From Ilumatobacter sp. (lineage in GTDB: Bacteria; Actinomycetota; Acidimicrobiia; Acidimicrobiales; Ilumatobacteraceae): a stretch of 64,000 bases of DNA. Each line of letters begins with the position of its first letter. Position 1 is the stretch's first letter. Shown in pieces: positions 1-64,000 of the stretch. Location: positions 4,003 to 68,002 of the forward strand of contig NZ_JBDNIJ010000042.1 of the NCBI RefSeq assembly GCF_041688325.1, given 5' to 3'. The position numbers and the translations under genes are program-made. Below the pieces are notes generated by a model. The model had not been told where the DNA came from. It made no database searches and saw only the letters and a list, made by a program, of their open reading frames with translations.

Positions 1-2
1 TT

Positions 3-179
3 GGTCACCCGGACCACGGCAGTGCCCTGGTGATCGGTGAAGCCGTCGAGTTCCACATCGACGCAAAACTGCTCGACGGCACGCGCATTGATCAGTTCGA
101 TCTGAAAGCCGTCGGACGCCACGTTGGCAACGCATACAGCCACTCCACGGACCTGTTCGAGATCGTTCGGCCCGATTGA
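3..179 (+). CDS. 3' end of a flavin reductase-like (FMN-binding split-barrel) protein; 5' part lies outside the window
   Basis: Own translation of frame 3: GHPDHGSALVIGEAVEFHIDAKLLDGTRIDQFDLKAVGRHVGNAYSHSTDLFEIVRPD, then TGA at 177-179. The C-terminal pattern resembles flavin reductase domain proteins as I remember them. Confidence 0.4.
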   Translation, partial: GHPDHGSALVIGEAVEFHIDAKLLDGTRIDQFDLKAVGRHVGNAYSHSTDLFEIVRPD

Positions 180-240
180 TGGTCGACCCGTCGGGATGAC
201 GCTCGGTTGACGGCTTCGGCCGATTCCTGTAGTTTCCTTT

Positions 241-681
241 TTGGTTAATCAACCAACAAGGAAAGTACAGATGCCGCCGAGCGCAGCAACAGCAGTAATC
301 CAGAACAGGTTGGATGAGGCAGACCGGTTGAGTGAGACGTTTGCTGCGCTGGCGAACTCGACGCGCCGCGCGATCCTGGGCCAACTGATGCACGGCGCAG
401 CGACCGTCAACGATTTGGCTGCGCCGTTCGACATGACCTTGCCAGCGATCTCGAAACACATCAAGGTGCTCGAACGGGCTGGCTTGATCACCCGTGGCCG
501 CCAAGCGCAGTTTCGACCATGCGCCATTGACGGCGCTCCCCTCCTCGAAGTCGCTACCTGGGCAGAGCAGTACCGCGCGATCTGGGAAGGTCGCTTCGAT
601 CGCATGGCCGACTATCTCGAAGTTCTGCAGCTCGATCGACCGCAGTCTCCCCACACCAGCGAAGCGCAACAAAAGAACTGA
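241..681 (+). CDS. ArsR/SmtB family transcriptional regulator
   Basis: 146-aa ORF. LANSTRRAILGQLMHGAATVNDLAAPFDMTLPAISKHIKVLERAGLI is a typical ArsR winged-helix signature. ATG at 271 is an alternative start. Confidence 0.85.
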   Translation: MVNQPTRKVQMPPSAATAVIQNRLDEADRLSETFAALANSTRRAILGQLMHGAATVNDLAAPFDMTLPAISKHIKVLERAGLITRGRQAQFRPCAIDGAPLLEVATWAEQYRAIWEGRFDRMADYLEVLQLDRPQSPHTSEAQQKN

Positions 682-689
682 GTATCACC

Positions 690-1181
690 ATGACAAAGTC
701 CACCAGCAGGTCCGTCGTCATCGAGCGCACGTTCGACGCTCCGCGTAGTCTCGTGTGGCAGAAGTGGAACGAATCCGCGCACTTCGCGGCCTGGTATGGC
801 CCGATGGGTGCGTCGATCCCGGTCGCTGAGATGGACGTGAGCATCGGCGGTCGACGCCACATCTGCATGGCGATGGACACACCGAACGGGCCAATGCAAA
901 TGTGGTTCGTCGGTGAATACGTCGAGATCGTCGATGGTGAACGTCTCGTGTACACGGAGTCGATGTCGGACGCTGACGGCAACGTCGTCGACCCGGCGAG
1001 CATGGGCATGCCTCCCGGCGCGCCGACGACCACACAGATCATCGTCGAACTCAGCGACCTCGGCGGCAAGACGAAGATGGTCATGACGCACGAGGGTGTT
1101 CCTGCCGACAGCCCTGGCGCAATGGGATGGGGCATGGCTCTCGACAAGCTCGAGGCACGTGTTGGCGAACTCGCGAGCTGA
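690..1181 (+). CDS. SRPBCC/AHSA1 (activator of Hsp90 ATPase-like, START fold) family protein
   Basis: 163-aa ORF 9 nt after the ArsR gene. SRSVVIERTFDAPRSLVWQKWNESAHFAAWYGP fits the AHSA1-like family, which is commonly paired with ArsR regulators. Confidence 0.7.
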   Translation: MTKSTSRSVVIERTFDAPRSLVWQKWNESAHFAAWYGPMGASIPVAEMDVSIGGRRHICMAMDTPNGPMQMWFVGEYVEIVDGERLVYTESMSDADGNVVDPASMGMPPGAPTTTQIIVELSDLGGKTKMVMTHEGVPADSPGAMGWGMALDKLEARVGELAS

Positions 1182-1223
1182 AACTTGCCGCAAAGGGGCT
1201 GTCGTGCGGCAGAATAGGGAGCG

Positions 1224-1493
1224 ATGGAGTTCTGGAAGCCGCACAAGCTCGCCTCGCCGCATGACGGCCAGATTTTTCTCAAGATGAACGACAAGGTCCG
1301 AACGACCGCCGAGGTTCATGGCGTTCCTGTCGGTACCGAGGGCAAGGTCATCCTCGCCAATGGGTTCAACTGGCAGCGCTATCGCGTGCTGTTCGAGAAC
1401 GGCGCCGAAGTCGGCGATCTCGATCACCGCAACATCGAACCGATTGGCCGCACGGCAAAACGCCTCGCCAAGCTCGCTGCCAAAGACAGCTGA
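1224..1493 (+). CDS. hypothetical small protein
   Basis: 89-aa ORF with coding-like third-position GC. No motif recognised. Confidence 0.4.
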   Translation: MEFWKPHKLASPHDGQIFLKMNDKVRTTAEVHGVPVGTEGKVILANGFNWQRYRVLFENGAEVGDLDHRNIEPIGRTAKRLAKLAAKDS

Positions 1494-1583
1494 TCCCGGG
1501 CCAACGCTCTGTTGGCTCTACCGATGACCGAGGGTGTGGTAGCGGGTCGAACCATTGATCCCCACCGGTACACTCGGGCCTCT

Positions 1584-3005
1584 GTGAAGAGTTCTGTAGA
1601 AGCCCTCGAGGGCAACCAAGTCAAGCTGTACGTCGAAGTCGAAGAAGCTGAGTTCGACGCCCAGATCGACAAGGCATTCAAGCTGATCGCCAAAGAGGTC
1701 CGACTCCCTGGCTTCCGCCCCGGCAAGGCGCCGCGCAAGGTGCTCGAAGCTCAAGTCGGCAAAGGCCCGGCTCGCGAGCAGGCGCTTCGTGACGGAGTGC
1801 CCGAGTACCTCGCCCGGGCTGTGCGTGAGAATGACGTCGACCTGATTGCGACCCCTCAAGTCGAGATCACCGACGGGCAAGAGTCTGGCCCGGTCGAGTT
1901 CGAAGCCACGTGCACGATCCGTCCGATCGTCGAAGTGCCCGGCTACGACTCCCTCACGATCGAACTCCCGGTTCTTGACGTCACCGAGGCAGATCTCGAC
2001 GAGGCTCGTCAGGCTGAGCTCCGCAAGAGTGGCTCGCTCGTCGACGCCGATCGTCCGGCCGAAATTGGCGACTTCGTCACGCTTGATCTCGCGGCGTCTC
2101 GCGACGGCGAAGAAGTCATCGGTCTCAACACCGAAGACTGGAACTACGAACTCGGCCAAGGTTGGGTCACTGACGACTTTGATGAGCAGCTCACCGGCGC
2201 CTCAACTGGCGACGAACTGGCCTTCACTTCATCGCCAAAGGGCACCGAAGAGGAAGCCGACTTTACCGTCAAGGTCACCTTGGTCCAGAAGATGGAAATG
2301 CCAGAACTCACCGACGAGTGGGTCTCTGACAACACAGGCGAGTTCGACACGATCGACGCGTGGAGCGCTTCGCTCAAGGAGTCGATGCAGGAAGTCAAAC
2401 TCAACCGGATGCGTCAGGGCCTGGTCACCAAGATCACGACCGCCCTCACCGGACTGACCGAGATCGAAGCACCCTTGTCGATGGTCGATTCCGATCTCAA
2501 CCAGCGTGTGCAGAACACGATGCAACAGTTCCAGGCGCAGGGCATCGACTTTGCTCAGTGGATGCAGGCGACAGGCCAAGCGCCCGAGCAGTTCATCGAG
2601 TCGATGCGCGGCCAGTCCGAAGATGCCGTCAAATCTGACCTCGCGCTGCGTGCGGTAGCGGTTGCTCAAGCGTTCGTTGTCGAAGACCACGAACTTGAGG
2701 GTGAATACGCCCGGATGGCAATGCAGTACGGCCAGAAGGCCAAGGAAATCCGTCGGGCCTACGAGCAGAACGACGCCGTCCCTGAGCTGCTCGCGCAGAT
2801 CAAGAAGAACAAGGCGCTCGACTGGCTCGTCCACAATGTCAACTTCGTCGACGAAGATGGCACTGCAATGGACCAAGACCTCGTTCTCGGCCATACTCAC
2901 GACGAAGACGGCAATCACGTCCACGATCACTCCAGTGATGCAGCTGAGACGGCTGACCAGAACGACGACACGGACGCAACGTCCGAGGAAGCAGACGAGT
3001 CATGA
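1584..3005 (+). CDS. tig: trigger factor
   Basis: [23 protein letters not shown]...[15 protein letters not shown] carries the trigger-factor GFRxGxxP ribosome-binding signature, and clpP-clpX follow. The track ORF opens at 1512, but GTG 1584 aligns with the canonical N-terminus. Confidence 0.9.
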
Positions 3006-3652
3006 ACTTCGATCCCCGCGCCGCGTACGGTGCGCAGAGCTACCTGGTCCCGAACGTCATTGAGCAAACCAGTCGTGGTGAGCGCGCGTCCGACCTCTAC
3101 AGTCGGATGCTCAAAGACAACATCATCTTCCTGCAGACGCCGGTCGACGACCAGATCGCCAGCCTCATCTCGGCACAGCTGATCCACCTCGAGTCGGAGA
3201 ATCCCGACAAGGACATCAGCATCTATATCAACAGCCCCGGCGGCGACATCACCGCACTGTTCGCGATCTACGACACGATGCAGTTCATCAAGAACGACAT
3301 TGCCACGATCTGTCTCGGCCAGGCCGCATCCGCAGCCGCCGTGCTGCTCGCTGCTGGTACCAAGGGGAAGCGTCTCGCACTGCCGCACTCACGAGTGCTG
3401 CTGCACCAGCCCTCCGGCCAGGTTGGCTACGGCCAGGTCACCGATCTTGAGCTCGCTGCGAAGGAAATTCTGCGCATGCGCGAGATCCTCGATGGCATCC
3501 TCGCCAAGCACACAGGTCAGCCGATCGAACGCATCCATGCTGACACTGACCGCGATTTCGTGATGGAAGCGAATGAGGCTCTGGAGTATGGCATCATCGA
3601 TACGGTGATCACGTCCCGTGAGAGCGTGAACCGGGAAGGCCCGATTCGCTGA
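3002..3652 (+). CDS. clpP: ATP-dependent Clp protease proteolytic subunit
   Basis: 216 aa with [32 protein letters not shown] (catalytic Ser) and LLHQP. ATGA overlap with the tig stop. Confidence 0.95.
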
Positions 3653-3761
3653 CACTGCGAAAGGTGGGGTCCGCGATCGGGGGGCGCGGGTGGGGCACAA
3701 TATCCCGCCCCGGGTTCGGTCGGGGTCAATGCAAACGACAAGTCCTTGAGGGGTAGCAACA

Positions 3762-5039
3762 GTGGCGAAATTCGGTGAGACCGGCGAACTGTTGAAATGC
3801 TCGTTCTGCGGTAAGTCGCAAAAGCAGGTCAAGAAGCTCATTGCCGGTCCAGGTGTCTATATCTGCGACGAATGCATCGACCTCTGCAACGAGATCATCG
3901 AAGAAGAACTCACCGAAACCGCTGAGCTCAGCTTCGACAATCTGCCGAACCCACGTGAAGTGCGTGCGTTCCTCGACGATTACGTCGTCGGTCAGATCGA
4001 AGCGAAGAAGATCCTGGCCGTGTCGGTGTACAACCACTACCGACGAATCCAGTATCAGAGCCAGGCCACCACGGTTGGCCGGCGTGACGACGTTGAACTG
4101 GCCAAGTCCAACATTCTCCTACTCGGTCCAACCGGTTGCGGCAAGACCCATCTGGCTCAGACGCTGGCTCGTCAGCTGAACGTTCCGTTCGCAGTTGCTG
4201 ACGCCACGGCACTGACCGAAGCGGGCTACGTCGGCGAAGACGTCGAGAATATTCTGCTGAAGCTGATCCAGGCTGCTGACTTCGACGTCAAGCGCGCCGA
4301 GACCGGGATCGTCTACATCGATGAAATCGACAAGGTCGCGCGCAAGAGCGAGAACCCATCGATCACCCGTGACGTGTCCGGCGAGGGTGTGCAACAGGCG
4401 CTCCTCAAGATTCTCGAAGGCACGCAGGCATCAGTACCGCCTCAGGGCGGCCGTAAGCATCCGCACCAGGAATTCATCCAGATCGACACCACCAACGTGC
4501 TGTTCATTCTCGGTGGTGCATTCGCTGGGCTGGAAAAGATCATCGAGCAGCGCATTGGTCACAAGGGCATCGGCTTTAACGCCACCGTCCAGTCGTCCGA
4601 AGACAGAGATCCAGGCGAGCTGTTTGCTCAGGTCCTGCCCGAAGATCTCGTGAAATTCGGCATGATTCCGGAGTTCATCGGTCGCCTCCCGATGGTCGGC
4701 GCTGTCCGCAGCCTCGATAAAGCGGCACTGGTGTCGATTCTCACTGAGCCGAAGAACAGCCTGGTCAAGCAATACTGCAAGGTGTTCAGTTTCGAAGACG
4801 TCGAGCTCGAGTTCACCGAAGACGGCCTCGACGCGATCGCTGACCAAGCCTTGCTTCGGGCGACCGGCGCCCGTGGCCTTCGTGCGATTATGGAAGAAGT
4901 CCTGCTCGACACGATGTACGAGCTGCCGGGCCGCGACGACGTCAGCAAGGTCGTCATCGATCGCGCCGTCGTTATCGACAAGGTCAACCCGACGCTGGTA
5001 CCCAAGAAGGCCCAGCGCCAGCGAAAAGCTGCGAGCTAG
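3762..5039 (+). CDS. clpX: ATP-dependent Clp protease ATP-binding subunit ClpX
   Basis: 425 aa. N-terminal zinc ribbon [27 protein letters not shown], Walker A GPTGCGKT, Walker [10 protein letters not shown]. Confidence 0.97.
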
Positions 5040-5129
5040 AGGGCTTCGCCCGAGCGTTCCAAGCACGACTTCGTCGTGCGTCACTGTCTCAGTACGCCCC
5101 TAGATTCTTACCTGTGAGATCTGACTCTG

Positions 5130-6431
5130 ATGAATACTGACTTCACCTACGAGACAGCGCTTGCGTATCTCGACGACCACGCCTCGTACCAGAAGACGGG
5201 TCGGATCGATTCGCCGTCCACCGATGTGATCGAGGCGTTCTGCTCGGTCATGGGCGACCCGCAGCACTGTGCGCCGGTGATTCACGTCACCGGCACGAAC
5301 GGCAAGGGCTCAACCGTTCAAATGATTTCGCGGATGCTCGCCGCTGCCGGCCTGAGCGTCGGCACTTACACGAGTCCCCATCTTGAGCGAGTCAACGAAC
5401 GGATGCGTCGCAACGGCGAGTCGATCAGCGACGAGGAGTTCGCCGAGCAGATCGCCGCGATCGCCGACCTCGAAGCGGTCGTCGGAATGCGTCCCAGCTA
5501 CTTCGAAATCATGACCGCTGCTGCTTTCCGTTGGTTCGCCGACCTTGCTGTCGACGTCATGGTGATCGAGGTCGGAATCCTCGGCAGGTGGGACGCGACC
5601 AACGTCGTCAACCCAGTCGTCGCGGTCGTCACGAACATTGGTATGGACCACATGGAGTTCGCCGGGCCGACACTGGCTCACATCGCTACCGAGAAGGCCG
5701 GCATCATTAAGCCTGGCTGCGCCGCAGTCATCGGTGAGACCCGGCCGGATCTCGTCGAGATCTTCCAAAACGCCGGCGCCGCCACGACCATCGTGCGCGG
5801 TGAAGACTTCGACGTCGACAGTAACGCTCTGGCGGTCGGGGGTCGCGTCCTCGACCTCCGCACCCCGACGACGCTCTATCCCGATGTCTTCGTCCCGCTG
5901 CATGGCGCCTATCAGGGTGTCAATGCTGCTGTCGCACTCACGGCCGTCGAGGTGTTCTTCGCCAATCCGCCTTCCGGTGACATCGTCACTGAAGGAATGT
6001 CCGAAGTGTCGATGCCTGGCCGGTTCGAAGTGCTCGGCCGTCAGCCGCTCACGATCATCGACGGTGCACACAACCCGGTCGGTGCTGACACTTGCGCACA
6101 GGTCTTCTTCGATGATTTCCATCCGGAAGGGCGACGCCTCCTCGTGTTCGGCACGCTGCGCGAGCCGGGCGAAATGCTCGCGGCGCTGCGCGCTGACGAA
6201 TTCGATGCCGTGTTTGCCTGCACCGCTCCGTCGCCGCGTGGCGTGCCGGCAGCGCAGGTCGTTGCTGCCGCAAAAGAACTCGGCTGCGAAAATGTTTCCG
6301 CATACGACACGGTCGCGGAAGCGTGCCGCCGTGCGCTTGAGTACGCCGACGGCGACGATGCAGTCCTCGTCTGCGGCAGTCTCTACACGGCCGGCGAAGC
6401 TCGCCCCGTGGTCCAGCGCCACTCCAACTGA
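5130..6431 (+). CDS. folC: bifunctional folylpolyglutamate synthase / dihydrofolate synthase
   Basis: 433 aa. Mur-ligase P-loop HVTGTNGKGST and overall FolC-like layout. Confidence 0.9.
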   Translation: MNTDFTYETALAYLDDHASYQKTGRIDSPSTDVIEAFCSVMGDPQHCAPVIHVTGTNGKGSTVQMISRMLAAAGLSVGTYTSPHLERVNERMRRNGESISDEEFAEQIAAIADLEAVVGMRPSYFEIMTAAAFRWFADLAVDVMVIEVGILGRWDATNVVNPVVAVVTNIGMDHMEFAGPTLAHIATEKAGIIKPGCAAVIGETRPDLVEIFQNAGAATTIVRGEDFDVDSNALAVGGRVLDLRTPTTLYPDVFVPLHGAYQGVNAAVALTAVEVFFANPPSGDIVTEGMSEVSMPGRFEVLGRQPLTIIDGAHNPVGADTCAQVFFDDFHPEGRRLLVFGTLREPGEMLAALRADEFDAVFACTAPSPRGVPAAQVVAAAKELGCENVSAYDTVAEACRRALEYADGDDAVLVCGSLYTAGEARPVVQRHSN

Positions 6432-6569
6432 CCCCCTCAACCCAAAAAACCTGGAGTCAAGTTTTGCGTGAGCGAGTGAGGCGTCGTTTCCTGCAATCGC
6501 TCACACAAAACTGGGAGTCGAGTTGTGCGTGAGCGCGCGATGCAGGCGGTAACGATAGCGTCGTCGCCC

Positions 6570-6980
6570 ATGTCTGATCGCACACTCGTCCTCCTGAAGC
6601 CCGACACCGTGGAGCGCAAGCTCATGGGTCAAGTGATCTCCCGCTTCGAAGCCAAGAACCTCGACATCGTTGCTCTGGAGCTCCGTCAGCTCGACGCGGA
6701 CACGCTTGCGCGTCACTACGAAGAGCACGTTGGTAAGGGCTTTTACGGCGAGCTCGTCGAGTTCATGAGCCGGGGCCCGGTCGTCGCCATCGTGGTCGAA
6801 GGTCCCGAAGACACGTGGGAAGTCGTCCGCACCATGGTGGGTGCCACCAACCCGCGCGGCGCCGCACCCGGGACCATCCGCGGCGACCTGGGCATCCTCT
6901 TTACCGAGAACCTTGTGCACGGCAGCGACTCGCTCGAGTCGGCTCAGCGTGAAATCGGTATCTTCTTCCCGAATCTGTAA
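6570..6980 (+). CDS. ndk: nucleoside-diphosphate kinase
   Basis: MSDRTLVLLKPD N-terminus and NLVHGSDS active-site His motif. The track ORF opens at 6525, but ATG 6570 gives the canonical N-terminus. Confidence 0.95.
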   Translation: MSDRTLVLLKPDTVERKLMGQVISRFEAKNLDIVALELRQLDADTLARHYEEHVGKGFYGELVEFMSRGPVVAIVVEGPEDTWEVVRTMVGATNPRGAAPGTIRGDLGILFTENLVHGSDSLESAQREIGIFFPNL

Positions 6981-7105
6981 CATTCGACAGCCCTGGTACT
7001 GTTCGGGGTGAGAATTTCGGCGGCCTCGTCTTGCTGGCGGGATCGTCGGTGCCTGACAAAACTCGAACCTATTCGGACTACAGCTCGTGAAGGGAAGGCC
7101 AGATC

Positions 7106-8140
7106 ATGGCCCGTAACAATCCACTCAGCCTGGGGCGTGATCTCGCGATCGACCTCGGTACGGCGAACACACTTATTTATGTGCGTGGCCAAGGGATTGT
7201 GCTTGACGAGCCGTCTGTCGTTGCTATCAACGCCAACGACGGTCGACCCGTTGCTGTTGGTCTCGAAGCGAAGCGCATGATTGGCCGTACACCCAACCAC
7301 ATCAAGGCCATCCGGCCGCTCAAAGACGGCGTCATTGCCGACTTCGAGGTGTGCGAGAAGATGCTGCGCTACTTCATCCAGAAGGTGCACGCATCGAAGT
7401 GGAGCAAGCCGCGCATGGTCATTTGTGTGCCATCCGGCATCACCGGTGTCGAGCAGCGCGCCGTGCAAGATGCAGCCGAATACGCCGGTGCCCGCAAGCC
7501 GGTGCACATCATCGAAGAGCCAATGGCGGCTGCGATCGGCGCCGACCTGCCGGTGCACGAGCCGTCCGGTAACATGATCGTCGACATCGGCGGTGGCACG
7601 ACTGAGGTCGCCGTCATCTCGCTTGGTGGCATCGTCACAGCGCAGTCGGTGCGTGTTGCCGGCGACGAACTCGACGAGGCCGTCATGCAATACATCAAGA
7701 AAGAGTTCTCGTTGGCGATCGGCGAACGCACCGCCGAGGAGATCAAAATCCAAATGGGTTCTGCGTGGCCCATGGAACAAGAGATCACCGCCGACATCCG
7801 CGGCCGCGACCTCATTTCGGGCTTACCACGCACCCTGCAAGTGACCACCGAACACATCCGCGAGGCCCTTGCCGAGCCAATCAATGCGATCATCGACGCA
7901 GTGAAGATGACCCTCGACAAGACACCGCCTGAACTCGCTGCCGACATTATGCAAGACGGCATCATGCTCACCGGCGGGGGCGCCCTGCTCGGCGGAATCG
8001 ACCAGCGGCTTGCCCACGAAACCGGCATGCCTATCCGTATCGCCGACGAGCCGCTGTACAGCGTCGTCGTCGGTTCCGGCCGTGCACTCGAGAACATTGA
8101 TGCAATGCGCGGGCTGATGTCGCTCGGAGGGGAACGCTGA
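7106..8140 (+). CDS. mreB: rod shape-determining protein MreB
   Basis: 344-aa actin-like ATPase with [11 protein letters not shown] and [17 protein letters not shown]. Confidence 0.97.
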
Positions 8141-8185
8141 CCGTCTTCGGACTGGGTCGGTCCCTGATTCCGGGAACCTTCTGAC

Positions 8186-9346
8186 ATGGCGATATACACC
8201 GTCGGCCGCCGACGAGTCATTTTTGCGCTTCTCCTCACGTGTGCACTGCTGCTTACCCTTGATTTGCGCGGCAACCCTGTCCTCGACCGCGTTCGCGACG
8301 GGTTCTCGAGGGCAATGAGCCCTGTTGAGTCGGCCACGGACGTGATCACGACTCCACTCGGGCGTGCATGGAACGGCATCACAAAATTCGACGATCTTGA
8401 ACGTGAGAACCAGGCGCTTCACGACCAGGTCGATCGACTGATTGGGACACAGGCCACGGCACGCCTCAGTGTCGAGGAGTACCAGGAGCTGTTGGCGCTC
8501 CTCAGCCTGGACTCGCTGGCTGGCATTCCGACCGAAGTCGCCAAAGTCGTGGGTGCATCGTCAAACAACCTCGATCAAATCATTGAGATCAACAAGGGCC
8601 GCAGCTCTGGGTTCAAGGTTGGTATGCCGGTCGTCAACCAGGCGGGTCTCATCGGCAAGATCACCAGCGTCACCGACAACACTGCCAAGGTGTTGCTGAT
8701 CACCGATGCGCGTTACGCCGTCCCTGTTCGTGTGCTTGGTGCACCGGAGGCCGACAGCATCCCGACCAACACCAATCCTTCAGGTCAGACGAACGAGGAG
8801 TTGAAGGACCTGGTCGCCACGACAGCGGGGCCGTCCACGACGCTCGTGACCGATGTGCTCAACACGGGGACCACCCTGCCGCAGAATGACTCGGGCTCCG
8901 TCACCGTCGCAGAAGATGGCACGATCGTGACCGACCCGGCCGCGCCCGGTGACGAGGCCCTCAAACCAACCGTCGGCGATACACCAATCGGTCTCGATGA
9001 TTCGACGGATCTGGTTGTCGCGACCACGACCACGACTACCGTTCTGGCACTCGCGGCCAAGGAGTTCGGAGCACTGGAAGGCCGTGGCCGAGGTCTCATC
9101 CCGCAGATCCGTTTCCTCCAGGACAACCCGAGCATCGCGGTCCTCCAAGCGGGAGATCTGGTCGTGACCGCCGGCGGCTTCGACAGCCTTGCCCCGCCGG
9201 ACATCCCCGTTGGTGTCGTGATCAATCGTGCCGACCGTTCAGGTCCCGGTGGTCCCCTGCTCGACGTACTTCCGTATGCCGACGTCACAAAGCTGAACTT
9301 CATTCGCGTCGTTAAGTACACCCCGCTGTCCGAAGTCGAGCAGTGA
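8186..9346 (+). CDS. mreC: rod shape-determining protein MreC
   Basis: 386 aa directly after mreB. N-terminal TM helix, coiled-coil segment (ERENQALHDQVDRL), C-terminal beta-barrel region. Contains a Thr/Pro-rich low-complexity insert. Confidence 0.85.
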   Translation: MAIYTVGRRRVIFALLLTCALLLTLDLRGNPVLDRVRDGFSRAMSPVESATDVITTPLGRAWNGITKFDDLERENQALHDQVDRLIGTQATARLSVEEYQELLALLSLDSLAGIPTEVAKVVGASSNNLDQIIEINKGRSSGFKVGMPVVNQAGLIGKITSVTDNTAKVLLITDARYAVPVRVLGAPEADSIPTNTNPSGQTNEELKDLVATTAGPSTTLVTDVLNTGTTLPQNDSGSVTVAEDGTIVTDPAAPGDEALKPTVGDTPIGLDDSTDLVVATTTTTTVLALAAKEFGALEGRGRGLIPQIRFLQDNPSIAVLQAGDLVVTAGGFDSLAPPDIPVGVVINRADRSGPGGPLLDVLPYADVTKLNFIRVVKYTPLSEVEQ

Positions 9347-9377
9347 AGGGCGCAAGCCCAGCACGGAACGCCGGCTG

Positions 9378-9917
9378 ATGCTTGCTGCGATCTGGCAAGG
9401 CCCGTTCATCCGACTCGTTCCAGTCGGCATGGTGCTGCTCGCACTGCAACGATCGCTGTTCGTTGAAATCACCATCGCTGGGGTGATCATTCAGGTCGTC
9501 CTCGCACTCGCTGCGGCTGCCGGAGCGGCGGCTGGTTCGGAGCGGGGTGCAATCGCCGGGTTCACGCTCGGCGTGATGTACGACATGGTCGAAGGGCTCC
9601 CGATCGGCTCAACGGCAATCGCCATGACACTGGCCGGTGCCGTCGCCGGGCTACTTGCGTTGATCGTTGCCGACCCGCAGTGGTGGCTGGCGATGATGTT
9701 CACCACCCTCGGAGCAGCGGTTGGCGAAGTGATGCTCCCTGTTGTCCGCCTGTTCACTGGCGTCGCCGATCCATTCGAGCCACGTCTGACGATCATTGTC
9801 CCCGTGGTTGCTATTGCCGCGGGCCTCTTGAGCCCGGTCTTCGTACCGTTGGCGCGCTGGTGTCTTCGGATCAAGCGCGCCGAGTGGGTGGCGCCGCTGC
9901 GCGAGCCGGCGCTCTGA
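9378..9917 (+). CDS. mreD: rod shape-determining protein MreD
   Basis: 179-aa polytopic hydrophobic protein in the mreD position of an mreBCD-PBP2-rodA cluster. Confidence 0.75.
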   Translation: MLAAIWQGPFIRLVPVGMVLLALQRSLFVEITIAGVIIQVVLALAAAAGAAAGSERGAIAGFTLGVMYDMVEGLPIGSTAIAMTLAGAVAGLLALIVADPQWWLAMMFTTLGAAVGEVMLPVVRLFTGVADPFEPRLTIIVPVVAIAAGLLSPVFVPLARWCLRIKRAEWVAPLREPAL

Positions 9918-10022
9918 AACGTTCGGTGAACACGCCCAGGCGCGGTCCACGTGGCCGAAGTGGGCAACTACATTACGGTTGTGTGAAGAACGACCGCATT
10001 GAGCTGACGCCGATCCACGTGG

Positions 10023-12302
10023 ATGAAGGGGCACACTGACAACATGGCTGCTGACAAGCGTGCAACCAGGCTTGGCGTTCTCGCTGTCGTGGGCACTCTG
10101 CTCTTCTCGCTCGTCGGCGCTCGCCTCTGGTTCTTGCAGACGGTTGAAGCGGAATCGCTGCAGCAGGAAGTCGACATCACCAAGGTACGTACAAAGCCAT
10201 TAATTCCGGAACGCGGCCGCATCTTTGATGCCGACGGCCGCATCGTTGCCGACAACCAACGCTCGCTCTCGGTCGCGGTCGACTGGGAACTACTGCGCCG
10301 CGACAGCCAGCGTGAGGAAATTTTCCGACGTCTGTCGGGCTGGGTCGATGTGCCAGTCGAAGAGATGGAAGATCGCTTCCAACGCGGCATTTTCGACACG
10401 CTGTTGCCGATGCCCGTGGCGGAAGACATCGACGAGCGCACAGCGATTGCTATCCAAGAGCGCGTGGAAGACCTGCCGGGCGTCACGATCATCGAAGACT
10501 CCCAGCGGGTGTATCCGTACGCCCCGTTGGCGAGCCATGTCGTTGGATACATGGGCGCTATTACGGCCGAGACGAAAGACCAGTACACGAGCAACGGCTA
10601 CTCGCTGAATGAGCGCGTCGGGCAGTTCGGCGTCGAACTGAGTATGGAGCAAGAGCTCCACGGCGAGTGGGGCTACATCAAGTTTGAGGTCGACAACCGA
10701 AACCGCATCGTGAACGTGATCGAAGAAGTGCCGCCGATCAACGGGCGAGACATTCAGCTGACGATCGACCTCGATCAACAGCAGTACGCCGAGCAGGTGC
10801 TCGAAACGCAGCTTCGACTTCGGCAGCAGGCAGTTGCCAAGAATCCCCTCGACAGGGACACGAACTTCACAACCCGTGCGTTCTACGAGATCAACGCTGA
10901 AACCGGCGAGAAGGACTATTACCCGGAAGAGGTGCCGTTCAAAGCGCCGGCCGGAGCGGTGGTAGTGCAGAACCACGAGAACGGGCACGTCATTGCAATG
11001 GCGTCGTATCCGACGTTCGACAACCGGTGGTTCGAATCCGACCTCAGTGGTGGCAAGTTCGGAGAGATCTTTGACGCGACCGACTTGGAAGCCGTCGAGT
11101 ACGACCCGGTGACGGGTGAGGCGATTCCTGACACGATCAAGACCGACCCCGACCGTTCCACGTTGGTCAACCGCGCAATCCAGGGTCGCTACAACCTCGG
11201 TTCCACGTTTAAGCCATTCACCGCGTATGCCGGGCTGAGCACCGGGCTCCTCACCACGACCGAAACCTACGAAGACACGGGCACCTACAAGATGGTGTCA
11301 GTCGACAGGGACAAATGTGAGTCAGGCCTCGTCCGCTGTGTCTACAAGAACGCCAACTGCCCATTCGGTGGGCCTTGCGTGTACGGCACCGTCGACGTGG
11401 AGACAGCGCTTGCCGTGTCGAGCGATGCGTTCTTTTACCGGATCGGCGAGCTGATCATGGAAGAGAATGTGCAGAAGGATTTGCTCCAGCAGGAGGTCCG
11501 TCTGTTCGGCTTCGGTTCCGACACCGGCATCGACCTTCCCTTCGAATTCGACGGCACTGTTCCGGACCGGGAGCTCAAGGAGCGCTACGCCGCTAACAAA
11601 GTGATCAGCAAGGACGAGGGCACTGGTTACTTCACGGGCGATAATGTTCAGCTCGCTATCGGTCAGGGTCTGTTGTCGGCGTCGCCCCTTCAGCTCGCTG
11701 TTGGTTACGGCACCATTGCGAACTCCGGGTTTGTGATGAAGCCGGAGATCATTAAGGCCGTGTTCGAAGCCGGTGTTCCTGACTCCGATCGGCAGGGATA
11801 TGCCGACATCTCGAAGGCTCGCTTCGCCGAAGAGCCGAACGTGGACGGCGAAGTCGTTCGGCAGATCCCGATGCCTGCAGAGATCCGCGACGCGATCAGC
11901 TCAGGATTACGTCGAGTCATCACCGGGCCAGGCCACTTCAGCGACTACCTCCACAGCACCACCGGCCAAAGGCTGTTCTTCGACTACCCGGCGTCGGCTA
12001 TCCCGATTGCCGGCAAAACCGGCACAGCGCAGGGCCGCAACAACTTACCGTGGAACGACTCGTCGGCCTTCGCCGCCTACAGTATCGACCCCGAGCAGCC
12101 GTACACCGTTGCCGCGTACCTCGAAAAGAGCGGCTACGGCGCGACCGCAGCTGGCCCGGTTGTCAAATGTATTTTCCTCCAGCTCTCGGGAATTGCGCCG
12201 ACTGATCCGGTGACGATCTCAGAGCTGCTCGATACCAATTCGATCTTCCCGGCAGCACCGAAGAACCTCAAAGACACCAGCTGCTTCTCCCGTCGTGGCT
12301 GA
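10023..12302 (+). CDS. mrdA: penicillin-binding protein 2 (elongation-specific transpeptidase)
   Basis: 759 aa. N-terminal TM anchor, SxxK motif in LGSTFKP, KTG motif in AGKTGTAQ. Located between mreD and rodA. Confidence 0.9.
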   Translation: MKGHTDNMAADKRATRLGVLAVVGTLLFSLVGARLWFLQTVEAESLQQEVDITKVRTKPLIPERGRIFDADGRIVADNQRSLSVAVDWELLRRDSQREEIFRRLSGWVDVPVEEMEDRFQRGIFDTLLPMPVAEDIDERTAIAIQERVEDLPGVTIIEDSQRVYPYAPLASHVVGYMGAITAETKDQYTSNGYSLNERVGQFGVELSMEQELHGEWGYIKFEVDNRNRIVNVIEEVPPINGRDIQLTIDLDQQQYAEQVLETQLRLRQQAVAKNPLDRDTNFTTRAFYEINAETGEKDYYPEEVPFKAPAGAVVVQNHENGHVIAMASYPTFDNRWFESDLSGGKFGEIFDATDLEAVEYDPVTGEAIPDTIKTDPDRSTLVNRAIQGRYNLGSTFKPFTAYAGLSTGLLTTTETYEDTGTYKMVSVDRDKCESGLVRCVYKNANCPFGGPCVYGTVDVETALAVSSDAFFYRIGELIMEENVQKDLLQQEVRLFGFGSDTGIDLPFEFDGTVPDRELKERYAANKVISKDEGTGYFTGDNVQLAIGQGLLSASPLQLAVGYGTIANSGFVMKPEIIKAVFEAGVPDSDRQGYADISKARFAEEPNVDGEVVRQIPMPAEIRDAISSGLRRVITGPGHFSDYLHSTTGQRLFFDYPASAIPIAGKTGTAQGRNNLPWNDSSAFAAYSIDPEQPYTVAAYLEKSGYGATAAGPVVKCIFLQLSGIAPTDPVTISELLDTNSIFPAAPKNLKDTSCFSRRG

Positions 12303-12323
12303 TCAGGCAGACTGGTCGTACTG

Positions 12324-13478
12324 ATGGCCACTTCTTTTCTCTCCCGCAAGCCCGACTCGAGGCTTGGCAACATCAGTGCGAGCCCGGCTGATCCCAGTCG
12401 CAACATCGATTGGGTGTTGATGACGGTGCAGATCGTGTTGACGATCATGGGTGGCTTCATCGTCTTCTCGGCATCGAGGACGCGCCTCGTTGGCGATCCG
12501 TATGCGTTTGTGACTCGACAGGTCATCTTCGCGTTCGTCGCCGCGGTCGTGATGTTCGTCGTGATGGCGTTCGACTACGAAGTCTGGAAGGAACGCGCGA
12601 GGTTCTTGTATGGCCTCACATTGGTCGTGCTGGTCTTGCTGATCTTGCTCGGCATCGCGAGCGGTGAAGACCGCATCTCATTCGATCTCGGCCCGTTCAA
12701 CGTCCAGCCAGCTGAGCTCGCCAAGTTCACCACGCTGCTGATGCTGGCGGTCTACCTCGCTGATGAACGTAGCGACGAGGTGTCGTATCCACGATTCCTT
12801 GGTGGTTTGCTGATCGTTGGCGCACCAGCTGTGCTGATCGTGATCCAGCCCGACCTGGGATCAGCTTCGGTGATCATTTCTCTCGCGATGGGAGTGCTGC
12901 TCGTTGCAGGAGCCAAGGCCCGATACATCGCGATGATCAGCATCTTGTCTGTTGCGACCGTCGCTGCAGCGTTCTTCGGGCAGCTCGTCAACGACTACCA
13001 ATCGGCACGAATCCGGGCGCTGATCAACCCCGCAGCTGCCGGTGCTGATGAGACGTATCAGGCTGAGAATGCGATGCGCGCCATCGGTACCGGCGGGGTG
13101 TGGGGCAAGGGTTGGCTGCAGGGGCCGCTGACGAACGGGCGCGACATCCCCGTCATGTGGGCCGACTTCCCGTTCGCTGCAGTCGGTGAACAGTTCGGCC
13201 TCGTCGGCTGTACCGCGATTCTCGGCCTCCTTGGGGTTGCTCTGATCCGTGTGTGGCGAATTGCCCACCTCTCACGCGACCTGCTCGGCACCTACATCTG
13301 CGCTGGCGTGTTCACGATGCTGCTCTGGCAGATCTTCCAGAATGTGGGGATGACGTTGCGGATCATGCCGGTCACCGGTCTGCCGCTCCCGTTTATCTCC
13401 TATGGTGGCTCTGGTTTGATTGTCTACTTCGCAATGTTCGGCCTGGTACAAAGCGTGCACATGCGCAGGATGCGCTGA
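12324..13478 (+). CDS. rodA: SEDS family peptidoglycan polymerase RodA
   Basis: 384-aa polytopic FtsW/RodA/SpoVE-like protein with C-terminal LPLPFISYGGS motif, directly after PBP2. Confidence 0.9.
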   Translation: MATSFLSRKPDSRLGNISASPADPSRNIDWVLMTVQIVLTIMGGFIVFSASRTRLVGDPYAFVTRQVIFAFVAAVVMFVVMAFDYEVWKERARFLYGLTLVVLVLLILLGIASGEDRISFDLGPFNVQPAELAKFTTLLMLAVYLADERSDEVSYPRFLGGLLIVGAPAVLIVIQPDLGSASVIISLAMGVLLVAGAKARYIAMISILSVATVAAAFFGQLVNDYQSARIRALINPAAAGADETYQAENAMRAIGTGGVWGKGWLQGPLTNGRDIPVMWADFPFAAVGEQFGLVGCTAILGLLGVALIRVWRIAHLSRDLLGTYICAGVFTMLLWQIFQNVGMTLRIMPVTGLPLPFISYGGSGLIVYFAMFGLVQSVHMRRMR

Positions 13479-13871
13479 GCGGAGCTCATCGCCGACGCCT
13501 GACGGCGCCACCCGGCTGACGCCCAGATCCTGCTTTTCTCGGGCTGACGCCCGAGCTTGCTCCTGCGTCGCTGCGGTGGGGCGGAGTCGTGGTCATCCGT
13601 TTGCTGGCCCTCCCGGTCCTCCTGCACCTCCTCCTCCTGCTGGCCCTCCCGCTCACGGCCCTCGGGCTCCGGTAGATTGGACCGATGGCCGTAGCTGATC
13701 CGACTCTGTGGGTGTTTTTTGCCCTGGTGGTCGGGGCAACGGCGCAGACCTTGCAGCATGTGCTGCGATCACACCCATCGAACGACGATGGCGGTGTCCG
13801 GCGCGATCACTCGCTGCTCGACCCCGTCCCGGAAGGCGCCGCGGCGCACTTCCGCAGAAGGGATTTCTCCA

Positions 13872-15737
<1,866 letters not shown>

Positions 15738-15818
15738 GCCCTCGTGAGGGAGCGCAGGATGGGCAGTCGGATTCCTCAGGAGGTGTCACAGTGATTGGGG
15801 CTGTGCAATGCTGGCCCC

Positions 15819-16133
15819 ATGAAGATTCAGATCACCGAGGATGCCCGCAAGGTGTTGGCGAAAAAGGGCGGAACGATGTCGATCGACTTCATCCGCCCCA
15901 CCGGTTGAGGCAAGGTTGCAGAGGTGTCGGTCGACACCAACGTCAAGAATAAAAACCTCGCTCCGTACCGCAAGCTACGCCACCAGGAGTTTCGGATTCT
16001 GATCACCCCGCAGCTCATTGGTATGGCCGAGCAGATGCGGATTGTCACCAAGGGCAAGCTGACGAAGTCATTGTCGATTGAGTTTCAGGCGAAGCCTGGC
16101 GGCGGCGGCGACGACGCTGCCTGTTGCATCTGA
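15819..16133 (+). CDS. candidate selenoprotein, HesB/IscA-like small protein; in-frame TGA at 15906-15908 read as Sec
   Basis: ATG 15819 opens a frame with about 86% third-position GC. That frame reaches TGA after FIRPTG and continues with no further stop into the track ORF 15924..16133. A SECIS-like hairpin lies just downstream. The read-through product is 104 aa and ends in AACCI. TTG 15795, 12 nt after AGGAGG, is an alternative start. Confidence 0.55.
15915..15941 (+). promoter_or_regulatory. SECIS-like recoding hairpin
   Basis: GGUUGCAGA-GGUGUC-GGUC-GACACC-AAC. Six-bp upper stem 15923-15928/15933-15938, apical tetraloop GGUC at 15929-15932, possible lower stem GUU/AAC with a 5' bulge. 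The loop lies +24..+27 from the U of UGA. Confidence 0.5.
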
Positions 16134-16163
16134 GCAGATTCGAAAAGCGTAGAGTCAGCGCCC

Positions 16164-17438
16164 ATGGCTGATCTGCTTGCGCTCTCCAATGATGTCATCG
16201 ACAACGGGCTGACCGACCGTCCATTCAACCGAATCAACAACGAGCTCTCCGAAATCGCTGATGGCCTCGCCATTGTCGAGAGCTTTAGCCACAGCATCGT
16301 TGCCGACACCGGTGAAGGGCTCGTGGCCTTCGATGCCTCGCATGTCCAGACAGGCCAGAAGATCGTTGAGGCAATCAAGGGGTGGACCAGCGACCCGGTC
16401 ACCCACATCGTGTACACCCACGGACATGCTGATCATGTCGGTGGCAGCGTTGCCTTCGACGCCGCCTACGACGACATCACCGTGGTCGGTCACCGCAACG
16501 TCGACATTCGATTCGACCGATACGCCGCGACGAACGATTGGAACGTCCAGATTAACGCCCGCCAGTTCGGGGGTGTCTCCGGCGATTACGGGATGGGAGA
16601 GTTGCCCGAGTTCATCCCGTCGAACACCCATCGGCCCGACCACATCGTCGACGATCACGACGTCCTCGAGATCGGTAACAGGACCATCGAGCTGCACCAT
16701 GCACGCGGCGAGACCGACGATCACCTCTGGGGATGGTTTCCCGAAGAGAAGTGGATCACGTCAGGTGACTTCTTCATCTGGAACTTCCCGAACGCCGGAA
16801 ATCCGCAAAAGGTCCAGCGCTACCCGATCGAGTGGGCTGCAGCGCTCCGCAAGATGATTGCGAAGGAACCAGAACTGCTGCTCCCAGCGCACGGGCTGCC
16901 GATCGAAGGCAAGGACCGAATCGCCCGCGTGCTCGATGACGTTGCTACGTCCTTGGAACTCATCGTACGCGAGGTGCTCGACATGATGAACGCCGGTGAG
17001 GTCCTCGACACGATTGTGCATTCAGTCACTGTGCCCGAAGATTTGCTCGGCAAGCCCTACCTCCGGCCGCTCTATGACGAGCCAGAATTCGTCGTACGCG
17101 GTGTCTGGAGGCAGTTCGGAGGGTGGTGGGACGGTGCCCCGAGCCGGCTCAAGCCATCTCCTGATGCGGCGCTTGCGACCGAACTGGCATCCCTCGCCGG
17201 TGGCGTCAACGTGTTGATCGCTCGCGCTCGGACTGTTGCTGACCAGGGAGATCATCGACTGGCCTGCCATTTGGCCGATTTGGCCGGATGGGCTGCACCG
17301 GCCGACCGTGGCATTCACCGAGAGCGGGCGCTCATTTATCGAGGCCGACGAAAGCAGGAAACGTCGCTGATGGCCAAGGGGATCTTCGCGGGTGCCGCAC
17401 GCGAATCGGAGCAGATTGCTGATTCGGATCCGGACTGA
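16164..17438 (+). CDS. MBL-fold metallo-hydrolase, alkyl/aryl-sulfatase-like
   Basis: 424 aa. HxHxDH motif in YTHGHADHVGG. C-terminal segment RPLYDEPEFVVRGVWRQFGGWWDG resembles the alkyl-sulfatase dimerisation domain. No SCP2-like tail. Confidence 0.7.
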   Translation: MADLLALSNDVIDNGLTDRPFNRINNELSEIADGLAIVESFSHSIVADTGEGLVAFDASHVQTGQKIVEAIKGWTSDPVTHIVYTHGHADHVGGSVAFDAAYDDITVVGHRNVDIRFDRYAATNDWNVQINARQFGGVSGDYGMGELPEFIPSNTHRPDHIVDDHDVLEIGNRTIELHHARGETDDHLWGWFPEEKWITSGDFFIWNFPNAGNPQKVQRYPIEWAAALRKMIAKEPELLLPAHGLPIEGKDRIARVLDDVATSLELIVREVLDMMNAGEVLDTIVHSVTVPEDLLGKPYLRPLYDEPEFVVRGVWRQFGGWWDGAPSRLKPSPDAALATELASLAGGVNVLIARARTVADQGDHRLACHLADLAGWAAPADRGIHRERALIYRGRRKQETSLMAKGIFAGAARESEQIADSDPD

Positions 17439-17504
17439 AGCTGCCCGAAGCCTCAACGTGGCGGGAGCATTTGCGGCAATGGGCCGTTAGTATCGACAAT
17501 CGCT

Positions 17505-17819
17505 ATGTACGCAGTAATCGCCTCAGGCGGCAAGCAGGAAAAAGTGGCTGAAGGCCAGCGAGTGCAGCTCGAACTGCTCGGCGCAGACGAAGGTAGCGAC
17601 GTGTCGCTCACCCCCGTCATGCTCGTCGACGGCGACACTGTGCTTGCAACGGCCGACGAGCTCGTAGGAGCTTCAGTCACCGGCAAGATCGTCGGCCGCG
17701 CAGCGGGTCCGAAGATCAACGGCTTCACCTTCAAACGCCGCACCAATAACCATCGTCGTTACGGCCATCGTCAAAAGTATGACGTGGTCGAAATTACGTC
17801 CATCAAATTCCCCAACTAA
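17505..17819 (+). CDS. rplU: 50S ribosomal protein L21
   Basis: MYAVIASGGKQEKVAEGQRV N-terminus, 104 aa. Confidence 0.97.
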   Translation: MYAVIASGGKQEKVAEGQRVQLELLGADEGSDVSLTPVMLVDGDTVLATADELVGASVTGKIVGRAAGPKINGFTFKRRTNNHRRYGHRQKYDVVEITSIKFPN

Positions 17820-17834
17820 AAGGGCGCTGATCTC

Positions 17835-18089
17835 ATGTCAAAGACAAAGGGCGGCGGTTCAACCCGCAACGGCCGTGACTCCAACGCACAACGCCTCGGC
17901 GTGAAGGTCTTCGGTGGCGAAGATATTCGCACCGGAGCCATCATTGTTCGCCAACGTGGAACCCGTTTCCACCCCGGCAACAACGTCGGTAAGGCCAAGG
18001 ACGATTCACTGTTCGCACTCGCTGACGGCGTCGTGCAGTTCGGTAACTACCGAGGCCGCAAGGCTGTTTCGGTCGTCTCCGGCAACTGA
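17835..18089 (+). CDS. rpmA: 50S ribosomal protein L27
   Basis: [28 protein letters not shown], 84 aa. Confidence 0.97.
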
Positions 18090-18110
18090 TCGCAATTCGA
18101 ACTGATTGGA

Positions 18111-18143
18111 GGCCGGGCCGCAAGGCCCGGCCTTTGTCGTTTT
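18111..18143 (+). terminator. rho-independent terminator of rplU-rpmA
   Basis: GGCCGGGCC-GCAA-GGCCCGGCC followed by TTTGTCGTTTT. Confidence 0.8.
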
Positions 18144-18155
18144 CAGCTCAACGCG

Positions 18156-18202
18156 AAACGGCCCGGTCACACTGTGCCAGGCACAGTGTGACCGGGCCGT
18201 TT
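18156..18202. repeat. REP-like palindromic element, copy 1 (23-bp perfect arms)
   Basis: AAACGGCCCGGTCACACTGTGCC-A-GGCACAGTGTGACCGGGCCGTTT, between the convergent stops of rpmA and pckG. The core recurs at 24873 and 30805. Confidence 0.85.
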
Positions 18203-18208
18203 GTGTGG

Positions 18209-19996
18209 CTAGAGAGCTGCTTCGAGCTGGTCGACGGCAGCGTTCAATTCGGCGGGAAGTCGGTCGCCGAAACGGTCGAAGTGCTCGCGGATCTGGGGTA
18301 CAGCGCCCTTCCAGCCTTCGATGTCGACGGCGAGCAGAGTGTCGAGATCAGCCTGATCGATGTCGAGACCTGACAGGTCGAGCTGATCGGGAACGGGGAG
18401 CTTGCCGATCGGTGAGTCGATGGCATCGACGGTGCCGTCGACGCGCTCGAAGACCCACTTGAGCACCCGGCTGTTCTCACCGAATCCGGGCCACAGGAAG
18501 CGACCGTCCTCGTCGCGACGGAACCAGTTGACGAAGAAGATCTTTGGCAGGTTCGCGACGTCGGTGCGATCCTTCATTGAGAGCCAGTGCGCGAAGTAAT
18601 CGCCGTAGTTGTAGCCACAGAACGGCAGCATGGCCATCGGGTCGAAGCGAAGCTCGCCCTGGACTCCTTCAGCCGCAGCGGTCTTCTCCGACGCCATGAT
18701 CGAACCGAGGAACACGCCGTGATCCCAGTCGTTGGCCTCGGTCACCAGCGGCACCGTGGTACGGCGGCGGCCGCCGAAGAGAATTGCAGAGATCGGCACG
18801 CCAGCCGGATCTTCCCACTCGGCTGCTGCGGACGGGCACTGCGATGCAGGCGCGGTGAAGCGAGCGTTCGGATGCGCAGCAGGCGTCTTGACTTCGGGGT
18901 TCCAGGGGTTGCCACGCCAGTCAGTGGCGCGTGCCGGGGGAACGTCGGTCATCTCTTCCCACCAGATATCACCGTCGTCGGTGAGCGCGGTGTTGGTGTA
19001 AATGCAGTTACCCCAGAGTGTCTCCATGGCGTTGCGGTTTGTCGCATTGCTGGTCCCGGGTGCGACGCCGAAGAAGCCGGCTTCGGGGTTGATGGCATAG
19101 AGACGGCCGTCGTCGCCGATCTTCATCCAACAGATGTCGTCGCCGATGGTCTCGGCCTTCCAGCCGGGGATCGTCGGGACGAGCATTGCCAGGTTGGTCT
19201 TTCCGCAGGCCGACGGGAAGGCGGCTGCGATGTACTTCGACTCACCCTGTGGGTTGGTGAGTTTCAGGATCAGCATGTGCTCGGCGAGCCAGCCGTCGTC
19301 ACGTGCCATGACTGAAGCAATGCGGAGTGCAAAACACTTCTTGCCGAGCAGCGCATTGCCGCCGTAGCCGGAGCCGTACGACATGATCTCGCGGGTGTCG
19401 GGGAAGTGGACGATGTACTTGTTCTCGGCATCGCAGGGCCACGGGACGTCAGCCTGGCCATCAGCAAGCGGGGCGCCAACGGAGTGGAGGCAGGGCACCC
19501 ACTGGTCGTCGCCGAGCGCGTCGAGGGCACCTTGGCCCATGCGCGTCATAATGCGCATGTTCGTGGCGACATAGGCAGAGTCGGACAGCTGCACGCCAAT
19601 GTGTGCGATCGGCGAACCGAGCGGGCCCATGGAGAACGGCACGACGTACATCGTGCGGCCCTTCATGCAGCCGGTGTAGAGGCTGCGCATCTCGGCACGC
19701 ATTTCAGCCGGATCACGCCAGTTGTTGTTGGGGCCAGCTTCGATCTCGGTGGCCGAGCAGATAAACGTGCGGTCTTCGACACGTGCGACGTCGCCGGGAT
19801 CAGAGTGTGCCCAGTAACTGTTCGGGCGCTTCGCCTCGTCGAGCTTGGTGAACGTTCCGCTGTCGACCAACTCCTGGCAGAAGCGCTCGTATTCGTCGGC
19901 GGAACCGTCGCACCAATAGATGTCGGCGGGCTGCATGACGGCGGCCCACTCGGCCACCCAGTCCTTGAGACGTTGGTTGTTAGTGGTTCCACTCAT
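18209..19996 (-). CDS. pckG: phosphoenolpyruvate carboxykinase (GTP)
   Basis: P-loop [15 protein letters not shown] and overall GTP-PEPCK sequence. ATG 19996 is preceded by GGGGAG. The track ORF extends to 20077. Confidence 0.95.
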
Positions 19997-20329
19997 TCGT
20001 TGCTCCCCAATCAGGCGGCGCTCGTGTTCGAAAGTGTTCGAAACTGACGATAGGCGAAGAGGTGGCCCCGAAGGCAATGGGCGGCGTGGTTAGAGCGCAC
20101 TATCTGATGTGCGAATACCTCATCACGAAAAGCGATATGGGCTTGACAGCAGATCACCAGGACAGATCAGTGGCGCGCCGTCGTCCGATCAACTCACGAA
20201 CGTTGCGTGAGCGGTTGCTCGCCCGGACTCATCACACCGAGCGACGAGCTCACGGTGGTTGGATTGTTGCGTGAGGTGCGGATGGGCCGCATTGCCTCAG
20301 CAGTGGTCGAGTAGTGGTCGAGTAGCGAT

Positions 20330-20551
20330 TCAGTGGCCGGGAGTCTTCATGTCGACCTCGGAGCCGAGGCTGAGCTTGGTAGCTCGGCCGGCATCATCGA
20401 GTTCGAAAATCACTCGCTGGCCTTGACGCACCATGCGAAAAATGGACCCGGCCAGCGCGTTGCCAGCAAGCTCGTAATCATTGAAGTCGGTGTCGCACAT
20501 GACGAGACCGTCTCCGGTTGTCGGGTCGTATGCCTTAATGACGCCCTGCAT
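20330..20551 (-). CDS. hypothetical small protein co-oriented with rpmB
   Basis: 73-aa ORF 22 nt downstream of rpmB with good coding statistics. No family recognised. Confidence 0.5.
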   Translation of the reverse strand: MQGVIKAYDPTTGDGLVMCDTDFNDYELAGNALAGSIFRMVRQGQRVIFELDDAGRATKLSLGSEVDMKTPGH

Positions 20552-20573
20552 GAGATCAACCGAAGGCTCGGCC

Positions 20574-20765
20574 TCAGCCGGCCTTGACGATCTTGCCGGA
20601 CTTAATGCAGCCGGTGCAGACGTTCAGACGCTTGGTCGAACCGTTGACCCGAGCACGGACGCGCTGAATGTTCGGATTCCAGCGTCGCTTCGTACGACGG
20701 TGCGAGTGCGAAACAGCCATGCCCCATGACGGGCCCTTGCCACACGATTCACACTTAGATGCCAT
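20574..20765 (-). CDS. rpmB: 50S ribosomal protein L28
   Basis: MASKCESCGKGPSWGMAVSHSHRRTKRRWNPNIQRVR, 63 aa. Confidence 0.95.
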   Translation of the reverse strand: MASKCESCGKGPSWGMAVSHSHRRTKRRWNPNIQRVRARVNGSTKRLNVCTGCIKSGKIVKAG

Positions 20766-20936
20766 TGGATTCTCCTGCGACGATTCGCTTCAAGTCAGAT
20801 TTGTTCAGAGCACGCTGGTGCCTGAAACAGCCATGTGATGCTACCAACACAACTGCAGACCGCAACTTGCTCAGAAGCTTCGGTTCGCTCAAGGCCATGT
20901 GCCACACAACCCCTAAGCTCTTGCGCCGTGCCAACA

Positions 20937-22640
20937 CTTGAACGGTTGAACACCGAAGCACTGCGCGACACGGTTCGCACCTTCCGAGATGCTGTCAGGG
21001 CTCACGCGGGGGGTTTGAACAGGTTGAACGTGTATCCGGTCCCTGACGGAGACACTGGCACGAACATGGCGCGCACGCTCGACGCCGTTGTTGCAGAGAT
21101 GGACGGAACCGATCCAGACGACCTCGATGCCACGTGTGATGCGATCAGTCACGGCTCGCTCATGGGTGCCCGTGGTAACAGTGGCGTCATTTTAAGCCAG
21201 ATCATGCGTGGTATCGCCTCGACGCTGAAGACGCAGGCGCCCGTCACCGGTGCGAAGTTCGCCGAAGCGCTGCAGGCCGCAGCAACCGGTGCATACCAAG
21301 CCGTACTGAAGCCGATCGAAGGAACGATCCTCACGGTGGTTCGGCTGAGCGCAGACGGAGCGAAAGAGGCGGCAGATGCAGGCGGGTCGCTCGTTGAAGT
21401 GGTGCGTGCAGCGCAGGCCGCAGGCCGGATTGCGTTGGCGAACACACCGGAGCAACTGGCGGTCTTGAAAGACGCCGGTGTTGTCGATGCTGGTGGTGCC
21501 GGGTTCCTGCTGTTGCTCGATTCGGCCCTCTACGTAGTCGATGGCGAAGCGCTTCCCGAGCCCGAAGAAGACGACGGCACCGGTGGTGCTGTTGCGGCAG
21601 CATTCGACCAACCGGCGCAGCGATCGGGCAGCACCAAGATCGGCGGTGCTGGCGACGTTGACGTGGCCGACCAGCGTTACGAAGTGATGTACTTGATGGA
21701 TCTTGCCGATGAGCAGATCGACGCGTTCAAGCAGGGCTGGGGTGCAATTGGCGACTCGATCGTCGTGGTCGGTGGCGATGGGATCTGGAACTGTCACGTC
21801 CACACCAATGACATTGGTGCCGCGATCGAAGTGCCGCTCGACCTCGGTGGCCGCCCGAAGCAGATCCGTGTGACAGACCTCTTCGAAGAGGTCGACGAAG
21901 AACACGCCAAGCGCGAAGCGGCGATGGCAGGTGGTCGGACCAACGCCAGCATCACCAAGGCCGGGGGCGGGCTCACGCCTGTCACCACGGCGGTCGTTGC
22001 GGTGTGTTCCGGTGAAGGTCTCGTTGAACTGTTCGCCCAATTGCGTGTGCAAGGCGTCGTCACCGGCGGTCAGACGATGAATCCGTCGACCTCGGAACTC
22101 CTTGACACCGTCGCTGCGGTCAACGCCGACCAGGTGGTCATCCTGCCGAACAACAAGAACATCATCCCCGTCGCCGAGCAGGTCAACGCCCTCAGCGCCA
22201 AGCATGTGATGGTGGTGCCGACCACGTCGATGCCTGAAGCGCTGGCTGCCCTCGTCGTGTATGACCCAGAGGCATCTGCTGATGTCAACTACGCCCAGAT
22301 GGTCGAAGCTGCTGAGTCCGTCGCGACGGGCGAAGTCACTCAGGCAATCCGCGACACAAACTCCGATGCTGGTCCGATCAAGGAAGGCGATTGGATCGGC
22401 ATTGTCAAGGGTGACGGCATCGCAGCAATCAGCGATTCGCCGCACGGTGTGTCGATCGCACTCCTTGAGCATCTCCTTGAAGACGATGCCGAACTCGTGA
22501 CCGTCATCACCGGTGAAGACGCGACCGCAGAGTCAACCGCAGCGATTGAAGGCTGGCTGAGCGATCATCGTGCCGACATCACCGTTGAAGTCCAGCGCGG
22601 CGGACAGCCTCTCTACCCCTACCTCTTCGGTGTCGAATAG
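20937..22640 (+). CDS. DAK2 domain fusion protein (YloV family)
   Basis: YPVPDGDTGTNM DAK2 signature. Divergent from rpmB and upstream of recG, as is usual in Gram-positives. Start is uncertain (TTG 20937 or 20946; the track opens at 20835). Confidence 0.85.
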   Translation, partial: LERLNTEALRDTVRTFRDAVRAHAGGLNRLNVYPVPDGDTGTNMARTLDAVVAEMDGTDPDDLDATCDAISHGSLMGARGNSGVILSQIMRGIASTLKTQAPVTGAKFAEALQAAATGAYQAVLKPIEGTILTVVRLSADGAKEAADAGGSLVEVVRAAQAAGRIALANTPEQLAVLKDAGVVDAGGAGFLLLLDSALYVVDGEALPEPEEDDGTGGAVAAAFDQPAQRSGSTKIGGAGDVDVADQRYEVMYLMDLADEQIDAFKQGWGAIGDSIVVVGGDGIWNCHVHTNDIGAAIEVPLDLGGRPKQIRVTDLFEEVDEEHAKREAAMAGGRTNASITKAGGGLTPVTTAVVAVCSGEGLVELFAQLRVQGVVTGGQTMNPSTSELLDTVAAVNADQVVILPNNKNIIPVAEQVNALSAKHVMVVPTTSMPEALAALVVYDPEASADVNYAQMVEAAESVATGEVTQAIRDTNSDAGPIKEGDWIGIVKGDGIAAISDSPHGVSIALLEHLLEDDAELVTVITGEDATAESTAAIEGWLSDHRADITVEVQRGGQPLYPYLFGVE

Positions 22641-22716
22641 TCGTTTGCGTCGAAGTTTCCGTTGGACTGTCCGCAGAAATCTCGACACAAACGGCGAACG
22701 CTAAGTTTGGCGACTG

Positions 22717-24870
22717 ATGAGTGAGCAGGGGCCGATCACGATGCGGGATCTTTCGCTGATTCCTGTCGAGCGATTGCGCGGCGTGGGGCCAAAGAAGCAG
22801 GCGGCGCTCGCCATGGTGGGGATCACCAACCTGCTCGACCTGGTCACCACCTACCCTCGACGCTGGATCGATCGGACCAACGAGGCGCGCATCGCTGACC
22901 TTGTCCCTGGTCAGGAAGCCCTTGTGCTCGTCACGATCCGATCGGTCACCAAGCGCACCACTCGCAACCGCAGGTCGATGATCAACGTCAACGTCGGTGA
23001 CGGATCTGGCCGGATGGACTTGGTGTTTTTCAACCAGCCCTGGCGTGAACGGCAGTTCAAAGAAGGACTCCACGTCGCACTCTTCGGCAAGGCCGACACC
23101 TACCGAGGCGGCCTGCAGATGTCGAATCCTGTCGTCGACCTGATCGGGGATCGCACCGGCAAGATCGTGCCGATCTACCCGCAGAGCGAAAAGGCGCAGA
23201 TTACTACCTGGGAGATGGCCGGATGGGTCGAAGAGACGCTCCGTCGATGCGCTGAACGGACCATTGCCGACCCGGTGCCCGAGGCGATCCGTCGACGTCA
23301 CAGACTGATCGATCGGTCCGAAGCGCTCGCAGGAATCCATCTCCCCGACGACATGAAGACGAAGGAGTTGGCCCGATACCGACTCGCGTTTGACGAACTT
23401 CTTCGGGTGCAACTCGTCTTAGTTCTACGCAAGCGTGCAATGGAACGCGACTCGCTCGGGATCAAGCACGCGCTTGGTGGCCCGCTCGTCAAACGGTTCT
23501 ACGAGTCGCTGCCCTTCCCGCTGACCGGGGCGCAGACGCGGACCATTGAAGAGATCAACGCTGATCTCGGCAGCGCCCAGCCGATGCACCGGCTGCTCCA
23601 GGGTGATGTCGGCTCCGGCAAGACGGTTGTGGCTGTCGCCGCAATGCTTGCAGCGGTCGACGGCGGACATCAGGGAGCGTTGATGGTGCCGACCGAAGTG
23701 CTCGCCGAACAGCACGCCACCAGCGTGCGCGCGATGCTTGACAGCGTGACGGTGCCCGACCCAGGCAACTTGTTCGGCGATCGACCGCTCCGTGTCGAAC
23801 TCCTCACGAACCGGGTGACCGGCAACGATCGCAAGCAGGTGCTTGCAGGACTCGCCGATGGCAGCGTCGATATCGCCATCGGGACGCACGCATTGATCCA
23901 AGACACCGTCGACTTCGCAAGTCTCGGTGTCGTCGTGGTCGACGAACAGCACAGGTTTGGTGTCGAGCAGCGTGCAGCGCTTCGCTCGAAGACGGCCAAT
24001 GGCGCGGTGCCCGACACTCTGGTGATGACAGCGACGCCCATTCCGCGCACTGCGGCGATGACCGTTTACGGTGATCTCGACGTCAGCGTCCTCGACGAGT
24101 TGCCGCCGGGCCGAACGCCGATCGTCACTATGTGGGCCGACGGCGGCCTGATGGAGGCCGGGGTGTGGAACGACATCAAGGACGAAGTTGCCGCTGGTCG
24201 TCAGGCATACGTCGTCTGCCCGCTGGTCGGTGAGAGCGAGAAGCTCGAAGTGGCATCTGCCGAAGAGACTCTCGAACGGCTTGCCTTCGGCGAACTCCAG
24301 GGGCTCAGGTTGGGCATGCTCCACGGCAAGCTGCCGTCCGACGAGAAGGCTGTCACCATGGACCGGTTCCGTCGTGGCGAACTCGATGTGCTTGTCGCGA
24401 CCACGGTGATCGAGGTCGGCGTGGACGTGCCGAATGCAACCGTGATGGCAATCCTCGATGCCGATCGCTTCGGCATCGCCCAGCTCCACCAGTTGCGTGG
24501 ACGCGTCGGGCGCGGTGAGCACGCCTCGACGTGTTGGCTGGTGACTCAGCAGAAAGAAGACGACGAGGGCAACGCCGTTGTCGGGAACCCGCGTATCGAA
24601 GCCTTGGTTGCCACGACCGACGGTTTCGAACTGGCCGAAGTCGACCTCGACCTGCGTGGCGAGGGCACATTGATGTCGACCGCGCAGAAGGGTCGAAGCG
24701 ATCTGAAGTTGGCGTCACTCCGACGCGATCGCAAGCTCGTTGAACTGGCCCGCGAGGCAGCGTTTGAAATCGTTGACGGCGATCAGGATTTGGTGAAGCA
24801 CCCAACCTTGGCCGATGAACTCGACCTCGTTTTCAGCGACCAAGACGAAGCGTTCCTCGCCAAGTCCTGA
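22717..24870 (+). CDS. recG: ATP-dependent DNA helicase RecG
   Basis: 717 aa. Walker A GDVGSGKT, DEQHRFG, QLRGRVGRG. Confidence 0.95.
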   Translation: MSEQGPITMRDLSLIPVERLRGVGPKKQAALAMVGITNLLDLVTTYPRRWIDRTNEARIADLVPGQEALVLVTIRSVTKRTTRNRRSMINVNVGDGSGRMDLVFFNQPWRERQFKEGLHVALFGKADTYRGGLQMSNPVVDLIGDRTGKIVPIYPQSEKAQITTWEMAGWVEETLRRCAERTIADPVPEAIRRRHRLIDRSEALAGIHLPDDMKTKELARYRLAFDELLRVQLVLVLRKRAMERDSLGIKHALGGPLVKRFYESLPFPLTGAQTRTIEEINADLGSAQPMHRLLQGDVGSGKTVVAVAAMLAAVDGGHQGALMVPTEVLAEQHATSVRAMLDSVTVPDPGNLFGDRPLRVELLTNRVTGNDRKQVLAGLADGSVDIAIGTHALIQDTVDFASLGVVVVDEQHRFGVEQRAALRSKTANGAVPDTLVMTATPIPRTAAMTVYGDLDVSVLDELPPGRTPIVTMWADGGLMEAGVWNDIKDEVAAGRQAYVVCPLVGESEKLEVASAEETLERLAFGELQGLRLGMLHGKLPSDEKAVTMDRFRRGELDVLVATTVIEVGVDVPNATVMAILDADRFGIAQLHQLRGRVGRGEHASTCWLVTQQKEDDEGNAVVGNPRIEALVATTDGFELAEVDLDLRGEGTLMSTAQKGRSDLKLASLRRDRKLVELAREAAFEIVDGDQDLVKHPTLADELDLVFSDQDEAFLAKS

Positions 24871-24872
24871 TC

Positions 24873-24907
24873 ACCGGTCACACTGTGTCAGGCACAGTGT
24901 GACCGGT
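24873..24907. repeat. REP-like palindromic element, copy 2
   Basis: ACCGGTCACACTGTGTC-A-GGCACAGTGTGACCGGT (one arm mismatch), followed by a duplicated GTGACCGG. Sits between convergent stops. Confidence 0.8.
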
Positions 24908-24915
24908 GTGACCGG

Positions 24916-25107
24916 CTACCAGTCGGGGCGGCCGTCGCTCTCGATGTCTGACTCGTCGAGCACGAGGTCCCAACGGTCGAGGCAATCCTCGCAGCGATAG
25001 GCAACGACATCATCGACTTCCCAATTGCCGTCTTCGCGCGGCATCGTCAAGAGGAAGCAGCGGCCACCGCAGTCGATGCAGGTGATCTGTGGCGGGGGAG
25101 CGAGCAC
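24916..25107 (-). CDS. hypothetical zinc-ribbon protein
   Basis: 63 aa with CIDC...CEDC (two CxxC pairs about 24 residues apart). Confidence 0.45.
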   Translation of the reverse strand: MLAPPPQITCIDCGGRCFLLTMPREDGNWEVDDVVAYRCEDCLDRWDLVLDESDIESDGRPDW

Positions 25108-25136
25108 GACCTCAGTGTGCCCGTATCATCGCTCGG

Positions 25137-25667
25137 ATGCGTGTAGTGGCAGGAGAACTGGGTGGTCGAAAGATTGTGTCGCCTGACGGGACATCCACTC
25201 GACCGACGACCGATCGAGTGCGTGAGGCGATTTTTAACTCGCTCGGAAGTTCCGGCGTGCTCGACGGCGCGCTCGTCGCTGACCTGTTCGCCGGCACCGG
25301 TGCCGTCGGGATCGAAGCGCTGTCGCGAGGCGCCGAACGTTGCGTGTTCGTCGAACGCGATCGGACGGCCCTTCGGGTCCTCGAGGAAAACATCGACGCG
25401 CTCGGGCTGCGCGACCGTTCCAAGGTGATCACCTCAGACGCCATGGCGACCGCGTCGGCAATCGACTGCGACATCGTCCTGGCCGACCCGCCGTACGGCT
25501 TTGACGCGTGGGCCGAACTGTTGCGGGTGGTCCGCGCTGACCTCGTTATCGCAGAATCAGGTCGCTCAATTGACTGCCCAGACGGGTGGAGGATCACTCG
25601 CGAGAAGAAGTACGGACGCACAATGGTGACGTTCTTCGAACGCGTCGAACTAGTGTCTGGCGAGTGA
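25137..25667 (+). CDS. rsmD: 16S rRNA (guanine966-N2)-methyltransferase RsmD
   Basis: RPTTDRVREAIFNSL, DLFAGTGAVGIEALSRGA, LADPPYG motifs, with coaD following. Confidence 0.85.
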   Translation: MRVVAGELGGRKIVSPDGTSTRPTTDRVREAIFNSLGSSGVLDGALVADLFAGTGAVGIEALSRGAERCVFVERDRTALRVLEENIDALGLRDRSKVITSDAMATASAIDCDIVLADPPYGFDAWAELLRVVRADLVIAESGRSIDCPDGWRITREKKYGRTMVTFFERVELVSGE

Positions 25668-26179
25668 ACGGTTCCGGCGCGAAACCCCAGCGAGTGATGT
25701 ATCCGGGCAGCTTTGATCCGCTGCACCTTGGGCATATCGACGTCATCGAACAGGCGCACGAACTCTTCGGAGGCGTGGTCGTCGCTGTGATGCACAACCA
25801 TGCCAAAGCGAGCGGTCTCTTCCCAGTTGCCCAACGGATCGACCTCGCCGAGCAAGCGCTCGCGCACCTCGATGGTGTCACCGTGGAAGCGCAGACGGGA
25901 CTTGCCGTTCAGGCTGCTGCGAATCTCGGCGTCGACTTCATTGTCAAGGGGCTCCGCAACAGTGAAGACTTCGAAATCGAACAGCAGATGGCACAGAACA
26001 ATCACGCCGTCACAGGTATTCGCACCGTGTACCTGCCGTGCTCGCCTGGGCTGGGCTACATCAGTAGCCGCTTTGTGAGGGAGATTGCGAAGTACGGTGA
26101 GGAAATCGGGCATTTGGTGCCGGCCACGGTTGCCGTCGCTTTGCGCACCGTCTTCGCAGATAAGCAGGACCGAACATGA
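25664..26179 (+). CDS. coaD: phosphopantetheine adenylyltransferase
   Basis: YPGSFDPLHLGHIDVI nucleotidyltransferase motif. GTG 25664 forms a GTGA overlap with the rsmD stop. ATG 25697 is an alternative start. Confidence 0.9.
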   Translation: MNGSGAKPQRVMYPGSFDPLHLGHIDVIEQAHELFGGVVVAVMHNHAKASGLFPVAQRIDLAEQALAHLDGVTVEAQTGLAVQAAANLGVDFIVKGLRNSEDFEIEQQMAQNNHAVTGIRTVYLPCSPGLGYISSRFVREIAKYGEEIGHLVPATVAVALRTVFADKQDRT

Positions 26180-26784
26180 CTCACGACGACAACTACGACG
26201 AGTACGAAGAAATCGACGACACCTATCCGGAGCCCGGTGCGCCGATGGGGCCTGTCGGCGACGCAGAAACATTGCTGCGCCGAGTCATCGACATCATCGC
26301 CGACGCGCCAACGATGCCGCTGTCGTCATCGCCGCGTATCGACCGCGACGAGGTCGTCGAACTGCTTGACGAAGCACTCCACCGCCTCCCCGACGAACTC
26401 CGTCAGGCGCGTTGGATGCTGAAGGAGCGACAGGACTTCGTTGCCAAGACTCGTCGTGAAGCCGACGAACTCCTCGAAGCCGCCCGCGTCCGTGCCGAGC
26501 GCATGGTGCAGCGCACCGAAGTTGTGCGTGCCGCCGAGCAGCGAGCTCGGACCGTCATGGAGACTGCCGACGCCGACTCGCGTCGACTCAAGCACGAGAC
26601 CGAAGATTTCCTTGACCAGCGGTTAGGCAGCTTTGAGATCCTGCTCGACAAGTTGCAGAAGACGGTCAACGCCGGACGCCAGCGCTTGTCGATTGGCGAC
26701 CCGCAACCGGACACGACGAACACGGGCGGCCTCCCGGTCATCGACGACTCCGCTGCCTCCGCCTTCTTCGACCAAGACCACTGA
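26176..26784 (+). CDS. hypothetical coiled-coil protein with acidic N-terminus
   Basis: 202 aa. ATGA overlap with the coaD stop. Long Arg/Glu-rich helical region (DFVAKTRREADELLEAARVRAERMVQ...). No enzyme motif. Confidence 0.55.
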   Translation: MTHDDNYDEYEEIDDTYPEPGAPMGPVGDAETLLRRVIDIIADAPTMPLSSSPRIDRDEVVELLDEALHRLPDELRQARWMLKERQDFVAKTRREADELLEAARVRAERMVQRTEVVRAAEQRARTVMETADADSRRLKHETEDFLDQRLGSFEILLDKLQKTVNAGRQRLSIGDPQPDTTNTGGLPVIDDSAASAFFDQDH

Positions 26785-26786
26785 CC

Positions 26787-26892
26787 AGCGGCGATCACGG
26801 TTCGGCGATCTCTGCGTCAGCTCTCACCGCTCGTTGGCGGAGGCCATCTCGGGTTCGCGCTTCCGTGATCTGACCGAACCGTGATCGCCGCT
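26787..26892. repeat. 106-nt stem-loop with 19-bp perfect inverted arms
   Basis: AGCGGCGATCACGGTTCGG (26787-26805) is the exact reverse complement of CCGAACCGTGATCGCCGCT (26874-26892). It starts 3 nt after the upstream stop codon. Confidence 0.8.
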
Positions 26893-27030
26893 TGCGGGGA
26901 GCCTGCTGAAGAGTTTGTGGCGGTTGCTCGGGTGTGTTGACGAGGTGTTTGCGGGTGACTCAGCGTCCTGGTGACGAATGACTGAGGAACAGACTCGCGG
27001 AATGGCGGCCTTGCGGTAGCGTTTTCTTCC

Positions 27031-27540
27031 ATGGTGGATTTGCTGCGGCCTCTTCGAATTAATGCGGTCGAGCTCTTACGGCGGCCGGGAGCAACTCTGC
27101 CGGTGATCGAGGAGATCTTGGCTGAGCCGCTCGGCGTCGTTCACGAGCGATTGAACGGCAAGATTGACGTCGCAATTGAACTCGAATCGATGAACGACGG
27201 GATCGCCGTCACTGGAACTGTCGGAGCGCCCTGGGCAGCACCGTGTCGTCGCTGCCTCAAGGATCTGTCCGGTGTGGCCCGAGTGGACATCGATGAGCGC
27301 TACCAGATCGACAACATCGACGAAGAGGCCTACCCAATCGAGAACGGTCAACTCGATCTCGTCCCGATGGTGCGCGAGTTGGCGATGATCGAACTCGACG
27401 CCGAGCAGGTTTGCCAGCCCGATTGCAAAGGCCTTTGCCCGGCCTGTGGCATCGACTGGAACAAGGCCTCCTGCAACTGTGACAACACGGTGACCGACCA
27501 TCGATGGTCTGCTCTCGACGGCCTCGTTCTCGACGAATGA
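27031..27540 (+). CDS. yceD: YceD/DUF177 family protein
   Basis: 169 aa with Cys pairs CRRC and CKGLCPACG. Located upstream of rpmF, as is typical. Confidence 0.85.
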   Translation: MVDLLRPLRINAVELLRRPGATLPVIEEILAEPLGVVHERLNGKIDVAIELESMNDGIAVTGTVGAPWAAPCRRCLKDLSGVARVDIDERYQIDNIDEEAYPIENGQLDLVPMVRELAMIELDAEQVCQPDCKGLCPACGIDWNKASCNCDNTVTDHRWSALDGLVLDE

Positions 27541-27744
27541 AGCGTCTGCGTGACGACATTGGTTGCCATCCCAGCCAAAATCGTCACGCAAACAGATGGG
27601 ACCCGTCAGCACGCGTTCGTCACGCCGCATGTTGATTGTGGCTGAGCGCCGATAACGTTGCACGTCGCTGCGAGGCTCCTCGCCGCCAGCGAATCAGATC
27701 TCCAGTCGACCAGAGTGGTCGATGCAGTAGCGAAAGAGCGAACG

Positions 27745-27921
27745 ATGGCCGTTCCCAAGAAGAAGACTTCGAAGTCGAAAACACGCAGCCGTCGTGCCAG
27801 CGCCTGGAAGCTACAGACACCGCCGCGGAGCATCTGCCCCCGCTGCGGCAACGCCAAGACACCTCACACGGTGTGTGGCGAGTGCGGCTGGTACCGCGAC
27901 CGCGTCGTCGTCGAAGTCTGA
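27745..27921 (+). CDS. rpmF: 50S ribosomal protein L32
   Basis: MAVPKKKTSKSKTRSRRASAWK...CPRCGNAKTPHTVCGECG. ATG 27745 lies inside the longer track ORF. Confidence 0.95.
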   Translation: MAVPKKKTSKSKTRSRRASAWKLQTPPRSICPRCGNAKTPHTVCGECGWYRDRVVVEV

Positions 27922-27944
27922 TCCCCACCGGATCTCCTGCGGAC

Positions 27945-28934
27945 ATGCTTCCCGTCGCCGTCGATGCAATGGGCGGCGATGCCGCGCCACAACCAAATCT
28001 TGACGGCGCTTTTGCAGCTGTCGCTGCCGGCACGCCGGTTGTCATGGTTGGCCCTGCAGGCCTCGCTGGCCTCACCTCTGGTGGCGTCACGCTCGATCTG
28101 ATTCCTGCGTCCGAAGTCATCGGCATGAAGGACGACCCGGCGCAGAGCGTTCGCAAGAAGAAAGACTCGACGCTCGTGCGCGCCGCCGAGGCCGTCCGCG
28201 ACGGAAACGCCAGCGCCATGATCTCGGCCGGTAACACCGGGGCCACGATGGCCGCGGCGCTGCTTCGCATGGGCCGCATCAAGGGCGTCAAGCGCCCTGC
28301 GATCGCCACCCCTATCCCAGTCCCTGGTTCGACTCCGACCGTTCTGCTCGATGCTGGCGCCAATGCCGACGTCCAGGCCGAATGGCTCGTGCAATTCGCG
28401 CTGATGGGTTCGGTCTATGCGCGCCGCCGCTTCGGTATCGAGAACCCACGTGTCGGCCTCCTCTCGATTGGCGAAGAGCCCGGCAAGGGCGATGCACTCC
28501 GCAAAGAGGCCTACGGACTCCTTGCTCAGGCGCCGGGCATCAACTTCGTTGGCAACGTCGAGGGTCGCGATGTGATGAGCGCCGACATCGACGTCTGTGT
28601 CACCGACGGCTTCACCGGCAACGTCGTGTTGAAGACGCTGGAAGGCAGTATGCAGTTCCTCATCGGGGCACTGCTCGAAGTCTTCGCTCAGCCGGAGTAC
28701 AAAGAACACGCCGACGCGCTGATGCCAGCGCTGCTCCCGCTGTACGAGACGTTCAACCCCGACACCTATGGCGGTGCAGTGCTGCTCGGTGTCGACGGCG
28801 TCTGCATTATCTCCCACGGATCGTCGAGCGCCACGGCGATCACGAACGGCATCGCCGTCGCCCGCGAATTGGTTGAACACGACCTCGTCGGAGAAATTCG
28901 CGACGTCATCGCAGCTGCGACGCCGACCGGCTAA
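27945..28934 (+). CDS. plsX: phosphate acyltransferase PlsX
   Basis: MLPVAVDAMGGDAAPQ N-terminus. ATG 27945 is in frame with track ORF 27636..28934. Confidence 0.92.
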   Translation: MLPVAVDAMGGDAAPQPNLDGAFAAVAAGTPVVMVGPAGLAGLTSGGVTLDLIPASEVIGMKDDPAQSVRKKKDSTLVRAAEAVRDGNASAMISAGNTGATMAAALLRMGRIKGVKRPAIATPIPVPGSTPTVLLDAGANADVQAEWLVQFALMGSVYARRRFGIENPRVGLLSIGEEPGKGDALRKEAYGLLAQAPGINFVGNVEGRDVMSADIDVCVTDGFTGNVVLKTLEGSMQFLIGALLEVFAQPEYKEHADALMPALLPLYETFNPDTYGGAVLLGVDGVCIISHGSSSATAITNGIAVARELVEHDLVGEIRDVIAAATPTG

Positions 28935-28985
28935 CGCGACTTCCAAGGCGAGAGCCCGAGCCTGGTCGACGGGTAGGATGGCGTC

Positions 28986-29264
28986 ATGAGTGAAGTCATC
29001 AGCCGCGACGAAGTCCTGAAGATTGTGCGTGACGCACTGTCTGACATTCTCGAGATCGAGCCTGACACGATCACCGAGGGCCAGTCGTTCGCCGACGACC
29101 TCGAAGCCGATTCGCTTGCGCTGATCGAACTCGTCGAAGCACTCGAAGAAGCACTGAGTGAGAAGGTCGCAGGCTTCACCATCGAAGACGAGAGCCTCGA
29201 AGATCTGAAGACCGTGCGCGATGCTGTCGATTACGTGCACGAAAACGCCAACGAAAGCGCCTGA
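28986..29264 (+). CDS. acpP: acyl carrier protein
   Basis: 92 aa. DLEADSLALIELVEALEE contains the phosphopantetheine-attachment DSL motif. Confidence 0.85.
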   Translation: MSEVISRDEVLKIVRDALSDILEIEPDTITEGQSFADDLEADSLALIELVEALEEALSEKVAGFTIEDESLEDLKTVRDAVDYVHENANESA

Positions 29265-29271
29265 AGCCTCC

Positions 29272-29964
29272 GTGAGTGATCCGGAATCCAGTGACCTTGC
29301 CGAACTCGCGACGCGAGTCGGTCACGAGTTCGCTGACCCGGCACTCCTCCGACGAGCGATGGCACACCGTTCGTGGTGCGCTGAGACGCCCGGCGAGCCG
29401 AGCAACGAACGCCTTGAGTTTCTCGGCGATGCCGTGCTCGGCTGGGTCATCGCCGACATCGCGTTCCGCCGTTTCGACAAGCTGCCAGAAGGTCTACTGA
29501 CGGATCTCCGGAAGAGCGTCGTTAATGCGAGCGCACTCGCTGAGGTTGCCGAAGAGATCGGTATCGGACGGTACCTGTTCCTTGGCAAGGGCGAAGCAGC
29601 TGCAGGCGGCGCCGAGAAGCCGTCGCTTCTCTCCGACGCATTCGAAGCAGTGCTTGGCGCCGTGTATTTGGACGGCGGCACCGCTCCGGCCTATGCGATG
29701 GTCGAACGTTGGGTTGCGCCGCGCCTGTCGACGTCGATCGAACGGATCGACCAGCTCGATCACAAGACGCAGCTCCAAGAACTTGCCGCTCGTTCCGGCA
29801 AGGGAGCTCCCGACTACGTGCTCACGTCAACAGGCCCCGACCACGCGAAACGTTTTCATGCCGAAGTGATCATCGACGGCAACATCCTCGGCGCCGGATC
29901 TGGTCGCTCGAAGAAGGCCGCCGAACAAGCTGCCGCTTCGCGCGCTGCCGCTGTCTTGGGCTGA
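29272..29964 (+). CDS. rnc: ribonuclease III
   Basis: NERLEFLGDAVLG signature and C-terminal dsRBD (GSGRSKKAAEQAAA). GTG 29272 is the likely start. Confidence 0.93.
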   Translation: MSDPESSDLAELATRVGHEFADPALLRRAMAHRSWCAETPGEPSNERLEFLGDAVLGWVIADIAFRRFDKLPEGLLTDLRKSVVNASALAEVAEEIGIGRYLFLGKGEAAAGGAEKPSLLSDAFEAVLGAVYLDGGTAPAYAMVERWVAPRLSTSIERIDQLDHKTQLQELAARSGKGAPDYVLTSTGPDHAKRFHAEVIIDGNILGAGSGRSKKAAEQAAASRAAAVLG

Positions 29965-29967
29965 TCG

Positions 29968-30804
29968 ATGCCCGAGCTGCCCGAGGTCGAGACGGTTCGG
30001 CGCGGCCTACAAAGGCAACTCGCAGGCCGACGGATCGAGCGAGTCGAAGTCGGTCGAGAACGTGTGGTGCGCCGGACGTCTCGTGAGGCGTTGATCGACG
30101 GGCTGACCAACACGACGGTCCTGAGCGCCGAGCGTCGCGGGAAGTATCTGATCATGCCGCTCGACTCGGGTGACTCGATGATGATTCACCTGCGGATGAG
30201 CGGCCAAGTACTTCTCGCTCCCGCTGGTGCCGACCGTCCAGCTCATACGCACGTGGTCATGCACCTCGACAACAGCACCGAATGCTGGTTCGTTGACCCA
30301 CGCACCTTTGGAGAGGTGGTCGTCTATAACCCGGCAAATGTGGCCGTCGAGCTCCCGCCCCTCGCTCAGCTCGGTGTCGACCCGATTGCCGAACACTTTC
30401 CTCGCACCGCACTACGCAAGATGGTCCGAGGAACGAGCAAGGCGCTCAAACCGTTCCTGCTCGACCAGCAGAACGTCGCCGGGATCGGGAATATCTACGC
30501 CGACGAGATTCTCCACCGGTCGCGCCTCCGGCCCGAACGACCAGCCAACACGATCGATGCAGCGGCGACCTGGCGGCTGCATTTTGCAATCATCGACATC
30601 CTCACGGCGTCGATCGAGGTGGGCGGTTCGACGCTTGGTGATGCGCAGTACGTCGATGTCGATGGCGAGAGCGGCAGCTTCCAGAACGAGCACCGCGTAT
30701 ACGGCCGTACTGGCGAGCGATGCAGCACCTGCGGTCGAGGATGGATCCGGCGCATCGTCTCTGGCGGCAGGTCGACGCACTACTGCCCAATCTGCCAGCG
30801 CTGA
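29968..30804 (+). CDS. mutM: formamidopyrimidine-DNA glycosylase
   Basis: MPELPEVETVRRGL N-terminus and C-terminal zinc finger CSTCG...HYCPICQ. Confidence 0.95.
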   Translation: MPELPEVETVRRGLQRQLAGRRIERVEVGRERVVRRTSREALIDGLTNTTVLSAERRGKYLIMPLDSGDSMMIHLRMSGQVLLAPAGADRPAHTHVVMHLDNSTECWFVDPRTFGEVVVYNPANVAVELPPLAQLGVDPIAEHFPRTALRKMVRGTSKALKPFLLDQQNVAGIGNIYADEILHRSRLRPERPANTIDAAATWRLHFAIIDILTASIEVGGSTLGDAQYVDVDGESGSFQNEHRVYGRTGERCSTCGRGWIRRIVSGGRSTHYCPICQR

Positions 30805-30835
30805 CGGTCACACTGTGCCTGGCACAGTGTGACCG
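30805..30835. repeat. REP-like palindromic element, copy 3
   Basis: CGGTCACACTGTGCC-T-GGCACAGTGTGACCG, starting at the first base after the mutM stop codon. Confidence 0.85.
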
Positions 30836-30882
30836 GGAGTGGTTGGGGAGACTGGTTGGGGGAGTGGTTGGGGGGAGTGGCG
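30835..30882 (+). repeat. G-run tandem array (about 13-nt period, GTGGTTGGGG-like units)
   Basis: GGGAGTGGTTGGGGAGACTGGTTGGGGGAGTGGTTGGGGGGAGTGGCG. Four or more G-runs lie just upstream of the smc start. Confidence 0.75.
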
Positions 30883-30900
30883 TGCTGACCAAGTAGCTTC

Positions 30901-33900
30901 GTGACCGCTGTGTACCTGAAGAATCTGACCATCAAGGGCTTTAAATCGTTCGCTGACAGCACGCCGATGGCGTTCGAGCCGGGCGTCACTGTCGTCGTGG
31001 GCCCCAACGGGTCTGGCAAGTCAAACGTTGTCGACGCCATTGCCTGGGTGCTGGGCGCCCAGTCGCCGAAGTCTGTCCGCTCTCAGAAGATGGACGATGT
31101 CATCTTTGCTGGCACTGCCAAGCGCCCTGCGCTGGGCCGCGCCGAGGTCAGCATCACCATCGACAACTCCGACGGCACGCTTGGCCTCGCCTTCACTGAG
31201 GTCACGGTGTCGCGCATCCTGTTCCGCACAGGCGAGTCCGAGTACATGATCAACGGCGTCAGCTGCCGCCTTCTCGACGTGCAGGAGTTGTTGAGTGATG
31301 CCGGTGTCGGCCGTCAGCAGCACGTCATCGTCAGCCAGGGCCAGATCGACGCGGTCCTCAACGCCCGCCCCGAAGACCGACGTGCGATCATCGAAGAAGC
31401 AGCGGGTGTCCTCAAGTTCCGCAAGCGCAAGGAGAAGGCGGAGCGTCGGCTCGATGCCACCGAAGCGAATCTCCTTCGGGTGCAAGATCTCTTGCGTGAA
31501 GTCCGTCGTCAGCTCCGGCCGCTCGAACGGCAGGCAAAAGCAGCCGAACGCCACGGCTCGCTGATCGAAGAACTCACCAAGCTGAAGACCTTCGTGTCAG
31601 GCCGAGAGATTGCTGGCCTGCGCACCAAGCTCGAGGCGTTGGCGATCATCAAGCTCGAAAGCTCCACAGCCGAAGGTGAATTGAAGGCGGCTCTCGCAGC
31701 GCTTGACACGTCGGTGATGGCGATCGAGGCACAGCTGTCAGCGCGCGGCGCCAGCGACATCAGCGACCGACTCGTGCATGTCGAGCAATTGCGTGAACGC
31801 GCCCGCGGGCTCGCTGCGGTGCTCGTCGAACGGCGTCGCTCACTCGAACGCGACAAAGGCCAGTTGCTCGACGCCGGTGTTGTCGCCAACCTCGAGGCCG
31901 ATGCTGCTCGTTTCCGTGACGAGATCGAGAAGGCCGCCGGCGAGCTCGGCCTGTTGGAGCCCGAGACGGGCCAGCTCGGTTTCGACGAGGAATCGTTCAA
32001 GTCCGAGCGCGAGAACATCATGGACGCGGTCCGTGCCGACCAGACCACCACGAAGGCTGCAAGCGCAGCAGCCGAGGTGCGCGGCGAACTCAAGTCGATT
32101 CGCTCGTCACTCGAACGCACCGAAGCCGAGCTGCGTCGCCTCGTCAGCCGCAAGACATCACTGAGCGAGCGCCTCCAGGCCTCACGGGAAGACACCGAAC
32201 GATTCCGCACCGACTGCGACGAAGCCGGAGCAATTGAAGCCCCGCTCGTTGGCGAAGTCGAAGTCGCCGAGCAGGCGCTCATCGAGGCGCAGTCGACCGT
32301 CGAAGCGCGCAAGTCGATTCGCAACGAGTTGGCCGAAGACGCATCGAAATGGTCGGCTCGCGTCGAAGCACTGCAGATGGCACTTGATGCGGCACGTGCC
32401 CGCGCCGGAGCCGAACGGCTGGCAGGTGTTGACGGCGTCCTCGGTACGTTGCTCGACCTCATCGAAATCGACGAAGGCTGGGAGCCAGTCGTCGAGGCAG
32501 CACTCGGTGAGTCGCTGACGGCCGTGGTGGTCGACGACCCGACAGCGGGTCGCCGCGCACTTGATGCGCTGCGCAGTAGCGACACGAGTGGCGCAGTCAT
32601 CGCCCTCGGTGCCCGCCCGGCCGCACTTCCCACGCCGAGCGTCGGCGATGCCGTCCGACCGCACACTCGGAGTCAGCGGCCGGGCGTGAACGACCTGCTC
32701 GACGGGCTCCTCGGCTCGGCAGTCCGTATCGATGACCTGTCCGATGCGCTCGACGCAGCAATGCAGCATCCTGAAGCAGTTGTCGTCACTGGTGGTGGCG
32801 ACCGTTTCGGCATCAGCGGTTGGCGAATCGGAACTGCCGGCAGTGGCGCTACGGCGTCGGCGCTCGAAGAGGCGACTGAGCGATCAACTGCGGCCACCGC
32901 TGAATTCGAAGCAGCGAAAGCAGCGGTCTCTGAAGCCGAGCAGGCGCTGCGCACCGTGCAGAACACGGAACGCGAGCTGGCGAAGAAGCTTGACTCCAAC
33001 GATGCTCGATTCAGCGCAGCGACGCAGGGGCTCGCACGTACCCAGGGTGAGCACCGAGAGATCCACGCTGAACGAGAAACGCTCGATCAGAACATCACCG
33101 ACGCTGAGACCAACATCACTCGTGAGCAGCGACGAGTCGTCGAGATTGAGGCGCTGCTTCCGGCACTCGAAAGCGACGAGCAGGCTGAGGCCGAGGCAGC
33201 ACGCGCCCGAGGCGAGCTCCGTGCCGAACTCGAAGCTCGAGCTGCCCTGCTTGCCTCGCGTCGCAAAGACATCGAAGTTCGTTACGCCGGGCTCCAGGAA
33301 CGCCATCAACTGAACGAGCGGCGCCTCGCCGAGACCGAGCGCCGCCTCGAGGCCGACAAGGACGCACGCATCGCGGCCGAAGGCCAACGGATGGTTATCG
33401 AGCGCCAGATCAACGTCATCGATCGGCTCACCGGGCTCGTCGATGCACATCGCCACGTCGTCGAAGGCCATCACGCTGAGCTGGCCGACCAGCGCCGAAA
33501 GCAGAGCGACGAAGTCCGCGGCTTGAGCTCCGAACTCGACACCCTGCGGCGTGAACGGGCCGACAAGGAAAAGTCGCTCGACGTCACCCGCGAGCGGGCT
33601 CGCAAGGCTGAGCTCGAAGAGGCCGAAGCCAAACTCCGCCTCGAAACTGCGATCGAAACGTTGCGCCGGGACCTGGACATCGAGCCTGCTGTCGCCGAAG
33701 CCGCTGAAATGCCAGAAGTGCCCGACGGAGCAACACCGGCCGGGCGTGTCCGCGAACTCGAGCGAGAACTGAGATTGCTCGGCCCGATCAACCCGTTGGC
33801 ACTTGAAGAGTTCAACGAACTGCAGACTCGCCACACGTTCCTCGAAGAACAACTGGAAGACGTCCGGACGACTCGCCGGGAACTCTCCCGTGTGATCGCT

Positions 33901-34392
33901 GCGGTCGACGCCGAGATTCAGAACGTGTTCGCCACGGCCTTCGAGGATGTGGCGAAGAACTTCACCGAGTTGTTCGCGCTCCTCTTCCCGGGCGGCAAGG
34001 GCAACCTCATGCTCACGCAGCCCGACGACATGCTCAACACCGGCATCGAAGTCGAAGCGAAGCCGAGCGGCAAGAACGTCAAAAAGCTCTCGCTACTGTC
34101 GGGCGGCGAACGGTCGCTGACGGCGCTGGCCTACCTTTTTGCCGTCTTCCGTTCACGTCCGTCGCCGTTCTACGTGATGGACGAAGTCGAGGCTGCCCTC
34201 GACGATGTGAACCTGCACCGGTTCCTTGGCCTCATTCAGGAGTTCCGCAAGGACGCCCAGCTCATCGTTGTCTCGCACCAGAAGCGCACGATGGAAGCGG
34301 GCGACGTGCTCCTCGGCGTCAGCATGCAACCCGGCGGGTCATCCAAAGTCGTCACCGAACGAGCGTCTGATGCGGGCCAACTCGCCCAATAG
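30901..34392 (+). CDS. smc: chromosome segregation protein SMC
   Basis: 1163 aa. Walker A GPNGSGKSN, long coiled coils with a central hinge, signature LSGGE, Walker B FYVMDEVEAALD. Confidence 0.97.
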   Translation: MTAVYLKNLTIKGFKSFADSTPMAFEPGVTVVVGPNGSGKSNVVDAIAWVLGAQSPKSVRSQKMDDVIFAGTAKRPALGRAEVSITIDNSDGTLGLAFTEVTVSRILFRTGESEYMINGVSCRLLDVQELLSDAGVGRQQHVIVSQGQIDAVLNARPEDRRAIIEEAAGVLKFRKRKEKAERRLDATEANLLRVQDLLREVRRQLRPLERQAKAAERHGSLIEELTKLKTFVSGREIAGLRTKLEALAIIKLESSTAEGELKAALAALDTSVMAIEAQLSARGASDISDRLVHVEQLRERARGLAAVLVERRRSLERDKGQLLDAGVVANLEADAARFRDEIEKAAGELGLLEPETGQLGFDEESFKSERENIMDAVRADQTTTKAASAAAEVRGELKSIRSSLERTEAELRRLVSRKTSLSERLQASREDTERFRTDCDEAGAIEAPLVGEVEVAEQALIEAQSTVEARKSIRNELAEDASKWSARVEALQMALDAARARAGAERLAGVDGVLGTLLDLIEIDEGWEPVVEAALGESLTAVVVDDPTAGRRALDALRSSDTSGAVIALGARPAALPTPSVGDAVRPHTRSQRPGVNDLLDGLLGSAVRIDDLSDALDAAMQHPEAVVVTGGGDRFGISGWRIGTAGSGATASALEEATERSTAATAEFEAAKAAVSEAEQALRTVQNTERELAKKLDSNDARFSAATQGLARTQGEHREIHAERETLDQNITDAETNITREQRRVVEIEALLPALESDEQAEAEAARARGELRAELEARAALLASRRKDIEVRYAGLQERHQLNERRLAETERRLEADKDARIAAEGQRMVIERQINVIDRLTGLVDAHRHVVEGHHAELADQRRKQSDEVRGLSSELDTLRRERADKEKSLDVTRERARKAELEEAEAKLRLETAIETLRRDLDIEPAVAEAAEMPEVPDGATPAGRVRELERELRLLGPINPLALEEFNELQTRHTFLEEQLEDVRTTRRELSRVIAAVDAEIQNVFATAFEDVAKNFTELFALLFPGGKGNLMLTQPDDMLNTGIEVEAKPSGKNVKKLSLLSGGERSLTALAYLFAVFRSRPSPFYVMDEVEAALDDVNLHRFLGLIQEFRKDAQLIVVSHQKRTMEAGDVLLGVSMQPGGSSKVVTERASDAGQLAQ

Positions 34393-34542
34393 CTGCGTTG
34401 CGTGGACTCCTCATTGAGCAAGCTCAACTACGTCGTCACGCGCCTTGCTCTTGAACGACCTGGTCCCGCCTCAGAACTGAGGGGTTTTCCTGGCTGGACT
34501 CACTCACCGACCCATCGACGCGACAGATAGCGTCGGCGGTGC

Positions 34543-35673
34543 ATGGGTATCGAGTTCTTTTTCCTGATCCTGGCGGTCTTCGTTGTTGCGTTTGGCATCG
34601 GCGTCGTCCTCCTCAATCGTCGCAAGTCCGTTGGCCAACCCGCGTCCGGCCAGCCGACACAAGTCAGGCCACCGGTTGCGGCGCCGGAGAACGACACGCT
34701 CGTTGCCGAGGCCGAGATCGACTCGGTCGTCGAAGAACTACCCGCAGTCGAAGAAGACCCGCCCGCGGGAACGCTCCGCGAGCGCCTGGCGAAGGCCCGC
34801 TCCACGTTCGCTGGCGCAATCGCCGGTGTGCTCGGCCGTTCGGCAATCACCGACGAGTCGTTTGATGACCTCGAAGAGGCGCTCTTGCGTGCCGACGTCG
34901 GCGTGGCAATCGCCGAGGAACTCCTCAGTGGCCTGCGCGTCAAAGTCGCGAACAAAGAGATCACCGAGCCGTCCGACCTCCTCGACGCGCTTCAAGCGGA
35001 GATGACGGAGCGGCTGGCCGGTTCTGACCGGTCCCTCAACTTTGAACAATTCGAACCGGGGAACCCCAACGTGTGGATGTTCGTCGGCGTCAACGGCGTC
35101 GGCAAGACCACCACCATTGGCAAGCTTGCCAAGCAGCAGGTGGATTCTGGGCGTTCCGTGCTGCTTGCCGCCGGCGACACGTTCCGTGCGGCTGCAGCCG
35201 AGCAGCTCACTGCCTGGGCGGAGCGCTCCGATGTCGACATCGTGCGCGGTGCCGAAGGCGCCGATCCCAGCTCGGTCATTTTCGACGGTGTTGAAAAGGC
35301 CGCTGCGAACAAGGTCGAACTCGTCATGGCCGACACGGCCGGTCGGCTGCACACCAAGAGCAACCTGATGGATGAACTCGGCAAGGTCCGCCGTGTCGCT
35401 GAGAAGGGTGCTGGCACAGTCACCGAGACGCTGCTGGTTATCGACGCCACTACCGGCCAGAATGGCCTCACGCAGGCACGCGAGTTCGGTGCGGTCACCA
35501 ACGTCACCGGCGTGGTGCTCACCAAGCTCGACGGCTCGGCCAAGGGTGGCATCGTGTTCGCCATCGAGACCGAACTCGGTATCCCCGTCAAGCTCGTCGG
35601 CATCGGTGAGACGATCGGCGACCTGATCGACTTCGACCCTGAAGAGTTCGTCTCGGCCCTGTTCGAACGCTGA
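34543..35673 (+). CDS. ftsY: signal recognition particle receptor FtsY
   Basis: NG domain with GVNGVGKTTT and DTAGR. N-terminal hydrophobic helix MGIEFFFLILAVFVVAFGIGVVLL. Confidence 0.95.
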   Translation: MGIEFFFLILAVFVVAFGIGVVLLNRRKSVGQPASGQPTQVRPPVAAPENDTLVAEAEIDSVVEELPAVEEDPPAGTLRERLAKARSTFAGAIAGVLGRSAITDESFDDLEEALLRADVGVAIAEELLSGLRVKVANKEITEPSDLLDALQAEMTERLAGSDRSLNFEQFEPGNPNVWMFVGVNGVGKTTTIGKLAKQQVDSGRSVLLAAGDTFRAAAAEQLTAWAERSDVDIVRGAEGADPSSVIFDGVEKAAANKVELVMADTAGRLHTKSNLMDELGKVRRVAEKGAGTVTETLLVIDATTGQNGLTQAREFGAVTNVTGVVLTKLDGSAKGGIVFAIETELGIPVKLVGIGETIGDLIDFDPEEFVSALFER

Positions 35674-35716
35674 AGCTCCTGGTCGGGGAACCGGCTGCCC
35701 GATAACGTGTCCGGCG

Positions 35717-37156
35717 ATGTTCGACAATCTCTCCAACCGCCTCGAAGGCATCATCACGAAGGTCCGGGGCAAGGGCCGTCTCACTGAATCAGACGTTGAT
35801 GAGGTGATGAAGGAGATCCGCACGGCGCTCCTCGAAGCCGACGTCAACCTGACGGTCGTCCGCTCGATCTGCAACCGTATTCGTGAACACGCGATCGGAG
35901 CCACGCGTTCAACGGCTCTCGACCCCGGCCAGCAGGTGGTCAAGGCAGTCAACGATGAGCTGACCCGGGCGCTCGGTGGTCAAACACTCGCCATCACATA
36001 CGCCTCCAAGCCGCCGACCGTCGTCTTGATGGCCGGTTTGCAGGGCTCTGGCAAGACCACAAACTCGGCCAAGCTCGCCGCATGGTTTAAGGCACAGGGA
36101 CGCAACCCGATGATGATCGGTGCTGACCTCCAGCGCCCTGCAGCCGTTGAACAGCTCCGCACGCTCGGCCGTCAGATCGACGTGCCGGTGTTCTCTGACC
36201 CGGAGGATCCGATCCTCACGGCAACGAAAGGCCTCGAAGAGGCCAAACGCCTTGGTCGCGACGTCGTCATTGTCGACACCGCTGGCCGACTGTCGATCGA
36301 CACCGAAATGATGGAGCAGGTTCGCCTCATCTCCGGCGCGGTTCAACCTGACTACACGTTCCTGGTCATCGATGCGATGACCGGCCAGGATGCGGTTCAG
36401 ACCGCAGAGGCGTTCCACAACACGCTCCAAATTGACGGCGTCATCATGTCGAAGATGGACGGTGACGCCCGCGGCGGCGCTGCGCTGTCGGTCAAGGAAG
36501 TCATTGGCCGGCCGATCGCCTTCGCCTCGACGGGGGAGAAGCTCGATCAGTTCGAACAGTTCCATCCCGACCGGATGGCGAGTCGGATCCTTGGCATGGG
36601 TGACATGCTCACGCTCATTGAGCAGGCCGAGAAGGCATTCACCGAAGATCAGGCCGAGGCCGCAGCGACGAAGTTGATGGAGGGGCAGTTCACCCTCGAC
36701 GACTTCCTCGAGCAGATGCAGGCGCTGAAGAAGATGGGCTCGCTTGGCGGGTTGATGAGCATGATGCCCGGTATTCCGAAAGAGCTGAAGAACGCCAAGA
36801 TCGATGACAACGATCTCAAGCCGATCGAAGCCATCATCACGTCGATGACGATCGAAGAACGCACCTTCCCGTCGATCATCCAGGGGACCCGTCGTGCTCG
36901 CATCGCTGCCGGCTCGGGGACGACCGTGGCCGATGTCAACCGGCTGGTGAAGCAGTTCGGTGAGATGCAGAAGATGATGAAGAAGATGGGCATGGCTGGC
37001 AAACCCGGCAAGGGGAAGAAGGGTAAGAAGGGCAAGGGCGGTCAGAAGATGCCCAAGGGTCTGCCCCTCGGTTTCGATCCGGCAGCGGCTGGCTTCAATA
37101 TCCCCGGCGTCCCTGGGACTCCTGGGATGCCCGGTATTCCCAACTTTCCACGCTGA
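35717..37156 (+). CDS. ffh: signal recognition particle protein Ffh
   Basis: GLQGSGKTT and DTAGR, Met-rich M domain, Lys/Gly-rich tail. Confidence 0.97.
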   Translation: MFDNLSNRLEGIITKVRGKGRLTESDVDEVMKEIRTALLEADVNLTVVRSICNRIREHAIGATRSTALDPGQQVVKAVNDELTRALGGQTLAITYASKPPTVVLMAGLQGSGKTTNSAKLAAWFKAQGRNPMMIGADLQRPAAVEQLRTLGRQIDVPVFSDPEDPILTATKGLEEAKRLGRDVVIVDTAGRLSIDTEMMEQVRLISGAVQPDYTFLVIDAMTGQDAVQTAEAFHNTLQIDGVIMSKMDGDARGGAALSVKEVIGRPIAFASTGEKLDQFEQFHPDRMASRILGMGDMLTLIEQAEKAFTEDQAEAAATKLMEGQFTLDDFLEQMQALKKMGSLGGLMSMMPGIPKELKNAKIDDNDLKPIEAIITSMTIEERTFPSIIQGTRRARIAAGSGTTVADVNRLVKQFGEMQKMMKKMGMAGKPGKGKKGKKGKGGQKMPKGLPLGFDPAAAGFNIPGVPGTPGMPGIPNFPR

Positions 37157-37273
37157 CTCCGTCGGGCCAGCTGTGGGATGTGATCCTTGTCCCGCGTGGG
37201 AAGGCGGCCTGGCGCCGTTAGTCTTTCGGCGTTCTCAATTTCTCGAACACGTACTCTGGAGTGACGATTAAAG

Positions 37274-37546
37274 ATGGCAGTCAAGCTGCGGCTCACACGT
37301 ATTGGCAAGAAGAAGCAACCGCAGTACCGCATTGTGGCGGCTGACTCCCGTTCGCCTCGCGACGGTCGGTTCATCGAGATCCTGGGTCACTACGACCCGC
37401 GGCAGGATCCGTCCGGCCTCACGCTCGACAACGACAAGGCTGTTGCCTGGCTCAAGGAAGGCGCACAGCCGACCGAGCGCGTTGCCAAGCTCCTCAAGGT
37501 CTCTGGCGCCACCGAGCAGTTCGAGGCCGAGAAGGCCGCCAAGTGA
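37274..37546 (+). CDS. rpsP: 30S ribosomal protein S16
   Basis: MAVKLRLTRIGKKKQPQYRIVAADSRSPRDGRFIE. Confidence 0.97.
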   Translation: MAVKLRLTRIGKKKQPQYRIVAADSRSPRDGRFIEILGHYDPRQDPSGLTLDNDKAVAWLKEGAQPTERVAKLLKVSGATEQFEAEKAAK

Positions 37547-37794
37547 GCGATCTCGCTCCTACCGCTGTCGCAGTTCTCAAGCACATCGTCCGCTCAATCG
37601 TCGACGACCCCGACGCCGTCACCGTTGAGGTTGACGAGTCGGGCAGTCGCCCCGCACTGAACGTGCGCGTCGGCGACGGCGACCTCGGTCGCGTCATTGG
37701 CCGCCGCGGCCGCACCGCTGCCAGCATTCGCACCGTCACTCGTGCAGCTGCCAGCAAAGACGATGTCGAACTCGACATCGAATTCCTCGACTGA
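37543..37794 (+). CDS. KH domain RNA-binding protein (YlqC/UPF0109)
   Basis: 83 aa. GRVIGRRGRTAASIRTV is the KH GxxG loop. GTGA overlap with the rpsP stop. Confidence 0.85.
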   Translation: MSDLAPTAVAVLKHIVRSIVDDPDAVTVEVDESGSRPALNVRVGDGDLGRVIGRRGRTAASIRTVTRAAASKDDVELDIEFLD

Positions 37795-37811
37795 GCAGGC
37801 TGGAGGCCGCA

Positions 37812-38309
37812 ATGGCCCGTTCCACCCCCATCCCTGACGGCTTTCTCGAAGTCGGACACGTTCGTCGCGCCCATGGGCTGCGCGGCGATGTCTTCGTGCA
37901 GCTTGTCACCGACCGTTCCGAACGACTTGACGTCGGCTCCACGCTGGCAACAGCGAAGGGCGATCTCGTGGTCGGCGCAAGCAAGCTGCTCCCGAACCGC
38001 CGTTGGGTCGTGAAGTTTGATCAGATCTCTGACCGCACGGCTGCGGAGACCTGGAGCAACGTGGCGTTACACGCCGCACCGATCTCCGACGCAGATGCGC
38101 TCTGGTTCCACGATCTGATTGGCTCCAAAGTCGTCGAAGTCGACGGCACCGAGCACGGTACGTGCTCGAACGTTCTGACCAATCCGGCATCGGACATCTT
38201 GGAACTCGACACGGGCCATCTCGTCCCGTCCACGTTCATTGTCAGCCGCATCGACGGTGTGGTCACGGTCGACACTCCCGATGGGCTCTTCGACCTCCTG
38301 GACAAGTGA
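37812..38309 (+). CDS. rimM: 16S rRNA processing protein RimM
   Basis: 165 aa. [16 protein letters not shown]-terminus, in the rpsP-rimM-trmD-rplS order. Confidence 0.9.
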
Positions 38310-39058
38310 TGTCTGCGCTCCGGATCGACGTCTTCTCGCTGTTCCCGAAGCTCATCGACGACTTCTGCGCCGAGAGCTTGCTTGGCAAAGCGCAAGAGCG
38401 GAACGTGCTTGATCTGCGGACCCACGATATTCGTGAGCAGACCAGCGATGTGCACGGCACGGTCGATGACAGCCCCTTCGGCGGTGGCGCCGGCATGGTA
38501 ATGAAAGCCGAACCGATTTTCGACGCTGTCGAAGCTGCTGCACCGCCTCGTCCGCTGTTCTTGATGAGCCCTGGCGGCCGCCGGTTCGATCAGGCGATGG
38601 CCTTCGAACTCGCCGAACTTGCTGAGACCTCGGGTGGGTTTAGCCTGCTCTGTGGCCGGTATGAGGGCGTCGACCATCGTGTCCGGCAGCATCTCTGCGA
38701 CGGCGAGGTGAGCGTCGGCGACGTCGTTCTCAGCGGGGGAGAAGTCGCTGCGTGTCTCATCATCGAGGCGGTCACGCGGCTGCGTGACGGAGCGATGGGC
38801 AACGCCGCGAGCCCGATCACTGAGAGCTTCGGTGAGTCGGGATTACTCGAAGAACCCCAGTTCACCCGGCCTGCGGAGTTTCGTGACTGGAGTGTCCCTG
38901 ACATCTTGCGCAGTGGGAATCACGGCAAGATCGAACAGTGGCGCCGGGCACAGCGGCTCCACCGGACACTGCGCGACCGCCCTGACCTGGTGGAAGCTGA
39001 ACTGTCGGCTGCCGACCAGAAATTGTTGGACACGTTCCCACCTGTCCCATATTCCTGA
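38309..39058 (+). CDS. trmD: tRNA (guanine37-N1)-methyltransferase
   Basis: [45 protein letters not shown] overlap with the rimM stop. Confidence 0.95.
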
Positions 39059-39082
39059 TTCGCCCGTATCATCTACTGGCCC

Positions 39083-39106
39083 TGACAGCGCGGGTCCGCG
39101 CTGTCA
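39083..39106 (+). terminator. hairpin between trmD and rplS (possible attenuator or terminator)
   Basis: TGACAGCGCGG-GT-CCGCGCTGTCA, 11-bp arms, no U-tract. Confidence 0.35.
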
Positions 39107-39142
39107 TCACACTCTCGACTCGATTCACTTGGACGTAACGCC

Positions 39143-39490
39143 ATGAAAGCCACCGACATCATCGACAACGATTCGCTCCGGACTGACATTCCAGAGTTCC
39201 AGGCAGGCGACGAGCTGAAGGTCCACGTGCGCGTGGTCGAGGGCGGCAAAGAGCGCATCCAGGTCTTCCAGGGTGACGTCATCGCCATTCAAGGCGGCGG
39301 CCTGCAGGAGACCTACACGGTCCGCAAGCTCAGCTACGGCGTCGGAGTCGAACGCACCTTCCCGATGCATACTCCGACCGTCTCGAAGATCGAAGTCATG
39401 AAGCGCGGCGACGTGCGTCGTGCGAAGCTCTACTACCTCCGGGATCGCAAGGGCAAGGCTGCCAAGATCCGCGAGAAGCGCACCTTCTGA
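39143..39490 (+). CDS. rplS: 50S ribosomal protein L19
   Basis: 115 aa. [30 protein letters not shown]. Confidence 0.97.
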
Positions 39491-39597
39491 TGCGCTGGCC
39501 GGCGTTGTGTCGGCCACCAATCGAACGGTCGCATTAAGCGATCGTTCCCCTCGGGCTGATTGCCCCAGCAAGTACCTACTGCTGGAGGAACGCGCCC

Positions 39598-39969
39598 ATG
39601 GGCACACCCGAAAGATCACACGAACCCGATCTGCGTAACCGCGCCCGAGGCCAGTGGGGTGAGAACCTTGCCGCTCGCCACTACGAACGGCTCGGATGTC
39701 CGGTGATCGATCGCAACTGGCGATCATCGACCGGCGAACTCGACCTCATCGTGCTCGACGGCGATGTGCACGTTTTCTGTGAGGTGAAGACCCGCGCGTC
39801 CGACCTATACGGGCCTGCTGCCGCTGCAGTGACGGTGGCGAAACAGCGTCGTATTCGCCAGCTCGGCGTCGAGTGGCTGCGAGCCCATGATCTCGGCCAT
39901 ATGCCTGTCCGTTTCGACGTCGCTGCAGTCACCGGCAACCACGTCGAACTGATCACGAACGCCTTCTGA
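39598..39969 (+). CDS. yraN: YraN family endonuclease (UPF0102)
   Basis: GENLAARHYERLGCPVIDRNWRSSTGELDLIVLDGDVHVFCEVKTR. Confidence 0.85.
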   Translation: MGTPERSHEPDLRNRARGQWGENLAARHYERLGCPVIDRNWRSSTGELDLIVLDGDVHVFCEVKTRASDLYGPAAAAVTVAKQRRIRQLGVEWLRAHDLGHMPVRFDVAAVTGNHVELITNAF

Positions 39970-40250
39970 TGGCCGACCTTGTGGCTGCAGCTCCCGAGGT
40001 ATACCGTGGGTATATGGATTCCACGACGATCAAGGTGAGCGTCGCGACCCGTGACCGAATTAGGTCGTTCGGCGGGGCGACGCACGAGGAGACGATCATC
40101 GAGGCACTCGATTTGCTCGACGCCCGAGAGTTTTGGGCTGAAGCGGACGTTGCGGCGGCGTTCGTGAAGACGTTGCCTGCCGAGGAGCAGGCGCGAAGAA
40201 AAGCTGAGATGGACGAACTCGATGCAGCGTTCGACGCCCTCGATGGCTGA
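39969..40250 (+). CDS. putative type II antitoxin (RHH-like)
   Basis: 93-aa acidic protein. TIKVSVATRDRIR looks like a ribbon-helix-helix strand. Overlaps the downstream toxin-like ORF by 8 nt. ATG 40014 is an alternative start. Confidence 0.45.
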   Translation: MADLVAAAPEVYRGYMDSTTIKVSVATRDRIRSFGGATHEETIIEALDLLDAREFWAEADVAAAFVKTLPAEEQARRKAEMDELDAAFDALDG

Positions 40251-40536
40251 TGCCGGCGACATCCACCTCGCCGACGTCGGTGGAGGCTTGCGGCGTCGGG
40301 TGCTGGTGGTGAGCACTGGCCGATTCCATCGTGCGGCCGAGCGAGCTCTCGTCGCTCCAGCGGTGACCGTGCCAGCGGACGAACCTCAGCCGCCATGGCG
40401 AATTGCTGTCGGGGCCGACATCTTCGCTCTCGATGCGCTCCGCGCCGTCGATCTCGGCCAGTTGCTCGAACCAGTCGGTCACGCAGATCGCGATGCCTGT
40501 GAGCGCGTTCGGCGAGCGCTTCGGGCAATCACCTGA
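40243..40536 (+). CDS. putative PemK/MazF family toxin
   Basis: 97 aa from ATG 40243. GDIHLADVGGGLRRRVLVVS...ALVAPAVT...LRAVDLGQLLEPVG follows the MazF pattern (GDIxxxDL...RPxLVVS...VxPxT...IRxxD). Confidence 0.5.
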   Translation: MADAGDIHLADVGGGLRRRVLVVSTGRFHRAAERALVAPAVTVPADEPQPPWRIAVGADIFALDALRAVDLGQLLEPVGHADRDACERVRRALRAIT

Positions 40537-40554
40537 TCTGAGCGCTCGGGTCGA

Positions 40555-40665
40555 TCAGCCGAAGAATGCCCAACCGAGCAGGCCCAGAGCCGCAGCGAGG
40601 CACACGGCAACGAGGGCGTAGTCGAACGGCTTTGCGTTGTACGGGCGGTTCGGGTCGAATCCCAC
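40555..40665 (-). CDS. possible 36-aa single-pass membrane peptide (below the ORF-track cutoff)
   Basis: Own translation: (V)GFDPNRPYNAKPFDYALVAVCLAAALGLLGWAFFG, then stop. GTG start at 40665 is preceded by GGAG at 2-nt spacing. Confidence 0.3.
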   Translation of the reverse strand: MGFDPNRPYNAKPFDYALVAVCLAAALGLLGWAFFG

Positions 40666-40947
40666 CGCTCCAGTATTGCGGCATCAGTCGCCGAACCGCA
40701 CGGCAGTACGCACGGCGGCAACGATCTACATGAGTGCAAAAGCCGACGTTGGTCGATCTCGCGTTCGGCCCGGATCATGCGTCCGGATGATTATGAAGTC
40801 ATGTGAGGTCCTGGTGTGACAGATACACCATTGAACGATCACACATTCACAACCCGTGTTTCCATATCCTAGGAGACTTCGTGGCCCGAGGAGACTGGCG
40901 GGCAGGAATCCCCCACCCCTCCCCAAGTTTTCTCCAGGAGCCTCGCT

Positions 40948-42471
40948 TTGACCACTACTACTCTCGATCAACAGACGCGCGCCAGCTTGCGCAGCCGCTT
41001 CCACGGTGCATGGCTGTCGAACCCCAAAGCCGACCTGCTGTCGGGCCTGGTCGTCGCACTCGCGTTGATTCCTGAGGCAATTTCGTTCTCCATCATCGCC
41101 GGCGTCGACCCCAAGGTGGGGCTCTACGCATCGTTCTCGATCGCCATCATCATCTCGATGGTCGGTGGGCGCGCCGGCATGATCTCGGCCGCCACCGGCG
41201 CCATGGCGCTGGTCATTGTCCCGCTCGTTGAGGACTACGGCGTGCAGTACCTGTTTGCCGCAACTGTGCTCGCCGGTGTGCTGCAGGTCGTCTTCGGTTG
41301 GCTCGGTGTCGGCTACCTCATGCGATTCGTGCCGCGCACTGTGATGCTCGGCTTCGTCAACGCCTTGGCAATCCTGATCTTCCTCGCACAAATCCCGCAC
41401 ATCCTCCTCGAAGACGGCGACAAGGATCAGCTTCCGTTGAACATCGCGTTCATCGTCGCCGGCCTCGCCATTATCTACGGCCTGCCCCGCGTCACCAAGC
41501 TGATGCCGTCGCCGCTCGTTGCGATCAGCGTCCTCGCTGCTGGTGCCATTTACTTCGACTGGTCGCTGCCAACCGTCGGCGACATGGGCGCACTGCCGAA
41601 CGCCCTACCCGGCTTCGGTCTGCCCAACATCCCCTACACCTGGGAAACGTTCAGCATCATCTTCCCGTTCTCGCTGACGCTCACGTTCGTCGGTCTTCTC
41701 GAGTCGCTGCTTACAGCGCAGCTACTCGACGACCTGACCGACACCGACTCCGACAAGAATCTGGAGTCCCGCGGCCAGGGCATCGCCAACGTCTTCACCG
41801 GCTTCTTCGGTGGTATGGCCGGCTGCGCCATGATCGGACAGTCGATGATCAACTACCGCTCGGGCGGTCGCACCCGGCTGTCGACGCTCGCTTCTGGTGT
41901 GTTCCTGCTGATTCTGATCATGGTACTTGGCGACCTCGTCGCCCAGATCCCGATGGCAGCCCTCGTCGCCGTGATGATCATGGTCGCGATCGGTACGTTC
42001 AATTGGAAGAGCATCATGCCGAAAACGACGCAGTCGATGCCGAAATCTGAGACCATGGTCATGGCCGGCACGGTCATTGTGGTTGTCGTCACTCACAACC
42101 TTGCCTATGGCGTCGCTGCGGGTGTGCTGCTGTCGGCGGTCGTCTTCGTCCGTAAGGTCAGCCACGTTGTCGGCGTCACGAGCGTGCTCGACCCCGACAA
42201 CCATGAGCGCCTCTACGCCGTCAGCGGCCAGCTGTTCTTCGCCTCGACGAACGACCTCGTGCACCAGTTTGATTACGACGCCGTCAAGGTCAAACGTGTC
42301 GAAATCGACTGCACCGACGCTCGCATCTGGGATACGTCAGCGGTCGTCGCCCTGAACGCAGTGGTCGCCAAGTTCGCCGAGCGCGGGATCGAAGCACACT
42401 TGGTCGGGATGAACCCGCACGCCGCAGATCTGCACACGCGGACCAAGGAAATCGTCTCCTCAGATCACTGA
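40948..42471 (+). CDS. SulP family inorganic anion transporter with C-terminal STAS domain
   Basis: 507 aa, polytopic. [21 protein letters not shown] motif and STAS-like tail ([16 protein letters not shown]...). TTG start is preceded by AGGAG. Confidence 0.9.
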
Positions 42472-42512
42472 CCGTTCGAGATGACCAGTGCCAGCCGTGT
42501 CCGGTTCGTAAG

Positions 42513-43250
42513 GTGGGCGTCGTGTTGAGTCGGTTGGTGCGGTGCACCCTCGCCATGGGTGTGCTTGTCACGTTTCTCGCGGCGCCGAGTGCAGCTGCGA
42601 CACCACCTCCGCCTGACAACCCAATCTCCGAAAACGTCGGCTCCGGTCTGATCCCGATTCCTCCAGGCTGCATCGCGCCTGACGCAGCCGATGTGGCATT
42701 CGTCGGCAAGGCAGTCGCCAAAGACTTCGAGAAGGTGCGCTTCGAAATCGTGCAGCTACGTGCCGGATCGGCGAGTGGCTATGCGATCGACGGCTTGATC
42801 GACGTGCTGTATCTCGAGGATGCGAAGTTCTTCGATGTCGACGAGGAGTACCTCGTGGGCGCTCGATTTGACTCTGGGTTGGGTGGCCTGTTTTCGAACG
42901 TGCGGCCCCCCGAACCGCTCTTCGGTGGCAATGACGTGATCGGCTTGAATGACACCGATATCGAGTGCCCCGTGATCGATGACCCGGTGCGCACGCTGCG
43001 GCCGGATGGCGCGAGTGTCGACTCTGGCGTTGTCACCCCGTTGTTCCGTGACAAGCGCTTGCTGCTCGCCACACTCGGTGTGCCGATCGCGATCGCTTTT
43101 GCAGTCATTATCGGCCTTGTCTTACTCCGCAATGTGTGGGGCCTGGTCATCAAGAGCATCTTCGAACTCGGGCGCGCCGCAGTCACGCCGGTGCCGAACC
43201 ACACGGCGGATCGAGTGCGCGAGCATCGCACCGACGTCGCAGAGGATTAG
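42513..43250 (+). CDS. hypothetical exported, membrane-anchored protein
   Basis: 245 aa. N-terminal signal-like segment ...VLVTFLAAPSAAA and a C-terminal TM helix LLLATLGVPIAIAFAVIIGLVLL. Confidence 0.55.
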   Translation: MGVVLSRLVRCTLAMGVLVTFLAAPSAAATPPPPDNPISENVGSGLIPIPPGCIAPDAADVAFVGKAVAKDFEKVRFEIVQLRAGSASGYAIDGLIDVLYLEDAKFFDVDEEYLVGARFDSGLGGLFSNVRPPEPLFGGNDVIGLNDTDIECPVIDDPVRTLRPDGASVDSGVVTPLFRDKRLLLATLGVPIAIAFAVIIGLVLLRNVWGLVIKSIFELGRAAVTPVPNHTADRVREHRTDVAED

Positions 43251-43254
43251 CTCC

Positions 43255-43318
43255 CGCCCTCCTGCCCGCCCTCCTGCCCGCCCTCCTGCCCACCCTCCTG
43301 CCCGCCCTCCTGCCCACT
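43255..43318. repeat. 12-bp tandem repeat (CGCCCTCCTGCC), 5 full units plus a partial
   Basis: Units at 43255, 43267, 43279, 43291 (G to A variant) and 43303. Intergenic, starting 5 nt after the upstream stop. Confidence 0.9.
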
Positions 43319-43345
43319 CCGCTGTCACAAACTCTGTGACAGGCA

Positions 43346-46300
43346 ATGTGTACGTTCACAGATGTGATCGAATCGGTGAAAGTAGTCGCCTATGGGCGTG
43401 CGGCGTCGGAGGCGTTGGCAGCAGCGGTCACCAGCGCCAAGGCTGCCGGTCCGCTCGTGCCGGTCACGGTCGTCGTGCCGTCCAACTTTGTCGGCCTGTC
43501 GGCCCGCCGGTTGCTCGGGTCCGGAGCACTCGAGCACGGGGGCAAGGGAGGCGTGGCGAACGTCTCGTTCATGACGCCATTCCGCTTTGCCGAAATGGCA
43601 GCAGCCGATCTCTTGCTCGAACAGCAACCGATTACCAACCCGGTGCTGGGCGCTGCGGTCCGCCAGGTGCTCGCCGAAGACCCCGACGTGTATCGACCCG
43701 TGGCCCAGCACGAAGCCACTGAGGCCGCGCTTGCAGCGCTCTTTGCCGAACTGTCGAATGTTGACGAAGCCGGCCTCGAGTCGATCTCTGAAGAGGGCTC
43801 CACTGCAGCGCTGCTCGCTGTCAAGTTTTACCGGCGCATCGCTGCGCAACTCGATGGGTTCCACACCGAGCACGACCTGGCAACGGCTGCCGCTGACCGG
43901 CCAGACCTCGCTGACCGACTCAGCTCGTTCGGCCACCTCATCTGGTATCTCCCGGCCCCGGTCACTCCCGCAATCGGCCGATTCATCGGCGAGGCATTGC
44001 GGGCCGCCTCGTCTTCGTCGGTCATCGTCGGGGTCTCGGGCGCACCACGAGCGGACGAGCCGACTTGGCGCGCCTGCGAAGCCGCACTCGTCGGGCGCAG
44101 CACTTCGTCCGTGCCGGTCGCCCACGGCGACTCGATTATCTCGGTCACCGATGCTGCAGAGGAGGTCCGTGAAGTGTGCAGTCGCGTGATCGGGTTGGTT
44201 GCCGATGGGGTACGGCTCGACCGCATTGGTGTGTTCTTCCCGACACCGGACCCGTACGTGCGGATCATCGAGCAGCAGTTCGGTGCTGCGGGGATTCCGG
44301 CGAACGGCCCTGATCCTCGGCGGCTCGCTGAGTCGGTGGCTGGTCGAACGCTCCTTGCCGGGCTGGCGCTGCCAGAACAGCGTTGGCGGCGTGACCGAGT
44401 GATGTCGGTAGTCAGCGGCGGCCCGCTGCGCTTCGACGGAGCATCGGTGCGGCCAGGCGACTGGGATCAACTCTCGCGAGATGCCGGCGTCGTGATCGAT
44501 CACGCTGACTGGCGACGCAAGATCGAGTACGACGAGCAGCGCGCAGCGGAGCGAATCATCAAGCTCGAAAGCGGAGTGCAGTCCGACTCTGTCACGTTTC
44601 AGCTCCAGCGGCTGCGCGACCGCGTTGCCGATGGCCGACGGTTGATGGCATTCGTCGACGGGCTCCACACGATGGTTCGCGCTGTTGAGCAGGCTGACAC
44701 GTGGCCGACCAAGTGCGCGGCGGCCACTGCACTGCTGCAGTCGCTGCTGGGTGAGGAGCGCCAACACACATCGTGGCCGGATCACGAGCAGGAGTCGTTT
44801 GCTCGGGTCGAAGATGCGTTGGTGCGCTTGGCTGCTCTCAACGACATTGAGCCGACGCCGAGCCACGGTGTGTTCCAACGTGCCCTGCGCACGGAACTTA
44901 ACGTTGCCCGAGGGCGCCATGGCAGCTTCGGGCAGGGTGTCGTCTTTGGCCCGATTGGCACGGCAATCGGCCATGACCTCGATGCGGTATTCGTGATCGG
45001 CTGCGCCGAAGGGCTGCTGCCGATGCCGCGCCGCGACGACGCGATCTTGCCCGACGCGGTCCGAACCAAGTCGCTCGATCAGCTGGAGTCGAGAGCCGAA
45101 CGGCTCCATCACCAGCATCGAGCGTTCCTCGCGGTGTTGGCAGCCGCGCCGGCTGGGCGGCGTATCCTGACGTTTCCTCGTGGTGACTTGCGATCCAATC
45201 GTCGGGCGCTGCCATCGCGCTGGCTCCTCGATACGGCATCCGCGCTGGCCGGTCGAGTGGTTCATGCCACTGACTTCGACGAACTCGAACTCGTCGACAT
45301 GGTGGGGTCGTTTGCCTCAGGCATCACGGCAGCCACGCATGCCGGGTCACTCGACGAACGTGACCTTGTGGCAGTCGGCAACGACGCGGCCGCTGGTGTC
45401 GCGCTCCTCGAAAATGAGCTGGCGGTGCTCGTCGGCAACGGATGGCAGATGCAGGCGGCGCGGGCCAGTTCTGACTTCACCGCGTTCGACGGAAACCTGT
45501 CCGCTCGTGTCGGCGCCGAGGTGTTTCCACTACCAGGTATCGGCGATCGGGCACTGTCACCGTCTCGGCTCGAGACCTGGGCGAGCTGCGGGTTCCACTA
45601 CTTCCTCAGTTACGTCCTTGAAGTCAGTGATCGTGACGATCCCGAACGAACCGACGAGATCTCAGCGCTCGACCGCGGCTCGCTCATCCACTCGACGCTC
45701 GAAAAATTCATTGGCGAAGCACTGCGTGACGGTGCGCCGTCGCCCCAGCAGGCATGGTCGCCCGAAGCGCGTGCCCGGTTGCACTTCATTGCCGATAGCG
45801 AATGTCTGGAGTACGAATCGACCGGGCGAACGGGTCGCCGAGTTAACTGGCGTGTCCGACGCGACGACCTCCACGATCTACTCGACGAATTCTTGCTCGC
45901 CGACAACGAGTTCCGCAGCAGCCATCTGGCGACCCCCGTCGGTGTCGAACTGGACCTTGGCGTCCGGAGCGGCGACGTTGTCCCCGTCACGTTGCCCAAC
46001 GGCTCCTCGATCACGCTGCGCGGCATGATCGACCGTGTCGACACAACTGCCGACGGGCGAGTGCTCGTCAGCGACTACAAGTCAGGCAAGGGAAAGAAAT
46101 TTGACGGCCTCAAAGACGATCCGTTTATCGACGGAACGACACTGCAGCTGGGCATGTATGCCGAAGGCGCCCTGCAAGCGACGGGGATGTCCGAGGCGGC
46201 GGCGCATTACTGGTTGGTTGAGCGCGATGGAGAGCAACGGCTCGGATACGCGTGGACCGACGAGAAGCGTGAGCGTTTCCATGAAGTGCTCACCGCCATC

Positions 46301-46534
46301 ACTTCCGGCATTGCCAATGGCGTCTTTGCTGCGTCACCGGGGGAGTGGGATTCCTGGCGGCTGACTAACGAGAACTGTGGGTATTGCGAATTCGACAGCG
46401 TGTGCGTACGCGACCGTGGTGATCATGCCGAGGCGAAGGCCCACGCTCCCGAGTTGGCGGTGCGTGTGGCGCTGTCGCCGAAGCCAGACAGCGATCGAGA
46501 TAGCGACCAAGACGGCGACGGAGACGTGTCATGA
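43346..46534 (+). CDS. AddB/AdnA-like helicase-nuclease subunit (inactive motor, PD-(D/E)XK nuclease with Cys cluster)
   Basis: 1062 aa. No GxGKT Walker A seen. C-terminal nuclease motif GMIDRVD...VLVSDYKSGK. One upstream Cys (WASCGFHYF) plus CGYCEFDSVC (CxxCx5C), the AddB iron-staple pattern. Confidence 0.75.
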   Translation: MCTFTDVIESVKVVAYGRAASEALAAAVTSAKAAGPLVPVTVVVPSNFVGLSARRLLGSGALEHGGKGGVANVSFMTPFRFAEMAAADLLLEQQPITNPVLGAAVRQVLAEDPDVYRPVAQHEATEAALAALFAELSNVDEAGLESISEEGSTAALLAVKFYRRIAAQLDGFHTEHDLATAAADRPDLADRLSSFGHLIWYLPAPVTPAIGRFIGEALRAASSSSVIVGVSGAPRADEPTWRACEAALVGRSTSSVPVAHGDSIISVTDAAEEVREVCSRVIGLVADGVRLDRIGVFFPTPDPYVRIIEQQFGAAGIPANGPDPRRLAESVAGRTLLAGLALPEQRWRRDRVMSVVSGGPLRFDGASVRPGDWDQLSRDAGVVIDHADWRRKIEYDEQRAAERIIKLESGVQSDSVTFQLQRLRDRVADGRRLMAFVDGLHTMVRAVEQADTWPTKCAAATALLQSLLGEERQHTSWPDHEQESFARVEDALVRLAALNDIEPTPSHGVFQRALRTELNVARGRHGSFGQGVVFGPIGTAIGHDLDAVFVIGCAEGLLPMPRRDDAILPDAVRTKSLDQLESRAERLHHQHRAFLAVLAAAPAGRRILTFPRGDLRSNRRALPSRWLLDTASALAGRVVHATDFDELELVDMVGSFASGITAATHAGSLDERDLVAVGNDAAAGVALLENELAVLVGNGWQMQAARASSDFTAFDGNLSARVGAEVFPLPGIGDRALSPSRLETWASCGFHYFLSYVLEVSDRDDPERTDEISALDRGSLIHSTLEKFIGEALRDGAPSPQQAWSPEARARLHFIADSECLEYESTGRTGRRVNWRVRRDDLHDLLDEFLLADNEFRSSHLATPVGVELDLGVRSGDVVPVTLPNGSSITLRGMIDRVDTTADGRVLVSDYKSGKGKKFDGLKDDPFIDGTTLQLGMYAEGALQATGMSEAAAHYWLVERDGEQRLGYAWTDEKRERFHEVLTAITSGIANGVFAASPGEWDSWRLTNENCGYCEFDSVCVRDRGDHAEAKAHAPELAVRVALSPKPDSDRDSDQDGDGDVS

Positions 46535-49500
46535 CGACGTTGAGCGATCAGCCAGCCCGAGATCTGATCAGTACACACGGGCTCGACCGAACGCTGTTTG
46601 TCGAGGCCGGCGCGGGAACAGGCAAAACGACGCAGCTCGTCAGCCGGATCGTCAACACGGTTCTGAACAATGACGTCAGGCTCTCCGACATCGCAGCGAT
46701 CACGTTCACCGAAGCGGCGGCGAGTGAGCTCCAGGCCCGGATCCGCGTCGAGTTCGAGAAGCGAGCGCAGACCGAAGATCCAACGCACCGAGAGCGAGCC
46801 GAGCAAGCGATTGCCGATACCGACCTCGCCGCGGTCTCGACGGTGCATGGGTTCGCCAGCCGCATCCTTGGCGAGTTCTCCGTGGCTGCTGGTTTGCCCC
46901 CTCGGATCAGCGTGCTCGACGAGGTGGCCTCGCAGCTCGCCAACGAGCAGCGGTGGGATCGCTTCGTCGATCTACTCAACAACGAGCCCGAGCTCGAAGA
47001 ACTGATGTATCGAGCCGCACTGCTCGACGTCCCACTCACCCCTGCCTTTCAGGGACAGCCGTCCTTCAAGGACGTCGCCCACAACTTCGCGCAAAACTGG
47101 GACCGGCTCGACGAGCTCCTCGACCAGCCGCTAGGTGCTGCCCTTGATCCGATCGACTTTACTCCGTTCCGTGAAGCTGTTCGCGCCGTGTCGGCGCTGC
47201 TCGACGATTGCCTCGATCCTGACGACCTGCTCGCCGGCCACCTCCGCACGATCCTGCCCGAGATGCAGGCAGTGGTCGCCATCGACGATCCGCATCGGGC
47301 TCTCCGGCGAATGCAGGCGCTCTACCGTCGGGGTCGGTCGGCGAAGGGTCGGCGCGTCATTTGGGGCCGCGGTACGGGTGGTGCCAAGAAGAACTGGGCC
47401 GTCGACCCGAAAGACATCAAAGACATCATCGACCAAGCGAACGACGCGCTCAGCGTCGTGCTTGACAAGGTCAGCGAGGGAGTTCTCGATCAGTTGATGC
47501 GGCTGACCGCACGGGAAGTGCGACAGGCTGCCAACGAACGGAAGTCGAATGGCGGGCTCGAGTTCCACGACCTGCTCGTTATTGCGCGTCAGGTGCTGCG
47601 CGACAGCGCCGAGGTGCGCAAGGTACTTCACGATCGGTACCGGCACGTCTTGCTCGACGAGTTCCAAGATACGGATCCGATCCAGATCGAACTGGCGTCG
47701 CTGATTGCAGCCACTCCTGCACCGCGGCAACCGGAGCGATGGAGCGACCACTCCGTTGCCGGTGGGCGACTGTTCTTCGTGGGCGACCCGAAGCAGTCGA
47801 TCTATCGATTTCGTCGTGCCGACATCAAGCTCTTTCTCGAGGCTCGCGACACATTTGGTGCAGGAAGCTCGGGCGCGGTTCGGCTCGACACGAACTTTCG
47901 CACGATGCCGCCGATCATCGACTGGGTCAACGGCCTCTTTGCCGAGGCGATGCCTGACGAGATCGCCGATGCCCAACCGAAGTACGAACCGCTCCGCGCC
48001 GGTCGCAGCCTTCAATCCAGTGCCGATCATCGACCCGTGGTACTCGGAGGCGAACATCCAGATCCGAAGGTCAAAGCGGGCGAGTTGCGTCTCGCCGAAG
48101 CGACCGACGTCGCCCGAGTTGTTGCTGCGATTCGGGCTGCACCCGATCAGTGGCCGGTGTTTGACCAGCGGGACAAGCAGTGGCGCTCGGCTCGGCTCAG
48201 TGACATCACGATCCTGATTCCAACTCGAACGTCGTTGCCGTTTCTGCGCGACGCATTGTCGGGGCACGAAATTCCATCCCGTCTCGCCACAGGAACGTTG
48301 GTCTACGACACACAAGAGGTCCGTGACACGCTGGCTGTCCTGCGCGCTGTCGACGATCCGAATGACACGCTCAGCCTCATTGCAGCACTGCGGTCGCCGC
48401 TCTATGGATGTTCTGACGTCGACCTCTACGTCTACCACCAGGCCCATCAACGATGGAGCCTGCGCAATGCTGTCCCCGAGGGGTTCGACCAACAACACCC
48501 AGTCGTCGCGGCGCTCGCGCATCTCCGCGCGATGTGGGAACAACGCTGGTGGACCGGCCCGGCATCGATGCTCGAACGCGTGCTCCGGGAACGTCGGGGC
48601 TTTCTTTTGGGCTACGGCACCGAACGGCCCGCCGAAGTGTGGCGCCGTCTGCGGTTCCTGGTCGATCAGGCTCGGGCCTTTGAAGAGTCGAACGGCGGAG
48701 GGCTGCGGGCGTTCCTTGACTGGGCTGCGTTGCAGTCGTCTGAAGGCTCACGTGTCCACGAACCGATGCTGCCCGAGACTGATGACGAGGCCGTGCAGAT
48801 CATCACCGTGCACGGGTCCAAGGGGCTCGAGTTCCCGATCACCATCCTCTCCGGTATGACAACCGCAGCCAAGGGAAAGCAGAACGGTGTCAGCGTGCTG
48901 TGGGGCGAAACCGGCCCTCCCGCCATCAAGCTTCGGGCGGGCGTTACGACAGCCGAGCACACCGCTCGCGCCGATCTCGAAGACGAAATGGACACCCACG
49001 AAAAGTTACGGCTGCTCTATGTCGCAACGACACGCGCACGTGATCACCTCATTGTGTCTGGCCACCACAAGGTCACTGGCAAGGCCGAGGCGACGTATGC
49101 AACTCGACTGGCGATGTTCTCAGTGGCGAACCCTGAGCTCTGTCGACCGTTCTCTGCGACTCCGATTGTGCCCAGTACTGATGGCCGTGTCAGCACTCAT
49201 CACCAGGTGTCGGCCGTCGCTGTTGGCCAGGCCCGCGAGTCGATGGCGGAACGTCACCGATGGATCGCTGCGCGGCAGGACCTGCTCGCACCTTTCTTGG
49301 TCCCGGCGGCGATGTCGGCCACGGCGATTGCCCGCACGGTTGACGCAGCACTGGCCGACAGCGACGACGACACAGCGTCGGCCGCCGGCGAGTCGTCGGG
49401 ACCGACGATTGTTCGCAAAAAGGGTCGCGCCGGCTCGGCAATCGGGAGCGCTGTCCACGCAACACTCGAGTTTGTCGACTTCGACGAGCCCGGTGACCTC

Positions 49501-50022
49501 GATGCGCTCGTCCAACGGCAGTGCGAGCTGCACGCCATTGCCGACTACGTCGACACCGTCGGAGCCTTGGTCCGTTCGGCGCTCAACTCTGACGCAGTGG
49601 CACTCGCACGGACCAACACGGCATTCCGAGAGCTGTACGTCGGTGCGCCGTTGGGCGACGTCATGGTCGAGGGGTATGTCGACCTGCTGGTTCAGACGCC
49701 TGACGGTCTCGTGATCATCGACTACAAGACCGACAGCGCGTCGTCGCCGGCCGAGATCGACGCCAAGCTCGCTGCATACGAATTGCAGGGAGCGGCCTAC
49801 GCCGTTGCTCTCGAAGAATCGACTGGCCTCGAGGTCGTTGACTGCCGCTTTGTCTTCTGCAAGGCGAGCGGTGCCATCGAGCGTTCTGTTGGTGATCTTG
49901 CCGGCGCGAAGCAGCGGGTCCGCGACACGGTGGCTGCTGGGCTTCAGCCAGCCCCTGGCTCGGCGTCGGGCAAAGCGGTGTCGATCGACACGATGATGCA
50001 GCCGAGTTTGTTCAGCGACTGA
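46531..50022 (+). CDS. AddA/AdnB-like UvrD-family helicase with C-terminal RecB-type nuclease
   Basis: 1163 aa. Walker A AGAGTGKTT, LLDEFQDTDPIQ, VGDPKQSIYRFRRAD, TVHGSKGLEFP, YVATTRARDHL. Nuclease GYVDLLVQ...VIIDYKTD. ATGA overlap with the upstream gene. Confidence 0.88.
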   Translation: MTTLSDQPARDLISTHGLDRTLFVEAGAGTGKTTQLVSRIVNTVLNNDVRLSDIAAITFTEAAASELQARIRVEFEKRAQTEDPTHRERAEQAIADTDLAAVSTVHGFASRILGEFSVAAGLPPRISVLDEVASQLANEQRWDRFVDLLNNEPELEELMYRAALLDVPLTPAFQGQPSFKDVAHNFAQNWDRLDELLDQPLGAALDPIDFTPFREAVRAVSALLDDCLDPDDLLAGHLRTILPEMQAVVAIDDPHRALRRMQALYRRGRSAKGRRVIWGRGTGGAKKNWAVDPKDIKDIIDQANDALSVVLDKVSEGVLDQLMRLTAREVRQAANERKSNGGLEFHDLLVIARQVLRDSAEVRKVLHDRYRHVLLDEFQDTDPIQIELASLIAATPAPRQPERWSDHSVAGGRLFFVGDPKQSIYRFRRADIKLFLEARDTFGAGSSGAVRLDTNFRTMPPIIDWVNGLFAEAMPDEIADAQPKYEPLRAGRSLQSSADHRPVVLGGEHPDPKVKAGELRLAEATDVARVVAAIRAAPDQWPVFDQRDKQWRSARLSDITILIPTRTSLPFLRDALSGHEIPSRLATGTLVYDTQEVRDTLAVLRAVDDPNDTLSLIAALRSPLYGCSDVDLYVYHQAHQRWSLRNAVPEGFDQQHPVVAALAHLRAMWEQRWWTGPASMLERVLRERRGFLLGYGTERPAEVWRRLRFLVDQARAFEESNGGGLRAFLDWAALQSSEGSRVHEPMLPETDDEAVQIITVHGSKGLEFPITILSGMTTAAKGKQNGVSVLWGETGPPAIKLRAGVTTAEHTARADLEDEMDTHEKLRLLYVATTRARDHLIVSGHHKVTGKAEATYATRLAMFSVANPELCRPFSATPIVPSTDGRVSTHHQVSAVAVGQARESMAERHRWIAARQDLLAPFLVPAAMSATAIARTVDAALADSDDDTASAAGESSGPTIVRKKGRAGSAIGSAVHATLEFVDFDEPGDLDALVQRQCELHAIADYVDTVGALVRSALNSDAVALARTNTAFRELYVGAPLGDVMVEGYVDLLVQTPDGLVIIDYKTDSASSPAEIDAKLAAYELQGAAYAVALEESTGLEVVDCRFVFCKASGAIERSVGDLAGAKQRVRDTVAAGLQPAPGSASGKAVSIDTMMQPSLFSD

Positions 50023-50963
50023 CGAGCTGCCGCTTCGACGTCTGCGCTCCGGGCGAGCACGACCACCGACCCGCCTGAGCCGGTGAAGTTCGCATGAGCG
50101 CCAGCAGCGCGTGCGGCCTCGACCATCTCGACATGACTGCGAGCGAGGTCGAGGATTGACGCACGTGTGTCGAACGTTGCATCCATCGCAGCTCCGAGCC
50201 GAACGACATCGGCGGCTGTGAATGCTGCAGCGGCATCGACGGCGCGATTGGCGAGAATCGGCATGGCATCGGTGACGGTTTGGTCGCGGGAATCGAATCG
50301 GGCCCGGAGGTCGCCGTGCACAATTTGGCTCGGTTCGGAGGTGCTTGCTCGCGACGCAACGAACAGACGCATGGCGCCAGCAGCGCGCACAGGTGTGAAG
50401 ACGCCAGGGCCGGACCGGGTCGACTCGGGATCGAACTGCATCAGCATCGGCTGGCCGTATGCCTGGACCACGCGGTCCTGAAGGCCGGCGGCAATCCCGA
50501 TTCGGCGGGTCTCGATGTTGAGAGCGGTGACGGCAAGTTCGTCGTTGTCGATTGCATCGCCGGCCCAGCCGATGAGCACCCGGAGCGCGGCAATGACGAT
50601 TGCACTCGAACCGGCCAGCCCCACCGATACGGGAATCGTGGTGTCTGCCGCGAGTCGAAACGGAGCGAGCTGCCCGCTGCGCTCGGCGATCTCGGCAATG
50701 ACGCCGAGCAGAAGGCAATGTGGGGAGGCAGCTGTCGCTGACGCCATGGCTTGCTCAAGATCAGCCCACGACTCATACCGGCTGAGCCCAGACTGGACAT
50801 CGACGAGCTCATAGCCTCGGTCGATCGAATCGAGCCGGGCTGCTGCGCTACAGGCCGGCACCGGGACGGCAAACACCGCGCCGCCGTAGCCATCGGATGG
50901 ATTACCCGCAAGTGCTGCACGCGCCGGAACGGTCGCGATGATCGGCAGGGCTGTTTCGTCCAC
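49944..50963 (-). CDS. GHMP family kinase
   Basis: 339 aa. NPSDGYGG near the N-terminus and GHMP motif 2 PVSVGLAGSSAIVIAAL. Confidence 0.7.
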   Translation of the reverse strand: MDETALPIIATVPARAALAGNPSDGYGGAVFAVPVPACSAAARLDSIDRGYELVDVQSGLSRYESWADLEQAMASATAASPHCLLLGVIAEIAERSGQLAPFRLAADTTIPVSVGLAGSSAIVIAALRVLIGWAGDAIDNDELAVTALNIETRRIGIAAGLQDRVVQAYGQPMLMQFDPESTRSGPGVFTPVRAAGAMRLFVASRASTSEPSQIVHGDLRARFDSRDQTVTDAMPILANRAVDAAAAFTAADVVRLGAAMDATFDTRASILDLARSHVEMVEAARAAGAHANFTGSGGSVVVLARSADVEAAARQSLNKLGCIIVSIDTALPDAEPGAG

Positions 50964-50989
50964 GGGTTGTTTGTAGCAGGTCGCATACG

Positions 50990-51595
50990 GTGTCTCGTAT
51001 GACGATCCGACGGGCCGAGCAGTCCGACTTCCGTAATCTGTGCGTTACTGCGATGAGGGCCTTTGCCGACGACCCAGTCATGCGCTGGCTCTACCCAGAC
51101 GACGCCGACTATTTCCTTCCGAATGGTGCGGTGTTCGGGAGCTCGATGACCAACTGGTTGGCGAGTCAACAGCCGTGGTGCACCGATGATGCTGCGGCGT
51201 TGGCCATCTGGTTTCCACCGGTTGAGCCGGAGGCGCCGGAGCCAGAGCGGATCAAAATCGGCCCGCCACCGAGCGAAGATCAGCTCGCCCGCTTCGCGCT
51301 CATTGGCCCGGTCATGGCCGAGAACAAACCTGTCGAGCCGCACTGGTATCTCCAACTGCTTGCTACCCATCCCGACTGGCAGCGACTCGGCCTCGGAGCG
51401 CAACTTATGCAAGTGGCTTTCGAGCAAGCCGACCAACAGGGCGTTCCGTGCTACCTCGAAACCGAACGACCCGAACTTGTCGCGTACTACCGAACGTTTG
51501 GTTTCGATGTGTGCAGCGAGTGGGTTGTTGATCCTGAGGCAACCCTCGGTGAGGTCGGCCCAAAGATGTGGGGCATGTACCGCCCGACGCCATGA
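50990..51595 (+). CDS. GNAT family N-acetyltransferase
   Basis: 201 aa. IRRAEQSDFRNL start and acetyl-CoA motif-like QRLGLGAQLMQ. ATG 50999 is an alternative start. Confidence 0.7.
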   Translation: MSRMTIRRAEQSDFRNLCVTAMRAFADDPVMRWLYPDDADYFLPNGAVFGSSMTNWLASQQPWCTDDAAALAIWFPPVEPEAPEPERIKIGPPPSEDQLARFALIGPVMAENKPVEPHWYLQLLATHPDWQRLGLGAQLMQVAFEQADQQGVPCYLETERPELVAYYRTFGFDVCSEWVVDPEATLGEVGPKMWGMYRPTP

Positions 51596-51624
51596 CATCA
51601 ACCGCTACAGCTGGACCAGCTCTC

Positions 51625-51750
51625 CCAAAATGGAGACCATTTCACCCACTCAGTAGTAAGAAATGGTCTCCATTTCGGAACGAGCCCCGTCATCGGCCGA
51701 AACTGGGATCGTCGCGATGCGCCACGCGAGAGAGATGGTCTCCATTTTGG
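51625..51750. repeat. three copies of a 19-nt dyad motif (core AAATGG-N3-CCATTT)
   Basis: CCAAAATGGAGACCATTTC (51625-51643). Its reverse complement occurs with one mismatch at 51660-51678 and at 51732-51750. Confidence 0.85.
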
Positions 51751-52463
51751 AAGGGGGGTGAGGGAAGGGCTGAGGCGATGGCGGCGTGGGCGCGTGCTCG
51801 GAGGTCGGCCACGGCGTGCTCGAGACCTTCTGGATCGCGATACAGCGCGCTGCCAGCGATGAGGATGTTCGCCCCAGCCGCCGCGGCACCACCGATCGTG
51901 GTGGGGCTGATGCCGCCGTCCACTTCGAGTTCGATCTCGTCGCCGCGACCCGAGTCGTCGATCATCTTGCGAACCTGGGCAATCTTTGGTTCCATCGTGG
52001 AGATGTAGGCCTGGCCTCCGAAGCCTGGGTTGACCGTCATCACCAGTACGAGGTCGACGAGATCGAGAACATGTTCGATGGCGCTGACAGGTGTCGCCGG
52101 GTTGAGGGCCACTGCGGCATTGGCACCCAGCTCGTTGATGTTGGCGAGCGTGCGATGCAAATGCGTGCAAGCTTCGGCGTGCACGATGAGGCGTGAGCAA
52201 CCGGCATCGATGTACTGCTTGGCCATCACGTCGGGCGTATAGACCATCATGTGCGCCTCGAACGGCACGTTGCAATGCTGGCGGGCCGACTTGATGATGT
52301 CGGGGCCGAAGGTGAGGTTCGGCACGAATTGTCCGTCCATCACGTCCCACTGGATCAGATCGACCCCGGCGGCTTCGAGGTCAGCGACTTCCTGACCGAG
52401 CTTCGAGAAGTCGGCGGGGAGGACGGAGGGAGCGATCTGAATTGGACGTGCCACGCTGGCCAA
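51690..52463 (-). CDS. rpe: ribulose-phosphate 3-epimerase
   Basis: IAPSVLPADFSKLGQEV...DVMDGQFVPNLTFGP...MTVNPGFGGQ. The C-terminus is about 25-30 aa longer than I expect and runs into the repeat. Confidence 0.92.
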   Translation of the reverse strand: MASVARPIQIAPSVLPADFSKLGQEVADLEAAGVDLIQWDVMDGQFVPNLTFGPDIIKSARQHCNVPFEAHMMVYTPDVMAKQYIDAGCSRLIVHAEACTHLHRTLANINELGANAAVALNPATPVSAIEHVLDLVDLVLVMTVNPGFGGQAYISTMEPKIAQVRKMIDDSGRGDEIELEVDGGISPTTIGGAAAAGANILIAGSALYRDPEGLEHAVADLRARAHAAIASALPSPPFQNGDHLSRVAHRDDPSFGR

Positions 52464-52508
52464 AGTTAGCCGCGGTCGATGTCTGAGCTGAAAAGTCCGG
52501 TGTCGCTG

Positions 52509-52745
52509 TCAGTCGTACGACGAGTTGACGTCGTTCCACTTCTCGTCGTCGTTGTCCCACGCGTCGTTGCGTTTGGACGATGTGGCCTGCCAGTTCTCGG
52601 CTTCGGCCTTCGTGTCGTACGGTCCGAGGGTTTGGTCGCCGGGGCCACGATTGTCGGCTCGGACTGCAATCTTTTTGTCGAGATCCCAGTACCAATCGGT
52701 GTCCTTGGTTTCGACGACGCGTGTGTTGATCTTGCGTTCTGGCAT
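52509..52745 (-). CDS. hypothetical small acidic Trp-rich protein
   Basis: 78-aa ORF (DWYWDLDKKIAVRADNRGPGDQTLGPYDTKAEAENW). No family named with confidence. Confidence 0.5.
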   Translation of the reverse strand: MPERKINTRVVETKDTDWYWDLDKKIAVRADNRGPGDQTLGPYDTKAEAENWQATSSKRNDAWDNDDEKWNDVNSSYD

Positions 52746-52815
52746 GCCCTCATTCTTTCATCACCCGTCGGTCCTCATCCGACGCAGCACAGAGTCGTCG
52801 TCGTACGCTGGAGAG

Positions 52816-54021
52816 ATGCGTCTCACCGTGCGTCCAGATCGACTCGTTGCAGGCGGCGAGGCCATGGCGCGTGATGACGATGGACGGGTTGTCTTTATTC
52901 GGGGTGCATTGCCCGGTGAACTGGTCGAGGTCGAAGTGTCGTTGGCCAAGAAAGACTTCGCCAAGGGCACGGTCGCCGAAGTGATCGAGCCGTCGGACGA
53001 CCGCATCGACCCGCAGTGCTATCACCGCCGGATGGGATGTGGCGGATGCGGTTGGATGCACATCGACGCGTATGCGCAGCTCGAAGCGAAGACCGAGATC
53101 GTCCGGGAATCGCTGCGCCGTATTGCCCGGATCGATCCTGACGTTGTGGAGGGCATTGTCGATATGGGCGCCTCCGGCGAACCGTTCCGTTATCGCACGA
53201 CAATTCGTGTCGTTGGTGGGCCCGACGGTGGGCTCGGTTTCCGCGAAGAAGGCTCCGACACCGTGGTGTCGGTGAACAGCTGTGAAGTTGCCGTCCAGCA
53301 ACTCTCCGACCTGCTGCCGCTGTTGACGATTCAGCCTGGCGTCGAAGTAACGCTGCGCGCTTCGGTCGACACCGGAGGGATCACTGCCCGATGGGCCAAG
53401 CCGAAAGGGAAAGCTGGAACAGGCCTCGTCAGCGGCATCCCCGAGGACGTACACATCGGTGACCGCGGGTTCTTGACCGAGGTCGTCGATGGCGTCACGC
53501 TCCGAGTGTCCGCTGGGTCGTTCTTCCAGTCGGGTGTCGGCGCCGCCGAGATGCTCGTCGATGCAGTTCGCCGGGCAGCTCCAGAAGCCGCAACAGCACA
53601 ACACGCCGTCGACGCGTACGGCGGTGTGGGCCTCTTTGCCGCCACGGTGTTGGCCGGTGCCTCCAAGGTCACGGTGCTCGAGCAGTCGAAGTCGTCGTGC
53701 TTCGACGCCGAACACAATCTGGCCGGTCGCGACGCAGCGGTGATCCGCGGCGAAGTTGGCAATTGGGCGGCGTCCGACGAGCAACCGGTCGACCTCGTCA
53801 TTGCCGACCCGGCCCGATCCGGCCTCGGAAAGCCAGGGGTCGCAGCACTCGTCACGGCATCGCCGGCACCCATCGTGCTGATCAACTGTGATCCGGTGTC
53901 GCTCGCCCGTGACGTCACACTGCTTGCCGAGCACGGTTACCACCCTGAGCGTGTTGAAGTGCTCGATATCTTCCCGCAGACACACCATGTTGAAACGGTC
54001 ACGCGTTTCGTCGTTCGATGA
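52816..54021 (+). CDS. class I SAM-dependent RNA (uracil-5-)methyltransferase, RumA/TrmA family
   Basis: ATG 52816 preceded by GGAG. TRAM-like N-terminus, Cys cluster CYHRRMGCGGCGWMH, SAM-binding region DAYGGVGLFA, C-terminal catalytic region. The track ORF opens at 52525. Confidence 0.8.
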   Translation: MRLTVRPDRLVAGGEAMARDDDGRVVFIRGALPGELVEVEVSLAKKDFAKGTVAEVIEPSDDRIDPQCYHRRMGCGGCGWMHIDAYAQLEAKTEIVRESLRRIARIDPDVVEGIVDMGASGEPFRYRTTIRVVGGPDGGLGFREEGSDTVVSVNSCEVAVQQLSDLLPLLTIQPGVEVTLRASVDTGGITARWAKPKGKAGTGLVSGIPEDVHIGDRGFLTEVVDGVTLRVSAGSFFQSGVGAAEMLVDAVRRAAPEAATAQHAVDAYGGVGLFAATVLAGASKVTVLEQSKSSCFDAEHNLAGRDAAVIRGEVGNWAASDEQPVDLVIADPARSGLGKPGVAALVTASPAPIVLINCDPVSLARDVTLLAEHGYHPERVEVLDIFPQTHHVETVTRFVVR

Positions 54022-54692
54022 GTCCCGGCGACACGCACGCTCCCGGATCGTCGCCTGCTGAAAAAGATTCTGAAGCGGTTCATCTGCCAGCTGCATCGCC
54101 CCGTAGAAATGATGTGAAGCCGGAATTCGTCGAAGCATCTGACGCCGCACTCGTGGTGTCGATCAGCCGCTATGAGCAAGCCGCGCTCGCTGAGGCATAC
54201 CGTCGCAATGCCGGGGCCGTCTACGGGCTGGCCAAGCGGTTGCTCAGTGACCACGCTCGCGCCGAAGAGATCGTGCAGGAAGTGTTCGTTCGACTGTGGA
54301 ACCAGCCCGACCGTTTCGACCCTGATCGCGGCACCTTGCGGAGCTTCCTTCTCGCCCAGACGCACGGCCGATCGGTCGACATGATCCGGTCTGATGTGGC
54401 CCGTCGGAGGCGCGAAGAACGAGAAAGCCTTGCGCAGGCCGAAGGTGGCTATGACCTCGCACGCGAGGTGTGGGACATGGCGCTCGCCGGCCACGTCCGC
54501 GAAGCGCTCGAGGTGCTCACGCCGGGCGAACGCGCTGCCATTGAATTAGCCTATTTCGGCGGCCGTACCTACCGAGAAGCTGCGGACGAACTCGGTGAGG
54601 CCGAAGGAACAGTGAAGAGTCGGATTCGAGTCGGACTGAAGCGCCTCCGAAGCGAACTGTCGGCTGTCGGCATTACAAATGGAGCTGAGTGA
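54018..54692 (+). CDS. ECF-type RNA polymerase sigma factor (SigK-like)
   Basis: Region 2 EIVQEVFVRLWNQPDRFDP and region 4 LTPGERAAIELAYFGGRTYREAADELGEAEGTVKSRI. ATGA overlap with the upstream gene; the true start may be internal. Confidence 0.88.
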   Translation: MSPGDTHAPGSSPAEKDSEAVHLPAASPRRNDVKPEFVEASDAALVVSISRYEQAALAEAYRRNAGAVYGLAKRLLSDHARAEEIVQEVFVRLWNQPDRFDPDRGTLRSFLLAQTHGRSVDMIRSDVARRRREERESLAQAEGGYDLAREVWDMALAGHVREALEVLTPGERAAIELAYFGGRTYREAADELGEAEGTVKSRIRVGLKRLRSELSAVGITNGAE

Positions 54693-55462
54693 ACATGGAT
54701 ACCGACATGAATGAATCGTCGAGAGACAACTACGACCTCGACGAACTCCTCGGTGCCTACGCGCTCGACGCGGTTTCGCCCGAAGAGGCAAAGCGAGTCG
54801 AGGACTACCTGGCCATCAATCCGAAGGCAGCCGCTGAGGTCCGCGAACACCGCGAAGTTGCAACAATGCTGGCGTTTACCGGCATGGACGCTCCCGAAGG
54901 TGTGTGGAGTCTGATCGAGCAGGAACTCAACGCTCCGGCGCCCGCTCCGGGTCCTGAACTGGCAAAGGTGATGGCGCTCTCCGGGGCCCCACGCAAGCGT
55001 CGCATCTCGACCGTTGCACCGTGGTTGGTCTCGGCGGCTGCTGCAGCGATCGTGGGCATCGCCGCGGTCGGGTTGGCTGACCGGGCATTAGCTCCAATCG
55101 ATCCATTGGCTGCGGCATACGATGCAGCGGATGGCGACCGTGATTCGGGCCGGGCCACGCTCGTCGCAGACGGTTCGACCGCCCAAGCCACCGCCGTGAT
55201 CGATCAAGATGGCCACGGATTTATCCGTGCCGGAGCACTTCCGTCGCTTCCAGACGGCCAGACGTACCAGTTGTGGGGCGTCGTCGACACTGGCGCCGCG
55301 GAACCCGACGTGATCTCGCTCGGCATCTTTGGCCCCAACCCGGAACTCGAGACCTTCACGACCGACACTGCTGTCGTTGCGCTAGCGATCACCATCGAAA
55401 AGGCTCCGGGCGTCATCTCGAATGGCAATCCTGAGGGCATCTACATCGGCGAAGTCAACTGA
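54689..55462 (+). CDS. anti-sigma factor (RskA-like)
   Basis: N-terminal zinc-less anti-sigma domain LLGAYALDAVSPEEAKRVEDYL, central TM helix, C-terminal QTYQLWGV RskA-type domain. GTGA overlap with the sigma gene. Confidence 0.8.
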   Translation: MNMDTDMNESSRDNYDLDELLGAYALDAVSPEEAKRVEDYLAINPKAAAEVREHREVATMLAFTGMDAPEGVWSLIEQELNAPAPAPGPELAKVMALSGAPRKRRISTVAPWLVSAAAAAIVGIAAVGLADRALAPIDPLAAAYDAADGDRDSGRATLVADGSTAQATAVIDQDGHGFIRAGALPSLPDGQTYQLWGVVDTGAAEPDVISLGIFGPNPELETFTTDTAVVALAITIEKAPGVISNGNPEGIYIGEVN

Positions 55463-55513
55463 CGCGGTTCTTCCACCTGACCCGTGGCGCTGAGGCATAG
55501 CCTGCGGCTCGTG

Positions 55514-56422
55514 ATGCAACCGAAATTGTCCGCACCTGTCGCCGATGCGCTCGCCTCCGGGCGTGCGGTGGTGGCGCTCGAGTCGACGATTTTTTCCAAC
55601 CTCGGCCTGCCGTCTCCGGCGAACGTCGATGCGTTAGAGCGCTGCCTCGAAGCGATCTCGAGTCGTGGCGCAGTTCCGGCCGTGACAGCGGTGCTTGATG
55701 GCGTCGTGCGGCTTGGGCTCGAAGCAGACGAACACGAACGGATCCTTGGCACTGCCCGCAAGGCAGCCGAGCGTGATATCCCGGTTGCTGTCGGCCAGCG
55801 CTGGGAATTCGGGGCAACAACCGTCTCGGCCTCTGTGGCCATCGCTGCCGCAGCGGGCGTCACCGTCTTCGCCACGGGCGGCCTGGGTGGGGTACACCGC
55901 GGTGCCGATGCGACTGGCGACGTTTCAGCGGATCTGGATGCGCTGGCTCGCCATCGCATCGTGGCCGTCTCCGCCGGAGCGAAGGCGTTCCTCGACCTGC
56001 CGCGCACGCTTGAGTACCTCGAAACGATGGGCGTTCCGGTCCTTGGTTGGCAGCACGACTGGTTCCCGGCGTTCTACACCCGGTCGTCCGGATTGCCGAT
56101 TCCGCATCGGGTTGAGTCTGCTGATGAGGTCGCTCGGATCGCGGCATCGCTGACTCGTTCGCAGTCGGGGATGTTGCTCACCGTGCCAATCCCTGCAGCC
56201 GACGAGCTCGATGCAAGTCATCTCGACGAGGTGCTGGCCGGAGCGCTCGCTGAGTGCGCAGCGCAGGGCGTCACCGGTGCCGCCATCACACCGTTCGTGC
56301 TCGGTCGAATCGGCGAGGCGACAGACGGCCGGAGCATCCCGGCGAACCTTTCTCTCGCTGAGAACAACGCGAAGGTCGCCGCCGACGTGGCCGTTGCAAT
56401 CGCTGCTCTCGCCGTCGGCTGA
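55514..56422 (+). CDS. psuG: pseudouridine-5'-phosphate glycosidase
   Basis: VVALESTIFSNLGLPSPANV and ATGGLGGVHRG motifs. The track ORF opens at 55484. Confidence 0.88.
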   Translation: MQPKLSAPVADALASGRAVVALESTIFSNLGLPSPANVDALERCLEAISSRGAVPAVTAVLDGVVRLGLEADEHERILGTARKAAERDIPVAVGQRWEFGATTVSASVAIAAAAGVTVFATGGLGGVHRGADATGDVSADLDALARHRIVAVSAGAKAFLDLPRTLEYLETMGVPVLGWQHDWFPAFYTRSSGLPIPHRVESADEVARIAASLTRSQSGMLLTVPIPAADELDASHLDEVLAGALAECAAQGVTGAAITPFVLGRIGEATDGRSIPANLSLAENNAKVAADVAVAIAALAVG

Positions 56423-56438
56423 GCCGCCTGATCGATTT

Positions 56439-57026
56439 TCAGCGCCTGAGCCGCTGCTCGACGCGATCGAGGAACATCAACCGCTCCGAATCGGAGCACC
56501 GATCGACGTTATACAGCGCGAGCCACGAGGTGCGGCACAGCGGATGGCACATCGCGCGCAGGCTGCGGGTGATTGTTCGCTTGCCGCCCTCGCCCTCCAC
56601 CATGTTGATGTACTTCGGTGACCCGTGGGTCGTCACCGCAACGACCCTGCGTACGTTGCGCAGCCGCGGCGCCAGGCGGTTCGCTCCTTCGGGGAGTTCC
56701 CAGGCGACTCCGCTGGCCCAGACACGGTCGAACCATCCCTTGAGCATCGCGGGTTGCCCCGACCACCAGGTCGGGTAGACAAGTACGAGGGTGTCGCACC
56801 ACATGAGATCATCGGCATGCGATGCAATCGATGGGTCAACGCCTGGATCGAGGTGTGTGGCGTGCTCGTCGGCACGCAGTTCAGGAGTAAAGCCCTCACC
56901 GTAGAGATCGGTGAGGCGCACCTCGGCACCCGATGCTTCGAGGCCAGCCACGACTCGATCGCGCGCAGCAGCAACGAACGACGTGGGGGAGGGATGGCAA
57001 TAGACCACGAGGGCTCGCCGTGTCAT
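56439..57026 (-). CDS. flavodoxin-like fold NAD(P)H-dependent oxidoreductase
   Basis: 195 aa. ALVVYCHPSPTSF...LVYPTWWSGQPAMLKGWFDRVW. Confidence 0.8.
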   Translation of the reverse strand: MTRRALVVYCHPSPTSFVAAARDRVVAGLEASGAEVRLTDLYGEGFTPELRADEHATHLDPGVDPSIASHADDLMWCDTLVLVYPTWWSGQPAMLKGWFDRVWASGVAWELPEGANRLAPRLRNVRRVVAVTTHGSPKYINMVEGEGGKRTITRSLRAMCHPLCRTSWLALYNVDRCSDSERLMFLDRVEQRLRR

Positions 57027-57036
57027 CGCAGGTCCG

Positions 57037-57660
57037 TCATCGCAGCTCTGTCATCGACCGTTCGACCCGGGCAGCAAAATCGGCCCGCTGCTCGACGGTC
57101 GACGTGTCGATCGCGTAGAGGCCGTGCCAATGCGTGCGGACGCCGAACCCGCAGCTCAAACGAAGGGCTCGCATGATTGTTCGCCGGCCGTTGTCGTTGA
57201 CGACCCGAACGACCGACTTCGGCGATCCGTATGTGGAGATCCCAACCAGGTGGCGAACGTTGGTGAGGCCGGGCCGGATCTTGCCCGTCCGGGCATCGAG
57301 TGTAAACCCCACGCCCGGCACCATCACTCGTTCCATCCAGCCTTTCAAGATCGCAGGCAGCCCGCTCCACCAGGTCGGATAGACGAAGATCAACGCATCG
57401 ACACTGCGGACCAGGTCGGCGGATGTCTGTACGAGCGGATCGAGGATTGGTTCATCGCCCTGGTACGCCTTCCGCTCGGCTTCGCTCATCGCCGCCCGGA
57501 ACCCCTCGGCGTAGAGGTCAATGACATCGACGCGGTGTCCGGCAATCTCGAGGCCGGTGACGGCACGTTGGGCGAGGGCGTGGGCGTAGCTGTCTCCACG
57601 GGGGTGCGCGAGAACGACGGCGGCATGCACGTTGTCATTGTTGCTGACGTCTGGGCACAA
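57037..57660 (-). CDS. flavodoxin-like fold NAD(P)H-dependent oxidoreductase (tandem paralog)
   Basis: 207 aa. AAVVLAHPRGDSY...FVYPTWWSGLPAILKGWMERV. Same architecture as the neighbouring gene. Confidence 0.8.
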   Translation of the reverse strand: MCPDVSNNDNVHAAVVLAHPRGDSYAHALAQRAVTGLEIAGHRVDVIDLYAEGFRAAMSEAERKAYQGDEPILDPLVQTSADLVRSVDALIFVYPTWWSGLPAILKGWMERVMVPGVGFTLDARTGKIRPGLTNVRHLVGISTYGSPKSVVRVVNDNGRRTIMRALRLSCGFGVRTHWHGLYAIDTSTVEQRADFAARVERSMTELR

Positions 57661-57668
57661 CGCCGCAG

Positions 57669-58433
57669 TCAGTCGACGGCGACCTCGTCACGGTCAGATT
57701 TCAAGGTGAGAAACTGAGTGCCGGCGACGAAGAGAAGAAGGATGCCGAACATCACGTTCGACACCCCTGTACTGATGCCATCGGCGATGATTCCGCCTGT
57801 GATTGCCGACAGGACGCCGCACCCACCCGCGACCGCTGCGACCTTGAGGTCGACGTTGGCGTTTGCCCGATTGCGGATGGTCCCCATGATCGAGGTCGGC
57901 ACGATCACGGCGACCGAGGTGCCCTTGGCGATCAAGGGCACCATGCCGAACAGCACCACCATCGCGGGCACCATGACGACGCCGCCGCCGATTCCGAGCA
58001 GCCCCGAAAGCGTGCCTGTGGCGAGGCCGATGATCACGAGCAGCACGCCTGACCAGGTGGTGAGGTTGTCGCGGCCGGTGGTCTCGGTGGCGAGGAACAG
58101 CCGGACAGCGGTCGCCAGCACAGTGACGATGAACACGATGGTGATCGTGCGTTTCGGCAGGATTGTGAGCAGCTTGGTGCCGATGATTGCGCCGGTCACC
58201 GTGCCGATGGCCATTAAGGGAGCAACCGCCCAGTCGACGTTGCCGTTGACGACGTAGGTGCTGAGGCTGGCGAGCGCAATCGGCAACGTTGCTGCGAGTG
58301 AGGTGCCGTGAGCAAGGCGCCGTTCAAGCTTGGCGACGAGGACCAAGCCTGGCACGATGATCAAACCGCCGCCAACCCCGAAGAGTCCGCCGAGAGCGCC
58401 CGCTGCGAGGCCGACGAGCGCGACGATGCGCAT
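57669..58433 (-). CDS. TauE/SafE (TSUP) family sulfite/anion exporter
   Basis: Polytopic protein with repeated GxGGG motifs (GGLFGVGGGLIIVP, SGLLGIGGGVVMVP). ATG 58433 is preferred over the track start 58508. Confidence 0.8.
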   Translation of the reverse strand: MRIVALVGLAAGALGGLFGVGGGLIIVPGLVLVAKLERRLAHGTSLAATLPIALASLSTYVVNGNVDWAVAPLMAIGTVTGAIIGTKLLTILPKRTITIVFIVTVLATAVRLFLATETTGRDNLTTWSGVLLVIIGLATGTLSGLLGIGGGVVMVPAMVVLFGMVPLIAKGTSVAVIVPTSIMGTIRNRANANVDLKVAAVAGGCGVLSAITGGIIADGISTGVSNVMFGILLLFVAGTQFLTLKSDRDEVAVD

Positions 58434-58769
58434 GTCGGGCCTGGTCGTTGTCGGCGCTGCCACGTTCGTCACGGGGCGCACACTACGAGCAAGCCGAGCT
58501 GACCACATCGTTCCGCCGACTCCTGTTGGCTATGGCCAAAATTATCGACATCGAAGACATCGGACCGGCGTCTGCCAAGAAGCGCGCGGCCTGAGGGGTG
58601 AGTACCGCTGGCAGGCTGCTGAAGGTCGCGGATCACTCCGCTGGCCCAATGATCTCGCCAAGCAGGCCGCCAAGATGCCCGCGTTGTTTCACACGGATCT
58701 TGCCACCGGCCTCTGCTGGTGGACTCCGACCATTGCCGTGATGCGTGCGGACAGTACGGTCAGCGCCCA

Positions 58770-59462
58770 ATGAGCGCTCCCAACCTCTTCGCTGACGATT
58801 CGATTCTCTCCGACGACCCCGTCGATGCCGATGGAAACCCACTCGAGGTCCTGCATGACCGCGAGTACAGGGTCCGTGCGTTCAGATTGGCCCCTGACCG
58901 TGTGCTGATCCGCGGCGCCGTGCGCGATCAGAAGCCGCCGGGCTTGTACATCCCGGAGGATCCCGAGCCGCTGACCATCCATCACATGTTGGTCGACATC
59001 GAAGTGGCGTACCCGTCAATGGAGATCGTTGCGGCCAAGGTGCACATGGAGACGCACCCGAACCTCGAATGCACGCGAATCGAACCGCACTACGGCAAGC
59101 TCGTCGGGCTGTCGATCGCCCGTGGGTTCACCCACAAGGTCAGAGAGTTGTTCGGCGGGCCGCGGGCCTGCACGCACACCACAGCGCTGCTCCAGGCGAT
59201 GGCGCCGGTCGCAATCCAGTGCGTCTGGTCCATGCGGGCGTCTGATGCAAGCAAGCCCGGGGGAGCCGACAGTGGCGTTCCGATGGAGCGTTCTGACATG
59301 TGGAAAATGAACCTCAACACGTGTCACGTCTGGGCCGAGGACTCCGAGGTTGTTGCCAAGTACGCCGCGGGTGGAACCTTCGAACCGCCCGAGTTCGCAC
59401 GCGAACGGATGGTCGAACTCGGCATCTCGCCGAGCGACTGGGCCAAGCGGATGGGTTCCTAA
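58770..59462 (+). CDS. DUF2889-like protein
   Basis: 230 aa. IHHMLVDIEV and GGPRACTHTTALLQAMAPVAIQ resemble the DUF2889 signature as I recall it. Confidence 0.45.
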   Translation: MSAPNLFADDSILSDDPVDADGNPLEVLHDREYRVRAFRLAPDRVLIRGAVRDQKPPGLYIPEDPEPLTIHHMLVDIEVAYPSMEIVAAKVHMETHPNLECTRIEPHYGKLVGLSIARGFTHKVRELFGGPRACTHTTALLQAMAPVAIQCVWSMRASDASKPGGADSGVPMERSDMWKMNLNTCHVWAEDSEVVAKYAAGGTFEPPEFARERMVELGISPSDWAKRMGS

Positions 59463-59756
59463 CTCGACGTCGGGCCGGGAGCGTCGCGCATGGTTGCGGG
59501 GATCGTGGCCCTGTGGTGTGATGACTACTCGGTCGTCGTCGCTGCGGTGTTTTCAGAAGTCGATCTGACCAGAGCCGAGTCAGAGCCCGATGTACCGTTT
59601 GAACTGGCCTGACAGCGGGAGCTGATCCCGACCGGACCTCCCTCGTCAGTCCATGTTCGCTGGCTGGGTTCAGGTGCGACAGCACACGTGTCGAACGACG
59701 AGTCGAATTCGAGGGTGTCGATTGCCGTGGGACCTGGCACACTAAGCGACGTACAT

Positions 59757-59833
59757 GGTGGTCATAGCTCAATAGGTAGAGCACCAGGTTGTGATCCTGG
59801 CGGTTGGGGGTTCAAGTCCCCTTGGCCACCCCA
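59757..59833 (+). tRNA. tRNA-His (GTG)
   Basis: Manual cloverleaf: G-1, acceptor GTGGTCA/TGGCCAC, D arm GCTC/GAGC, anticodon stem CCAGG/CCTGG with loop TTGTGAT, T arm GGGGG-TTCAAGT-CCCCT, discriminator C, encoded CCA. Confidence 0.9.
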
Positions 59834-59892
59834 TTCGCAGGCATCGAGCGGGTGTCTGGCAAGAAATTGCTTGATACCCTCTCCGCCCGCTT

Positions 59893-59967
59893 GCTTCTCT
59901 AGCTCAATGGCAGAGCAGTTGACTCTTAATCAATTGGTTCTGGGTTCGAATCCCAGGGGAAGCACCA
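59893..59967 (+). tRNA. tRNA-Lys (CTT)
   Basis: Manual cloverleaf: acceptor GCTTCTC/GGGAAGC, D arm GCTC/GAGC, anticodon stem GTTGA/TCAAT with loop CTCTTAA, T arm CTGGG-TTCGAAT-CCCAG, encoded CCA. Confidence 0.9.
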
Positions 59968-59968
59968 C

Positions 59969-60018
59969 GAAGAAAGCCTCCGGCTGCGCAAGCGCAGCCG
60001 GAGGCTTTCTTCGTTTTC
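59969..60018. terminator. strong hairpin terminator after the tRNA pair (shared with the convergent - strand gene)
   Basis: GAAGAAAGCCTCCGGCTGCG-CAAG-CGCAGCCGGAGGCTTTCTTC followed by GTTTTCC. Confidence 0.85.
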
Positions 60019-60089
60019 CGGTGCATTCAGAAAGTCGGGATCGCTTGGTTTGAGGCCAAAGAAGCATGAACCGAGTTGGCGGGCGCCGC

Positions 60090-60899
60090 TCAGCGGGACC
60101 AGGCGTGCTGTTCGCGGTAGCGCCCGACGCTGAGCGGAGTGCTGCGCTGCCGTCGCCGGCGCAGGCTCGCGGTTCCCAGCATGATGGCCACGCCAATCAC
60201 AATCGAGGCGATGCCGATGAGCAGTGTGCTGCTGAGCGACTTGTTGGCCAGACGCGGGAAGACTCCCATCCAGGTGCTTTCCGACAGCCCAGCGAGGGGC
60301 CCGGCCGGAACCAGGTAACCGAGGATGATCACGCCGACTCCGGCGACGCCGAGTCCGACGGCAAGGGCAAAAGTCAATTCGCCTCGCTCGGGTCGTGTCA
60401 GGAAGCCGGCGATGAACAGCAGGAGTGCGCCGGCAGCAGAGACCAGCATGATCCAACGCGTCGCGGTGTTGATGAACGACAGTGATCCCACGATCGGGAC
60501 GGGCAGGGTCAGGTCGGGGGAGATGGCAGCGCGTTCGTCGCGCACGATCATGTATTGCTCAGCCGGTGTGATGATGACAGGTGCGTCGTTCTCGCCGATG
60601 AGCCGGGCGTGGGCGTCGCTGACGAATCCACCCATGAGTGCGGCTCCGTCGTTGAGGCGCGAGATCTGCTCGACAAATTCTTTGAGCTGGGCGGTAGAGA
60701 CACCGAGCGGCGCAGCGTCAGCGCTGGCGATCAGGGTGGCGACGTCGCTGCGGATGTCGGCGTCACCGAGGATCGCGTAGGAGACGGAGGCGTCTGAAGA
60801 GGGCGAGAACGCTACGTGTTGAAACCACCACGTGCTGATCGAGACTGCCATCAGGACGCAGGAAACCAGGAGCAGGAGTCCTGCGAGAGATCGACGCAC
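60090..60899 (-). CDS. hypothetical integral membrane protein
   Basis: N-terminal anchor RRSLAGLLLLVSCVLMAV, a soluble middle part and three C-terminal TM helices. GTG 60899 is chosen because the upstream part of the 412-aa track ORF looks non-coding. Confidence 0.5.
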   Translation of the reverse strand: MRRSLAGLLLLVSCVLMAVSISTWWFQHVAFSPSSDASVSYAILGDADIRSDVATLIASADAAPLGVSTAQLKEFVEQISRLNDGAALMGGFVSDAHARLIGENDAPVIITPAEQYMIVRDERAAISPDLTLPVPIVGSLSFINTATRWIMLVSAAGALLLFIAGFLTRPERGELTFALAVGLGVAGVGVIILGYLVPAGPLAGLSESTWMGVFPRLANKSLSSTLLIGIASIVIGVAIMLGTASLRRRRQRSTPLSVGRYREQHAWSR

Positions 60900-60992
60900 C
60901 AGGAGAGTCTTGCAAATCTGTGACCACTTGCACGACTGCTCGATGGAATCAGTCACGCTGGCGGTTGTCGAGACCCTCCGTAACCTGATGGC

Positions 60993-61421
60993 GTGAATCG
61001 TTCTGGAATGGTCCGCATGCTCGCCCGGGGAGCCCTTCGCAGGTGTCCGCGCTGCAACGGCAAAGGTGCATTTTTCACCGGATGGTTTGAGAAGGCGCCC
61101 CATTGCCAAACCTGCGGACTGCGTTGGCGGCGGGGTGACGTGGGTTTCGAACTTGGTGCTGCAGCGATGGCCGCCGTGATCAACCTCGGTCCGTTGCTCC
61201 TGGTGCTTGGTGTCGCCATCGTTGTCTCCTGGCCATCGATTCCGGTGGTGCCGCTTCTGATTTTCTTCATCCCGTCGGCGCTCGTGTTGCCACTTTTGAC
61301 GTATCCGTTGTCCTACACGGTGTGGCAAGCGCTTGATCTGGCAATGCGCCCGGTGCAGCCAGATGACTTTGACGTCGAGTTCATCGTCCGCGATGTGCTG
61401 CCGACCGACCTCGATAACTGA
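60993..61421 (+). CDS. DUF983-like zinc-ribbon membrane protein
   Basis: CPRCNGKGAFFTGWFEKAPHCQTCGL followed by two TM helices. Confidence 0.6.
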   Translation: MNRSGMVRMLARGALRRCPRCNGKGAFFTGWFEKAPHCQTCGLRWRRGDVGFELGAAAMAAVINLGPLLLVLGVAIVVSWPSIPVVPLLIFFIPSALVLPLLTYPLSYTVWQALDLAMRPVQPDDFDVEFIVRDVLPTDLDN

Positions 61422-61497
61422 CGTTCTCCGGCGCTGTGCGGGTGCCGTACGAGGGGTCTCGAATATTTCTTGACTGTTCGAACGGTTGGTCCTTGCC

Positions 61498-61511
61498 CGA
61501 ACAGTCGTTCG
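61498..61511. promoter_or_regulatory. LexA (SOS) box upstream of recA
   Basis: CGAACAGTCGTTCG matches the Gram-positive/actinobacterial GAAC-N4-GTTC (TCGAAC-N4-GTTCGA) consensus. It lies between a possible -35 TTGCCC (61493) and -10 TACACT (61517). Confidence 0.65.
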
Positions 61512-61538
61512 TTGGTTACACTGCTGTTATTCCAACAA

Positions 61539-61598
61539 CGAGTTCGTCATCGAGTTCGTCATCGAGTTCAACAACGAGTTCAACAACGAGTTGCTCAG
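61539..61598 (+). repeat. 12-nt period tandem array (CGAGTTC-N5, 5 units) in the recA leader
   Basis: CGAGTTCGTCAT x2, CGAGTTCAACAA x2, CGAGTTGCTCAG x1. Confidence 0.9.
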
Positions 61599-61745
61599 TC
61601 GCAGAGCAGGCGCACGAAACAGCTCTTCGATCAACTCTGTGACACCCCATCTTTATGGTGACAAGCAACAAGTCATTCGGGCACTGTCAATCGGCAATGA
61701 GCCCCGCCACCGCCGAGAACGGCACAACGAAAGAGAGACGGAACC

Positions 61746-62837
61746 ATGGCAGCAGGAACCAACAAGGAACAAAGCAAGGCCCTCGAGATGGCACTCGCTC
61801 AGATCGACAAGCAGTTCGGTGTTGGTGCTGTCATGAAGATGGGCGAACGCACCAACATGGCGATCGAGGTCGTGTCGACAGGTGCGTTGGCGCTCGACCT
61901 TGCACTCGGAGTCGGGGGGCTGCCGCGTGGCCGCGTCACCGAAATCTTTGGTCCGGAGTCATCGGGTAAGTCGACGCTCGCCATGCACGTGGTCGCCGAA
62001 GCGCAGCGCAACGGCGGCGTGTGTGCCTACATCGACGCTGAGCACGCGATGGATCCGATCTACGCCGCGGCCATTGGTGTCGACGTCGATCAACTGCTCA
62101 TCTCGCAGCCGGACACCGGTGAGCAGGCGCTCGAGATCTGCGACATGCTGACCCGCTCCGGAGCGATCGATGTGATTGTCATCGACTCGGTCGCAGCGCT
62201 GACACCTCGTGCCGAGATCGAAGGCGAAATGGGCGACATGCATGTCGGTCTGCAGGCTCGTCTGATGAGCCAGGCCCTCCGCAAGCTCACTGGCAACCTG
62301 AGTAAGACGAAGACGATCTGTATCTTCATCAACCAGTTGCGCGAGAAGATTGGCGTCATGTTCGGTTCGCCCGAAACCACCCCCGGTGGCCGCGCGCTGA
62401 AGTTTTACTCGTCGGTTCGGCTCGACATCCGTCGCATCGAAGCGCTGAAGGACGGCACTGACATCGTTGGTAACCGCACCCGTGTCAAGGTCGTCAAGAA
62501 TAAGGTGGCGCCGCCGTTCCGCCAGGCCGAGTTCGACATCATGTACGGCAAGGGCATTAGCCGTGAAGGCTCCCTCGTCGATCTGTCCGTCGACTTGGCC
62601 ATTGTCAAGAAGTCTGGCGCCTGGTTCACCTACGAAGGTGAGCAGCTCGGCCAGGGTCGTGAAAAGGCCAAGGATTATCTCCGCAGCAACCCCGAGATAA
62701 TGATGGAAATCAGCGACAAGGTCCTCATTGCCAGCGGTCTGAAGGAAGATCCCAATGCCCCGGTCATCGTCGACGACGCCGAAGTAACAGAGGATGCCTT
62801 TACCGCAGCCGACGATCAGCCGATCAGACTCGACTGA
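61746..62837 (+). CDS. recA: recombinase RecA
   Basis: 363 aa. Walker [19 protein letters not shown]-like IDAEHAMDP, and the L2 region. Confidence 0.98.
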
Positions 62838-62876
62838 TCAACTCGGTTTCCACATCATCGAGCGGCCGGATCGGCG

Positions 62877-62900
62877 GCACTGGTCGGGCCTGACCAGTGC
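62877..62900 (+). terminator. hairpin 40 nt after the recA stop
   Basis: GCACTGGTC-GGGCCT-GACCAGTGC. The following T-tract is weak. Confidence 0.4.
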
Positions 62901-62952
62901 TCCATTCGGCCGCTCTCTGGCGTTTTCAGGCCGTGCTGCATCGCCAGTTGAG

Positions 62953-63018
62953 GCGGGCGGGTGATGGTGTGGGTGATGTGGCGGGTGATGTGGCGGGTGA
63001 TGGGGCGGGTGATGAGGA
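62953..63018. repeat. 12-bp tandem repeat (GGGTGATGNGGC, 5 units)
   Basis: GGGTGATG cores at 62959, 62971, 62983, 62995 and 63007. G-run rich on the + strand. Confidence 0.9.
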
Positions 63019-63048
63019 TGTCGGACTCCCGCATCCGACATCCTCATC
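63011..63048. terminator. 15-bp perfect hairpin between convergent recA and the amidohydrolase gene
   Basis: GATGAGGATGTCGGA-CTCCCGCA-TCCGACATCCTCATC. Confidence 0.6.
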
Positions 63049-63070
63049 TGAGTGGTGAGCTGGACGGCTG

Positions 63071-64000
63071 TCAGAACTCGATGGAGTAGATGCGAGCTGC
63101 AGTTCCGGAGAACATCTCGTCTTGTTCGGCGTCGCTGAACTGGGCAGCAATTTTCTTCAGGCCGTTGTAGAGGACCGGGAACGAGAGTGAGAAGCGGTCG
63201 ACGGGGAAATTGCTCTCGAACATGCACCGCCCGGGGCCGAATGCCTCGATCGTGTGCAGGTAGTACCGGCCCTGTGCCTCGACGAATTCGTCGGACGTCG
63301 GGGGAGCGGCGGCGAGGTGGTAGCCGAAGCCGTTGTCGGGCATGGCGAGCCCGCCGATCTTGGCCACGACGTTGTCGCAGGCAGCGAGTGCCGTGATGTC
63401 GAGCTTCCACTGCTCGAAGATCTCGTCGCGCTTGCCTGCGTACTGGCCGACGCCGCATGGCGTACCAAAGTGGTCGAGCACCATCATCGTGTCTGGCGCG
63501 GACTTGGCGAGTGACAGCATCTGGTGGTTCTGATGGTGGTAGTGCCAGGTGTCGTAGGTGAGGCCCCGTTCGCCGAGGCGCTTAACGCCAGCGATGAAGG
63601 CCGGGTTTTCGAACTTGCCCTCTGGGTTGGCGGCCGGGATCATCATTGCTTCGGGTTCGGTGGCACGTGCGAGTGCGTCGCGGATGCCACGGAATCGACC
63701 CTTGCTGGCTTCGACGTGGGCATCAAGTACCTCGTCGAGGTGTGCAGCGTCAGCGAGGTCGGTGTGGCCGACGATTGCCGCGATCGGTGGGCTCGACGAC
63801 ACCTCGGCAGCGAGATACTCGGCGCTCTCGACGACAAACTCGGTTTCGCCGACAGGTTTCAGGTGGAGCGGACCATCGGTGCGGTAGGCCGAACTGCACT
63901 CCATGAAGATCGTGGCGACGACGTTGTGGCCGCTCGCAGTGTCGAACGCCAACTCGTTGGGTCCGTAGGGGAGCGCGCCGTCAGGACGCCACAGATGATG
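63071..64000 (-). CDS. amidohydrolase-2 (ACMSD/metal-dependent hydrolase) family protein, 5' end outside the window
   Basis: The frame stays open to the window edge. My translation upstream of the track start reads HHLWRPDGALPYGPNE, and HHxW is the N-terminal metal-binding motif of this family. The C-terminal part has the TIM-barrel amidohydrolase pattern. Confidence 0.7.
   Translation of the reverse strand, partial: HHLWRPDGALPYGPNELAFDTASGHNVVATIFMECSSAYRTDGPLHLKPVGETEFVVESAEYLAAEVSSSPPIAAIVGHTDLADAAHLDEVLDAHVEASKGRFRGIRDALARATEPEAMMIPAANPEGKFENPAFIAGVKRLGERGLTYDTWHYHHQNHQMLSLAKSAPDTMMVLDHFGTPCGVGQYAGKRDEIFEQWKLDITALAACDNVVAKIGGLAMPDNGFGYHLAAAPPTSDEFVEAQGRYYLHTIEAFGPGRCMFESNFPVDRFSLSFPVLYNGLKKIAAQFSDAEQDEMFSGTAARIYSIEF

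What the first reader, a model, noticed from the sequence alone, without database searches (positions are those of the whole stretch)
15795..16133. Candidate selenoprotein: in-frame TGA plus an fdhF-like SECIS hairpin in a small HesB/IscA-like gene
Seen in sequence. A strong AGGAGG (15777-15782) precedes TTG 15795 and ATG 15819. From ATG 15819 a frame with about 86% third-position GC encodes MKIQITEDARKVLAKKGGTMSIDFIRPTG and reaches TGA at 15906-15908. The same frame then continues with no further stop through GKVAEVSVD... to 16133. The 69-codon ORF in the track (GTG 15924) is exactly in phase with it (105 nt apart) and has no good SD of its own. Fourteen nt after the TGA there is a hairpin, GGUGUC-GGUC-GACACC (15923-15938). 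Its apical GGUC loop and its flanks GGUUGCAG...CACCAA match the E. coli fdhF SECIS as I remember it (GGUUGCAGGUCUGCACCAA). The loop sits at +24..+27 from the UGA, against +22..+25 in fdhF. Inference. The 104-aa read-through product has the layout of an A-type Fe-S carrier (IscA/HesB). It has an IxIT start, a Gly-flanked Cys position occupied here by Sec (PTG-U-GK versus SG-C-SG), and a C-terminal Cys pair (AACCI versus CGCG). HesB-like selenoproteins have, to my recollection, been reported in bacterial selenoproteome surveys. A standard gene caller would miss or truncate this gene, and Sec use in this lineage would be uncommon.
Basis: partly seen in the sequence, partly recalled or inferred. 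Interest (0 to 1): 0.85.

Follow-up and report, generated by a model that had tools for sequence, protein, structure and literature searches.

The report
Unannotated IscA-fold selenoprotein gene with SECIS
This is very probably a real selenocysteine-containing protein gene that gene callers cut in two at its in-frame UGA: a small protein with the fold of an iron-sulfur carrier, found in marine Acidimicrobiia, a group already known to use selenocysteine.

Summary
Window 15819-16133 (+) is one 104-codon gene with an in-frame TGA at 15906-15908 and a 6-bp/GGUC-loop hairpin at 15923-15938. In 30 of 30 Ilumatobacteraceae loci and 7 of 7 distant Acidimicrobiia loci the interrupting codon is TGA, with protein-level conservation on both sides. 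Databases hold only the two halves: 29-37 aa N-terminal pieces and 56-73 aa C-terminal pieces. The only full-length homologs, two clusters, carry Cys (TGT/TGC) exactly at the TGA position and lack the hairpin. The hairpin is frozen at synonymous sites. Where it does vary, pairing is kept, once by a two-sided U-A to G-C change that costs two amino-acid changes. TGA is otherwise the usual stop codon here. Ilumatobacter is published as SelA/SelB/SelD-positive with 10-15 selenoproteins, so Sec use is not unusual in this lineage. An AlphaFold model of the Cys form matches IscA/SufA structures. A profile-profile alignment puts Sec30 on IscA Cys35. The nearest curated family is NF041239/PF28096 (CC/Se motif selenoprotein), but the score is below its cutoff and the partner Cys is missing. 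Verdict: a solid, unannotated, divergent member of a known kind. Its biochemical function is only inferred.

The parts
15819..16133 (+). Complete selenoprotein gene: ATG 15819, Sec-UGA at codon 30, terminator TGA 16131-16133. The product is 104 aa: MKIQITEDARKVLAKKGGTMSIDFIRPTG-U-GKVAEVSVDT...DDAACCI.
   Evidence: Both halves are conserved in frame in 30 loci. The start at M-(K/E/Q/R)-I-x-I-T is the conserved one, because several orthologs have a stop codon just upstream of it.
15906..15908 (+). In-frame UGA read as selenocysteine (residue 30).
   Evidence: The codon is TGA in 30/30 Ilumatobacteraceae loci and 7/7 distant loci. It is never TAA or TAG and never a sense codon. The only full-length homologs have TGT/TGC (Cys) here. 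It aligns with IscA Cys35.
15923..15938 (+). SECIS hairpin GGUGUC-GGUC-GACACC. The 6-bp stem starts 14 nt after the UGA. The apical loop GGUC is at 15929-15932.
   Evidence: Alone it folds at -9.6 kcal/mol, z = -2.7. Its synonymous sites are almost invariant (Mann-Whitney p = 0.0002). The identical 16-mer sits at +14 or +17 nt in Sec forms only about 35% identical in protein. It is absent from both Cys forms. One compensatory U-A to G-C change and three G-U wobble variants were seen.
16122..16127 (+). C-terminal Cys-Cys (residues 102-103) at the end of a Gly/Asp-rich tail. It is the probable partner of Sec30.
   Evidence: One tail Cys is invariant in the 19 Ilumatobacteraceae sequences and nearly invariant family-wide. 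The motif varies: CC, CxxC, a single C, or HxHGxxCxH in distant members. The tail is modelled as disordered, with pLDDT below 50.
15866..15898 (+). Second hairpin, GGGCGG...CCGCCC, ending 7 nt before the UGA. It is specific to one clade and its role is unknown.
   Evidence: It folds at -18.2 kcal/mol, z = -2.4. RNAalifold keeps it in 28 loci, and all 7 variant cells in the outer stem are G-U wobbles. Synonymous variation is reduced in codons 16-26 (p = 0.001). It is lost in distant Sec forms L035-L038, so it is not a universal part of the element.
15778..15797 (+). AGGAGG (15778-15783) and an in-frame TTG (15795-15797): a possible alternative start that would add 8 residues in the closest relatives only.
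   Evidence: The extension LGLCNAGP is not conserved beyond the nearest relatives and is closed by stop codons in L001, L003 and L010.

Best explanation
Window 15819-16133 encodes one 104-residue selenoprotein. SHOWN: the UGA at 15906 is a conserved in-frame codon, not a terminator. A conserved RNA hairpin with a GGUC loop follows it at 14 nt. The two full-length homolog clusters have Cys at that position and no hairpin. The protein family has the A-type Fe-S carrier (IscA/SufA/HesB) fold, and Sec30 sits at the position of IscA Cys35. INFERRED MECHANISM: while the ribosome is at the UGA, the SelB-GTP-Sec-tRNA(Sec) complex binds the hairpin through the G and U of the loop, as on E. coli fdhF mRNA, and inserts selenocysteine. 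INFERRED FUNCTION (less certain, about 0.4): Sec30, in the beta2-beta3 loop, works with the Cys (or Cys pair) on the flexible C-terminal tail. Together they could ligate iron, an Fe-S cluster or another thiophilic metal, as the three Cys of IscA do, or they could cycle through a selenenylsulfide as a small redox or transfer protein. Gene callers split the gene into a 29-37 aa piece and a 66-73 aa piece, so it is annotated only as a truncated hypothetical protein, including in the complete Ilumatobacter coccineus genome.
For: TGA is kept in 30/30 and 7/7 further loci. Residues that never change before the TGA still vary in their codons (codons 3, 9, 13), which shows the N-terminal piece is translated and under protein-level selection. 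In 5.8 billion protein clusters only fragments exist: the top 120 hits are 66-73 aa, and the N-terminal query finds only 29-37 aa pieces. In the exhaustive search of 1.84 billion representatives, about 40 of the 43 hits are short proteins whose match starts at residue 1, and every one whose sequence was read begins (M/V)(S/A)V(D/G/A)T. One hit is a full-length Cys form. The Cys forms have TGT/TGC and no hairpin. The hairpin's synonymous sites are frozen, p = 0.0002, including the two four-fold degenerate loop positions. A compensatory U-A to G-C change that costs S-to-A and D-to-A occurs in L039, and wobble-only changes occur in L008 and L040. The loop GGUC is identical to the verified fdhF loop. 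TGA is the normal stop codon here (23 of 32 long ORFs) and ends this same gene. Ilumatobacter coccineus and I. nonamiensis are listed as SelD+/SelA+/SelB+ with 15 and 10 selenoproteins (PMC5029168). The related order Actinomarinales also has selA/B/C/D (bioRxiv 10.64898/2026.04.03.716425). Fold: the AlphaFold2 model has pLDDT 80.7; the Foldseek top 10 are all IscA/SufA/HesB-fold proteins with probability 0.99-1.0; hhalign gives probability 87%, E = 3.9e-6, with Sec30 on Cys35. NF041239, a curated selenoprotein family, matches all 19 members tested, and its profile has a conserved Cys/Sec column at position 30 (C30A costs 5.1 bits).
Against: No selA, selB, selD or tRNA-Sec lies in the 64-kb window or in any fetched locus. 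The machinery is therefore documented only for the genus, from the literature, and not for this genome. No Rfam family matches the hairpin. The longer 45-66 nt contexts do not fold significantly better than shuffles (z about -0.75). Covariation rests on one compensatory pair in one sequence, and 74 of 500 shuffles reach that count. The hairpin lacks the bulged U of the fdhF SECIS, and its spacing is 14 or 17 nt rather than 11. The structure model is of the Cys-form homolog, about 33% identical to the window protein, with a shallow alignment for its N-terminal third. The C-terminal tail is not modelled, so contact between Sec30 and the tail Cys is unproven. There is no experimental evidence for selenium incorporation or for any ligand.
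Confidence: 0.9

Rival explanations
1. The UGA is read through without selenocysteine. A near-cognate tRNA inserts Trp, Cys or Arg, and the downstream hairpin merely stimulates read-through.
For: The data show directly only that the UGA is decoded, not which residue is inserted. No Sec machinery could be examined in this genome. Downstream hairpins can stimulate stop-codon read-through in general (established knowledge).
Against: The only sense-codon homologs have Cys, the standard Sec counterpart, at this position. The position corresponds to a metal-ligand Cys of IscA. The loop is the SelB-binding GGUC of fdhF and is invariant at two four-fold degenerate sites. The genus is a documented Sec user with 10-15 selenoproteins. 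The nearest curated family is a selenoprotein family with a Cys/Sec column at this position.
Confidence: 0.05
2. These are two independent small ORFs, or a gene broken by a nonsense mutation (a pseudogene). The hairpin would then be a terminator-like or otherwise unrelated element.
For: This is how every public annotation treats the locus: 29-37 aa and 66-73 aa hypothetical proteins. One locus, L029, does carry a frameshift.
Against: The stop is always TGA, always at the same codon and always in the same frame in 37 loci, spanning protein identities from about 35% to 100%. The two pieces together make one IscA-like domain: beta1-alpha1-beta2 lies before the stop and the rest after it. The full-length Cys forms are colinear with the read-through product. 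The C-terminal piece has no Shine-Dalgarno sequence of its own, and its called 'start codon' lies inside the hairpin.
Confidence: 0.02
3. The 16-nt palindrome-like sequence is conserved because the peptide E-V-S-V-D-T is essential to the protein, not because of an RNA structure.
For: D39 and T40 are invariant in Cys forms too, so part of the sequence is under protein-level constraint.
Against: Synonymous sites in codons 35-40 are frozen, while other invariant residues vary freely in their codons. The Cys forms have A-A-I instead of V-S-V, so the protein tolerates change there. In L039 the peptide changes to V-A-V-A-T by exactly the two substitutions that keep the stem paired.
Confidence: 0.03

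Closest known systems
[quoted passage not shown]
   Same: It is the only family any library matches. All 19 members tested hit it over nearly its full length (profile positions 1-89 of 91; best E = 4.4e-7). The profile has a conserved Cys/Sec column at our Sec30 (C30A costs 5.1 bits). The Cys forms of our clade carry a precomputed PF28096 hit. Both are small proteins of about 90-105 aa with Sec and Cys forms.
   Different: Scores are below the curated cutoff: 26 bits for the window protein and 35.6 for P0172, against a cutoff of 40. The partner Cys that gives the family its name and its CxxU motif is absent. Ours reads P-T-G-U-G, and adding Cys at +1 or at -3 raises the score by 3.6 and 2.1 bits. 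Our clade instead has its second Cys on a C-terminal tail beyond the end of the profile. It is restricted to Acidimicrobiia, and nearly all members are Sec forms.
HesB-like selenoprotein, TIGR01911 (motif UxGP)
   Same: Both are small HesB/IscA-fold proteins in which Sec replaces the first conserved cluster-ligand Cys.
   Different: There is no HMM match even at E <= 10. The motif is U-G-K/G rather than UxGP. It is a separate sequence family that arrives at the same solution.
A-type Fe-S carriers IscA / SufA / ErpA (PF01521, TIGR00049; PDB 1R94, 1S98, 1X0G, 2D2A)
   Same: The fold is the same: beta-alpha-beta-beta-beta-beta-alpha-beta-beta, TM about 0.6, Foldseek probability 0.99-1.0 for the top 10 matches. 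hhalign gives probability 87% over 83 columns, with (S/T)-G-C/U-(S/G) aligned, so Sec30 corresponds to Cys35. Cys residues lie near the C-terminus in both.
   Different: No sequence-level HMM hit. Identity is 13-17%. The C-terminal C-G-C-G motif is replaced by a variable tail carrying CC, CxxC, a single C or HxHGxxCxH. Sec replaces Cys. No isc or suf genes are adjacent: the neighbours are RNase E/G, an MBL-fold alkylsulfatase-like gene, rplU and rpmA.
E. coli fdhF SECIS (bacterial SelB-binding stem-loop)
   Same: The apical loop GGUC is identical, including the G and U that SelB contacts (established knowledge). The stem begins GGU and ends ACC. The element lies inside the coding sequence just 3' of the UGA, with the loop at +24 against +22 in fdhF.
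   Different: There is no bulged U. The stem is 6 perfect base pairs. The spacing from UGA to the hairpin is 14 or 17 nt instead of 11. There is no conserved lower helix.

Membership tests
Bacterial selenoprotein gene (Sec-UGA + bSECIS) | In-frame UGA conserved among orthologs, with coding conservation on both sides | tested here: met
   The codon is TGA in 30/30 loci and in 7/7 distant loci. Both halves are conserved at protein level while their codons vary synonymously.
Bacterial selenoprotein gene (Sec-UGA + bSECIS) | Homologs with Cys at the position of the UGA | tested here: met
   P0172 and P0174 read ...G-R/K-G-C-G-G..., with codons TGT and TGC. They are rare: two clusters against hundreds of Sec-form clusters.
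Bacterial selenoprotein gene (Sec-UGA + bSECIS) | Stem-loop shortly 3' of the UGA with G/U in the apical loop, present in Sec forms and absent from Cys forms | tested here: met
   A 6-7 bp stem with a GGUC loop sits at +14 or +17 nt in all 37 Sec-form loci. It is absent from L030 and L034, the Cys forms.
Bacterial selenoprotein gene (Sec-UGA + bSECIS) | selA, selB, selC and selD present in the same genome | not testable with these tools
   None are present in the window or in any locus. The rest of this genome is not available. Literature only: I. coccineus, whose ortholog is L001, and I. nonamiensis are SelD+/SelA+/SelB+ (PMC5029168 Table S1).
Bacterial selenoprotein gene (Sec-UGA + bSECIS) | Selenium demonstrated in the protein | not testable with these tools
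   This needs 75Se labelling or mass spectrometry.
CC/Se motif family (NF041239 / PF28096) | HMM score at or above the curated cutoff (40 bits) | tested here: not met
   The window protein scores 26.0 bits. All 19 members match, with a best E of 4.4e-7; only the first member's bit score was returned. The Cys form P0172 scores 35.6 bits.
CC/Se motif family (NF041239 / PF28096) | Paired Cys-Cys/Sec motif (CxxU per PMC13188914) | tested here: not met
   The sequence is R-P-T-G-U-G-K, with no Cys within 4 residues. The profile rewards Cys at +1 (+3.6 bits) and at -3 (+2.1 bits), and we have neither.
CC/Se motif family (NF041239 / PF28096) | Conserved Cys/Sec column aligned with the recoded position | tested here: met
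   C30A lowers the score from 26.0 to 20.9 bits.
CC/Se motif family (NF041239 / PF28096) | Pfam PF28096 match | not testable with these tools
   The local Pfam copy lacks the model, because P0172 itself gets no hit. Precomputed PF28096 hits exist for the clade's Cys forms P0172 and P0174.
HesB-like selenoprotein (TIGR01911) | HMM match and UxGP motif | tested here: not met
   No TIGR01911 hit at E <= 10. The motif is U-G-K-V.
A-type Fe-S carrier (IscA/SufA/ErpA) | Sequence-profile match (PF01521 / TIGR00049 / PDB sequences) | tested here: not met
   No hit in Pfam, NCBIfam or the PDB profile search at E <= 10.
A-type Fe-S carrier (IscA/SufA/ErpA) | HesB/IscA fold | tested here: met
   Tested on the model of the Cys-form homolog (pLDDT 80.7). 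The Foldseek top 10 are all IscA/SufA/HI1723/AQ_1857/DsrR, with probability 0.99-1.0 and TM 0.5-0.66. hhalign gives probability 87%.
A-type Fe-S carrier (IscA/SufA/ErpA) | Three ligand Cys: C35 plus the C-terminal C-x-C | tested here: inconclusive
   The first ligand position is occupied by Sec. The C-terminus carries CC, CxxC or a single C on a longer, disordered tail that falls outside the hhalign alignment.
fdhF-type SECIS | GGUC apical loop with G23/U24 | tested here: met
   The loop GGUC is invariant in all Sec forms. The fdhF sequence was verified.
fdhF-type SECIS | Bulged U in the upper stem and 11-nt spacing from the UGA | tested here: not met
   The stem is 6 perfect base pairs. The spacing is 14 nt, or 17 nt in L033 and L037.

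The most novel reading that the evidence does not exclude
This may be an almost obligately selenocysteine-dependent branch of the IscA/HesB fold, with about 40 Sec-form representative clusters against one Cys-form cluster. In it a selenolate would replace the first cluster or metal ligand. Its SECIS is so constrained that it dictates the protein sequence: E-V-S-V-D-T is in effect an RNA-imposed peptide, and a stem change forces two amino-acid changes. That would give a natural system for asking what a Sec ligand does in Fe-S or metal trafficking in aerobic marine Actinomycetota. The Ilumatobacteraceae-specific hairpin just 5' of the UGA could be an additional recoding modulator with no described precedent.
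Probability: 0.2. Interest if true: 0.65.

Novelty: new member of a known kind. Interest (0 to 1): 0.45.

Why it matters
The finding corrects an annotation error that recurs in every public genome and metagenome of this lineage, including the complete genome of the cultured Ilumatobacter coccineus. One conserved gene is recorded there as one or two meaningless mini-ORFs. It adds a family to the selenoproteome of an abundant group of marine Actinomycetota. It links the curated but functionally blank 'CC/Se motif' family to the A-type Fe-S carrier fold, which gives that family a first testable hypothesis: Sec at the IscA Cys35 ligand position. The SECIS is also a clean example of an RNA element constraining protein sequence, and it could seed a lineage-specific SECIS model, since Rfam has none that detects it.

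Tried and rejected
I worked around this with profiles of database fragments and with the natural Cys form.

2. Rfam found nothing but tRNAs, at gathering level on the whole window and at permissive level on 15700-16200. It has no model for this kind of bacterial SECIS.

3. Pfam found nothing. The local copy lacks PF28096.

4. The family profile found nothing against PDB sequences.

5. A crude GC3-based scan for other TGA-split genes returned 13 candidates, missed the true one and was not informative. The hairpin-aware scan found only the target in the window.

6. Folding longer contexts of 45-66 nt gave no significant stability and no conserved lower helix.

7. The upstream hairpin was considered as part of the recoding signal. 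It was rejected as a universal component because distant Sec forms lack it.

8. Adding N-terminal fragments to the structure alignment failed, because MSID was pulled onto MSVD, so they were left out.

9. Searches for tRNA-Sec in all fetched loci were negative, as expected for such small stretches.

10. Literature searches for this specific family in Ilumatobacter or Acidimicrobiia found no description of it. The Haft and Tolstoy 2025 paper (PMC12013261) is not held.
Full report
**Observation.** Reading window 15600-16400 and translating 15795-16136 confirms the layout.
- ATG is at 15819, followed by 29 sense codons (MKIQITEDARKVLAKKGGTMSIDFIRPTG).
- TGA is at 15906-15908. The same frame then runs for 74 more codons to the terminator TGA at 16131-16133.
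- The ORF that a gene caller would report (GTG 15924, 69 aa) is in phase with the ATG.
- The hairpin GGTGTC-GGTC-GACACC is at 15923-15938, 14 nt after the TGA.
- Two minor corrections: AGGAGG is at 15778-15783, and it is too far (35 nt) from the conserved ATG to be its Shine-Dalgarno sequence.
The 42-mer around the fdhF UGA matches at 100% inside fdhF in 5,419 of 5,426 E. coli genomes.
- A filter for 'in-frame TGA, then 8-22 nt, then a stem of at least 5 bp with a GGUN loop, open frame on both sides' finds only this site in the whole window on both strands.

**Is the UGA decoded?** The comparative evidence is strong.
- In the 5.8-billion-cluster protein collection, the read-through product finds 166 relatives. 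All of the best 120 are 66-73 aa C-terminal pieces from Ilumatobacter and other Acidimicrobiia.
- A query made of the N-terminal 40 residues finds only 29-37 aa pieces that stop at the same place.
- The DNA of 29 related loci, including the complete genome of I. coccineus (L001), was examined together with the window, giving 30 sequences. All 30 have TGA at the same codon. It is never TAA or TAG and never a sense codon. The protein sequence is conserved on both sides.
- Residues that never change before the TGA (I3, A9, L13) vary freely in their codons. So the N-terminal segment is translated and under selection as protein.
- One locus, L029, has a later frameshift.

**Wider family and Cys forms.** A profile of the C-terminal pieces was run against 1.84 billion representative proteins with no word filter. 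It finds 43 proteins.
- About 40 of them are short (56-82 aa, plus one apparently frameshifted 102-aa call) and match from their first residue. Every one whose sequence was read begins (M/V)(S/A)V(D/G/A)T. So they are truncated in the same way.
- Seven of their loci were fetched. All have TGA one hairpin-spacing upstream, preceded by a recognisable N-terminal segment.
- Those that carry names are Acidimicrobiales or Actinomycetota MAGs.
- Exactly one hit, P0172 (101 aa), is full length. A search with it finds only one more, P0174.
- Both read ...G-(R/K)-G-C-G-G... with Cys (TGT, TGC) aligned on the UGA.

**The hairpin is an RNA-level element.**
- Among 26 distinct Ilumatobacteraceae sequences, the six hairpin codons (GAG GTG TCG GTC GAC ACC) show 0-4% minor codons. 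Other invariant residues show 8-62% (Mann-Whitney p = 0.0002).
- The two loop positions that are four-fold degenerate sites never change.
- The identical 16-mer is present at +14 or +17 nt in Sec forms whose proteins are only about 35% identical to the window's.
- Both Cys forms lack it. The peptide there is E-A-A-I-D-T, encoded GAGGCCGCCATCGACACC, and no hairpin forms.
- Where the stem does change, pairing is kept. L008 and L040 have G-U wobbles. L039 has GGUGGC-GGUC-GCCACC, a two-sided U-A to G-C change paid for by two amino-acid substitutions, S to A and D to A.
- The formal count gives 88% of cells paired against 21-58% for slid registers. It finds one compensatory pair and one broken terminal pair. 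This is modest, because the element is nearly invariant.
- The hairpin alone folds at -9.6 kcal/mol (z = -2.7). Longer contexts are not significantly stable, and no lower helix is conserved.
- Rfam has nothing for it.

**Is it a reassigned code, or is it Sec?**
- TGA terminates 23 of 32 long high-GC3 ORFs in the window, and it terminates this gene itself. The recoding is therefore local.
- No Sec machinery lies in the window or in the fetched loci. It could not be checked for this genome.
- For the genus, Peng et al. 2016 (PMC5029168) list I. coccineus and I. nonamiensis as SelD+/SelA+/SelB+ (Table S1), with 15 and 10 selenoproteins (Table S2).
- A 2026 preprint reports selA, selB, selC and selD in all Actinomarinales, another order of the same class.
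- So Sec use is established here, not unusual.

**What protein is it?**
- HMMER-level searches see nothing in Pfam or in PDB sequences.
- In NCBIfam the only match is NF041239, 'CC/Se motif family (seleno)protein'. It covers the full length of the profile but scores 26 bits against a cutoff of 40. All 19 members tested hit it.
- The Cys form scores 35.6 bits and carries a precomputed Pfam PF28096 (CC_Se_fam) hit. The local Pfam copy lacks that model.
- A 2026 review lists NF041239 as a predicted selenoprotein family first seen in Moorella thermoacetica, with motif CxxU (PMC13188914).
- The profile was probed with point mutants. C30A costs 5.1 bits, so the profile has a Cys/Sec column at our Sec position. 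G31C gains 3.6 bits and P27C gains 2.1 bits, so the canonical family has a neighbouring Cys that this clade lacks.

**Fold.**
- An AlphaFold2 model of P0172 has pLDDT 80.7 and pTM 0.69. Its topology is beta-alpha-beta-beta-beta-beta-alpha-beta-beta, with a disordered tail.
- Foldseek against the PDB returns, as its ten best matches, only A-type carrier or HesB-fold proteins: SufA 2D2A, IscA 1X0G/1R94/1S98, HI1723, 2P2E, AQ_1857 and DsrR. Probabilities are 0.99-1.0 and TM scores 0.5-0.66.
- A small IscA/SufA profile was built from sequences verified against the PDB. It aligns with the family profile at 87% probability (E = 3.9e-6, 83 columns). R-P-T-G-U-G falls on R-T-S-G-C-S-G, so Sec30 corresponds to IscA Cys35.
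- The known HesB-like selenoprotein family TIGR01911 (motif UxGP) does not match.
- The C-terminal tail always ends with CC, CxxC or a single Cys in the Ilumatobacteraceae. In distant members it is often HxHGxxCxH.

**Mechanism.**
- Shown: the UGA is a conserved decoded codon, and a constrained hairpin specific to Sec forms follows it.
- Inferred: SelB carrying Sec-tRNA(Sec) binds the GGUC loop, as on fdhF mRNA, and inserts Sec at residue 30.
- Inferred with less confidence: Sec30 and the tail Cys or His residues together bind iron, an Fe-S cluster or another thiophilic metal, or they form a selenenylsulfide.
- Genomic context is not informative. In Ilumatobacteraceae the gene sits between RNase E/G and rplU-rpmA, sometimes with an MBL-fold alkylsulfatase-like gene in between. 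Elsewhere the neighbours differ.

**Verdict.** This is a genuine but unannotated selenoprotein gene. It is a divergent, almost exclusively Sec-containing, Acidimicrobiia-specific relative of the curated CC/Se family, and it has an IscA-like fold. It is a new member of a known kind. It is valuable for annotation and as a lead on function, but it is not a new principle.

Noticed in passing
window 15866-15898 (+): A strong hairpin (GGGCGG...CCGCCC, -18.2 kcal/mol, z = -2.4) ends 7 nt before the Sec-UGA. Synonymous variation is depleted in codons 16-26, and all 7 stem variants are G-U wobbles. It is conserved in the Ilumatobacteraceae but lost in more distant Sec forms, so its role is unexplained. 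It might modulate recoding, or it might be a by-product of the K-G-G and I-R-P codons.
   Followed up: partly
L039 1325-1357; L040 1167-1199: Here the SECIS stem appears to dictate the protein sequence. In L039 the stem change U-A to G-C turns the peptide V-S-V-D-T into V-A-V-A-T. In L040 D becomes G through a wobble-preserving change.
   Followed up: yes
distant family members P0145, P0158, P0159, P0161, P0164-P0166, P0169, P0171 (e.g. L033, L037, L038): Their C-terminal tails end in a His-rich motif, HxHGxxC(R/Q)H, instead of CC or CxxC. That looks like a metal-binding site. The L039 copy sits next to DUF302 and DUF305 genes.
   Followed up: no
L029 3001-3307: One Ilumatobacteraceae MAG copy keeps the TGA and the hairpin but is frameshifted after about residue 48. 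It is either a pseudogene or an assembly error.
   Followed up: no
L006 (JBLIKS010000035.1): A contig labelled 'Candidatus Azotimanducaceae bacterium' carries a copy 95% identical to the window protein. It is probably an Ilumatobacter contig that was mis-binned.
   Followed up: no
window 13719-15737, 16164-17438, 17505-18089: Flanking genes: an RNase E/G homolog with a long Arg/Lys/Gly-rich N-terminal region upstream; a 424-aa MBL-fold alkylsulfatase-like gene 31 nt downstream (family inferred from the equivalent gene in L003, which has Lactamase_B + Alkyl_sulf_dimr); then rplU and rpmA. The MBL gene is present in only some orthologous loci.
   Followed up: partly
window 59758-59967 (+): tRNA-His(GTG) and tRNA-Lys(CTT) lie side by side. 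They are the only RNA genes detected in the window, and there is no tRNA-Sec.
   Followed up: no
L034 8-826 (-): The contig carrying the Cys-form homolog P0174 encodes a heliorhodopsin about 4.5 kb upstream. Both Cys forms sit next to PPK2, MalQ and isocitrate dehydrogenase genes, a context quite different from that of the Sec forms.
   Followed up: no
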